Assembly (NCBI GenBank): GCA_025786725.1
Contig: JAHLTZ010000059.1
Span: forward strand, 1-64,000
Reading direction: 5' to 3'
Length of the DNA: 64,000 nucleotides
Source: Syncephalis fuscata S228
Lineage: Eukaryota > Fungi > Zoopagomycota
Both the position numbers and the translations under genes were made by a program. The notes under the pieces are model-generated. The model was not told the DNA's origin, did no database searches, and worked only from the letters and a program-made list of their open reading frames with translations. Shown in pieces: positions 1-64,000 of this stretch. Each line of letters starts with the position of its first letter. The stretch's first letter is position 1.

Positions 1-705
1 AAAGTGATGCGGCAACACGTGGTGCCACCGAGATGATTGTCAATACTGAATGGGGTGCATTCGACGCTGAACGTAAAGTATTGCCGCTAACACGCTTTGA
101 CGCCCGTCTTGATCGAATGACGCAAAATCCATTTAATCAGCTATTTGAAAAGATGGTTTCTGGCATGTATTTAGGAGAGATTGTTCGTCTTATATTGCTT
201 GATCTTACGGATCGTCGTCTATTGTTTGACGGTGGTCATCGGATGAATTTAACAAAGCATATACCTTTGACACTGCCTATATGAGTGAGATTGAAGGTGA
301 TACGACGACGAATCTTGAAGGAACGCGTCGAGTACTCGAAGATGTTATGGGCATGCCAAATGGATCGACTACCCATGTTGACCGGTACTTTGTACGGGAG
401 ATGTGTAAGCTTGTGGGTGTTCGTGCTGCTCGACTAGGTGGTGCTGCGTTGGCTGCACTTCTTCATACCGACCTGAACTACTCGAAGGTCCAGATGCCAA
501 GGTTGCCGTAGGTATTGATGGCAGTCTATTCGAATACTATCCCCACTTTGACGAGCGTATTATGACGGCTATGCACGAGATCCTCGGTGCCGATCAGATT
601 CAGGATAAAGTGTCGTTGGCATTGGCCAAGGATGGTAGTGGTGTAGGTGCTGCTTTGGCAGCTATGCTTGCAGCTTCTAAGCGTGAACAAACAGTTAGGA
701 GCTAA
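1..705 (+). CDS. Hexokinase/glucokinase, C-terminal part (5' end outside window); two apparent frameshifts near 237 and 465
   Basis: MIVNTEWGAFD, QLFEKMVSGMYLGEIVRL, RAARL, VAVGIDGSLFEYYPHF and LAKDGSGVGAALAA are Hexokinase_2 motifs; stop TAA at 703-705. Confidence 0.93.
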
Positions 706-817
706 AAGTACTGTGTATATTACACATTCCAGAATAAAGATATAATCAATTATATACAGTTTAACATTATATCAGATAGGAATTCTATATTAATTACTTT
801 TTGTGTTAATAACCTTT

Positions 818-1405
818 ATTCATTTACTATTAATCTGTTTTATGATGTATCAACATGTTGGATAGATTGACTTTTATTATTTACACTCCATTTATTGATC
901 AATTAAACTCGGCTGTTTATAAATATTGACTGACAGGCTCACATCTCACAATCTACGTCATCACATTTCCTTTCTCTTTCTTACACTTGATGCATATATC
1001 CATACATATACTTGTACACTCTATATGTATATATAATAGTGTCAGTAGTTGACTGACTATTAGTAGTACAACACCTTCTACACTATGTACTTGCATTGCT
1101 CTTTTGCAATTGCCTTCATTATTCCGATCATTGCGTTTGCAGCTTTATTGACACGGTAATGCATTCCTGGCTTGTTTTTATGTTATTTTGAGCATATGCT
1201 GTTAAATCTCGTTGTTGCTTTGTTTTTACGGTGGAGTGCAATTGGAGTTCATCTAACAGCAACTCTGCAATCTCAACAAAGGCAGTGGGATCTACTACTG
1301 TTGAGGCTGTTAAACTGCTGTTAATACGATCTGCCATGGCGATCTATAGCAAAACAGAGTATACAGTGTTTTTGGCAGCATATAGCCACGTAGTCATCAT
1401 GGACA
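818..1405. repeat. Dispersed repeat family R1, copy 1
   Basis: 818-1135 aligns to the reverse complement of 57415-57762; 981-1405 aligns directly to 5290-5730 (shared blocks such as cagtgggatctactactgttgaggctgt and gcgatctatagcaaaacagagtatacagtgtttttggca). Confidence 0.85.
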
Positions 1406-3703
1406 GCTGCTGTATGCGCACAGCAGCAACAGTATAGAAAGCTTTGCTAGTATAGTCACTGAGCAAGTTTTCAGCACCAGTACAGCAGTGCGCTCTGCCA
1501 CTGTTGATAGTGTTGTATTTATATAGCTCTAACACGATGGCAGCGGTGGTTATATGCACTGCTAACTTCCCACCGATTGTTTTCTTTGTTATATATTCTA
1601 TTATCTTACACTTCAAACATGCGTCATTTCTTTAGATTCTCAAGTAAATCTTGCTACAGTTTATTGAATCTGGTATGCATTCATTAAACATAAACGATTT
1701 CATGTAAAATATAGTTTTATGTTTCCAAAAGTCTTTTTATTTGTCTTTATTTAGTGTTAAGTAATGTAAATCTAATTGAACAATCAAAAAAGTGTGTAAT
1801 GCTAACAACAAAAGTATAGTATTTATTTATACGTTTAAGTGAGTGAAATAAGCGCATTGCTTTGACGCTTATAATAAATGCAGCTAATGATAAACAGACA
1901 CCCTTTATTAGTGGTATGTGACCAGTATATAGTACAGTGATGTACAGTAGAATGAATATATAGTAATAGGCATGAGTTGCGGTGTGGGTGTTACAATATA
2001 TAACGCAATAGGCTAATTGAATAAAATGTACTGAAAGCTACAATGAATAAAATGTTTTTATCATATAATAGAATAAAATGAATGAATAGAAAATATTGTA
2101 TGTTTTAGCAGTTGACAAAATATACTATATAAAATACTCATATCTACAATATTTAGAAACAAACAAAAATGTCGGTAGTATCGTTATAGTACTAGTCAAT
2201 AAACTATTCGACAGCATTCTACTCCAAGAGCTATCGTCGGATGATGCCGTATCTGGTAAATACCAACAACAACTATAATTGATATGTCAGTGTAACAATT
2301 GTTGCATAATGTTTCAACAACAATCAATCAAGTACCCCTAAATGCTTACTGTCAAATATTATACAAAATAGTTTTAACGAGTCGCCTTAGCATAATGTTG
2401 ACTTAGCAAATGAAATGGCAATTACCATTAATAGGATTATTTGTTGGATTGGGCGTAATTGCAATATCTGCACGGCGCAATAAGGGCTCATTAAGACCAT
2501 GATTACACATGTACTGGCCAAAGCCGGGTGTTGAATCAAAGTATATGTAATAGTGTAATGGTGATTCTTGTCTATTAGACATTGTATTATTAAAACTAGT
2601 ATTTAGATTAAACAGTATCAATAGTATCGAAAACCAGTATATATTGGACGCCTTAGGCATGCCATGAACAAATTATTATTTTAATGACTATTGCGTTGTT
2701 TGATACAATTATGGATGCTTGGTAGATTGTCGAATTGGCTATTTTGAATATGCATGATGGCTGGTTTCCCCTAGCTCACGGCATTGAAAGCTTGCTAAAG
2801 CGTGAGTTGGTTTACAGTACACGCACAATTAGCGTGATACTATGTTTTAAACGCAGAACAAGACCACACTAATTATTTAATTTCAACGTTTATGTTTTAT
2901 CTTGCAGCAATATTTTCACAAAAAGTTGGTTACCACGTTCTATAACTTGTTTAAGCCGATGCCATTCAAAGAAATTGCTATAAATTACACAAGCCTTTTG
3001 TCTTCAACTGTAGGGGTATCTATATACTATTCAAAACTATTACTTTTGTTCTATTGCTATTGAATCTAAACTAGTATAAAATAAAGTAATAGCTCACTGT
3101 TATATATTAATTATTGTGGACTAATATCGTGTTTAAATATCAACAGAGTATGTAAAATCAAAATCAATGGTGCAAGGGTAGACGGCAGCAAATGTTGCCA
3201 TTTAGCGAGTGCATGTGGATAGATTTCAGCTAGAATGGGCCTGAACTTTAGGGGTGATGTCCCGTTACATTGAACATTTATGGAACATAAGCTGATAATA
3301 AAAATGTTACACAATATAGTAACAAATACAGGTATGCGATGTATGGTATGTGCGTGTTCCAGATACGTTGTCCATTGAACTGGGTACATGCCAACTTACT
3401 AGGCTATTTCTGAATGTTGTTTATTGGTATCAGTGACTTAAGTCAGAATAGAAATTTAGAAGTTTAATGCTATAAAAGTTCAAGCAAATAACCAAGTTCA
3501 TCATAACCTATATTCATACTTTATTTTCTATTACCTCGAACTCTTCCTCTATCATCAAGTGCGATTTTAGTTTTTGATAAACAACACTTAGCTACCTCTT
3601 TTTTGTTACAATTTGCTATTACAATTACTAGCTCATATAGTATCGCACACTTTTGGCGTCACTCTTTACGAGACAATACTTTTTTATAAACAACTATACC
3701 ACC

Positions 3704-4869
3704 ATGTCAGATGATTCCAATTCAGACTCCTTTGGTTATGTGGCTCCAACAGAACCTTTCTTACGTGGAACTGACCCAGTCGGAGACATTATAATGGCAA
3801 TTTTATTCTTTGGCGTTGGCTGCCTTCATCTTTGGCGCAACAGTCAGACAAATAATAGCTGCCATGTTATAATGACTGGTGCCGTATTGTTTGCCATAAT
3901 TAGCTTTGGTATGCGTATTGATGGTGCCTATAATTTCAAGATTATAGTTTTTAATTATTCATGGTCGGTACTTGCTGTCTCCGGATGGATAATTAAGGTT
4001 ACTGTTGCGTATTTGGGATTAGCATGGTAAGATATATGTACATTTTCCCTTTATTTACTTATCATACATCCACTTAACATTGTATCAATATTATAATAAT
4101 ATGTAACTAATTAAATTCGTGTAATAGGAGTCGTTCTATGGGGAAGGCAATTACCCAGCGAGCTCAATTGGTTCATCGATTTAGCATCGGCGGAATATTT
4201 ATCTATAACATTGGTATTACTTTGGTGATTAGCGGTTGGCTCGTTTATTTTCATTCTACTACTCTATCGGCGTTTAATGCAACACCTACTTTAATTAAGT
4301 TTGGCTATGGCATAACCTTAGCATTCAACCTTCCCTCAGCTGGCTTGTTTATTTGGCAATTTTTTGAAACCAAAAATGATAGCATTCCAGGATTAAGCGC
4401 TAAGCGTAAACAATTACTCGTATTAACAGCCCATTGCATCTTAATATTCATAGCTGATATGTTCTATCTTCTTGAACTCGTTAGGGCTAATCATGTTTTC
4501 CATGTTCTTGTTTTGTGTGTCGGTGTCTATACACGTAAAGCTTTAACAGGATTTGATAAAGAGCCTGATCTTACCAGTTGCATGCCTATTGTTATACCCA
4601 CCGTCGCTTATGGTCAGCAAACGGTAAATATGGCAGTTAATCCTAGTATGGTGTTTATGCAGCCTGTACACATGGAGCATCCTGTTGTTTATCAACACCA
4701 CGTCGGCACTGAAGAAGCCAATGCAACCACTCCAGCTATTTATACTAATGTACAAGCTGCCAATTCTTCCGAATCTGACACTTTGTCATTTAGCGATAAT
4801 CATGCATTTGTGGTTGAAGATCCAGCCTCAAATCCAAATCCAAATGCTGCACCTTATCCACAAGAATAA
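3704..4869 (+). CDS. Multi-pass (~7 TM) membrane protein, RTA1-like topology, with low-complexity C-tail; intron 4027-4127
   Basis: ORFs 3653-4030 and 4138-4869 join in frame via TG|GTAAG...ATAG|G (LGLAW-SRSMGK); about seven hydrophobic segments; TATAAAA at ~3471. Confidence 0.7.
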
Positions 4870-5284
4870 CTGATTAAGGTTATTTATGATATATTCGTAT
4901 TTCATTAACATTGGTTAATTTAAATGAATAAACAATAAGAGGCAGCAGTTTAGTATAGAAATGTCTATTTGAAAGTGTGTGCTTTTACTTAAAACCTCAT
5001 TTTATTATGCTTTATTTGTAACTATTGTCTGTTCAAATCCAGCTTGACTATTTATAAATTTGTGTTGTTTTGCTCATCAAGTCATACGCAGCAATAGAAC
5101 AAACTATATTGTAAATAACATTGCAGTATAAGGAAAATGAAATACGAAAATAAATAATATATGTATATTAAATACTAAATCTATGATAATGAGTATTTTG
5201 ATCATTTCATCATTTTACTTTGCATCTTATAAAAGCAGTCTATCAATCACATAGTATATGATTTATTTTATAACTTGCTTTTTC

Positions 5285-5730
5285 ACTTTTTTACACTTGA
5301 TAACATTTATCGATTGTACACATTATGCATTTATATGCTATTTAGATAGTGTCAGTAGTGACTAATTACTAATTAAATGTAAACACTTACTTTTTTGGTT
5401 TACTCTTCTTTACTCTTATCTTTTTGCTAATAACTTTTCTCACTCTAATCATTACTTTTGGCAGCTTTTTTAATACGGCAAGTGCATCTCTGGCGTGTTT
5501 TTATGTTATTTTGAGTATATGCAGTGTAATCTTGTTGCTTGTTTTGTTTTTTGCTATAGATTGCTGTTGCAAGTCATTTGGCAACAGTCTTGCAATATCA
5601 ACAGCAACAGTGGGATCTACTACTGTTGAGGCTGTATAAACTACTATCAGTATGGTCTGCAATAGCGATCTATAGCAAAACAGAGTATACAGTGTTTTTG
5701 GCAACATATAGCCACCGCAGTCATCATGTG
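5285..5730. repeat. Dispersed repeat family R1, copy 2 (direct relative to copy 1)
   Basis: Aligns to 981-1405; minus-strand translations share TASTVVDPT..V.IA.LL..LQ. Confidence 0.8.
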
Positions 5731-6276
5731 CAACTGTCAGCACAATGGTTGTAGTGGTTGTGTTGTTTATTAATATTTGTAAGCAGGTATTACTAAGTTT
5801 TTATTGAACTATGTATGTTTACAAACAACAGCAATATCATGCAAATAGCCGCTGTTGTCCTATCGTTGAATTGCCTTTTAATAGCACAAACAATTGGTAT
5901 GATATCGCTACTGCACATGATTGAAGCTGTCATAAGATATGTTCTGCTCTTTTACTCAACTGTCGTTTTCAGTGACATTCTGATGTAAATAATTAAAAGG
6001 TAAAATACTAGTATCATTGTCTGTATTCATATCGCTATATTTTGTATTCTTTTTAAATAAAATTGGTTGGCAAAGTTATACAATCATTGCATAAGTAATT
6101 TATATTAATGTTTTTGCTAACTTTAGTATAGTGATACAATCTACAAGAAACTAAATTTAGTATGAAAAGCAATCGTAGCAATTTTGCCACTATTTTTCTT
6201 TTTTGTTTTTTATACCACGCTAAGACTGTAAATTACAGGGACTAATTTAAATCCATTTAAATATATATAGTGTACA

Positions 6277-6925
6277 ATGTCAGCCGATATAGCTAGTTTT
6301 GAACAAAAAGTAAGATTGGCCGTTGAGCTTTTGGAACAGTATCCAGATAATGGATCGGAAATGCGCATCGTTTACATGGATGCTTTAATTAGTAGGTTAT
6401 TGATTCTTTAATCCAGCTTATTTACAATCTAAACTATAGATCGTGGATGGCATGATTTGCGTATTATCGGTAATTCTACGTTAAAACGTTCGATCTTGTT
6501 AGCTAAACGATCTGCTCCTATTGTGGATGATAATAAGGTAATTCGATAAATTAACTTGTATGTAATTATTCTTATACATATTATCAAGATTGATCGCCCA
6601 TTGGAAGAGTCGTTAGTAGTATTACCAGTGGCAGCGAGTGACCACTGGTCTCCAAATAGGTAAGTATATGGTAAATATATATGCTCATAATAATAAACTG
6701 CTTTATTTCAGCCTACTCGACACGTTAAAGACAATATCCGATGCGCTAAACATTAATATCCAAACGTAAGTGCGTCAATCAAACGTCGCGTGTTAATTGA
6801 CTATTGGCTATATTAGTTTTAGTTTATGGATTGCCATTGTGGCCACCGATGGCACTGTTGTCTATTACCAAATAACTCAGCCTACTTCGATGTCTTCCGA
6901 GTGCATACTGCCTTCGTTAACTTGA
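6277..6925 (+). CDS. SEN15: tRNA-splicing endonuclease subunit Sen15 (5 short exons, missed by ORF track)
   Basis: Spliced: MSADIASFEQK...VYMDALIN/RGWHDLRII.../...VVLPVAASDHWSP/...LWIAIVATDGTVVYYQI...*; the VLP..WS and lAIv..DgTvVYY motifs are typical of Sen15. Confidence 0.72.
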
Positions 6926-7478
6926 TGCTAGTATAATTGTAATTGACTGATTAAAGCACTTTCTTCTAATAGTAATAATTATTAAATTGTATGTTGACAT
7001 CCAGTAGAGAGTGCTGTTTTTGGTAAATCATTTACATATATTTATGCATCTTTTTAGCTGTTAGATACAAGTCAAATTTATGCTACGCTTTAGTACGCTG
7101 AATCATTTCAATTACTTATATATTTGGATTTCTGTAGTTATTTAACACCATCAAAAAGAAATCATATAAATGTTTTATTATTTTATTATGGCTTATATCT
7201 TCATTAATACAAAATGCAATAGTCTAACCTATATTATGACTTCTATCACACTGCCATTCTTTTCAATTAGAAGCTAATTTATATTTATCCTTATTATGGA
7301 CTTGGAAGGATTATTGTAATGCTAATGTGTAGTAATATTTTTATTTTTTTATTTTTTGTTTTTTGTCACAGCTTTTTCTGCTGCTCATCCAGCTGAATTC
7401 ATTCATTATTTCATTGACGACTACAACTACGGCGTAACTAGTATTCTATAAACATAAGCTAGAAGCACGAATAGAGCA

Positions 7479-10242
7479 ATGGCGCTACGTGTTAATAATC
7501 CTAATAATGTACGTGTTTACACGGTTTCCGGCGACAATTTGTCAAGATCACTGCCGGATTGGCTGGAAAAGAAGCGACGTCGCCAGCTTAACAAAGATCT
7601 CGGTAAATAGCATATTAGCATAACAGTTAGACAAAAAAGTCTTATTATACGTAAATAGATTTTCGGCATCGCGTAGAATTGTTGCAGGACTTTGATTTTC
7701 CTGAAGCGGCAGTTCGAGTAAAAACGACAGCTGATGGCAAATATGCTATGGCTACAGGTAAGCAGCCATTAATACATGGTGATTAAATGGCTTATTAGTT
7801 GGTAAAGGTGTCTATAAGCCACAAATACGTGTTTATGAATACGCAGAAATGTCTATGAAGTTTGAACGACATACCGATGGGAGAATGTCACATTTGAGGC
7901 AGGTATATTGTATTTGAATGAATTACCGTGTACTTACAAATAGTATAGATATTGTCTGATGACTGGACCAAAAGTGTCCATTTACAAAATGATCGATCAG
8001 TCGAGTTTCATGCACAGGGTGGAATTCATTATCGCACACGTATACCAAAGGTAGATATTAGCATTATGATAAATACGATTAATATGACTGACTTGGGCAA
8101 TGTTATTAGTTTGGGCGTGACTTGGCGTATCATTATCCGAGTTGTGATCTAATGGTATCAGCAGCCGGCCCTGAAGTATATCGACTCAATTTGGATCAAG
8201 GCCGTTTTCTTAACTCATTAGTAACAGAGGCTACATCGGGCGTGAATGTATGTGAGATCAATCCGGCACATCAGCTTTTTGGATTTGGTACAGCCGATGG
8301 AACCGTTGAGTTCTGGGATCCTCGTGCACGTGCGCGCGTTAGTTTATTAACACCTCATTTACCGACAAGCGTTGACACCAGTGGACTTGAAGTAACGGCT
8401 TTAAAGTTTAGACATGACGGCTTGTCGATGGCTTTGGGTACATCAACTGGCCATACTATGCTTTATGATTTGCGCCATCCACGTCCCTGGTTGGTTAAAG
8501 ATCAGCAATATGGTTGCCGATTATTTCGGTTCATTGGCATGATGGAGCAGGTGTTGCTGCTGATGCCACGGATGCTGATGGTACAACGCTAGAGGCAGAA
8601 GGTGGTGCCAAAATCATTAGTGCCGATGCCAAAATCATTAAGATATGGGATCGAAATACTGTAAGTTGATAATGAGTATTGATGGCGCTGACTATCAGTG
8701 CTAACATGTGCTATAGGGAGGACTGTTTACATCTATTGAACCATCTGCCGATATTAATAGCGTTTGTCCAGTACCAAATTCCGGAATGTTATTCACAGCC
8801 AATGAGTGCAGTCGAATGCACATCTATTATATTCCTGCACTAGGACCAGCTCCTCGTTGGTGCTCATTCTTAGACAATCTAACGGTATTTAACTAGTTGT
8901 TAGCAATAACAGATCAGTAGCTTATTTTGTACATTTAATAGGAGGAGATGGAAGAGAATCCACAACAGACAACATACGACGACTTTAGATTTGTAACAAA
9001 GAAAGAACTCGAAAGGTTAGTGCTATAAAATACAAGTATTAATAGCTTATGCATATACATATATACATATACATAGTCTTGGTATGGAACATTTGATTGG
9101 AACCAATGTACTCAAAGCATATATGCACGGTTACTTCGTCGATCTTCGTTTGTACGAAAAGGTTGGTTTATAAGCAGTATTTTATTAGTACAATCTAACA
9201 GAATAATAGGCAAAACTGATTGCCAATCCATTTGCCTATGAGGAACACCGGAAACGTGCCATTGCAGAGAAATTGGAGAAACAACGGGAGAGTCGTATTC
9301 GTGCTACTATTAAACTGCCCAAGGTTAATCGTGAGATGGCCGCACGTCTGGCAACCGAAGAGCCAAGTAAACGAAATAAAAAGAAGGCAGAGGTAAATAT
9401 ACAGACTTATAAACATATTTCTACGCCATATTAATGACTATTCATTGTATTAGGCGGCTGAGAGTTTGCTTAAAGACGATCGATTTGCAGATATGTTTGC
9501 CAATCCAGACTTCCAGGTGGATGAAGCATCTGAAGAATTCAAGCTACTTAATCCAAGCTCTGTTCCGGTACGTAAATATTTATTGAGAACAACTATGTTT
9601 ATTAACTTTGTTGCCGAGTAGAAAAAACTCAATTATCAGCCAATTGAGGAAGAAGATGACGAGGCCAATGTCGAAATGGACGTCGAAATGGACGTGGAGA
9701 GTGAGCCAGAAGGACACGGCAGCGACGAATCATCAGGCGATGATAATGGCAATTACCAAACAGATAGTGATGATGGTCAGTTAATGGTAAAAAAGTATTC
9801 ATTACATATTTGTTAACCATTGTTTAATGCAGATTTGGTAACGCAAGTGAGACGTAAACGAGGCGAACGTGTTCAAAAGAAGGAGCGTGAACTGACTCGT
9901 TCACAGCGCGAATCAATTCGACCACAAGACAACCGTCATTTGCGCACACAATCGGGAAGCCGCAAGGTACAAAAACGCCCTCCAAAATTCTACGAAATGG
10001 GCAGCAGTACTGGCGATGCAGCTACTGGTAACAAATCGTTTGGAGAACGGGCCAATGACTTGGCTGGTAAAGATCATAGTCAAATTAAGCGTGGCTCGAT
10101 GCGCGCTATGGAATCTACTTTCCGATCACGAGGACCTCGGGAAAATGCTCGCGGAGAAAGACGTGGAGCTCCCGAAACAAGTCGCGGTCGTGGTCGCGGT
10201 CGTGGCCGTGGCCGTGGTCGTGGTCGTGGTCGTGGCCATTGA
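7479..10242 (+). CDS. ENP2: Nucleolar WD40/NUC153 ribosome-biogenesis protein Enp2/NOL10, multi-exon
   Basis: [109 protein letters not shown]; C-terminal RG tract. Confidence 0.94.
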
Positions 10243-10840
10243 TAAAGTTAATGCAATTCTATTTTATCCAATATAATTTGTTTTCCATATTGCAATATTA
10301 GTGATAATTGAGTAATTGCAAATCTATAAGATGTATGATCATGTCATATCTAACTATTAAAACGTAAATTGTAACTTGGTTGTACAATTAATCAGCTGAC
10401 TCAGCTTAAATGGCTAGCTTAGCTAGAATGATTTTGCAAGGCAGTATTCCCGCACAATTACCTGGTAAAGTAATAAAAAATCTAAATATATTACATTGCC
10501 TTTTCCTACTTGATTAACGGCCTTATAAGCAGATGCCTAGCTGGCAAGACTTGTAAGTATTACTAAATTAAACTGAACGGGCACTTGTCATGATGCTTTA
10601 TCAGTAATTGTCGGAGTAGTAGCTACTTTTCCCATTTCCTTGGAATTCCATAGTAGCATCGACGAGCAATTTAGCTGCTTTGTATAAACGCTTGTGCAAT
10701 GGTGCTATGTGTATATAAAGTGACGGTTAGATCGTATTTACTATACACATTAAACCCCATCTGTCCTGTTTATTTCTACCAACTGCTATCAAGTCTTTTA
10801 TTGTTGATATTTCACAAACACAATTATTATTATTAATAAC

Positions 10841-11289
10841 ATGCGTGCTATTTTAATTGCTCTTGTCACGATTGCCACAGCTGCTGCTGGTGAGTATAGC
10901 ACTACAAAACATAACTATCATGCCACTAAACATTGCCTTTAGTTGTGGCTATTCCCGGGTATGGCTACTATGATTGTGCCACAAACACTGTAACTGCCAC
11001 AGAAACAGTCACCGCAACCGCTACAGAAACAGTCACCGCAGCTGCCACGGAAACAGCTACTATAACTGCCACGGAAACAACCACTGCAACTACCACGAAG
11101 ACAACCACAAAAACGAGCACAAAAACGGTTACGCAAACGGTTACGCAAACGGTCACTGCAACTCCAACTGCTTCCAGCACTTCTACTGGAGCGGCTACCG
11201 ATACCACAAGTAGCCAAACGATAACACCAGGCTTCACCAGACCTCAACCAACAGGTACTATCTCTCTTCCTGGACATATTACCTCGTAA
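10841..11289 (+). CDS. Small secreted Thr-rich (mucin-like) protein; intron 10890-10941
   Basis: Signal peptide MRAILIALVTIATAAA-VVA spliced in frame to IPGYGYYDCATN, then TVTATET and TVTQ repeats; TATATAAAG at ~10713. Confidence 0.78.
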
Positions 11290-11718
11290 TCTAGTGATAG
11301 ATCAATTCAACAATAGCGTTACTGTTTATTAATAAAACGCGATAGTTTTAAATTCTATTTATTATAATGTAAAAACAGTCTATTCAAAATATTTGACAGA
11401 AATACCAAAACATGGGTATTGTTACCCATTAGATAGATGGTCAGCTATTATTGGCGACCAAATAACTAAAGTAGAAATTCTTTTATATCCAAATGCGTGG
11501 TTTTAATTCCGATAGATTGCCTTAATGGTATATCTGGGATTCAATAATCTGAAACAACATCATGCTACTTCTCCGGATTATGCCATAAATACAATCGCAA
11601 AACGTGTTTGTTTGCTGTTTTATTTTTTCTAAATTCCTTCAATTTAACGCAAACAACTGTACTCTTTGATTTACACTTTACAATTCTTTAACGCTTAGAA
11701 TACATCTATAAACAAATA

Positions 11719-12990
11719 ATGTTTTTCAAATACTATATAACTGCTGCTTGCCTATTTGGCACTACTGTAGCCATTCAACATCAACTATTAGATTTTATGA
11801 GTGCACATCAACGAGGTATTGCTTATGAAATCAATTATTGATAAGGTCCGCTAATTAGTTTGTATCAGTTGGCGACGTTCAACCTTCTTTATTTTCAGAT
11901 GTGAAACTAGGCAAATTGGGTGCTTTAAACCAACAAGCCCTTCAGATTGATAAGATCTTAAAGCAGACCATAGATAAACAAACTGCAATAGGTGTTTATA
12001 GTGGTACTCGCGCTTTTATCAAATGCGCGCCAATAAGCCCATTAATGCAGTACGAATTAAACATGTTAAAAGTAATTATAATGCAATCTACATATCTGTG
12101 TGCTAATCATCTATTAAATCGATTCAGATACTAGAAAAGGCCGAAACAGATAAGAGAAAGTCCATTGATAGCCAAAACTACATTGTACGGCTGTTGCATA
12201 ATTTTGAGGTCAATTCCAAATTTGATGCTAGTACTTGCTTTGTTTTGTCATATGGCGGAGACAGAACTCTAGCAGAGTATGCAAAACAAACAATGGTAAC
12301 AACTAAAAAAAAGGAATTGCCAGCCATGTTGGAACAGGTCATACGAGGTGTGCAGTTGTTTTCTTCAAGCTAAATTAAAACTAATACATTCATTACTAGG
12401 AGTTGCGTATTTACATCGTGCCAAGATTGCCCATACCAATATTTCGCCTTCAAGTAAGCTTTCAACCTGTAAATATCGTTAGATTTATAAACTCATTTTG
12501 TCTAGATATCATTGTAAATCGTAAATCTACCTTTGCTCCTCCAACAATTATGATTGTTAATTTTACGCAAGCACAACAATTGGAATTCGATAACTCTGGC
12601 AATTTGGAACCAAACCTTGCTGTTATGAGTAATTCTCTTTTAAAAGCCCCAGAATCGTTTTGGGAACTGCCTATAAATTTGCAAAAATATGATAGCTGGA
12701 CAATTGGCGCAACATTTTATTATGCAGCATTTGGTCGCTTTCCTTTTGAAAAGAAATATTTGGAATATCGAAATACCAATCAAACCATTTTATTTGTCAA
12801 AATGATGCAAAACCTTTCAAATAATGCGCTGAACGAAATACTACCACCGTCAAAGCTTTCTTTTATAAACAAGAAGCTTTTAAGCTCTTTTACAATACTG
12901 CTTAGAAAACTATTGGTTCCTGATGCATCGCAGCGACCAACGCCTGAGGCATACATAGACTGGATTATTAATCCTAAAAACAAAGCTTAA
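11719..12990 (+). CDS. Secreted protein-kinase-fold protein, probably a pseudokinase (5 exons)
   Basis: Spliced: signal-like MFFKYYITAACLFGTTVA; AFIKC (VAIK), YELNMLK (alphaC), YIVRLLHNF, GVAYLHRAKIAHTNISPSNIIV, IVNFTQA, LKAPE, KYDSWTIGATFY, LLVPDASQRPT. Confidence 0.82.
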
Positions 12991-13608
12991 GGCGTTACTT
13001 TATTAAGAAACAATTTGAGATCTCTACAAATAATCAGTATGAGCAATACATAATATTATTAAAATAAATTACTAAATAAATTAATAGCATTATTTGTTTA
13101 TTTAAAGTTGCGTATGTATAATTGAAGACATAGCTTACCTGTAGATTACAATACAATAAAATAATGCTAAAAATGAAATATCGAAAATGGATAGTGTTTT
13201 ATTTGTCTGCAACTTTGCATGCCTTTTATATTTGTGTAGCCTCGGTTATTTTGGTTGAAACTAGCAAATAAAAGAAAAAGAAAATAAAATAAAAAATAGA
13301 AAGTAAAAGATAAATGCAAAAGAATATTCGTTTTGCGTAGGCCATGCAGTGGCCATGTTCTATGGTCGATGTTTAAAGCATTGACCATAGTGCTAAATAA
13401 AGTTATGTTCAATGGCACCGGAAGGCCATCGTGCTACAATTAGTGCCATGCAAATAGTACGATAGGACTATTTTGCTATACTAATAATAAACATTTTACG
13501 TTGCAGAAACACTCTTTGTGCACCCATGCATTGATGCAAATGAGCACATGCACAAGCGTGTATATGTATGTACACCACGCCTATATGTATAGGATGGTTA
13601 TCGTCTGA

Positions 13609-15250
13609 TTAAACGTGCCAGCTAGTGACGGCGCGTCGTTGTTCAATACGCGTGTCACGACCACCATGCTGGCCTAGTTCGTGTAATTCACGCGTTACCG
13701 CGACATTGGACGAGACGGGTAACTCGATACTGTGCGGCCGTTCATTACGTAGAACTGGCCGTCCAGCCAGTAATGAACTATAGTGATAGCCAGATTTTGA
13801 CTTGTTGCCATTACCAGGTACCGATGAAATAGAGACACGACACGATGTATCATGGTAGTGGTGATGGTGATCGCTGCAACCGTCGTCAAACGATGATTTA
13901 CGCATGTATAATGCGTGTGTGTGCTGTACGATAAGCATGCTGATGGTGGTGTTGGTGGTGGTGATCACAGTGTGACAAAGCGCTATTTACACTGCCAACA
14001 GACGGTGCACCCGATGAATTGGCTGCAATACTACGGCGACCACGAGACCACCAATGGCTGCCTGGCTGACCAAATGTACCGGCCGGCGAGGGTGCCGCTT
14101 TAGATGAGACGTGAGATTCGATAGATGACGATGTAACCGAAGCCAGCGATGTTTGTGATTTATTTTTAGGCGGTTGTAGTCGTAGTGATTGGCGCTGCGA
14201 TGACGGTACGCTAAGATGTAATGAAGAGTTGGACACAAATTCAGCCGATACAACAAGCGGTGAGGGCGATGGTGAGGGCGGTGTTTCTGTTACTATTGCC
14301 ACGCTTGATGATAAAGAAGATGAAGCACTTTCGCGACTACCACGTAATCTTAAAGTAAGCATACGAGGTGGCACCGATGGGCTCATAAGCTCTGAAGGAA
14401 TATGCAGATCCGGCTCGCTAAGAGTAGACGGCTCTTCAGCTACACTTGTTGTTGCAACGTTAGTGTCGGTGATGGTAGTGGCTGCTGCGCCATAAGCCAT
14501 ATCTGTAACTATAGCAGGTGTGTTTTTTGTAAGGGATGTACTATTTCTACGCAATGTATCAGCCAGTGATCCATGCCGCCATAATGTCTTGCCCAGCATC
14601 GTATCAGTAAGTGAACGTTGGCGACGAGTATTACCATTGAATAGATCACTATGTGTATTCTTTTCATTACTCGCTACCATTTTCTTGCTATCAAATAAAG
14701 CATCGGTTTCTGTTTCATCTTGCCGCTGCAATGTATGAAAATCCACCGAATGGCGCATATCATGCTTATTTTTCTTAGTCTTACTTGACCTTGAAAACCG
14801 TTTACGATGGCCGGTAAGACTACGTTTCACAAACCTGGTTAAATTATTCTCACTACTGGCCGATGGCAATGTATCCTCATCGTCATTATCATGTTGCTGC
14901 CCTTGATATTTATCGGTAATGGTGGTTACACATGGTTCGGACTTTCCATGATGTGCCATCTGTAAATGATCTTTACTAATGGCAGCTTGTGCTGCATTAT
15001 GATGTGTTGGCAATAATGAGAGCGGCTGACTATTGATATCTTGAGAGACGACCGGTTTATGCTCGGTTAGACTGCCATTAGGCAACCAATCAGCGCCGGT
15101 CTGACAAGGCAGCGGCCCTTCCAACGATGTAAAATACATTGGTAGTCGGCGCGATGTCTCATCAATGTCAATACTTTGTGTGCGACACATAATAGAGGAT
15201 AGGAAACGGCGAAGACGTCGCCGCGGTGGCGATGAAGACCGCCGTTTCAT
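13609..15250 (-). CDS. Hypothetical Ser/Thr/His-rich disordered protein (probable frameshift near 13900-13920)
   Basis: 450-aa ORF 13898-15250 overlapping ORF 13609-13968; GC above intergenic background; no recognisable domain. Confidence 0.6.
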
Positions 15251-17015
15251 GAAAAGCGACTATCTAACTAACCGACTAAATAGATGATAAATAAATAACT
15301 AGCTAATTAGATAGATAGATAGATAGACTGGTGGATTGGTACCAAGTACCGTTTGTAGTCAATTTCTAGAAAAGATGGCACAAATGTAATAATAAACGTG
15401 AATGCTAATGGCTATCAATGATCAATAGGTTGTATAAAATTAGGGAAAACATAGATGGCCTATTGAATGTGATAAGCAACGTATCGATTATAAAATTGTA
15501 ATAATAACAATAGCAATAATCACTACAATTACTACTACGGCTACTACGGCTACGATAAATGGGAGGCGAAAATTGTATAAAATTAAAGGATTGGTAAGAA
15601 TGCTTTTTAAACACAAAATAAAGAGTATGGTCGTGCGGTTAAATCAAGGATGAATCAAGGTGGCAGTGACTGCGTGGTATTTAAAAAGCCTGTCGTGATG
15701 TTGTTTTGAATGTGGGGAGAGATAATGAAAGAGCAAGTTGATGAAATAGCTACGCGCTTAAAGGAAACTTCCATTCGTCAAAACAAGGAATCTCAATGCC
15801 GCCAGGTCCTATGTATATCAACGTACGTGTGGACGTGCATGTACATTTATATGGTAATAACGGTGTTGTTAATCACAAATCACTTGTTGTGTAATTCAAT
15901 TTATTGCTGCATTGGCAAGAACAACAACAGTACACAGACAATAACAACAATAACAATATCAATAAAACTGACCGTAAAAATGGCTGTGACAACTTGTAAA
16001 AGGCCAAATAACCGGTAAATGGATCAGTTCTTGTATATCGAGCACCAAAAGTCGAGGCGTAAGCATGAGATTTGCGCGCCAATGAAATGTTAGCAATGTG
16101 GTAGAAAAGGAGGATCCTATTTGGTGTGTGTGTGTACTTGTGTATCAGGAGCCACTATAGCTCGTGTGGGTGTATGTATGTGTATGTGGCTGTTTGTTTG
16201 GCCACATGTCATCCACGATAATGATAATAATTATTACTTGAACAATTACATGTGGCGACTACACTCTTCCTTCCTTCTAGAGTAGCCATTTTTCGACCAG
16301 CTGTGCCGATGTTGTAACACGCAATAAACGAGTCGATGACAGTATTTATTACTAGCAAGTCGATTACTCGATATTTTGGCATAACCACATCATATCAATG
16401 TATTTATATTGTAAAGTCATTAGTATCTCTATTATGATTATTATTATTAGCGAGTTATACAAAGGCCAGTACACAAATAGTTGCAAATCAAAGGGCTTTT
16501 ATTACACCACTGTGATATGGACCCATGTTGTTTGCTTAAACGTAGTACTAAAAACAATCTCGTTTAGTAAACAGTAAAACAGCCACAGTATACCAAGGCC
16601 AAATCTACTAAATTGGACCATCTCGCCTTGTAATATGTGTGTGTGTGTGTGGTGTGTTATGTGCACCAATATGTGTGGTGAGATTATATTTGTCTTTATT
16701 CCTCGTAACTACCCATTTTGTATGGCTGTCTATTCATTAACATGACATCATATAGCAATCCGCCTTGACTCTAGTGCATATGCATGCCTATATATACTCG
16801 TGCCATTCCTCTCTCTATAGTTATATAACCAGTTCTGCCTATCACAACATCTCGGCCCATCTGGCTAGACTCACGAGTGCATAAAAGCATGAATGGCAAG
16901 TTTAAGGGGAATTAATTAAATTACCAAATTGGGTAATCTAAGTAATGCGTGCTGATCAATTTATTAGACAAAGTTTATTCAGCCAATTGCTTTATTCTAA
17001 ATAGTGCCAATCCAT

Positions 17016-19123
17016 TCAATTGGGCGTGCCTTGAGGTTTAGTTTTACGCCGTTGCACATAAGCTCGCACCTGGACATGTCCTTCATCGGTGACTACAAGC
17101 ATTCGTTTATTCTTGCTATACCATGTCACTACACCGAGTTCTTGAGCATATTGCAGCACCGTATCAAAGTCTTGTTGTCGCGCAAATTGTTGATATAGAA
17201 ATCCTATTAATACATAGCTATCATAAGCACTTGCAATCTATGGTAATATGAATAGCCACTTACCATGAGTAGGCTGTAAGCGATTCTTCTCCATCTCCCA
17301 TAAACGAATTTGATCCACAACGGTTAATGGCAAAATGGGTGTCTAGATGCAAGTTAATCAATTAATTAATCAATTATTTTATTTACTGTTCATGTCACTT
17401 ACTTGTTGTCGCATAAGTGGATGGGCATGTGAAGATAAATAAGTTACAATCTATGATGTTTTAGAATAAGTAACCTTTAATCTATATCTCTATTACTATT
17501 ACCTGATCGGACGTAATACCATTGGCCAGAGCCGAACGAATGCTTTCACGGGTAACAGCACCGCATACCATATTTTGAAATCGACTGCGCATTGTGCAAA
17601 ATAAGCTCAACACAGCAATTTGTAACGGAGAATCTACAATGCATTCCAATATTATCAATAGTTAGATAAATTGACTTGACAAATTCTACTCACCAGTATA
17701 AGCATAGACTCGATAGTTTGTTTCAAGAATAATATAGCCGCTTTCACCTTGTTCTGACGCCAGTGTGGCCGAGTGGCCTGACGCCAGGGTAATCGCCAGT
17801 CTAGTTGGATAATAGCGTCGAGATCCTTTCTATATCATACTTTTAGTAAGTCATAGATGTTGCTGCACCAACACTGTCTACAACCTTTCTTCGATAACAA
17901 AGACCATAGTCTTGGAGGTCATCGAGCATTCTTCGCTGTGTATCGGTTAATGGCTCAACAGAGTAATCCTACACACTCAATATAAGCTTTAATCGCCCTT
18001 GGTATCTATCATTGCCTACTTTGCCTAGTTCAAGTGTGCCCAATTGAAATAGAAAGTTGAGCACTTCTACTAAATCCATGCCCAGATCCTAGCCGTCTTT
18101 TAGCCTATTTAAATTCTTTTCATGCTGTCCATGTCTTTATTTACCTGAACCATATCTAGATATTGCAGTAGAAATGCCCACATTTGTGTATTGACATCTT
18201 GTAGTAAAAATTGAAATCCCTTATTGGTGATGGCCATAGACACCGAGTCGGCATCGCCCGTATGACTAGTTCAGTTAGTTTCATCGCTCGTAATTGCCTA
18301 TCATCTTTATTACCTTGATGCCATAAGACCGGAACGGCGAAGTAGATTCAATGCTGCTCGGCCCGGTCGTTTTGTCACCGCAGTACCAATCATAAAATGC
18401 AAAATGGCCTATTCCATATTGATTATTATCGCCATACCCTTTATATTATTGCTTACCTCCCATTGTTGTGTGGCATAACTATCTAGAAATGCTTCATCAA
18501 CTGAATGTTTATCGGGCACTTGACATGGCACACCAAATGTACCATGCTCACCTCTATAATAATAACAATAATAATCCACAACAAGTAAACAACACGTCAA
18601 TTTACTATTGCTTATTAATTCAATTTAATACTTACCCGCCAGTTAGTGCATTACGCAATTCACGACCAAATACAACATTCATACGTAATTTGTTTTCAGC
18701 TGCGTTACTATTATTTTTGCTACTATCGGCATGTTCGATAATATGAAGTCTAACTAGTTTCTGTAGACTTTCGTTGAATGTTCTATTACGATATTGCAGA
18801 ATAGCTGTTAAAAGCCAAATCAATACAAGTGCTGCTCACTTACTCTGCGTATTCTTGGAAACAACGCGCAGCAATATCAGCTGCTGCTACGTCACCTTGT
18901 ATATAAAGTAAGGACATAACGAGCTGCTTGGCAAGATTCGGCAGCAATCTATCGTGGACCTTGGATTAGTCCAAGCTAGTCATGATATTGAATCTTACCG
19001 AAATACGGCCAGACAAGACGCTGGACTCTGGTAGAGTCGCTGGCATGTTTGTGCTGGTAACGTTTCTAAATACTCATCGATGGCGGTGCGGAAATGCGAA
19101 TGCTCGCTATCTGCGGCCGGCAT
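17016..19123 (-). CDS. TFB2: TFIIH subunit Tfb2/p52, about 13 exons
   Basis: [107 protein letters not shown]. Confidence 0.95.
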
Positions 19124-19410
19124 GACTAAAGCAATACTGCGTATGCCGCAAATAATACACTACGCGACAATAAAAGAAGATTGTTTAGTAGCTAGTATGA
19201 TAGTTGCAATAATAATAATAATAATAATAATAACGGTGTAATAAAAGAAAGCACAATTAAAAATGATACCTCGGCTTATTGCTATTCTATTAAAACATTT
19301 ACTTTGTAGAAACGTTATTTACTACAAAATATACATTCATATCAATTAATGTATATTGGTCACGTCTTAGTAATAAATATATAAAACATAGCAGCTTTAA
19401 TTAACGTCTA

Positions 19411-20840
19411 TTAAGGGCGCCAATAAGATTGAACATGATCAGAATCATTCGGTAATCCAAATCCTTCTGTAATCTTGGTAGTTAAATAGCGTAGATCTTG
19501 TCCCATGACCGTAATACGTATGCTGTAATCAACAGCCTGTGGATGTTCTTGTGCTGCTTTGGTTAGAGTACATCGACCAAAAGCACTATTAACAATCCAC
19601 AGATCGTTGGTATCGTGGTCGACAAATCGAACAAATCCTTTGACCCGATATACTTGATCGGTGGGCAGCGATGCAAGGAATGTTTCAAGTGTAGAACGGG
19701 TTAGCGAACTTGCAACAGACGCTGCAAGTGTTAGTTGAACAATATCGATTTCACGTGCATGGTGGTGTCGTAGCTGTTCTATTGCTTCGAAATCTGTTGG
19801 TTGTTGACGTGAAAATAGTGGCGTATCAAGACCAAATGCCATCTGCGGTGATAGTCCTTGAGTCAAATCAACCTTAAGTTTAGGTGTATCCGTATTAAGA
19901 TCGTTGACATGATCAATAACTTTATCTAGATGACGTTCATCGACCTAATCATACAATATAATAGTGTTTATTGCGCAATGACTATTAATAAAAATACACC
20001 ACTTACCAGCTCGTGTTTATTAAGTATAATGAGATCGGTGTATTTGGCCTGCATCTTTGCTGTATATGATGTGTCTTCATATCCCATGAAATTAACGCAA
20101 TCAATTACAGTTAAAATGGCATCGAGGACAAATCCATTCGATGCCATTTCGCGTATTTGCCATGCAATAGGCGCTAATAAATGATAATTGCAATTAATAC
20201 TTGATGAACAGCATTAGCATTATTTACTTGCCTGGAAATGCTGATCCACTTGTCTCGACAATAACACGATCTGGATTATATTTTTCTATTTCATTTAACA
20301 TAATCATTAGATTAAGCAGATAGCTGACCGCTGTTCATTGGCTATGTCTTATATAATCTATTATGATATTTATATACCTTGAAGTTCAAGCAATGCATTC
20401 TTCATTTGTCCAACCAAAACACAGCATAAACAGCCATTAAGCATTTCCTGGATCTATTAGTATATATATATATATATAAGTCATTCAATACTATAGAAGC
20501 AATAAAAGTTCCTACAGCAACGTTGCTATCTCGTACTAGCGCACTATCCACCTCAACGTCGCCAAATTCATTTTTAAGAACCACTAGTCAAAATAAATAC
20601 AGCAATTCATAGTATGTTATAGTAAATACTTACCAATCTTATAATCACTGGGCACTTTACTAAGCAAAGATAAAATAATACTTGTTTTTCCAGCACCTAG
20701 GAATCCTGTAAACACAGTAACTGGCACAGTTTTAGTGTTGTGGTTATTTAGATAGTCATGGCTGCAAAGACGTGATGGAAATGTATAAAGTTAGCTTATT
20801 TAAAATAAGAAAACAGACAGTAAAATACGTTGTTTGCCAT
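19411..20840 (-). CDS. COG0523/CobW-family G3E P-loop GTPase (putative metal chaperone)
   Basis: VPVTVFTGFLGAGKT, VLKNEFGDVEVD, EMLNGCLCC, DRVIVETSG, IILNKHEL, CobW_C VYRVKGFV. Confidence 0.92.
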
Positions 20841-21154
20841 TTGCCAGCTTTTAAGTTGAAATAGAAACTATGGCTAAATGACCTATTAAACAACTAATAT
20901 CATAAATGACAATGTATATATTAAAGCAATAATAGAAATAACTAATTAATTACATTATTATACCAATAATTACATATAAATTAATTAATGTTGGATGTAA
21001 TATTATACATGTTACAGTGGTGGATAAGTGTTTAATTGTATTTAAAAGTATTAAGAAAAATGAAATGAAATGAGTAAATAAAGATATGGATAACGTATAA
21101 TAATCATTCAAAACACAATAGCAAAGCAGAGGTCTTTTTCTTTACATTAAAAGT

Positions 21155-22704
21155 ATGTTTGGACCTGAAAACAAGATTCCCGTCTTATTTCTACTTCTAA
21201 TCATTGCGATCATACTTCGCTTCTAAGTCGGAAGCAAGCCAGTTTGCGTCATAAATCCTTAATAGAGGCCGCGCTAACTCGTCGAACTAACCAAGTAACG
21301 GGTAAACATTTTGACAAACAACTAGTTTAGTTAGTAACATTATATTTTTACTTATGTTTATTCTGTTATTGGCGTTATTAAACAATAGCTCCCTCTGACT
21401 GTAACGATCAGAATGGCTCATTAAACGTAAATGATGATATAGATAAGGATGGTTGTTTACAAAGGAGGTGGCAGTTAAAACACTTCACTGGTTACTTGAA
21501 CATTATACGACGCAAGCATCCAATCATTTGACATCAAGTGTAGAAAAAAGTATGTTAAAACAGTCTTATTGATTGCATCTACTTATCCAAGATATTGGTG
21601 CAAATAGAACTTTGCGAAGCAGCACTAATTGCTGATCAGGCCGTGTTTGAAAAAAGATGTCAAAAATACATGGCCGAACTGGAGGAAGTCAAGAATACAA
21701 TAGCACAGGATCGACCATCACATCCTGATGCTCGTCTATCGGTAATTACAGCCGTGTTAGTGATACACGCGGCAACTCCACGTAACCCGTCGGAAATACC
21801 TTGGCATAGTATGAAACGAGCTATTTGTTTATGGGATCGCTTACACTTTAGCTATCTGGCACTGGCAAGAAGTAAAGAAGGTCATGTGCTGCCTTCGCTG
21901 CCACTGATCGATATGGGCGATTGGGAGAAGTGTGATGATTTTCAGTTTGTTTCAATGGCTCTACGGCGCGAGGTAGGTGATGAACAATGGACAATAGGCT
22001 ATAGACACTGACTGGAGCGGTTTATACACTTATGTTTAGTTTGCCTTACATGTAGTGGCTGAATCATGGTCAGATACAACTCGGTGTATGGCAACGCTGA
22101 ATTGGCTATTTCCATCTAAAACACGGAATGATGGTTACGATACAATTAAGCAGCAGTTACAGATAGATGAATTGTATTTGCAACGGAATTTAATGCAAAT
22201 AACAGCTGGTGATTTAAATCAGCCATTTTTACCATTACAAAATGTTGATAATATTCGATCAGAGTTGATTAATTTGTTACATACCATGACGGAATATGCA
22301 CGAAAACATTCGATTGGCAGGTAAGTGGTTTGCAATAGCGAATATAGAATGACTAGTTAATTAGCTTTAATGGCCTGTGTTATTAAAAGTGTTGCCGAAC
22401 AAAATAAATGGGGTGTTACCCAGTGTCCAGCATTTGCGAAAGCGGCTAGACGTGTTAGTTGGCTATCGATACGGCGTACGGTTCGTCATCAGCTAGTATG
22501 GCTACTTAAACAATTGCAAATAGAATACATAGCCAGTAATAATTTTCTTGAAGAGCAGCAGCTATTGGGTATTGCTGATAGTGATGATGTATTAACACGG
22601 GTATGGAATTAATATGATGTTAAATGTCGCTAAACTTTATTTAGATTGCTAAATGGGACGTTTGGAATCAAGAACAACTGAATGCGTTGCAAATGGTAGA
22701 ATAA
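21155..22704 (+). CDS. Hypothetical multi-exon protein
   Basis: Successive same-strand ORFs (21595-22011, 22055-22324, 22370-22612) bounded by GT..AG short introns; last exon IAKWDVWNQEQLNALQMVE*; start uncertain. Confidence 0.5.
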
Positions 22705-22817
22705 TAAAACATAATTGATATATTGGTAAAAAGCAATAGTGTAATAATGGTTGTTAGATAGTTATTATCATAAGCGCAATAATAGTATATCAATAATTAT
22801 TTAATCAATTCAAGTCG

Positions 22818-24068
22818 ATTCAGGTACAAAGCTTGTAATAAGTGTTGTTTTCTTATTCATCAATAGCATGTGCCGAATGCAAGTCTAAAATAATACACCT
22901 TGATATTGGAAATGGATAAACGTTTACATTCCCTGTTACAATATCAATAATGCAACATTGGTTAGTGGTATAACTATAGCCAATAATTTTTGTATCAATG
23001 AGGTTCTGAAATTGACAAAATGTATCACATAGGGTGCTTATATCAATGCTACGCTGGATCTTTCCATCAATAATGAAATGATAACCAGTGGCAGACTGCA
23101 TGTCGTGTAAAATGCGACCAAATATGTGCAGGAATTAAAAGCACCTTTCATAACTATTGATGGATAAAAACATTCAAAAATAGTTCCTTGCTTAAGAAAC
23201 TACTCTGATGTAACGCTGCCAACTTTTTACACTGTCATTCAAAGCACTTTTATGTTGGCAAAAGCAGCAGAAAAACAATACACATCACCGTCAATCAAAT
23301 AGGCTTCTAATTGCTGCGTGGATGCGTCGTTGGGCAAATTCAAACGTTTTGATGCAATTTCAGTTATTTTCGGTGTATCGTAATTGGTCATCAACAAATT
23401 GGCATCAGGAGTCAATAGAACGCGTATTATCTTATACAAGCTTGCCATTCCCAAAACAACGTATTGCAGGAGGACTATTTCGTTATTGTTTACCGTATGT
23501 ATTTTAAACATATTATATTGGCCAATGTTCAATACATTAATGCGCTGAGGCTCATCTACTTGCAATTTTGAAAGATTCCTATAGAACAGCTTAGTGATGC
23601 CATTGCTTTGCTATTGGAACAATAACATGGACGCATTTATAATTCTACCATCCCAATCGCCATTGAGATTGATAGACTGTAGCAGTTGGCGATGATTTGT
23701 GTTCCATACTTGAAGTACCTCTGGAGTGTTTCCAGCGTATTTTGAATGTAGAATTAAACGCAAATCTTTATCGTTGCCATTTACTTGCTGTCGATATTGA
23801 TAAAACCTTATGGCTTTTATCGCTTTTAGATGGGTTTTATCCAGATCTAGTGGATATGTTTTGGCTGTATTTGTCGACAAGAGTTCAATCAAATCAATAT
23901 CCCAATCTCGGCCAGTTGATATTGCAAACCAGCCAGGATAACTTGCAATAATTGCTGGCAAGTAATTTCTAAACTTATTATTTGAGTCATAACAAATGAT
24001 TTTAAATGTACTGTTGATGTTGGCTTGTTTTTTGCCAATTAAACCCGTGCCAATACGCTGGCTGTATA
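22818..24068 (-). pseudogene. 5'-truncated, frameshifted copy of the F-box-like gene at 37297-38860
   Basis: Near-identical reverse complement of 37597-38851; identical peptides (HLKAIKAIRFYQYRQQVNGNDKDLRLILHSKYAGNTPEVLQV; DGKIQRSIDISTLCDTFCQFQNL). Confidence 0.8.
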
Positions 24069-24541
24069 ATATCTGTACTTTTGACAATATTAATGATGTA
24101 CTTGCAAATGATATATTCGGCTACATTACCAACATAAATTGTTACACTGTTCACACACATGATTACTATTTAAATAAAATCATTATTATAACCACGTCCA
24201 TTCATTTTTATGCTTAATATAACAACTTGTACAAAATTGGTGTTAACATACCTACACGGCTAATGATTGTTGATTGTTAAATACAGATAAGCCTTGACAT
24301 AAATATAATAACTTAATCAAATATAATTAAAATGGAACCATGTGTTTATTATTGCAGTTTGTACGACTGAATAGGTACAGTTATGTGCATACTTGCTGAT
24401 AATCCAATGATACCATTGATTAGAGAGTGAATAAACCAGAGCACTGACTGAAACTTGCTGTATGAATGGGCTGAACGGCAAAGGTAGGATGGTCTTGTTT
24501 CCACAAAATATATACCAAAAATATGTTAGCTGGTAATTCAA

Positions 24542-24777
24542 TTATGCAAGCTTTAAATGACTGGAGCCGTTACCGCCTGTGCCAACGTGAGCGTATATGC
24601 CTTGGTAGCTAGGGGTAGCGCCATCTTCAAGCAGCTAGCACAATAACCTTCAAAATTTCGACATTCGCAAGAGTCAAAGTTTTCACGACGGGCTAGAGCT
24701 GGCTTGGCATCCACCATGACTGTAGTAGCTACAAAAGCCACGACGACGGTGCAAACGACGGCAATGGAAAGCTGCAT
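24542..24777 (-). CDS. Small secreted Cys-containing peptide precursor
   Basis: MQLSIAVVCTVVVAFVATTVMVDA signal, KPALARR pro-segment, then ENFDSCECRNFEGYCASC; GC-rich island in AT-rich DNA; stop at 24553 as read, or 24542 if one T is missing. Confidence 0.65.
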
Positions 24778-26916
24778 GGTAATGTTGACTTGTTGAAACA
24801 AAGTAGAGCAAAAAGTAGGAAGCGGTAGTTTAAAGTAGATAGTTGCAAGTACTTGCCAGCAAGTAAAAAATGATAACCTAATGTATGTGGTTTCCTAGAG
24901 TAGATAGAATAAATGTTTAGTAGAAAGCAGAATGTGGTGATAATGTCACTGGTCAGTTGTGTGCATTTTGTGGGCTATTTAACATATTTGTGTTATGGAA
25001 GTGTTCAATCAATGCATAGAGCAGCGAACATTAGTTTATTACTTAATTTAGTAATATAGTTGCCAAATAATTAATGATGGGAAAACATTAATAATATATT
25101 TATAAATGTATGTATTGCATTTAAGGAAATACTAAATAAGATATTTATAATAATGTTTTGGTTATTGTGTGAATTTTATGGGTTATTCAACTTTCTAACT
25201 ACGCTAAAGCGCCAAGAAATGCATTGTATTAACTATTCCATTGCGCGTTAATAAAATCAATATCAACACTCACATGCAATTTGAATTGTGTTTATACCGA
25301 TATACCAATGGTATGCTATTATACAATAACTAATTAACTCAGCCTACTCAGACATCTGAAATAGCAATACCGGTAATTCAATGCGTATATTGCAGGGATG
25401 TATATATTAACCTGGGTTCTATTACGCAATTTGGTCATTTAACGATATAACCTGTAATTCACAAAAAATAATGACTACTTTGCTGTCCCTTCTATCAATT
25501 CAAGCATCAGTATTTATATATAACCAAGCCAACACAATACTAATGCATTAACAAATTTAATAAAATATACGGCATTTTGCACAAACATATACTTTTGTGC
25601 ATAAACCAGCCATACCTTTTCAAATCATAAAAATTACTGATTGGTTCACAAATTTATTTAATTCAACACTATAAGAACTATTACATAAATAACTAGTGTT
25701 TGAATTTATAAATACGTTATATCCAAGTATACAAATGCCAAAAATTGTGCTATCTCCGACACTTCATACGATAGCTAATCGGAATTAGCTAAGAATTAGT
25801 TGTGCAATAGAAACTATTGTAGTGCAATACATCGCTATATCTTAAGAAATAATCATTTCACTCAATCATTGACGACATTAACGTTTGACTGTAAAATAAG
25901 CTGTATTTATTAAATTACATACAACACAATTTTTAAAACTAAATACACACATCATACAGTATCAGACAAATAATATTAGTGTTGAATGTACAGCGGTAGC
26001 GGACCGCATATTAATCAATAATCACTCAAAATCTAGTTGATAATATATGTTCAAAAACATGACTCTGATAATAGATTAAACAAAGTTTTCGACAAAATAA
26101 CAAACTAAAACAGAGGTTAATGAAAAGCATTTGGTAATACAAGTATTAATGGTTCAGCTTAATAGCAAACTATTACAGGTATGCCAGCCTGTATTGGGTT
26201 TAATAAATTTAACTAGTGTTGATGCAGTTAAAAAGACAATGCTAAGCAGAAGTGAGTTATAAAAAAAAGAAAACATTGCGTATAATACCTAATAATTTAA
26301 TTACTTTCTAAAATTAAATTAGCAAAACCTAATGATTAAATAACATATTATTATTTGTAGTATTTATTTATAAATGTTTTAATATTTGTGTCATATATTG
26401 ACTTAGTCAAAATGACAACAGCGCGATCATATACGCAATTCATAAAAGCCACAACATATGGTCAAAACGTTTAATTATATATTAACAAGAACTTGGTGTA
26501 CAATAAAAGAAGCTATACAGTGCTTGATTTTTAGCTTGTAATTGTATATTTGGTGTTGATATAACTGCAGCCAAAAGAACATAAACTAAACACAACTTTT
26601 ACATTAAATCAAACCATTAATGATGATTCTACTATAACATTATATATTTATTAATTAATAAAATCAAAGAATGACGTGTTTTTTTGTTACCATTTTTATA
26701 AAATATACTTTTCTTTTTTCTTCACGTTAATTGCTACTTTTTGTTTCAACTTTAATGGTTATTGTTACTACAACTGCTATAGTTGTTATAAATAGTATTA
26801 TATTTCTATAGTCGCGCCATAGTTTAACATACTCAAGTATTGAGACAGCAGTAGCACCTGCATAAACTAGCTTGATCATTGAATAGTCCCGCTACTTGGT
26901 GTATGCACAATTTGTG

Positions 26917-29900
26917 ATGGTGCAATCACATACAGTCAAGCATTCAGGGGTGGCCACTACCAACGGCATTTACATAGATGACAGTAGCACAACGGACAGC
27001 GATCATGGCAAGGCGGTACGCATTCTCGAAACACCTCCGCGTCGTCGTCAACAGCAAACAAAGCTTTTTCAGTGGATCAAATCGCCTAGTATCGATAGCA
27101 ATAGCGAGCATCACCATCGAAGTACTACAGATATAAAGTCACCCACGCCAACAAAGCGAACGATTCTCGGCCAACATACTAATCTATCAAATTATTGTAA
27201 ATTGACTGGTGACCATTCGGAGTTGGTGTCTGATGACATATCAGATCATACAAAAGAGCCAATAACACTATCATCATCGATGTCACCATTATCAACTAAT
27301 AAGAATGGCCATGGCAGTATAAAACAATCAACAAGCCATATTATGGATCCATTATCAATTAATGATGATCTATATAGTGAGGAGCCCAGTGAACTATTAC
27401 CACTTAATCCAGTTCGACGACGCGTAAAAAGAATTATTGATAGTCCTGAACCAGAATCATTTATAGCTAATGATGATGGAATTGAAGAGAAAGAAGAAGA
27501 AGAAGAAGAAGGAGAAGAAGAAGAGATATTGCAACAATCGTATAAAAATAACGAGAATCTATTAAATAGAAAGCGGTCATCTATCGAATCAGAACCAATG
27601 GATGTAGACCAGGATCCGTTAATGATATTCAACGATGATATACAAACAGCAAATAGAAAGCGGCGACTTGTTACTAGAGCAGATTCAATTAAACCAATTG
27701 AAATGGATATTCAAGCACCATTAGTAGACATAAATACGCCAACTATTGATTTAACAGCTATGGTGAAGACACACCGTTGGATACCATTGATATTGATAGT
27801 GACGACACTGACGAGGATATGGACGAACAAAGTGAAAGCACAGTAGAGTTCTTTAGTAATGCATCACAACAAGAATTACAAGATGCATTGCGTATTAGTG
27901 ATAAACAAGCAGTGACCATTATTGAACAGCGTCCATTTACCGATATCGATCATCTATATACACTGTTAGGCAAGGCACGTGGTGTATCAGCACAGCTTAT
28001 TAACCGTTATGAAGAAATGATAGAAGGATATGAAGCAGTTGATAAGTTGATTAAACATTGCCAGAATGAATCTAAACGCGTAGTGCCACCCACCATATCT
28101 GAAGAAATGTTTGCCATTATGACAGAGGCACAACAACCCACTGGATTAGCACCGGATTTAAATTAAAAGGCTATCAAGTAGCCGGTGTTCAATGGCTGAC
28201 TTCACTCTATAGCAATCAATTAAAGGCGGCATATTAGCTGATGAAGTAAGTATCAATTGCTATTATAGATGTTAGTATTAATATAATGTCTATATGTATT
28301 CGATTAGATGGGATTGGGCAAGACGGCACAAGTCATTGCATTTCTATCCGAGTTACGGCATAGTTTAAACGAAGAAGGACCTCATTTAATTATTGTTCCA
28401 TCATCAACACTTGGTTAGTTAGTTTATTAATGAATTACCATAATTAATAGTAATTATTACTGTTGTTATTATTATTATAGATAATTGGTTAAGAGAATTC
28501 GAAAAGTTTTGTCCAAGTTTACGGGTCATTTCATATTATGGTAAGTAATTAAATATTGTATTGTATTGTATTGTATTGTATTTATTATATTTATTTGAAT
28601 ATAGGCAGTCAAACAGAGCGTAGGGAATTAAGAGAAGATATTCTTAGTTTACGTCATACAGATACAGACTATCATGCCGTTATTTCAACGTAAGTATTTC
28701 ATTGTTGTAGCTTATAATGGCGTTAATCCTATTGGGATGAATAGATACTCTGTTGCCACTTCGGATAAACATGATAGGATATTTATGCGTAAAATGCATT
28801 TCAAGGTAAGCATGGCTAGAATATTGATTAGTATTGACTGTAACATCAATAGACTATGATACTTGATGAAGGGCATATGGTGAAGAACTTTACCAGCGAT
28901 CGATATGTTAAGCTTATGAGTATCAATGTTTCATTTCGTCTTTTACTCACTGGAACACCATTGCAAAATAATCTACAAGAACTGTTGTCGCTATTAACCT
29001 TTGTGATGCCACTTAATAAAGAACATGATGTGGCAACAATGCGTTGTGTATTTCGGCCTGTATCAGTGGCCGAGATTGACGGACAAGGTAATAGAAGAGC
29101 GGCTAAATTTGCTCTATTGTCGGTCAACGTATGAATCGGGCCAAGAGTATGTTGGATCCATTTATCCTACGACGTCGTAAGGCTCAAGTAAGTTGTTAGC
29201 TATTTAAAAATATTTACTAATAACTAGACTAGGTATTAAAAGACTTGCCCAAAAAGATCCGTTATCAGATTACATGTTCAATGACGCCATTTCAACGACG
29301 GGTCTATGCACAAATTGATAAAAGATCGCGTGATCAATGCCAACAAGAAACGGAGAATCAATCGGCTCAATCCAGTGCAGTCATTCAATTACGTAAAGCA
29401 TCGTGTCATCCACTTCTATTCCGCACCCTTTATACCGATAAAATGTTACATAAAATGGCCACTAATTTATTAAAGGTAAATAGCCAGTAGTGGATGTCTA
29501 TAGGATAGATACTGAATGAAGCAATAGGAACCGGATTACTACGACTCAGAACATCAATATCTAGTAGAGGATATGCAAGTAATGAGTGATAGTGAATTAC
29601 ATAATTTATGTAAAAAGTTTAAAGTAAGTAGTTAGTAATGTAGTATTAATAACTAATGTACTGTTATAGCATATTAATTCATATCGATTAAAGAATAACG
29701 AATGGATGGATGCCGGTAAAGTAAAGGAGCTGTGTGATATTATTGATAAAGCAAAAGAAAAGGTAATTAGTATAGATACAATATGTATGTATGTATATAT
29801 TATTTAAACTGTCTATTAGAATGATCGTGTTTTAGTATTTAGCCAATTCACTATGGTACTTGATGTTTTAGAATTAGTAATGGAAACAAGAAATGAAAAC

Positions 29901-30562
29901 TATCTACGTCTTGATGGCAATACTAAAGTGGATACAAGGTAAATAACATTCATATTAACATAATGATTAATTGTTAATATTATTTAGACAAGATATGCTT
30001 GATACATTTGCCACAGATACATCTATTTCTGTATTTCTACTATCTACAAAGGCAGGTGGATTTGGTCTTAATATTACTGCGGCCAATGTAGTCATACTCT
30101 ATGATCCCGACTTTAATCCACATAATGACCGACAAGCTGAAGATCGGGCTCATCGAGTGGGTCAAACCAAAGATGTTACTATTTATAAACTTATCAGTCA
30201 AGGATCCATTGAGGTAACTAGCCTCGTCTATCCATTAATTATTTAACATTTATTTATTTATTATTTATTGCTATTTAGGAATATATGATTCAATGTGCTA
30301 AATTAAAATTAAAACTTGATAAAAGTTTACGTGGTCGATCAGGATCTGCAGTATCTGGCGATAAAGCAGTATCCGATAATAGTGGTAATTAGTAATTCTA
30401 TTTAACTATTTACTATATACTAACTAATTGACACTCATTGTATTAATTATAGATGATAGCGATAGTGATGCAGATGACGATAATCAACGCAAGATTAATG
30501 ATGCACTACGAATGACTACACTACGACAAGCATGGCTAGCATCTCAATTGATAGAAGAATGA
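26917..30562 (+). CDS. FUN30: SNF2-family chromatin remodeller Fun30/SMARCAD1
   Basis: [122 protein letters not shown]. Confidence 0.88.
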
Positions 30563-30641
30563 TGGAATTATACGAATACTACAATGAATTCTATTTAAAA
30601 TAAACCTATTTATTTTATGGTATGCAATCAATCTTATCCTA

Positions 30642-33475
30642 TTAATCCTGTGGCTGTTTCCCTTCAGCTTTATCCATTTGCATTAACTGACGAGCCAGTG
30701 TAATAGCCCGTTGAAATTCACGTCTTGATTTCCCCTCTTCATTTGTATCAGTATTAGCTTGTTCATCTTCATCGCCTAGTTCTTTAGCATAGTCTACAGT
30801 ATATATTATTAATGAATAATTAATTACTAGTTAAATGATCAATACTTGCCTAATAAATCTCGACTAACATCTTCGAGTGTTGTGCTATTACGTCGTAATA
30901 ACATACGAATATGATTTAATAGCTATATTGGATGGTTTAATTCTGTTAGATGGTCATACTACACACACACACACACACACACTATAATATAGCTATATTT
31001 ACCTTGTTATCCATAAGTGCTAGTTGAGCAATAACTAGATCGGCCATCTGTACAGTAAATAATCCTGCATCGAGTCGACGTAAATAAATGAAATCTGGAT
31101 TAAGTTCTGAATCATCGTCATCACTATCACCATTTGATTCATGTTTGGCCATTTGCTCATACTATTGAATTAATAAATATAGATCAGTACACTGGGTGAT
31201 GTACTTATGGTATGGGACCTACAGTGCGTTTACGTTGTCGTTTCTGCTGTTCAGCAATAATGCTATCAACTGCTGTCACTTTAGATTGCCAATGACTACG
31301 TAATTCAATTAAGCGATTTACTTTTTCCATATTGTCATCAATGAATTTAAATAACATTCGATCACGGGCTGATAATGTATTACTAGATTCAGAGGATAGT
31401 GGTGATGGATTATCCGTCTTTGTTGTAATAGTGGGCAGTGAACGGAATAGTGCAGCAAATATAGCCATAATATGTTCTAATAATAACCATTCTTATTATT
31501 AATCTAATGAGAGTAATGGTAATAGTGTGACATACCTTCATCTTCAGATTCAGAAAATGATTTATATACTTTTTTAATCTTCTTATTGCCCTATTACAAT
31601 AATAAAATAATTATAGTGAGTAATCCTACATCTATCTATCTATCTATCTATCTATCTATATTCTATATGTTATATACCTTTTGCATAAATGCAGAGAATA
31701 ATGGACCAAGTCCACGGGCATCAACTAATCTTTGAGCACAGGCTGTAGATGCCATATCATGTCCACCAACTGCGTGACTAATTACTTTAAGTGCTCGTAA
31801 TCGAGCAAATTTCTTTTCTCTATTCATATCGATAGCCATACCACTAATAAATAAAGCGATGATTATAATTATTCTAATACTTACTTTAAAAGAATAAGCA
31901 TTAGTTCAATACCTTCTGATTTAAAGAATGCTTCACGTCCCTCTGGTTCCAATAGTACTGAACACAGTATATTAAATAGGTTTTCTACATGTTCCTCTAC
32001 TTCAATATCCTCTGGATCACGTCGTTTATATATCTATTCATCATCACAAATATTAAATATAACTAGACTAATTAACTGATTAACTTACTGCTAGTCCACG
32101 CAATAATACATCCATGCCACCCTTTGTGACCAATAATACACGATTGGCTATATTAAATATTAATAATATGCTAATATTGCACATCCGCTATAGTATCTAC
32201 CTTGTTGTTCTTGTACAAAGATGGCCAATAGTTCACTGGCATAGTTTCTATTAGAATCAGATTCACGTTGTCCAATACGTGACAATAGCCACTCCAGTAA
32301 TGCTGTACTATTTAGAATAGTGCGGGCATGTTGTTGATCAACAGAAATCATATTTTCAAATACACCTATTATAATATTAATATACACGTAAAAGTATATA
32401 ACTATAATTACCTAATGTATAAAATATGCCTTGACGGTCAGCTGAATTGGATTCATCAAGTCGTTTTAAATTATGTACAAGCATTTCTGGGGCCTGTTCT
32501 TCAATCTATTATGGTTATTGTGGTTATTATCTTAGTACTATTGCTAATACTATAACTATAATATAACTTACCAATGCTTCAACAAACTTTTGTATGGCTT
32601 CTTCATTCTCTTCCGTCACCAGTTCTTCATCTAGTAACTCGTTTAACAATTCAACTACATCGATAGAAATATCTGTATTATCATGTCCTAACAAGCCTAG
32701 AATCGATGGTATCGAATTCTGTTTAATAAGTTCAGGATACAAATGAGGTGCCTGTGATAATGCCAATAAATGTTTAATTGACTCGTCAAGGTCAGCTTCA
32801 GAGTCTCCAAATCTGTCATTCAGTGTTAATAGACTGATTAGTTATTATAGTTATTTATATTGCTATTACTTACTTGACTGGATTATTGGGATATTTAAGT
32901 CGCATCATTTGATTCTTATTAATTGAATCTTCCAACTTTAACAACATTCTACGTACACCTTGTACATCAAGACGTTCAATCTATACAATATATAATATAC
33001 AATATATGTTATAGAGCATCAATACAAGTAGGTTGTTAATTCATTAACTTAATAGTTAATCTATTTCTAACCATACTTACCTTGATATCTTCGGCTGCAT
33101 CGACTAAAGATAACAGCTCAGCATAATCTTCATCAACACCTGCTTCATAGAATCGACCGTCTTCTTCCTCTTCTTCTTCTGTAGTGCCATTGCGATGCGA
33201 TAATTGACTTTCCGGTAACTCATCTTCAATTAATACGCGATCATGAAATGAGACCTCTTTTTTACTTTGTCGTTGGGTTACGTGTGTCGCGTCATTCTCT
33301 GGTGTTGTAGACAATTTACGCTTTAGAGTGGTCTTCGTCGGACTCTATTATTATAGATATAGATATAGATATATAGATATAATGATAAGATATAATATCA
33401 TGGTGGTGCATTCCTCGTATAAGCTATCTCTATAGTCTCTAGTTTACCCACCTTAAATATAGAATCAATATCCAT
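30642..33475 (-). CDS. CTNNBL1: Beta-catenin-like protein 1 (Prp19/CDC5L spliceosome complex)
   Basis: MDIDSIFK, KNQMMRLKYPNNP/..SEADLDESIK, LLGHDNTDISIDVVELLNEL, NRNYASELLAIF, ARDRMLFKF, YLRRLDAGLFTVQ. Confidence 0.92.
30961..30982. repeat. (AC)n microsatellite in a CTNNBL1 intron
   Basis: acacacacacacacacacacac. Confidence 0.9.
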
Positions 33476-34118
33476 GTTTACACGATACAACAGTTAGAAC
33501 GCGGCGCCTATTATGTATATTTATGTATATGACACTGAATACAACACGATGTAACAGTACCGTGATAGTCAACAGTTGGTTAACAATAATCAATAGTAAA
33601 ATGATGAGGTGTGCGCTATTATAACACTTTATTTTCATAAACATGGAGTAATACGTAGTTTATTAAAAACTCTATAAATAATTTAACATTTATTATTATT
33701 ATTATATCATTTAACTATTGAACTATAAGTAAATAGAATGTAGATAAAATTCAGTTTATAGTTACATGGATTACTGTAAAAGTAATAAAATGATATCGAC
33801 ATAAACAAATGATGAATAAATATACAATAGCATAATTTTTTACTACCACTATACTTGTATCTATATTGGTGAATTTATATACTATCGTTTGATTCTGAAT
33901 AGATTTATTATTTAATTATCTAATTATTTGGTTTTTGTAAAATATTTTAATAACCACAATAGACGTATAATTAAACATTTGATAGCCATTTTGTTATTCA
34001 ATATAGGGGTTCTTAGTGTAAACTTGGTTTTATTTGTTTTACTAAACAGTAACGTAGTAAAACATCACCATAGGGAGAGACGATGCCATATAACGTGCAG
34101 TTGAAAAAGAAAAGCTAT

Positions 34119-34712
34119 TTACTCTTCAACCACTTGAGTCTGGAGACCTGTCATATTACCATTCATTAGCCATTATATCAACTATTCGAGCGGCTATCCC
34201 GTCGTATGATAGCCCTACTATTAATACTTACCCTTGAAGTTGGTCACTGGGACAAAAGTCACGAAGGTGAAAAGCTTGTCGGCAGCCTCCTCATCGTCAC
34301 TGCGACGGCGAGCCAAGCGCAGACGAATGCGGTGTGGCACGTTACGGACACCACGGCCCCAGACTTGCTCGTTCAAGCTTGGGTCGATGCGGACATCCTT
34401 GGTGCCCATATGCTTGGTGGCGAAAGCCTTAATAGCCTTGATGGCAGATGGAGCACGTTCCTTGAAACCACTATCATTGATATAAAATAATTAATGTGTT
34501 GTATATAAATGTATAAATGTGTATAAAGATATACAGTATGGTAAGTTTAACACATCCATGACACAGCGTGTCGTTCCAAGTCTATCACGCGCCAATAACG
34601 CATCATTGTCTATAACTTACCGGCCGTGAATGTGACGGTGGAGATGGAGGGTGTATTCGCGAGTCACCACTTCGGCGATCGTGGACCGCTTGGTCTGGTT
34701 GTCCTTGGCCAT
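34119..34712 (-). CDS. RPL31: 60S ribosomal protein L31 (eL31); two CDS introns plus a 5'UTR intron (~34715-35151)
   Basis: MAKDNQTKRSTIAEVVTREYTLHLHRHIHG/..FKERAPSAIKAIKAFATKHMGTKDVRIDPSLNEQVWGRGVRNVPHRIRLRLARRR...FK/GLQTQVVEE*. Confidence 0.97.
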
Positions 34713-35577
34713 TGCTATGACAAACAAACAAACAAATATATACGTTAGTATCAATAGCAAATATGACTATGACTAGTATTATGCGGCTATGGACTATAGT
34801 CAATTTTGTAGAATAGATTGCTAGTGAATCTACAGCACGTACACTCTATACATTCCAAATAGTAATATACTGCACTGTTCATGTATACCGTCTAGCTATT
34901 ACCACTACCCGTAACATTGTAACAGTGTCAAGTAATAGTAGTAAATAGCTAGACGCAACAATAACCACCACTAGTATACTATATACTATTTTAGTATTGC
35001 TATATTCGCCAATGTTTTTGTCTATTCATCTAACATGCTGTATATCATCCATCCATCTTTCTATTTATCTATCCATCCATCCATCCATCCATTCTTATGA
35101 ATTGAATCGCTATAATGACCAATATTGAACTATATTGTCATGAATACTCACCTCCAATAGATAGAACGCGTCGACGGTTCTGGTTGAACTGGAAAGGATG
35201 GAAGAGGCCGTTCCTTGTGGCGGATGATGGCCCACCCACTGCGGATCACTCTCCCCCACTCGGAAATTGGTTTGATCTCAGTCTATATTTATGACTCGTT
35301 TCAGTTTAATTTCAATAAATGGCAATGCATCGTTGATAATCCATCTATGTTAGTAATCTTCTTTGCCATTGGCTTAGATCAAACGCAGTAGCTATGTTAG
35401 TTATTTAAACAAATAAAGCATATCTTTCTCCCTCTATCTGTGTGAGTTATTGTCTATCTTTCTTCTTAGCAATTGCTACAAGCTTGACTTTAGCAGTAGT
35501 ATTTGTAGTAAGAGTGCAAAATTGCAATAGTTGGTTTGTAGTTTTAATACAGTATGAATACCAAACACGCTGTATCC

Positions 35578-36988
35578 ATGTCGTCGCCAGAAGAAAATAC
35601 GCCAGTACTTCGTGACCGTTTACGCGGTTTTGCAGCTGGTATTGCATCCGGTGTAAGCAAATTGGTTATTGGCCACCCTTTTGGTAAGTGGAACTATGTC
35701 GATGCATCTTATTGGTAATAATAAAGAAGTGTATTTATTGTACAGATACGTTAAAGGTACGCCTACAAACTGAAGGAGGGGCTGGCCGATTTAACGGTTT
35801 AACCGACTGTTTACTATCAACAATACGCAAGGTCAGTATTATGTATGTTATGTTATTTATACGCCAATGTTGATGAATGGGGAACTGTAGGAGGGCATAT
35901 TTGCATTGTACAAGGGTAGGTGTGCAATATTAACAACACCTTTAATCTAACTAGTTGCACATTATAGGTGCTACTCCGCCATTAATCGGATGGATGTTTA
36001 TGGACTCTATTATGTATGTAAACATGGATCGACAATAGCTAGTTTCTATTGATGGTTTTAAATAGGTTGGGCTCATTGTCAAATTACCGACTACTATTGC
36101 AAAAAGGAGATAAAACAAAGCCGTTGTCGATTAAGCAACACGCCATTGCAGGTTGTGGTATGTTGTTATTGATCCACCCATTCAGAGTATTGGCTGAATG
36201 AGCTATTTAGGCGCTGGATGGACTGTTTCTTTAGTGGCTACACCAGTAGAGCATATTAAGGCGCGTCTACAAGTGCAGTATGGCGACAAAGCCACACGTA
36301 CCTATACTGGACCTATTGATTGTGCCCGTAAATTGGTAGGCTATTAGCTATTAGTTGTATTTATAGCATTAATTGAGTATTAGATTCACAATAATGGCAT
36401 ATTTGGTTTGTGGAAAGGATTAGGATTGACACTAGCGTTTCGTAGTTTCTTTGGTGCATTCTGGGGTAGTTACGAGGTAAGTAAGACGGTAATAAGTAAT
36501 GCAAATTGTTGAATACAGTATTTCATTGTAGATTTATTCAAGAAAGTTGCGCAGTTTAGGTTATGATAAAAACACCGTTAGCTTTATTGCTGGTGGACTG
36601 GCCGCCAATACTTATTGGACATTGGCATTTCCAGTTGGTGAGTATTTATTTATGTTATGCGTTGATTATTTATCCACATTTAACGCAATAGATGTTGTTA
36701 AGAACCGATGGATGACGCAACCTGACGTAAAACCACCGCGCTATCCCAATGTAATGGCTGTATAAATGATGTGTATCGAGTAGGCAAGTAAAATACACTT
36801 TTAAAAATAGACAAACTGACTAGTAACTACCAAAGAGGGGCTTCGTGGTTTTTATAGAGGTAAGTAAGTGGAGTTTTGTTACAATTAGCTTATTATGGCT
36901 ATTAGGATTTTTGCCAGCATTCTTACGTTCATTCCCTACCAATGCGTGTGCAGTAACTGTGTTTGAAGCATGTATGAGATATCTGTAA
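35578..36988 (+). CDS. Mitochondrial carrier (SLC25; carnitine/ornithine/Ymc-like subfamily), about 11 exons
   Basis: Three signature repeats GHPF/DTLKVRLQ, TPVEHIKARLQ, FPV/DVVKNRWM; EGLRGFYRG, RSFPTNA. Confidence 0.92.
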
Positions 36989-37016
36989 TTTACTATATAA
37001 AATAAAATATTTATTT

Positions 37017-37163
37017 TTTATTAATAACCATAGTGTGTTTGGTGCAAATGACTACATTTAATAACGTTCAATTTATTGAACATGATGATGAGTGGCGAGT
37101 GACATCAATCATCAAAATACTCATCATCTATTAGATTAGTCATTGGTTACTGAATCACAATAT
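37017..37163. repeat. Dispersed ~150 bp repeat R2, copy 1
   Basis: Reverse-complement match to 44654-44804 (ttattaataaccatagtgtg...gcaaatgacta...catcatctatta...aatcacaatat). Confidence 0.85.
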
Positions 37164-37296
37164 TACTAAAAAGTTATTGTCAGCTTAAAATGTTTAGTTT
37201 AATATGTTCGATATTCAGGTCGCCATGTTATTTTTATTTAGTCCAAAGGCCCGTTGGGTTTCAAGCAACTTATTCGTTTTTTGATTTATTTCATTA

Positions 37297-38860
37297 TGTC
37301 GATTTAGAATAATAACGCATTGCCAAAGATATGACAAATTGTTGAAGTAGTTCATCATATATCGCTGTTGAGTAAAATAGCTGTCTCTATTGCTTTGTTA
37401 CGTACTTGTAAAACATTGTATAATTCTATCATAAAATGCGATAGTCTATGGTACCAATTATACCAGCTTGATTTTCCCCGTGACATTGATACCGATATTG
37501 ACTGGTCAGAGTGGCAATTAGAACAAGAGCAACAAGTACCAAGAACAGTAGCTAATGTGGATAATGAAATAACGCCAATAGTTACTTACTTTAGCTATAC
37601 AGCCAGCGTATTGGCACGGGTTTAATTGGCAAAAAAAAAGCCAACATCAACAGTACATTTAAAATCATTTGTTATAACTCAAATAATAAGTTTAGAAATT
37701 ACTTGCTAGCAATTATTGCAAGTTATCCTGGCTGGTTTGCAATATCAACTGGCCGAGATTGGGATATTGATCTGATTGAACTCTTGTCGACAAATACAGC
37801 CAAAAATATCCACTAGATTGGATAAAACCCATCTAAAAGCGATAAAAGCCATAAGGTTTTATCAATATCGACAGCAAGTAAATGGCAACGATAAAGACTT
37901 GCGTTTAATTCTACATTCAAAATACGCTGGAAACACTCCAGAGGTACTTCAAGTATGAACACAAATCATCGCCAACTGCTACAGTCTATCAATCTCAATG
38001 GCGATTGGGATGGTAGAATTATAAATGCGTCCATGTTATTTTCCAATACCAAAGCGATGGCATCACTAAGCTGTTCTATAGGAATCTTTCAAAATTGCAA
38101 GTAGATGAGCCTCAGCGCATTAATGTATTGAACATTGGCCAATATAATAGGTTTAAAATACATACGGTAAACAATAACGAAATAGTCCTCCTGCAATGCG
38201 TTGTTTTGGGAATGGCAAGCTTGTATAAGATAATACGCGTTCTATAGACTCCTGATGCCAATTTGTTGATGACCGATTACGATACACCGAAAATAACTGA
38301 AATTGCATCAGAACGTTTGAATTTGCCCAACGACGCATCCACGCAGCAATTAGAAGCCTATTTGATTGACGGTGATCGTGTATTGTTTTTCTGCTGCTTT
38401 TGCCAACATAAAAGTGCTTTGAATGACAGTGTAAAAAGTTGGCAGCGTTACATCAGAGTAGTTTTCTTAAGCAAACGAACTATTTTTGAATGTTTTTATC
38501 CATCAAATAGTTATGAAAGCGTGCTTTTAATTCCTGCACATAGTTTGGTCGCATTTTACACGACATGCAGTCTGCCACTAGTTATCATTTCATTATTAGA
38601 TGGAAAGATCCAGCGTAGCATTGATATAAGCACCCTATGTGATACATTTTGTCAATTTCAGAACCTCATTGATACAAAAATTATTGGCTATAGTTATACC
38701 ACTAATCAATGTTGCATTATTGATATTGTAACAGGGAATGTAAACGTTTATCCATTTCCAATATCAAGGTGTATTATTTTAGACTTGCATTCGGGCACAT
38801 GCTATTGACGAATAAGAAAACAACACTTATTACAAGCTTTGCACCTGAATCTAATTCATA
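37297..38860 (+). pseudogene. Intronless F-box-like gene, disrupted by stops and frameshifts
   Basis: F-box-like segment IALLRTCKTLYNSIIKCDSLWYQLYQLDFP followed by a beta-rich region; several frame breaks; duplicated at 22818-24068. Confidence 0.65.
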
Positions 38861-39269
38861 ACAAAAACTTAAATATAATAAACATACCAATTTGCAATGT
38901 AATATAAAAGTGAAGTAATAGCGTACCAATTAAACAAATACCTTGTGTTTTGCAAATATTAACATATCATAACTAGTTACATTTGATATAATTACACTCA
39001 CCAATTATTTAATAATAATAGCAATGGTTTATTTAGCTAATTATCTTATTTATTTATATTGCTGTTACTATATTAATAAATATGTGGACTGGTTTATAGG
39101 CTCTACATAATGCAGCGGTTTTTAGATAGTAGTTTACTTAAAATGCTATTTTTAATACTTTCCCATGCACACTTTGTCCAATACATTATTATTTATATTT
39201 ATTAATACTAATAACTGATATGATTCGAGAATTAATGAGCAATTTTGTTATAAAAATAGCAACGACATG

Positions 39270-41319
39270 TTAAATGGTTGGATATACGTCTTCGTTGTGA
39301 TAATCATCAGCAAGATCGCCTCTCCAACTATGCAGTGAATGGCCAGTACCACTGTTAATAGAGTTGTTTATAAACGATGACACTGATAATGATTGCAGTG
39401 TATTAATAGGTTCTGGCGCAATGACATTTACCGGAAGATTGGCTATTTCGTTTTGAAAAATGCTGGCTTGAGAGGGAGTTGAATTGATGAGACCGCCATA
39501 ATGAGCCATTAATAAATGATCAGAATTAATTGAAAGCCTTAGCGTATCACGCACTCTGTCAGGCGAATCGCTTGCTGTGCTGTTGTTACATTGAACATAG
39601 TCATCGATGCTAAAAGTATCTTCACGTCGATCGGCACTACTTGTTTGCACTCTTACAGCTGCCTCAATGGCGGCTTTTTCCTCAGTCGACAGTATTTCAT
39701 CTTGATCAGCTATTAAAGATGTATTGCTTGGTATGGGTGTATCGGCACGGCTATAGCGTATTGTTGCTGCTGTACTGTTTGCAGTCTCAGCCATTTTTTC
39801 AACTGCATCAGCAAGTCCACGTAGCAGCAAATGATGCGAGTTCGACTCGCCACTTAAATTATGTGGACTGTTTGACCGTAGACTAGAGATGGTATCACGT
39901 GGCGATGTACTGGATTTTGTCGACGTATTCTCGTCCTCCAGCTCAGCGCTAGGCTTCAGTGTAATTATGACATCACTAATGCCCTCAGGACGACTTTCGA
40001 GGGTATTTGCGCGATTTACAATGATTGCCGTTGGTATCATTAGCGCATTGCCGTGCTGGGAGATACGCCAATCCACCGATGATGCCGACATGCTTTTTGG
40101 TCGATTGTTGCTCGTGCACTCACCTGTGTTTTCGACCATCAAAGAGTGGCTGGTCCACTGCTTTCCATTACTGTTTGGCGCAGCCATTAGGGCCGATGTT
40201 CGCCGGCTTGTTTTGACATTTACTTCTATATCACTTAATGTATCCCATTCATTTAATCCGGCATTATAGCGAGACTGTCGTGCGGTGTTTATAGTCATTT
40301 TGCTACTTGTATTTATGGAATTGTGTTGCGTCGACTGGCGAGCAATAGATGCTGCTTTTGCCGCCGAATTGATGTAAATACGCTTCATTATGACGAGTAC
40401 AATTCCAGGCCACCAAAAAATATGAATAGGTATTTCCATAATTAAAGAAAGCCAGAATCGACTCATTACTTGAGTGTGAAAAAATCCCCAAGTAATACAG
40501 ATTGATGTGCCACCAAAACAAACTAACCAATTGTAAAGAAAGGTGCGCTGTAGATGATGTACCGAGGCCATTTCTTGGCCATTGGCATTGGATGACTTGT
40601 GAAGTTTAGATTTTCTCGAATGATAATAAGCAAAGAAATGCAGTAGTAGCAAGCAACGGCGCCAAGTATTATTAAATTTATAGACCACATACTGTAGCCC
40701 CACTGTAGGCCCCAGTCAAACAATTCCCAGTCTCCAATGTCTGCGCCATGACCGCCTATATAGACGAATGGAGCCGTCAAGCAAGCACCCCAAAGCATAA
40801 GCACTGTAAAACAGCTGACAAATATCCAGCGTGACGGCACCCAAACTGTCAGCTGTGGACCATACATGTTTGGATCATTATCACAAACTGAATTGCCAAT
40901 CCCTCGAACAAACACTGGCGGAATAGCTTCAATAATACCGGCTAGAAACACGGTAACGCCCATAGACCAAACCAGTACGAAAAGTCATTGAAGAGTTCGC
41001 GTGTCGCAAATGTTGGTAGTGCATCGGTGAGTACCAGAATTGTTTGAATTAACCGGGTAACACATGCACCTAGAAAACAGCCTATCATTCCGTCGGCTGG
41101 CAGTCGAACTATCTTTCCTGATCCAGAGTCTGCCAGTAATGTTGGCCAAAGGTAATGCCAACGGTACCACAGTAAATAGCCACCAAATATAATTGGAACT
41201 GAATGTGCAACTAAACTGATATACATAATCCATCGATGAACCATTTCGTGTTCACACTCGTAGATAGAAAGCATCCAGTAGCATTCTCTTCCAAATGGTG
41301 CGGAATCTGGAAACCTCAT
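39270..41319 (-). CDS. Orphan 7TM receptor-like protein A (C-x-W-x6-C family); two apparent frameshifts
   Basis: ORFs 40942-41319, 40523-40963 and 39270-40703 overlap in series, giving CYWMLSIYEC, seven hydrophobic helices and a ~360-aa Ser/Thr-rich tail. Confidence 0.8.
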
Positions 41320-42900
41320 TTAGGCAAGGATTTTTAGCTAAAAAATATTATTACGCAAGATAAAAGATCTATAGTGTATATGAGCAAGATGGTAACAAGC
41401 AATTTTGAAATAATGGTTTAAAAACAAGTCCTGAAAACATTTATTTTCTCCTTTAACATACTGCAGAAAACTACAACTATGACTGGCGTTTATAGTATAA
41501 GGTTCAGCCCAAAGTTATGTAATCTTTCTTATGAAGGATACCATCAACCGTGGATCCTTACAGTCACTATAGACGATCAATTGCAACGATCTAAGCCGGT
41601 GATCAAATAAATCCAGTTTGCAACTAATGTGCCATTATATCAGCCGTATTCTAGCAAATTATGCTATGTTTAGCTTTAATATGTAATTTTATAGTCATAA
41701 TAAAGTAACAATAATATAAAAAAGAACAAATATTGAGCAATATTGTTTATTGCCAGTTGTGTTTGCTTATTAAGTGCATATTTTCATCTTATCATCTTAA
41801 TTTGGCTTGAATAGGTTTATAGTACAATACAAATGAATTAAAATATATGCTTTAAGCGATAATGTAAAATAGTTTAAAGGGATAGCATAGTGTTATGCGT
41901 AAGTTTAACAATTGGTGTCATAACTATTAAACTTTACCATGCTGCTATTCCCCGGCCTATTCCAGATTATGATCATATAGCATTGCGTATTCCAGCACCG
42001 TTAAGATTTATTTTGCCTATGGCAATTTGAAGCAGTTCTATAAAAAGTGCGTATTAGCTATTGTTTGTATAATCTGGGACGACACATGGTCAGTGTGCTA
42101 CTATGATGCAAAGATCTGCATAGCGCATGAGATAGCAGGACTGCTTTTGTGTCTGAATCATTTCGGAAGTGCTTTTGGCAACAGCTTTCATCCATTGCCT
42201 TTGTACAACAAGTAGGTATACGGATAAAGAAAGTCAAGTAACGGCACTTCCAAAACAAAAAAGGCTGTATGACACAAATTTAGAAAGTAGGGCGTTACTT
42301 GGTACTGGGCAATAGACTGGCTACTAGTATACTCTTTGCTCTGTGTGATGGCTTACAATTTAAGAAAATATGCCATGATCCGCGCCAATGGTACAAGAGC
42401 ACCGCTGCAACTTATAAAACAAACAGGATTTTAAGCCAGGATACATATATTATTCTGGTTATGTTGCACAAGACTTAATGGCTCGCCGCTTGCGGAAATA
42501 TTCTAGGCAGCATCATCAGCTGCACGCCATATCGTTTATTTCAAATTTCCGGCATGTTCAAGGAAATGCTAAATTCATTTTGTTCCGTATCCGACGACTT
42601 ACACAGTCCTTGAAACCATTTCTAATTTAATATCGCAATAGTCGTATCAGCTCAGAGAGCAGGCCTGTGCCTGTAAAGTACTCATTTTGAGTGACTGAAT
42701 ATATAATTGCCACCTTAATATGGTTGCACCTGGCACTAGTTTTATTTTACCCTTCAAATTTATCTGATATTAATTTTCATTTCATGCAGACACTTTGTTT
42801 GCAACGTTCGTAATTGCGCATAAACTTACAGCTGTGCTGTAACTTGCGGCTTTTATTTTATTTTATTTTAGTTTACCATTAACATTCATTATTACTGCTC

Positions 42901-44250
42901 ATGCACTTCAAAAAGCTGTCCCTTTTGATGGAAACTGCTTGTGGACAATCAATATTTATGACTGCAAGCAGCAATCAGTGTTTATTTTTGTAGCTTCGCC
43001 AGCTGTGCCATTTATGGCATGGCTGCACTTATGGGAGTTTCCTTGCTAATTTATCGCTACCGACATGTTTGGTCGGTTGAAACGCGCGTTAACAGTGCTC
43101 GATTGATTCGACGCCCCGTTGACTGGATGATTGTTCATTTGGCCTGGTGCTCATTCGCACGTTCAGCGTACACTCTTTTGTTGGCAATTGACGTAATTCC
43201 AGGTGCAGCCATTCGCCAGTTGATTCTGGCATTTACCAATTGGGGCTACTTGTGGGCGCTGGCTGTTTTTCTGGCCGGTGTGGTAGAAGCATTATTTTTA
43301 GTTTTACAACAAACTTCTTTTGAAACTAACTTTCGTTGGTGTCGTGACACAAATCAGCCAAGTAGCCCAGGACGAGGAACGAGAAAGTTTTGTGGCATTT
43401 CACTACACTCGATAATGGAGCGAGGTATTCTGATGGTCATTGGACTCATAGTGTGCGTTGTGCCATGTACGGCCACTGCTCTTTCGTATATGGCTGGTCA
43501 AGCACTAGATACAGAAAATTGGGATGAATACGCAAGACTAGAGCAGCTCAGTTGGCTAACTTGGACTGCAGGCCTAGGATGCTTAGCCTTTTTGGCTTCA
43601 CTCTATCTGGGCTCTCTTTCATCTGTTCTACGCCAGTCGGCAAATCTATTACGCTTAAGCGCTGCAAGTTATGACGCTGATACATCGCAGCAATTATTAT
43701 GGCTCATCAAATTAATGATATGTTTTTATATTAGCAGCACGTTAGCATCTATTGCTCATTCACTATTATTTTCAATAATGTTGGCTCATTTCTACCCAAG
43801 TATTGCTTATTTTGCCTTTTTTGAAGTAATTTGGTGGCCATGTCTTACTTTGATTATATTTATTGTTATTAGTCAAAATAGACAACGGACGCCTTCAAAT
43901 ACATTTGAAAGCAATCAGTCCAACACATTGCCAGCTTTATGGCACTCTGGCTTCTCCAGAGGACTTGCCCAAACTTCAACACAAAGCCCAGGAATGCTTG
44001 CGCTCAATAGAAGCATTTTTCAATCCCAAATTCTTTGCATTCTGAGGATAACTTTTCTGTTCATACCTGGTCGCCTTTAATAGATAATGACACAGAGATA
44101 ACACCAATACTTCCTATACGAACCTGCTCATTACCTCGTGAGTTGCCCCCATCACCCTCTGTCTCTGTTACAGTAGTTATAGAAAAGTCATTTATGGATG
44201 CGGCTGTAAACGCAGTGCCAAAGCACAAGTCGGTGCCAAACTTTTTCTAA
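42901..44250 (+). CDS. Orphan 7TM receptor-like protein B (C-x-W-x6-C family)
   Basis: CLWTINIYDC encoded at 42936-42965 upstream of ORF 43019; RRPVDW, FLAGVVEA, WWP as in paralogue A; tail continues in ORF 44035-44250. Confidence 0.78.
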
Positions 44251-44653
44251 TACGAATAAGCCGGTGTACCTCCTACGCTGTATAATTGTGACGAATTCAG
44301 GCTTGTCAAAGTGGGTGCATTTATTTATTATATAAGCCAGTAAATCATTGCTTTATTTCTTGAACATGTCAGCGTGCAATATTTTTATGTGGGTTGGCCT
44401 AAAAGTGTCATGCGACGGTAATTTTTAAATAGTAATCCATTTAAAATATTTTTTGTCAATGCTGTCATTATTTTATTAATGACATTGTTCTATGAATATG
44501 CTTGCCTTTAAACAATTGATAATAATCTTTTACTCCTTAATTATTCTCGCTGTTTATTTGTTTTACAATACTGAACTTTGATATAAAATAAAACTTGAGT
44601 ATAATTTATCGGCTAAATTCATACATTTATTTAAACAATTAAATTATTTAATT

Positions 44654-44804
44654 ATATTGTGATTTAGTAACCAAATGACTAAACTTAATAGATGATGCGT
44701 ATTTGATGACTGATGTCACTCATCACCCATCAGCATCATGTTAATAAATTAAATGTTATTAGATGTTAGTCATTTGCCCAAAGCACACTATGGTTATTAA
44801 TAAA
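44654..44804. repeat. Dispersed ~150 bp repeat R2, copy 2 (inverted)
   Basis: Reverse complement of 37017-37163. Confidence 0.85.
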
Positions 44805-44840
44805 TTGTTTAATATTTGCAATATCGTAGTATTTATCTAT

Positions 44841-46610
44841 TTATTTCGTTGCACTTGATGCCGTACTTTTGTCTTCAATCCGCCACGAGTTGTAGAACAC
44901 GAATGCGGTTGTTAGAAGACATTTTCTGCTTGGAATTATCAACCAGATCCTGTTCTTGCACGCCAATAACTATGTGTATATCCTATTAGCTAATCGTATT
45001 AATACATTGTCATTTACCTTCTGCTAATTCTTGGACAACATCATTGGGCAGCCATGCAAATCCATTGTTTGCAGCAATACTTGGCCACCTTACTGTCAAG
45101 TATTCTATACAATTCTAATAAAGTTGCATAATATTGCCATGTTAGGATCGGATATTTCAATCTCATTATACTGGCCATTTTCCTGTTTAATTGGTTGATC
45201 GTTGGTTATAGATTGATTTAGATTTGTTGGTACTGTTGTTGCGAATAGTATTTCTGTAGTTAATTGAGATGAAAAGAAGATGATATTATTCAGCATTTTG
45301 AAAGCGACGTTCTGTCTCTTTACAATAAGCTTTTTGATTTCCATGTAAATCACTAGTTTATCTCGCTCTCGACCAGAAAGAGAAAGCATTGCATCTAACC
45401 ATTCTTTAATTATCTCTGCATTCCAACCAACTAGCAGCTTTGGCAAATCTTTATCAGTCGTTAAACAGCCAGAAAATTCTTTTGCAGCACATTCGATTGC
45501 CCGACTATATATTTCATCATTCATCAAATGGACCTGTGACATCCATTGGGAGGAGTTTGAAGCACCAGCTATCGCTTTCCGTTCTGAAAGCTGCCATTTC
45601 AACTCGTGACATCGCATCAATGTATCAGCTATTGAATTAGGCGTACATTTTCCAATACTAGCTGTAAAATCTCATCACGTTTTTCCTTAGATAAACGATT
45701 AACAAAGTTTGCCGAAAGCCAGGCCCGGTTGTAGCCATGAGTAAGAACATAATTGCAGCCTTTTGTTAATGCAGTCAAGTTGTAGCGTTCCGAAAATGAT
45801 AAAAGACCGGGTATCTGTGGTACACACGTATCACATATACAGCGCAGACCATGAAGGCGATGGACTATTCGGTGCAAGCAATAGGAATGTAGAGATGGGA
45901 AGTCAAGGAAATCGGCTGCACGCCAAATAGCCGTCCAATCTGCTAATGTTAGTGTGGCTTCTTTTTCAGCTGAAGCAACGCTAGAGCCTGTATAAAGAAA
46001 ATGTATCATATATGGCAGTGCGCGCGCAGGAACGCAACTATCTGGCAGGTGAAATTGCCCTAAAGATGATTCAATATAACGATCATCAACAGATAGCATA
46101 GCTCGGAAATATCCAGATCGTGCTGCTAGAGAAATCGGTGTACGCGCTCTTCTGTCTTTTGCTCCTTCAATATTTTATCTGTATCTTCAATGTCTATAAC
46201 CAGTTTTGCATCTCCGTGAGCACGGCTTGCTAAAAGACAGTCTAGCGAGGTAATAGCAGCGTAATAGCTACGCAGTTCAATGGCTGAACTAGATGTCGAA
46301 TTCCATACAAGCTTTGTATCTGATGCCGTATCGTCTCCACTTGTAGTACTAGTGCTATTATCATAAGCTGTATTTGTTGTACAATTGCAACGACCGTAGC
46401 AATGCAGTATAGCTTGGTGTGTTTGCAAGCCATCAATAGTAGTATCGGCAAACATCGGCGCATCACAGTTAGTATCACCGCCAAGAATACAAATAGCTCC
46501 GCTAATTCTTTGCCCAGACATGACTCTGGTCGAACAAGTAAATGGCGCAATTCCTTAGAGGCATGTGGTAATAGAAAACGTTTAGAAGGCTTAGTGTTCT
46601 TGTGTGCCAT
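44841..46610 (-). CDS. BTB/POZ-domain protein (several apparent frameshifts)
   Basis: GDAKLVI...RVHRFL[fs]AARSGYFRAML...MIHFLYTG...IWRAADFLDFPSLHSYC is a BTB pattern; terminal intron near 44970-45017. Confidence 0.78.
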
Positions 46611-48219
46611 AGTAAGTCCAAGTAATTATGGAATTCAAAAACTACAGCGTGTGATAAAGACAACGATTATTCATGCTGGAACATTTCAAAGGTCTTGTGA
46701 TTAGTAATGTACACGACGCTAAATAAAACGTGTGATCCATCCATACAAACTCTTTAGCATGAATGAATACGCTGCTGCTACGATGTTTAAAATAATGATA
46801 TATTCCGCCATATACTGTAACTATATCACTTGGTAAACGAGTAATACAAATACACAAGTAATTCCATATTATTAGCTTCATTTATATTTATTCCCATCAG
46901 GAACCTACTTTAATAGCCAAAAGCTTATTTTGATCAAACACAAAACAATAGAATATATTAAGCAAGCTTTTTATTTAAATCAACAATTTTTGTCTTGATA
47001 GTTTAATATATCCTGTGTTTTATCCACTATTTCAAATTGTTTATTTGATTTTAAGTAGCAAATATGTAATACCGCAGATCCTTTACAATTATTAATAGAA
47101 GCATAAAGAGTAGTATAGCTTGGTTTATACAATTGCTAGAATAATAATGTTCAGTCAATTAGCTTAGTAATAGTGCCACGCTTGTAAAAACAGAATTACC
47201 ATAACGTGAAATGACGTGTTATCTACACATGTATATAATGGTATAACAGCAATAGAAATAAATAAGCCAATTAGTCAAATGGTTTATTTCTATTATTGTT
47301 AATAATGGATAGTATGATGTAGTCGTATTAACGTGACTAGTATTGATCAAAATAGTCATAGAGATGGGATGGATGAATAAGGATGTGTAAATAGCACTGC
47401 AACTGCAACTGCAACATGCTATGTAACTATGATTTAATAATTAATGTTACTTAGCATCTTAATTCATTCATACTAGGATAAATTCTTAGTAACAAATAGC
47501 GCAATACTATGAAACTATGTGTTTTGAATAACTCGCGCAAGTACTTTTGTGCTTAAATTAGAGTCGGCATGCTGTCTTTATTTGGTAACTGACAACAGAC
47601 CTCAATAGGCTGCCGAAACCTTTGCGTGGTTTAAAACGAAGCTCTAAAGCGCGGACAATATCTTGTATGGTTGGGCAAACGCGCCGTTGCACTGGCCAGA
47701 GCGGCAGTACGTTTCTGGGATCTTTGTGTTGCACTTTGTCTATTTTTGCTTTTGGAGCAGCGCTTGCAGCGTGGGTTTACTGGTCATTGCCATGTTGGTC
47801 GACGCTCCCTTGAATTTGTGTTACGGCGCATTGGCTTTTCGGGCATATTGGACCACGTACATGGTGTTAGTATGGATTGTCAACCTTGATCATACCATCT
47901 CAACAAGTACCCGAGCAACCTATTTTAATTTGTAGATTAGTGGTTTATTTGTAAATAGCTACACTGTTGCTGCAACGCCAACATTCTACCATTTGTCTAT
48001 TCTTTTCTTGATGCTATTGAGCTAGCCTAATTTCATTGTTTCTTATTGTCCATAGCAGTTATCCTTACGCGACGCTAACAGCAAGCGTTGTTTCTACTTA
48101 ATCTATTTATCTGCAAGCTGGATACTTGTTACAGGTTTTATTTTAAAATTAACGTCGCACCCAAAAGACAAATTAACAACAACAACAGCAACAATAGCGT
48201 TGGCTCTAATTAACGCAAA

Positions 48220-50439
48220 ATGACACCAGAGTCGACTGCGCCAGAATGGACTCACCATTGTTATTGGCTCACTGAAGTGCGCAATTGTCGATACGATAAT
48301 GTCCACGAGAATATTGTCATTTTCAGTTTATGTGCGCATGCCATTCCAATGTTGGTTGGAACACATGCACTATGGCTTCGTTATCGACACTTATGGCGCG
48401 GCCTATACTGTCGTATTCGCGGCCATATTGTGCCATCCACCGTTGAATGTTTGCTTGTCCTTTGGACTGTTGAAAGCTATGCTCGCGTTGCCTTCTTGCT
48501 AGTTACTCTTTTGGGCGCTTGGCCTAGTCCAGTATGGCAAGAAGTGGCGTTTAGTGTTGCTATTTTTCCGTTTATATTTGGTATTATTCTCTTTTTGTGC
48601 GGTTTAATCGCCGCCATTCCGCCGTCACTTACCTATACGCACCATGTTAACGCCGACGGCACCGACAGCTTTCACTGGAGTTTTTCGCATTGGTCGAAAA
48701 TGCCACAGCGACTTTCCGGCGCTGGTGTCTACGTACCATCCATCCGTGCTTTGCAAATCACTACTATTATCATCATGCTTAGTATAGTAGGGGCCATTAT
48801 CCCACTTTCCGTGATGAATGGACTTGCATGGTCGCAAGGCAATTGGGACGCGCTTCTTTACTGGCGAAAAATCGAATTTCTCGTTTGGGGTGCCCATGTG
48901 TTTATAATCTTCGCTATTACCATCTACTACAGCCGCGGTCTATCGGCCATCATGAGAGGCAGTCTTCAAACGCCCGAATCAGAACATGATAACACCGAAC
49001 ACGGCTTTACTTCAACCGACCTCTCGATTGAGCACGGTCAACGCCGAACCAACCGTACCATGAATCAACGACAGTCCTATCCAATTCAAGAAAGCTTTGT
49101 CGAACCGGAGGCCCGCCCAAGATGGCCACTGGCTTTTGTGAAAAATCCTTTGAACCGTCGCCAAGATAGTAGTAATCAGGCCGCAGTCAATGCTGCTACC
49201 CGTGTTGAACACATTTTTACGGTGCTTCATATTGTAACGGTCTTATTTCAATATTCGCTATTATTTGGGCTTTTATTAATCATAAAATTATTTCCGATTC
49301 TGCGGCAAATATTGCTTTAAACATTGGTATGAATGGCATCGTTCTACCATTTACCTTAGGATTTACTTTGTGGAAGCTGCAACAGTCAACACTGGCCACA
49401 TTGCATACACATCTTTCTGCAGTCTATGAAAATACCAAAAATGCACTCTATCGCGTAAAAAATGCTGTACGCTATCCTCAACACATCATTAGTGATATTG
49501 ATGGTAAAGATGACTATGACATTGACGAATCCGTCAACGGTTTTAGAAAGCAGCCATTTGAGATGGCCGAAATCGACGAGGACCGCTACAACTTTTTCAG
49601 GCAAAACGAAGAGTATGTATGGCCAACAACGGCAGCTGAAGAGCAACTTAACCGAACCAACCGACCGGTAAGTAAAATATAACTAATTTGTGCTGCTATT
49701 ACCATTTATTAATATTCATTATTTTATTTAGCCAAGTGTGCCGTCAAAAACAAAACTATTCAAGAGTGCATCAAACGAAGATATTACAGAATTTAGTAGT
49801 AGTTGGCGACTACAAGCGGCATTTCACCCCAACGTCCGTCATCATCCTGTGTCTATTATCAACGGACCTGCCGTGCCACGAGCCATCCACAATGACACTG
49901 ATTTGCAACCAGCATGGTGTGATCGTAGCGATATTAGCATTAAAGAGCCATGGATCCATGTCGAGAACTCTTGCGCAAATAATATGGATTTTTCATCTGA
50001 TGCTATGCCACAAAACAAGCATCTTGATATGGAAGAGCTTGATGCGTTTGGCCCTCATCACAACTTTTACACAAGTCCGCCACGTCCACAATCACCTGAT
50101 CCATATGATCGGGGATTCGCCAGTGATGCAGAACCTGTTAATTATTATTTACGCAACAGCAATAACAATAACAATATTAATACTGTTACTGCTGCTACCA
50201 ATAATAATAATAATAACATTGATAATATTAGTATTGATATTAATGATAGCAGTCATCATCACTACGACGACGAAGATGATAACGAAAATCATATAAGCAG
50301 TTGGTGGACAAGTGCCACTCGGCCATCACCTATCATAATGATATGGATAACTCGTCTGATGACCAAGAGTCAACTCTGTACAGTAATCCCTTTCCAGAAG
50401 TATAGTCGCCACTGGCACCATAAGCCATTAATTCAATAA
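48220..50439 (+). CDS. Orphan 7TM receptor-like protein C (C-x-W-x6-C family); intron ~49669-49731 in the tail
   Basis: CYWLTEVRNC, LWLRYRHLW, PSTVECLL, WQEVAF, FLCGLIAAIPP, VYVP; long Asn/Asp/Ser-rich tail; 3' end uncertain. Confidence 0.8.
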
Positions 50440-51840
50440 TTTAATAACTATAGTTTAAAAATAGCCGTATTTAATTCAAATCATGCCCATTTATCAGCAT
50501 TATTACTAATAGTACTATTATTATCGTCATCATTGCCATTATTGTTAGTCATTTTGCTTTTTTTCTATAAATCTTGTTGCATCTATTACTATTTACTGCT
50601 GTTGTCCGATAATAAATCTAGTTTGTTTGTGTAAAGTAGCCATTTGCTACAACATCAAATCAATAGATTGCTGATAGATACACGTCATTTGCAACACGTG
50701 CTAAATTACCCAATTAGCTGGTTCTTGCTAAATACACAACTACCGTATTCCGAGTTCAAACGGCTCTTTCTTAGTGTGTAACCATCGCTACAAGGAACAG
50801 CATAGGCGACATCCTAGTAAGTTTACTGTTATGATTGCGCAACTGCACATCGGCACATGATATCACTCGTCAAGTATCAGCTGATATGCACCCTGACTTT
50901 AATAGAACTAACATAGTAAAACTTGCAGTTATAGCAGCATTTGTTATTTTGATATCATACGGAAATGGCGAGTATTTATTCGACTGTCCCAATATAGTAT
51001 CGGCGATGACTTTTGTTACTAAATAGAACTAAATATAAAACATTCCACATGTGAAGACTTGAAATAAAAGATCTTTGCTCTTTATTATTTAGTATAAACT
51101 ATTCATTTAGCTATCTATGTTCTGCTTATACGCAAAATAGCACTACTGGAATAAATAAACGCAATGGTTACATTTATTTCTATTTACTAACGACTCATCC
51201 TACCATTATGGCAGGTTATCAAATTGTGTCGATGTAACGATAGCCGCTGCCTTAATAGCATTAACAATACACATTCGGTGAATCAATTTAAGTTGTACAC
51301 AGACACAGACGCCCCGTCCGCACTACCATCATGGTTACAATGATTATCGTTACAGTAGATTGACAGCAACAACAACAGCTACTACGATATAAGGACCATT
51401 TTCTTTATTATTATTAGTATGTCGCCTTTTTTGCCCTTTTTTCGCATTCCTTGATTTTGTTTTCTGTGCAGTGTTGTTGTTAACGATTTATTTGTTGGTT
51501 ACTGTGCCGATACTTACGTTTCCTTTTTTTGTTCTAACTAACACATCACACCGTTACTGCATACCAGTTACTTTACGATACCGTTCTAACGAATTGATGT
51601 TCACATTTTGTTGTGAAAAACCAACTTTTTTGTTCAAATTTAATTGATGTAATTACAGAGCTATTGTCTCTTTTGAACTTGAGTTTGTGCGTTTAATGGC
51701 CCCGCCATGATTAAACAACACCTACTATTTATTCTATTTATTCTATACTTACTGGCCATCAGTGATGTTGCACTATCAACGGAACCATCTATATCCAGAC
51801 AACTAATAGCAATAATTCCAATCATTATGATCACGATTCA

Positions 51841-53656
51841 ATGGGAATGAATGGCCCATCCTCTGATGAACAACCGCTACCTAATTGTGACTGGCGTCTG
51901 TCGACAAGCAAATGCTATGCCAGTTGGATACATGAAGGTATTCTAGGCACGAGTTTAGGCTGTTACTTTTCCCTTATTCTCGCCGGCACTATACTATTAC
52001 GACGTCGATGGAAGGTTGACTGGACACTGTCACAGCTCGATCGCTCCTATGGACATGCTAGGGCCGATGATGGCGGTATTCGGCGCTACTGTCCTCTTTT
52101 TCGTCGTCTCGTGCACTACACTTATTGTAATGCACAAAAAGCGCCCACCTCGCACCATAGTCGACTCGGTTCGCCGAACAACAACCATGACGATACAGTG
52201 CACTGCAACGTACACGGCACTGGTCGTTGGTCGCGCATGATAACCTCCCCCGTCGATTGTCTCTTGCTATGCTGGACATGCTATGGACTACTAAGGCTGA
52301 TCGGGGTCACCATTACTCTACTCGGATTTATTAGCACAACGGAGATACAAGAAGTAGTATTTAATCTATCGCTATGGCCAGCCTCTATTGGGGCCATCAC
52401 TTTCATGGTGGGCCTAGTAGGTGGTGATCCACCTCGACGTCTTATCAACTGTTCAAGTAATAACGGCCAGCCAAAATACTGGATCCATAGACCACCTATT
52501 TGGTGTCTACAGTTTATTGCTCTATTCCATTTAATTGTCTATCCGGTTGTCACATTAACTTGTTCTATCTATTCGGGTATTAAGGCTGATTTATTTGATT
52601 TCTCGTCATCGCTGCAATGGGATAATATTTCTATATTATTCTGGTCTATTCAAACCTGGCCGTTTGCCATTATAGGCGCCGTTTATATGATTCATTGTTT
52701 ACGAGTACAGCGTCGCTTTAATAGCCCGATTTATCACGAAGCAGCCCCATCTAATAGTAATGGCAATGGCCATGGCCATACAATGACTTGCCAGCCGCTT
52801 AATAATGAAGAGCTGCTTTATATTCGACAACTAAACCGTATCTACGGCACTGTAGCTGCAGTAGGCATTGCCGTTGGTCTATGGACACTTACCGCCTCGT
52901 TATTGCCTGTACGCCGTATTGGTCATACTGTCACCTCATCCATGTTAAGCAATATTGCCTTTAACTGTATTGCCCCCATTCTAGCTATTGTTATTATGAT
53001 GACTGTCTAAACAAATCACGTGTCTACAAAGGCTTTTACAGCACTAATGGAAGTTATCGAATGTTATGGAGTTCCGATAAACGCTTATCTCCTCCAAAGA
53101 TGATGACAGAACAACAACATCCATGGTCAACGAGCAATTCTATTTATTTACCAAAAGGTTCACTTCATCCAACTGACTATCTTCAGCAACAAGCCATTGT
53201 TCTGATATACTTGAAAGTGTTCATTCAATGGAGATGCGATCACCTTCACCTATGAAACCACCTCCTATAGCCTATCAACGCAATGATCGACACCATCATT
53301 ACCAGCAACAGTTATATCATACCAATTCAACTGCTACCACTACAGATCATGATTATAGTAGGACTAGTATAACCAGTGCTACTAGCTATACGCACTATGA
53401 TGATCAAACGGGCAAACGCGTCTTTATTGAAGGGCGTGGTCCTCGAGTGAGTGCCGTGGGCACCCATAATAATGGATTCTTAACAGTGGGCACCTATAAC
53501 GAAGAACGACTCGTTAATAATGCCAGTGAATATATGTCACCACGAGGTTCGTTCTCTAGTGGAGATGGACGTGGTTATATTATTGAAATGTATTCAGTGG
53601 AAGAATCAGCTTATATTGAACGTGAAATTACTGATAGTTGTGATAGCCGTGTTTAA
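51841..53656 (+). CDS. Orphan 7TM receptor-like protein D (C-x-W-x6-C family)
   Basis: CDWRLSTSKC, SPVDCLL, IQEVVF, FMVGLVGGDPP; seven hydrophobic segments in ORF 51841-53010; tail continues through frameshifts to ORF 53228-53656. Confidence 0.8.
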
Positions 53657-53766
53657 ATAAATATCATGTATTGTTAACAACATTAACACTGGTGTAAACA
53701 TTAACACGTTAGATGATGCATTTGATAATAACATAATATTAATTAATTAAAGTAAATACGTTCAAT

Positions 53767-54567
53767 TTAATGTTTGCTCTTCTTTTTCTTCTTTTTAGGT
53801 GTTTCTACTTCTGAATGATGTGATTTATGTTTCTTTTTATCACGTGGACTCTGATCAGTCTCCATTTCTACTTTGTTATCTGTCATAGTCACTATATTAA
53901 CTGAATGGCTATTATAATAGTTGTATTGTTTACCTGTTGTTGATTCAGTTTTACTAAAGATACAGCTTAGGGGAAATTGCATCTTCATTCCCTCAGGATG
54001 TAATCGCTTTTGAATAGTTTGTGCCTTAATCTCTTTAGCCAATGGTTTAGAGGAAGGAATGTTGACAGCATGCGTCAGTGTAATATGGCGAGTAAATGGC
54101 ATAGGTGCTACAAAACTATAAATATTGACTTTTACTATCAATACTGTATGACTTACCTAGAACCAACTTGTCTTCTGAGGGTACTAGACAGTGCATACCA
54201 CGCATTTCACGTCCACCGACAGCCGCTGATGCATCTGAACCCATACAGTGTACATTATACTGCTGATCGCTGACTTCAACTATAGATTCAGTGGAATCAC
54301 TCGGTAATTGGAGTGTGATACCGTCCAAGTCTGCTGCATTCACATTATCTGGTATTCTAATAAGCCATAGCTCTTTGTCGTCAGTGCTTGCTTCGAGTGT
54401 ATCGGCATCAAACGTAGATTCGTGTTCATCATCTATTGGAGCAGACACAAAGTGTTCCGGTGGTGTCCAAGTCGTTCTCTGTTGAATTCATAATAAATAG
54501 TTGTCAATAAGTATTGAAGCTAAATCAATAGATGTATGGTAGTCATTATAACTTACGTGATAGGCAT
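53767..54567 (-). CDS. RPA34: RNA polymerase I subunit A34.5 (Rpa34)-like
   Basis: WTPPEHF, KELWLIRIPDNV..DL, CLVP, PFTRHITL, HPEGMKMQFPL and a Lys-rich tail; 3 exons. Confidence 0.75.
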
Positions 54568-55289
54568 TGTAGGCTGTTCAACTAGTGTGTGTGCGCGTAA
54601 AGAATACTGACACAAGAAAATGAATCAATTTTCTTTTTTTTCTAATATTCTTTGATTTAAACCTTTAATTCATTCATTATTTTATTAATTATTTAGATAT
54701 TATGATTATAATTACTGTTCTTGCTCCTAATGATTACACAAACTAGTTTGCTATACCTGTTAAATAGTAAATACACTGCTGTTATTAATGTCTATAGTTA
54801 TTACAATCTATAATATAGAATGAATAGTAATTACGAGTGGATATGAATAAATGCGGTTAAACATCTTGTTCAAATGCCGTGGTTCCCAGGTTCTATCCAC
54901 ATTCATACTTGCCACACGAATGATGCGCGTGTCTCTCTGTCTCTATTTCTCTCTTTTTCACACTTTCTCATACTCACTGTCACTCTTACTACATATCACT
55001 TCTTTGTCACCACGTGTAGGCATAGACTCACTTGACTGTATGCTACATGCTTCATCCAAATACGCCACTTATTACATATTCTTTTATAATCCTTCACTAC
55101 TTACCACTACTATAGTTTGTATTCACAGACTATTGTCGCCTTTACTGTCGACTCAAGCTTAGGAATATTGATTACGCATCTGTACATCGCTTGGGTTATA
55201 GCCATCTATAGTTAATCTCTCATTACAACGGCTTCTATTACTGCCGCTACTAACAAGCATATACTATAAGCCTCAAGACCGATCACGCA

Positions 55290-57046
55290 ATGTCGTCTCA
55301 AACCACCACTACAAAGATCATGACCGCTGACCATAAAGCAGAGACGGCACCGATAGCCGAACGGACACGTCCTCATCCTGAAGAGATAGATGTGCCTCTA
55401 TTTACACTGCTTACCACCTATATATCCTATGCTATTCTGATTGCTGTTGGGCATGTACGCGACTTTTTCGGTAAGCGATTCCGTCGTGGTGCCTACGCCT
55501 ATTTGATGGAATCGGATGTAAGTAGTAATAGGCGCTGATACGAGCAATCATGGCTAGAACGACGAACAGCCAGTAGATATGAGTTGGGTTCTATTGTTGT
55601 TAATACTATCGCTATTATTGCTATTATTATAGGGATATGCACCCATTATTAGTGATTTTGAGTCTTTATATACTCGTCGTTTGTATTATCGTATTCGCGA
55701 CTGTTTTAACCGTCCTGTAACGGGTGTGCCAGGCCGTACCATTAAGGTATTGGGCCGTGCATCCAGCGATTATAACCGCACCTTCCGTATGACAGGAGAG
55801 GTGCGAGAAGTACTTAATCTTAGCTCGTATAACTATCTAGGATTTGCTCAAAGTCATGGTGCATGTGCTGATGCAGTAGAGGCGGCGCTTAACACGTATG
55901 GACCAGCTGGTGCTAGTACGCGCTTAGATTCGGGTACATTAGATCTACACATAGAAGCGGAGAAGCTAGTGGCCCGTTTTCTTGACCAAGAAGCCTCTAT
56001 TATTGTGTCGATGGGATTTGCTACTAACAGTACCATTATTCCAGCTTTAGTCTCTAAAGGCTGTTTAATCATTTCAGATGAACTTAACCATGCGTCTATT
56101 GTAACTGGTGTGCGTCTATCCGGTGCCGGTATCCGTGTATTTAAACATAATGATGTTGAGGATTTGGAATTAGTGATACGGATGCCATTTCTCAGGGACA
56201 ACCACGCACGCATCGTCCATGGAAGAAGATTCTTATTATTATTGAGGGATTGTACAGTATGGAAGGTGAATTTGCCGATTTACCAGCCATTATTGCGCTG
56301 AAGAAGAAATACAAGGTAAATAAGACGAATAGTGTTTAATGATTGCATTATTGATGTATTGCTATATAGTGCTATCTATTTTTGGATGAAGCGCATTCTA
56401 TCGGTGCCTTGGGTGCACGTGGTCGTGGTATTTGTGACTTTTACGGTGTCAATCCAAGTGAAGTGGATATACTGATGGGTACATTTACCAAGTCATTCGG
56501 TGCAGCTGGTGGCTATATTGCCGGCAAACAGGCCATTATTGATCATTTACGTATTAATAGCTATGCGCCAGTCTATGCAGAAGCAATGCCACCTCCAGTA
56601 CTACAACAAGTTGTGGCATCCATGCGTATGATTATGGGCGAAGATGGCACGGATGAAGGTGCAGAGAAACTTGAAGCATTGGCCCGTAATTCTCGTTACT
56701 TTTCATCGCGTCTTCGTGAAATGGGATTTATTGTGTATGGCAATGCCAATTCACCTGTTGTTCCTATGTTGCTATTCCATCCTGCAAAGATTGGTGCATT
56801 TTCTCGTGAATGTTTAAAGAGAAATGTTGCTGTAGTTGTTGTTTCCTATCCTGCTACACCTATCATCACTTCACGAGTTAGATTCTGTTTATCAGCTGCT
56901 CATACCATCGAGGACCTTGATTTGGCACTGGAAAAGATTAGGTAAGTAATACTGTTGTTGTTGTTGCTACTATTATTAATTGTAATACTAATACAACTAT
57001 TATTAGTGAGGTGGGAGATATTCTTAGTCTCAAGATGCTAGCCTAA
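55290..57046 (+). CDS. LCB2: Serine palmitoyltransferase catalytic subunit Lcb2
   Basis: [57 protein letters not shown]-lysine motif [29 protein letters not shown]. Confidence 0.96.
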
Positions 57047-57414
57047 GCTATGTTACACCTATCCAATGATACTGTACAGTATCAGGTGTATTACATAGAA
57101 ATAAAGTTGAATTTATTAATTAATTAGTGTGGATCAGTGTGTGTATTGTAAAAGGGAATAAATAGTGCTATAGATACTAACAAAAGAGCAATATAATGCA
57201 TTGTGATATATTGTATATCGTATTAATAGAGAGTAGAATAATATAGAATGCTATTATTGAACAAGTAAAGTACATGACAGCGATATGGATTAATATTTAT
57301 AGTAAACACAGCTAGTAACGAACATGTAGCTTTTATTAATGGTATGTATTCAGTAGATAATATATTGATATACAGTATAATGTTATTTATTATTTATCTT
57401 GTTAGTATGTCAGT

Positions 57415-57762
57415 ACCAATGATCGGAGTAGTGAACGTGATTTGTAAAAAAAAGATAAGATTAAATAAAAGCAATCCAAGTACATAGTGTAAATAGTATT
57501 TGTAATTAACTAGTATTCAGTCAACTACTAACACTATCTAGTTAGCATATATGGAGTGTACAAGTATATGCAATGGGTATATGTTGTCAAGTGTGAAGAA
57601 AGAGAAAGAGAAATGTGATGACGTAGATTGTGAGCTGTGAGCCTATTAGTCAATATTTATAAACAGCCGAGTTTAATTCATTAATAAATGGAGTGTAAAT
57701 AATAAAAGTCAATCTACCCAACATGTCAATACATCATAGAATAGATTAATAGTAAATGAACA
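57415..57762. repeat. Dispersed repeat family R1, copy 3 (inverted)
   Basis: Reverse complement aligns with 818-1135 (gtcaatatttataaacagccgagtttaatt; aaatgtgatgacgtagattgtgag). Confidence 0.88.
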
Positions 57763-58066
57763 AATGCATTGAGAATAAAAGCCATTTGACACCAAACTAC
57801 TCATTATTATAGAACATATATTCAATGTAATGGTAAAAGCATTAGGAAAAAGAGTATTTTAAATGGATTGTCTAAAAATTATTGTTGCATAATGCTTCTA
57901 ATTCAGTTTACGTAAAAAAGTGATACAACACATTTAAGATGGTAAAACAATTGCTTACTAGTATATATAAATAAAATGCACCCATTTTAACAAGTCTGGA
58001 TTTATTATAATTATGTACGAACACGGCTTAAACATTAGTCAATAATCTTTAAATTTATTCAAAACA

Positions 58067-59170
58067 TTAAGGTTGGGTAATGGCCACTTTTAAAAGCGAT
58101 AATACTTTTTGTCCTAGCACTTGATGAACATGTCGGGTTGGATGCAAACCATCCCAGAAGAAATAGCTGTCAGGATTGGCGCAAACCTTCATATTAGGCC
58201 CCAAACATGGATCGCGCATATTATTGAAAGAAAGCTGCTGCTGTTGTTCCCGAACGTTATATAAAAACGATGCTACATTATAGAAATGAAGTCGTGCATT
58301 GGGTAATCGCTGCTGCATAGCCGTTAAACGGTTCAGCAATAGCTCGTTGTGTTTTCGCGTAGCCATTAAGCCAATGTCTAAATGTTTAGGCTGCATATTA
58401 CGATATAAAGGCGATTGATCCATCGGTGGCATACCCATCACCAATACATGGGCCGTATTATTTGACGAGGCTTGAATAAGATTGACGGTATCCATCATCG
58501 TAGTAACGATACGATCAACGAGACCATTCAGCATTGTTATATTAGTACCAACGGCAGGAACACCCATAACATAATCGTTACCGCCCACTTGCAGTATATA
58601 CAACGGTTTTCCCTCGCGTCTAACTGACGTGGTTAACGACGGCAGTGGATCTTGTCGAGGAAATGTAGGAACAAAATACTATAGCATACAGTTAATTAAA
58701 AGTAACACAGATCAATAACTAATTAGGCTGCATCATATTAATCTTAATACTTACTTCACTGACTTGTTCGTAAGCGGTGGGTACCCAATTCGATTCAAGT
58801 GTACTGGTGGCAGCGCCTGGTGGCAGTATAGTGGCACCGGAAAGAGCACCGCCGAAAGCCAGTGTTACTAGTGGAACTCCTAGACCGTCGGCCATCCATT
58901 CAGACCATACACGTCCATTACTGAATCGTCCCTTGTAGTAAATATTGCCATCGGGTACTGCGCCATTCGTAAGCTCGAATACATTGCCCGTATCGAGTAA
59001 ACTATCGCCAAAAGCAATAATCTCGCTAATGTTGTAGTTATTGCTATTTTTATCAACTGCGGCAGTATAAACTTGCACGCACTAGATGGCGTGGCCAACG
59101 CAGCAAGCAGAATAACCGTGACGGCAATAGTAGCAGTCGCACCAACTGTAGTCGACCAAAAGCTGGGCAT
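58067..59170 (-). CDS. Secreted GDSL/SGNH lipase-acylhydrolase; intron ~58681-58753, apparent frameshift ~59080
   Basis: Hydrophobic N-terminus; FGDSLLDTGN, GRFSNGRVWSE, AFGGA, GGND, FFWDGLHPT. Confidence 0.9.
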
Positions 59171-59998
59171 GTCCAAAAAGGGTAGCAACAACAACAATAA
59201 TAATGATTAAAAGAGGGAAATTTAAAAGGAGCTTTTTAAGATTTAAAGTGGCTTCACTTTATATGATGGGTGGATGATTGTATTGTTACTAACCATGTTA
59301 TTGTTATTGTAATGCTTATTTTTATTATTGTAGTTAAGGCATATGCCGACCAAGTGATATACAATAGCAGATTATTTACTTTCATATGATGTGTAAACAA
59401 TGCATTGCGCTCTCTGCTGAACAGTCATGTTGTTACCATCCTGACATTACAGCCATATTGTTATGAAATGTGAATAAGAAATACACCACGTAATTGGGTG
59501 ATCTATTAAAGTCACATGTATTTGGCCATAAAAATAATACATATATCAAATATCAGTATTAATTTCTAGTAACAGACAACGATTGCAAAGATTTAATTAG
59601 TAAATATCTGCTTGTTGAAAACATGTGAACAAGTGCATAAAATAATGCGCTGCGTTAATGATAAAATAGTATGTAGCTTTTAAATTTTATTATTAGTTAT
59701 GTTTACTATAGTTAAAACTGTAACAATTAATTATTAGTAAAAGATAAGTTTACTATCAAATCAACATAACCAACCAATGCATTGGGCCTTAAGCTTTAAA
59801 CTAAGTACTAAAAACGTCAAATTCTAAAATTATAGGATAGAATTAGGATAAGACGCTGTTTGATCATTTAGTTTACAATTCTTAAAAGCAAATTTGTGGC
59901 AACATTACTTATTATTGTCATCGCATATGGTTATCATAAAAAAGAATTATAGTATAGTTGTCAGTAAAATGCAATGAAATGTAAATTAATGGTGATAA

Positions 59999-60845
59999 CT
60001 TAATTAATAAAGCGTTACTAAATCTATATACAACTTTACTAAAAATGAATCAAATTGCTTGATATTTTGTACAAGCATGCATATAGCATACATGGAACTA
60101 TCGACAAAATATATTGCAATTGCATTGCTTTATGGACAATGAGTGTGCTAATGCGTTAATAAATGTGCAAAATAGCAGGCTTTTACTGTTTATGGCTTGT
60201 ATAACTAAAATATAGCAAACGATTGCCGGATTCAAGTTCTCCATGCTTAAATAAACCGTTTATTATGGCTTGTAAAATAATGATTTTTGCAACAAAAGTT
60301 GGCCAAAAATACGATTTATGCGATATAAACTAACGAAGCTTTACGTTATACATATGTGTATACGACATAAATTGTCATTGTATATCAGTATTTCTGCATA
60401 ATAGCAAGCCATTATGCTCGCTTTAGCGCTTTAGAGCGCTTGGATTTATCTTATACCAAATTTCGTTTAATATTGAGATTTTAAATCATAAGTTTAGTTG
60501 CTTTTTTGTTAGCTATTTACACGTAAATTGTTTTTTGGCTAACATTTATTGCAAAAATCGCTGTTCTATATTTTATACCAGACGCAGCACCTAAACATAA
60601 AAAACTTGAATCCGGCAATCGTTTTGCTATATTTTAGTTATACAAGCCATAAACAGTAAAAGCCTGCTATTTTTGCACATTTATTAACGCATTAGCACAC
60701 TCATTGTCCCATAAAGCAATACAATTGCAATATATTTTGTCGATAGTTCCATGTATGCTATATGCATGCTTGTACAAAATGTCAAGCAATCAGTCTCATT
60801 TTACGCAAAATCATAAATAATCTTAGTAACGCTTATTAATTAATT
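59999..60845. mobile_element. Non-coding foldback / MITE-like element with long inverted repeats
   Basis: 60054-60238 is a near-perfect reverse complement of 60603-60790; outer arms ttaattaataaagcgttactaa / ttagtaacgcttattaattaa; inner arms 60281-60340 vs 60500-60560; no ORF. Confidence 0.75.
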
Positions 60846-62744
60846 AATTATTAGCTCCGCTATTGTCTTTTACCATCTAATTACACTAGAATCACTTTTT
60901 AATATTGCTGCATAATTTCACAGCATCCAATCAGCATTTTCGTTTTTAAACTTATAAATAGCGTTTTATTAGCATTTTAAGCTAATACAAGTAAAGATAT
61001 TACGTTTTTACAATGCCATATTCTTACATTCCAATATTATGGCCATACTGCTGTGCTAGCACGCCTAAAAAACTATCATATTATCAAAAACAATCACAGG
61101 TGAACAATTACAATAATAATATCTATCTATCTATCAAATGTCAACACTAATTACTAACAAAAAACAACTATTGCAAAGATATGACGCCTAAATACTTGTC
61201 GTTATAATAGTGTTATTATTTTAATAGCAATAGTAGTAATCTACATTGCCATCGTTGATGTGATAAGTGAATCTGGCTGCCAAATCAGTAAATTATTTGG
61301 TTTGGCAGCTGGCCGTTACCGGCTGGTTGGGTTTGTGGTGGGGGGGGGGTTTAGTCAGGCAAAGATTAAAGCTCCAATATTTGACTTTAATGTTTTTGTT
61401 AGCTCTTTGCTTATAACAATGAACAGCTGTTTGATAGCTTTATTTAGATAATAAATAATTTATAGTTGAATTGTTAGTTGTTATTACTTAATTTAACCTC
61501 TTATTGAGGTTCGCCATATTGACTACATTTGATGCAACAAACAAGACTGATGGTTACAGCTGCAAGATTTGACGCCATACGGTGACAATAGTGTTACTTC
61601 TTGTTATTCCGTAACTTTTGCTTAGTGGTGAATTCTATGTACTGTTGCTTCTATTTTGACGTGCAAAAAATTTCACACGTTTACCATTCTGCATGTGCTG
61701 ATATGCGCGACATTTACAACCAAAATAGCATGCATGAAATAGTGATGTCCATACTTCTTGGCAGTTTTACAGTACCATGTGATTGATAAGACGGAAGACT
61801 AAGTGTAAACATCACGTAAAATTAGTAACGTGTTTAATTGTATTTTATAATACCAATTTAACCAATATAATACTTATTGGCTTATAAATAAAATCAATAT
61901 TTATTCAGCACAGGCCATCAGCTTAGACTTGTTATTAGTGTTAACGTGGAGCAACAGCCAAAAGCAGTAGACACGCTTGCATTTTGCATATGTTATGCAT
62001 TGATGCACGTCAAATATTGTGCAGAAAACCTGTATTGCATACTATATTTTTTGTAAAGCTATTGATATACAACCCAGTATTTACATGGCAAAAATAAACA
62101 TGTATCAGCCTGTCTTTCGACTTAAAGGATCTAGTTTCAAGTACGACCGACGCGTGAATGGTTGACGTACAATTCAACGTGAAACAGTATATTTTACCGT
62201 GACAGCACCCATGTGACTTAATCCATGCATAATCTACTGCTGGTGGTCATTGGCTTATGTCGGCTGGTAGCTGCAGAGTATCGCTATCGTATAGCAAGTT
62301 ATTTATGGAACAAAGCTGCACGCAATGCATGTGAGGATTTTCTGCTACAAAGGCATTATAGTAAGCGACAATTGTTTCACAAGGCGACTTAATCGCGAAC
62401 GAACCATTGCAAGGTCTAACTGTACATGGCTGTCGTACCGAATAGAATGCTACATTGGCCGAATTATGCACGACTGTATTTTTTACCACAATGAGTGGTT
62501 CCGTATTATGCACAGTTTATTGCTTTCGTGTAAATACCGTTTTCCGAGTTGGACTATGGCCAGTCGATTAGTATAAAAGATGTGTTGGACGACGACGTTC
62601 TACTCCACAATATCATCACATAAGCTACCAACTGCTCTCTAGCACACTCACTCAGTTCTGCACTTAGTTGTTATACTAATCGTTTATATATTTGTTCGGT
62701 ATCTATTGCACAATACTTTTGGCATTATAAATATTATTTTCAGT

Positions 62745-63893
62745 ATGCGTACTTATTCTTCTTTGACTTTTGCCTGCTTCTTGGTCGCTGCGCTGGCCCG
62801 CATCGATACAACAGCCGCTCTGCCAACCTACAACAGCTATGGAGCTCCCGCAACATACACTGCACCAATGGCTAATCACCAACGACCAGAATTTGGCCAT
62901 GGACGTGAAATGAACAACCGTGACCACGAGCGTTATGGCAAGCCAGCTTATGGTGGCCGTCGCCCTGAGGACTGTGACGACGATCACAAGCCAGCATATA
63001 TTACCAAGCGTGGCTACAACGACTACTCGGCCAAGCCAGCCGGTGGACGTGACCACGACCGCGACTACGACAACCACGGCAAGCCAGGCATGGGTCACGG
63101 CAACGACCACCATGACAAACCAGCTCACGGTGGCCGTCGTCCTGAAGACTGCGATGATGAGCACAAGCCAGTGTATGTCACCAAGCGTGGCTACAACGAC
63201 TACTCGGCCAAGCCAGCTCATGGCAATCGTCCTGAAGACTGCGATGACGAGCATAGTCAAAAGCCAGCTGGTGGCCACGACCACGGCCGCGACTACGACA
63301 ACCACAGCAAGCCAGGCATGGGTCACGGCAACGATCACCACGACAAACCAGCTCACGGTGGCCGTCGTCCCGAAGACTGCGATGATGAGCACAAGCCAGT
63401 GTATGTCACCAAGCGTGGCTACAACGACTACTCGGCCAAGCCAGCTCATGGCAATCGTCCTGAAGACTGCGATGACGAGCATAGTCAAAAGCCAGCTGGT
63501 GGCCACGACCACGGCCGCGACTACAACGACCACGGCAAACCAGGCATGGGCCACGGCAACGACCACCACGACAAACCAGCTCACAATGGCCGTCGTCCCG
63601 AAGACTGCGATGATGAGCACAAGCCAGTGTATGTCACCAAGCGTGGCTACAACGACTACTCAGCCAAGCCGGCCGGTGGTCGTGACCACGACCGCGACTA
63701 CGGCAACCACGGCAAACCAGGCATGGGCCACGGCAACGACCACCACGACAAACCAGCTCACGGTGGTCGTCGTCCCGAAGACTGCGATGATGGGCACAAA
63801 CCCATCCCAGCTCCATACATTCCACCACGCAGGTAAGTTATTTTTATTCCAAATACATTTTTACTAATATATTTCTCGATTAGTGCATACTAA
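62745..63893 (+). CDS. Secreted tandem-repeat precursor with KR cleavage sites (KEP-like), His/Asp/Gly-rich; terminal intron 63833-63883
   Basis: Signal peptide MRTYSSLTFACFLVAALA...; four Y(I/V)TKR|GYNDYSAKPA junctions with DNA periods 177, 228 and 228 bp; spliced end PPRSAY*; TATAAAAG at ~62572. Confidence 0.88.
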
Positions 63894-64000
63894 ATAACTG
63901 CTAAACTTTAGTTTGTTGGCATTCAATTGGTGGATATATAGACGTCCAATCTTTATACTTAAAGATTAGCTCAATGTTTTCACATTGCTTACAAAAATAA

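Follow-up and report, generated by a model that had tools for sequence, protein, structure and literature searches.

Four neighbouring genes of the mycoparasite Syncephalis fuscata, interrupted by frame breaks, raise the question of whether they encode a working family of seven-helix receptors and, if so, of which class. How early-diverging fungi perceive signals is poorly charted. The most recent unified classification of fungal GPCRs recognizes 17 classes and finds receptors via Pfam domains, and its text names neither Syncephalis nor Zoopagomycota (PMC12842992). It is therefore blind to a Pfam-less family like that of the array. A literature search for Syncephalis or Zoopagomycota together with GPCRs likewise returned nothing relevant.

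The four genes lie where the initial annotation had placed them within the window, i.e., the whole 64,000-nucleotide stretch analyzed, and BLASTP of their ORF pieces supports mutual kinship (43 to 52 bits). Each carries the motif C-x-W-x6-C at about residues 13 to 22. The family profile finds each window gene in its own genome at E values of 1e-44 to 1e-148, which are consistent, albeit circular because the profile was built from these genes. All four members of the described array are present, but the array is larger: the same 77-kb contig holds two further members beyond the window, at 71576-72634 on the forward strand and at about 74332-75777 on the reverse strand. The S. fuscata genome has approximately 12 to 15 loci of this hairpin 7TM family.

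The first gene, g1 (39270..41319, reverse strand), specifies a 7TM protein of about 680 aa according to its ORFs and reading frames, with the hairpin CYWMLSIYEC at 41254-41283 on the same strand and two one-base gaps, one within TM3 near 40950 and the other past TM5 near 40610. The second, g2 (42901..44250, forward strand; about 450 aa, 7TM), has its hairpin CLWTINIYDC at 42936-42965 (+). The simplest placing of its one-base gaps is in the A-run 42910-42914 and the T-run 42985-42989, with one more near 44040-44070 in the tail. The frame of TM1 is set by comparison with the orthologue P0007 (55% identity). A 5-bp tandem duplication of ATGGC at about 43019 was also considered for g2 and rejected, because P0007 shows the TM1 frame to be already correct from 42992, and this frame plus one missing upstream base yields exactly the family spacing of 36 residues between the second Cys and the L/V-W after TM1.

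The third gene, g3 (48220..50405, forward strand), encodes a 707-aa protein whose frame is open once the bases supplied by RNA are included. It comprises exon 1 (48220-49666), an intron in the tail (49667-49730) and exon 2 (49731-50405), and its hairpin CYWLTEVRNC lies at 48259-48288 (+). The 64-nt GT..AG intron is spliced in RNA contigs of run X1, which move the end of the gene from 50439, as first annotated, to 50405. Two bases are missing from the assembly, a C after 49237 (TM6) and a G after 50315; the repaired protein ends like its orthologue L001, and the g3 orthologues have a single continuous frame across TM6-7. Restoring bases likewise revises g4 (51707..53656, forward strand; hairpin CDWRLSTSKC at 51886-51915, +), which lacks a C after 51783 and a T after 53009 in the assembly. 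With the former restored, this 7TM gene starts at ATG 51707 instead of 51841 and has a signal-peptide-like beginning, as do its orthologues P0017 and P0010. The claim that the four genes lack a signal peptide thus fails for g4, and the signal peptide is a feature of the g4 subfamily. The first inner loop (ICL1) of g4 carries a 65-aa insert. Deposited S. fuscata gene models have been damaged by such single-base assembly gaps; e.g., the g2 model P0004 starts at 43019, has TM7 spliced out and is devoid of the N-terminus, and the g4 model P0060 is a 291-aa fragment. The long Ser/Thr-rich tails ascribed to the genes are found in the others (19 to 30% S/T) but not in g3 (9 to 16%).

At least eight frame breaks across the four genes of the window could be read as real mutations in a decaying pseudogene array, and the orthologue L001, from a metagenome, contains two TGA codons in frame. 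We consider such decay highly improbable. RNA contigs of run X1 supply an extra base after 49237 in g3 and after 51783 and 53009 in g4; every indel relative to these contigs is a base that the assembly lacks, and putting these bases back opens the g3 and g4 frames, as the proposed repair with RNA data had anticipated. One additional frame change in g4, near 53160-53177, is not accounted for by the RNA-supplied bases. All breaks in g1 and g2 are alike in polarity; of the four located in the cores, three fall within A or T runs. Moreover, orthologues are open: that of g1 in S. plumigaleata is one open frame, with 83, 79 and 70% identity to the three g1 pieces. Each of these pieces, read in its own frame, has a pN (0.10 to 0.16) far below pS (0.67 to 0.94). 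A duplicate contig of the paralogue g5 similarly differs from the intact copy by one frame break. Most or all of the apparent frameshifts are thus single-base assembly gaps; in g1 and g2 this is probable, given their open orthologues and pN values well under pS. Overall, pN is 0.09 to 0.18 against a pS of 0.5 to 0.94, and the genes are under purifying selection. Expression of g3 and g4 is documented by a spliced cDNA contig and by RNA contigs of 1 to 2 kb.

What unites the family beyond its seven helices is best seen in an alignment of 84 relatives, in which the two Cys of the hairpin are kept in 96% and 98%, Asp14 in 77% and Trp15 in 71%. The hairpin has the consensus C-D-W-R/T-x5-C and frequently encloses an N-x-T sequon, as seen in several members; no Cys outside the N-terminal pair is conserved. 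The shared anchors noted early on besides the Cys motif proved to be conserved family-wide: an R after TM1, P-x-P before TM2, an R in TM2, an R at the start of TM3 and a G at its end followed by P. The end of TM3 reads Y/F-x-x-G-x5-P, and TM7 contains (W)P. TM6-7 fragments were left out of the family profile after misaligning as separate rows. Mortierella relatives bear mucin-like S/T-rich N-terminal extensions.

Structure prediction supports the early reading of these proteins as seven-helix, GPCR-like molecules. AlphaFold2 returned seven helices with high confidence both for g5 (pLDDT 89.7, pTM 0.87) and for g4 (51841-53007; pLDDT 80.3, pTM 0.82). For both models, the best 50 Foldseek rows and the best 50 VIA-align rows are all GPCR-fold chains; the latter have Z scores of 13.7 to 16.7 over 215 to 305 aligned residues, with top values of 16.7 and 15.9 for the two models, falling no lower than 14.3 and 13.7 by rank 50. 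Clusters of Git3/Gpr1 and of animal GPCRs match in shape at TM 0.55 to 0.59. In connectivity and packing of the seven TM helices, the predicted structures thus have the GPCR fold; in the g5 model, TM7 is one straight continuous helix with no separate helix 8. Loop charges among the 84 members (ICL1 net +3.6, ICL2 +1.5, N-terminus -2.2; inner loops net positive, outer loops neutral or negative) fit the N-out orientation originally suggested. Together, the positive-inside rule, the hairpin sequons and the signal peptide of the g4 subfamily point to an N-out, C-in topology. The fold by itself says nothing on function.

Neither do known domains place the family. The window genes have no Pfam match, Pfam scans at E values up to 10 gave nothing usable, and hmmscan of all pieces, g5 and the 84 relatives detected no Ste2, Ste3, Gpr1/Git3, cAMP-receptor-like, PTH11/CFEM or DUF6534 domain, in keeping with the initial annotation. 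CFEM has eight Cys, compared with two in the N-terminal motif of the array. Gpr1/Git3 receptors (PF11710, PF11970), which are glucose/nutrient sensors, are likewise fungal 7TM proteins with a very long ICL3 and tail, and their cluster matches in shape at TM 0.59 over 286 residues; however, they have no sequence match to the array family, lack the N-terminal hairpin and are mostly from Ascomycota according to the Atlas row, whereas the array family was found only in early-diverging fungi. By contrast, unnamed Mucoromycota clusters of the ESM Atlas (feature score 0.94 to 0.96, TM 0.72 over 311 residues) are members of the array family. They are uncharacterized and have no Pfam family common to their members, and one was automatically named 'putative GPCR family 1 profile domain-containing'.

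That label bears on the idea that the array encodes very divergent members of a GPCR class that the fungal scheme already recognizes (class 15, rhodopsin-like, or class 5, cAMP-receptor-like), an idea that we regard as quite unlikely. Class A chains dominate the fold lists, the top matches being lipid, nucleotide and peptide receptors (CB2, S1P1, LPA1, GPR55, PAR1, AT2R) with the same seven-helix connectivity (Z 15 to 17, 240 to 275 residues, rmsd 4 to 5 A). A short outward N-terminus, a long ICL3 and tail and extended TM5/TM6 are common to both. Furthermore, 7tm_1 (PF00001) weakly matches 2 of the 84 relatives (best E 9e-5), single members match V1R and Srw, and a Thamnocephalis relative carries the automatic UniProt name 'GPCR family 1 profile'. 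Yet the window genes and close paralogues, g5 included, have no 7tm_1 or Dicty_CAR match at E<=1, identity to class A is only 6 to 13%, and the family profile hit nothing under E 0.01 among PDB sequences, the weak GPCR rows being out of register. The sole genome-wide PF00001 match is at another locus, C212, which lies outside the array genes and is divided among short exons. Unlike class A, the family has the N-terminal Cys hairpin, the TM2 R, G-x5-P at the end of TM3 and W-P in TM7, and across the 84 relatives it lacks D/ERY, NPxxY and the TM3-ECL2 disulfide, all of which are present in fungal rhodopsin-like receptors (PMC3251606). Because these elements are absent, class A activation rules cannot be assumed.

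The missing activation motifs would also suit GPCR-fold proteins that work without G-protein signaling, in endomembrane or housekeeping roles such as the regulation of trafficking, lysosome/vacuole signaling or lipid handling, as for GPR137, TOM1/THH1, PRRT3/4 or the GPCR-like domain of LYCHOS. LYCHOS/GPR155, a protein outside the classical GPCRs, is level with the leading fold matches (Z 16.7 over 235 aligned residues at rmsd 4.2 for one model, Z 14.8 for the other), and a language-model feature search retrieved THH1/TOM1/TOM3, PRRT3 and GPR137_N clusters at 0.87 to 0.89, although by the tool's calibration anything below 0.9 is no more than a lead. The LYCHOS entries (577 to 579 residues, aligned at about 369-721) come from a larger protein, and the GPCR-like part makes up just one region of it. 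LYCHOS is a lysosomal protein in which this part is joined to a transporter-like domain, and the array family has nothing comparable to the latter. None of the 84 relatives matches PF06454, PF27607 or PF25987 (THH1/TOM1/TOM3, GPR137, PRRT3); PF06454 finds nothing in the genome either, though its control was also silent. The disulfide hairpin, the sequons, the g4-subfamily signal peptide, the mucin-like extensions and the multiplication into diverged paralogues all fit a surface protein better, and we judge a role without G-protein signaling to be rather unlikely.

Hence, in our view the four genes and the two more on the contig probably constitute an intact, expressed and unnamed GPCR-fold family of surface receptors. 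We infer receptor function and G-protein coupling. The N-terminal hairpin, closed by a disulfide between the two nearly invariant Cys, would lie outside the cell. Behind it come the 7TM bundle, whose third inner loop is long and disordered, and a lengthy tail that is mostly rich in S/T. As a guess, the hairpin might cover the extracellular mouth of the bundle, where the conserved charged residues Asp14, Arg92 (TM2), Asp102 and Arg110 would hold it in place. Ligand binding would then be relayed to one of the two G-alpha proteins encoded on contig C306 of the S. fuscata genome or, alternatively, to adaptors reading the phosphorylated loop and tail. More tentatively, and with less confidence than in surface receptors as such, the family may represent a distinct fungal GPCR class, one that would be ancestral to fungi, has persisted in chytrids, Zoopagomycota and Mucoromycota and was possibly lost in Dikarya, with the hairpin as a built-in lid or tethered ligand and the diverged paralogues of the mycoparasite sensing host or mate signals. 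These signals could perhaps include a Kex2-type peptide from this contig, which encodes the precursor of one between its two receptor groups, at 62706-63836.

Distribution of the family accords with the suggestion that it is an uncharacterized family of early-diverging fungi. A word-index protein search with g3 gave a single match, and the family becomes visible only by exhaustive profile search, which, when carried out as had been suggested, recovered 157 representative clusters of relatives, 55 of them at E<=1e-10. Among the representatives, the 29 that are assigned to an organism all belong to Zoopagomycota, Mortierello-, Glomero- and Mucoromycotina or chytrids, and every one is listed as hypothetical. 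Still, 'orphan' is too strong a word, because some relatives already bear the automatic family 1 label mentioned above. A conserved, expressed and GPCR-shaped family with a distinct sequence signature thus offers concrete candidates for host or mate sensing by obligate mycoparasites and their relatives, a question that is testable because relatives occur in culturable Mortierella, Linnemannia and Cunninghamella.

Other Syncephalis species have a separate orthologue for every paralogue, so the array is evidently old, as the initial annotation had surmised. In the tree, a short N-terminal piece of g2 (<30 residues) is in the wrong frame, and it is the remaining row that groups g2 with P0007. The orthologues of g1 and g3 adjoin each other in S. 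plumigaleata, and this pair is the only synteny with that species within the window. In S. fuscata, g1 and g2 are enclosed by the arms of a diverged inverted repeat of about 160 nt, the left arm at 37017..37175 pairing with the right arm at 44642..44804. A repeat search with a minimum length of 60 showed no repeat, and the arms are visible only with shorter seeds, as three collinear inverted pairs that are 85 to 92% complementary. Flipping the segment between the arms would orient g1 like g3, as in S. plumigaleata.

The window carries four genes of one unnamed seven-transmembrane (7TM) family, delimited from the ORF listing and three-frame reading: g1 (39270-41319, minus strand), g2 (42901-44250, plus), g3 (48220-50405, plus) and g4 (51707-53656, plus). 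Their relatedness, proposed in the initial annotation, is borne out by mutual BLASTP matches between their pieces (43-52 bits, 21-38% identity) and by N-termini in which a short hydrophilic stretch leads into a C-x-W-x6-C hairpin in each. Beyond the window, the same 76,974-base contig bears g6 (71576-72634, plus), with the motif Trp replaced by Pro, and g5 (about 74332-75777, minus), a single 481-aa open frame. A profile (alignment A3) of the g1-g4 pieces, an intact paralogue and P0001, the sole homologue from a word-index search, gave about 21 matches at E<=1 in the S. fuscata genome (29.4 Mb, 371 contigs), pointing to about 12-15 family loci. Four representative database proteins match loci of this genome at 100% identity, among them P0020, which is deposited under Syncephalis fuscata. 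The g5 locus occurs three times, nearly identically, in the assembly (G000), at C356:20896-24948, C185:1956-6005 and C327:72832-76881; a frame break interrupts only the copy on C356. These copies are likely haplotigs or redundant contigs.

The initial annotation held that frame breaks hide the family. The deposited g2 model (P0004) begins at 43019 and contains a 73-nt "intron" that deletes TM7, and the deposited g4 model (P0060) is a 291-aa fragment whose two "introns" span frame breaks; the claim was therefore right. RNA contigs from sequencing run X1 were compared with the assembly over 48200-53700. One omits 49667-49730 (GT..AG, 64 nt); X1 therefore contains cDNA. Every indel was a base deficit in the assembly, with one extra base in X1 after each of 49237, 50315, 50413, 50892, 51783 and 53009 and five after 51312. 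In g3, a C inserted after 49237 keeps TM6 in frame, in agreement with the continuous orthologues in S. plumigaleata (L028) and metagenome contig L001, and adding the X1 bases and removing the intron yields a 707-aa frame whose final residues match the L001 orthologue. In g4, a T after 53009 abolishes the stop that had ended the core, and a C after 51783 connects the core to an upstream ATG at 51707, giving a hydrophobic, signal-peptide-like start shared with the g4 orthologues P0017 and P0010. The earlier statement that these genes have no signal peptide thus fails for g4.

Set against its unbroken S. plumigaleata orthologue, g1 lacks one base at each of two places, near 40950 (GGGC-GTT versus GGGCAGTT) and near 40610, where an A-run is short by one base. 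In g2, the P0007 orthologue and family spacing locate the missing bases to an A5 run and, as the simplest placement, a T5 run. The breaks in g1 and g2 are probably assembly errors as well, because break polarity is uniform, the orthologues are intact and each g1 piece shows pN of 0.10-0.16 against saturated pS. Joined or base-corrected readings served frame reading only; searches and folding took unchanged pieces.

The RNA contig over g4 (51101-53054) carries 17 substitutions relative to the assembly (about 0.9%), affecting 12 codons in the coding part, 7 of which alter the protein, whereas the g3 contigs show no difference from the assembly. The g4 contig could derive from a second allele, a different strain or a close copy. 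It starts about 600 nt upstream of the ATG at 51707, and between g3 and g4 (50816-50929) a depth-6 contig omits 112 nt with GT..AG ends, which suggests a long, possibly spliced 5' leader or a separate transcript.

AlphaFold2 modeled the g5 core (144 aligned sequences; pLDDT 89.7, pTM 0.87) as seven long helices with an ordered N-terminal segment. The g4 model (51841-53007, unchanged window sequence) reached pLDDT 80.3 and pTM 0.82; its ICL1 insert is disordered. In keeping with the GPCR-like layout first described, GPCRs were the only Foldseek matches listed against PDB (E 3e-3 and weaker). Among 48,161 chains searched with VIA-align, g5 scored highest with CB2 and LYCHOS (Z 16.7), EP1 (16.6) and GABA-B (16.4), and g4 with AT2R and PAR1 (15.9); with less than 1 Z between the top rows, no single GPCR class is favored. 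For each model, all of the best 50 rows were GPCR-fold chains, including one designed soluble version of this fold. Z was still about 14 at rank 50, a value that, by the tool's own caution, helical bundles can attain through arrangement alone. The weight of the predicted GPCR-fold assignment is in the uniform match list spanning the whole bundle. The nearest ESM Atlas shape cluster was an unnamed one from Mucoromycota (TM 0.72), with Git3/Gpr1 and animal GPCRs at 0.55-0.59. Net positive inner loops with a neutral or negative N-terminus and outer loops (84 members), N-x-T within the hairpin of several members, predicted signal peptides in the g4 subfamily and S/T-rich N-terminal extensions in Mortierella relatives all fit a predicted N-out topology.

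No Pfam family matched any window gene, consistent with the earlier view that Ste2, Ste3, Gpr1, PTH11 and CFEM signatures are missing. Only 2 of 84 relatives touched 7tm_1 (best E 9e-5), and the family profile found nothing under E 0.01 among PDB sequences. A feature search hinted at TOM1, GPR137 and PRRT3 (0.87-0.89), hints that Pfam searches did not support. Whereas chytrid rhodopsin-like receptors have D/ERY, NPxxY and the TM3-ECL2 cysteines (PMC3251606), all three are absent from the family alignments.

We lean towards a role as cell-surface receptors, in which the stapled hairpin would cap the outer opening of the 7TM bundle. The signal would pass via one of two G-alpha proteins, whose clear genes lie 15 kb apart (G000:C306:469482-470473 and 484604-485961), or alternatively via adaptors reading the long loop and tail; classical G-protein coupling appears rather unlikely. 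The main rival to a receptor is a protein that shares the GPCR fold and has a non-G-protein role. Contig C306 also bears four or five family members at 899-918 kb, 430 kb from the G-alpha genes.

An exhaustive profile search with a cut-off of E<=1e-3 recovered 157 representatives, of which 55 reach <=1e-10 and 21 reach <=1e-30. Of 30 looked up, 29 had an organism name, all from early-diverging fungal groups, as anticipated: Syncephalis (three species) and Thamnocephalis; the Mortierellomycotina Linnemannia, Lobosporangium, Podila, Gryganskiella, Modicella and Mortierella; the Glomeromycotina Ambispora and Entrophospora; the Mucoromycotina Cunninghamella and Halteromyces, both weak matches; and the chytrids Phlyctochytrium and Blyttiomyces. 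Dikarya were absent from this small sample; the 30th representative, like P0001, is an unnamed metagenome protein. All those looked up are annotated as hypothetical or uncharacterized, one with an automatic UniProt "GPCR family 1 profile" label. Over 84 members (g5 numbering), the hairpin cysteines C13 (96%) and C22 (98%) are conserved, with D14 at 77% and W15 at 71%, as are R53 (78%), P75 and P77 (81%), R92 in TM2 (70%), D102 (65%), R110 (69%), G131 (92%), P152 (82%), G179 (86%) and W201 (78%). The fold is already known; a description of the family was not found in the searched literature. Public databases list its relatives as hypothetical proteins, a few of them labelled automatically as GPCRs, and the 17-class fungal GPCR scheme, being Pfam-based (PMC12842992), would miss it.

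In a 66-row tree, g1-g5 each group with a separate orthologue, taken from another Syncephalis species or the metagenome contig (SH-aLRT 97-100), and the paralogues merge only deep within a Zoopagomycota clade. In comparisons with unsaturated pS, dN/dS was about 0.06-0.11. In S. plumigaleata, the orthologues of g1 and g3 are direct neighbors and co-directional. In S. fuscata, g1 and g2 are flanked by inverted repeats of roughly 160 nt, and an inversion between them would explain the opposite direction of g1. Nothing lies between the two S. plumigaleata orthologues, whereas ORFs of a BTB-type gene (44841-46610, minus) separate S. fuscata g2 and g3. The L001 g3 orthologue has two in-frame TGA codons (L001:1754-1756 and 1925-1927), at positions of Arg and Trp in g3, in an otherwise continuous, conserved frame (dN/dS 0.11 versus S. 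plumigaleata); a pseudogene, recoding or an error in the sequence may account for them. Located on the contig between g1-g4 and the g6/g5 pair, a 376-aa ORF (62706-63836, plus) with a signal-peptide-like start encodes four or five near-identical His/Asp/Gly-rich repeats, each with dibasic KR and RR sites, and is by these features a predicted Kex2-type multi-peptide precursor.
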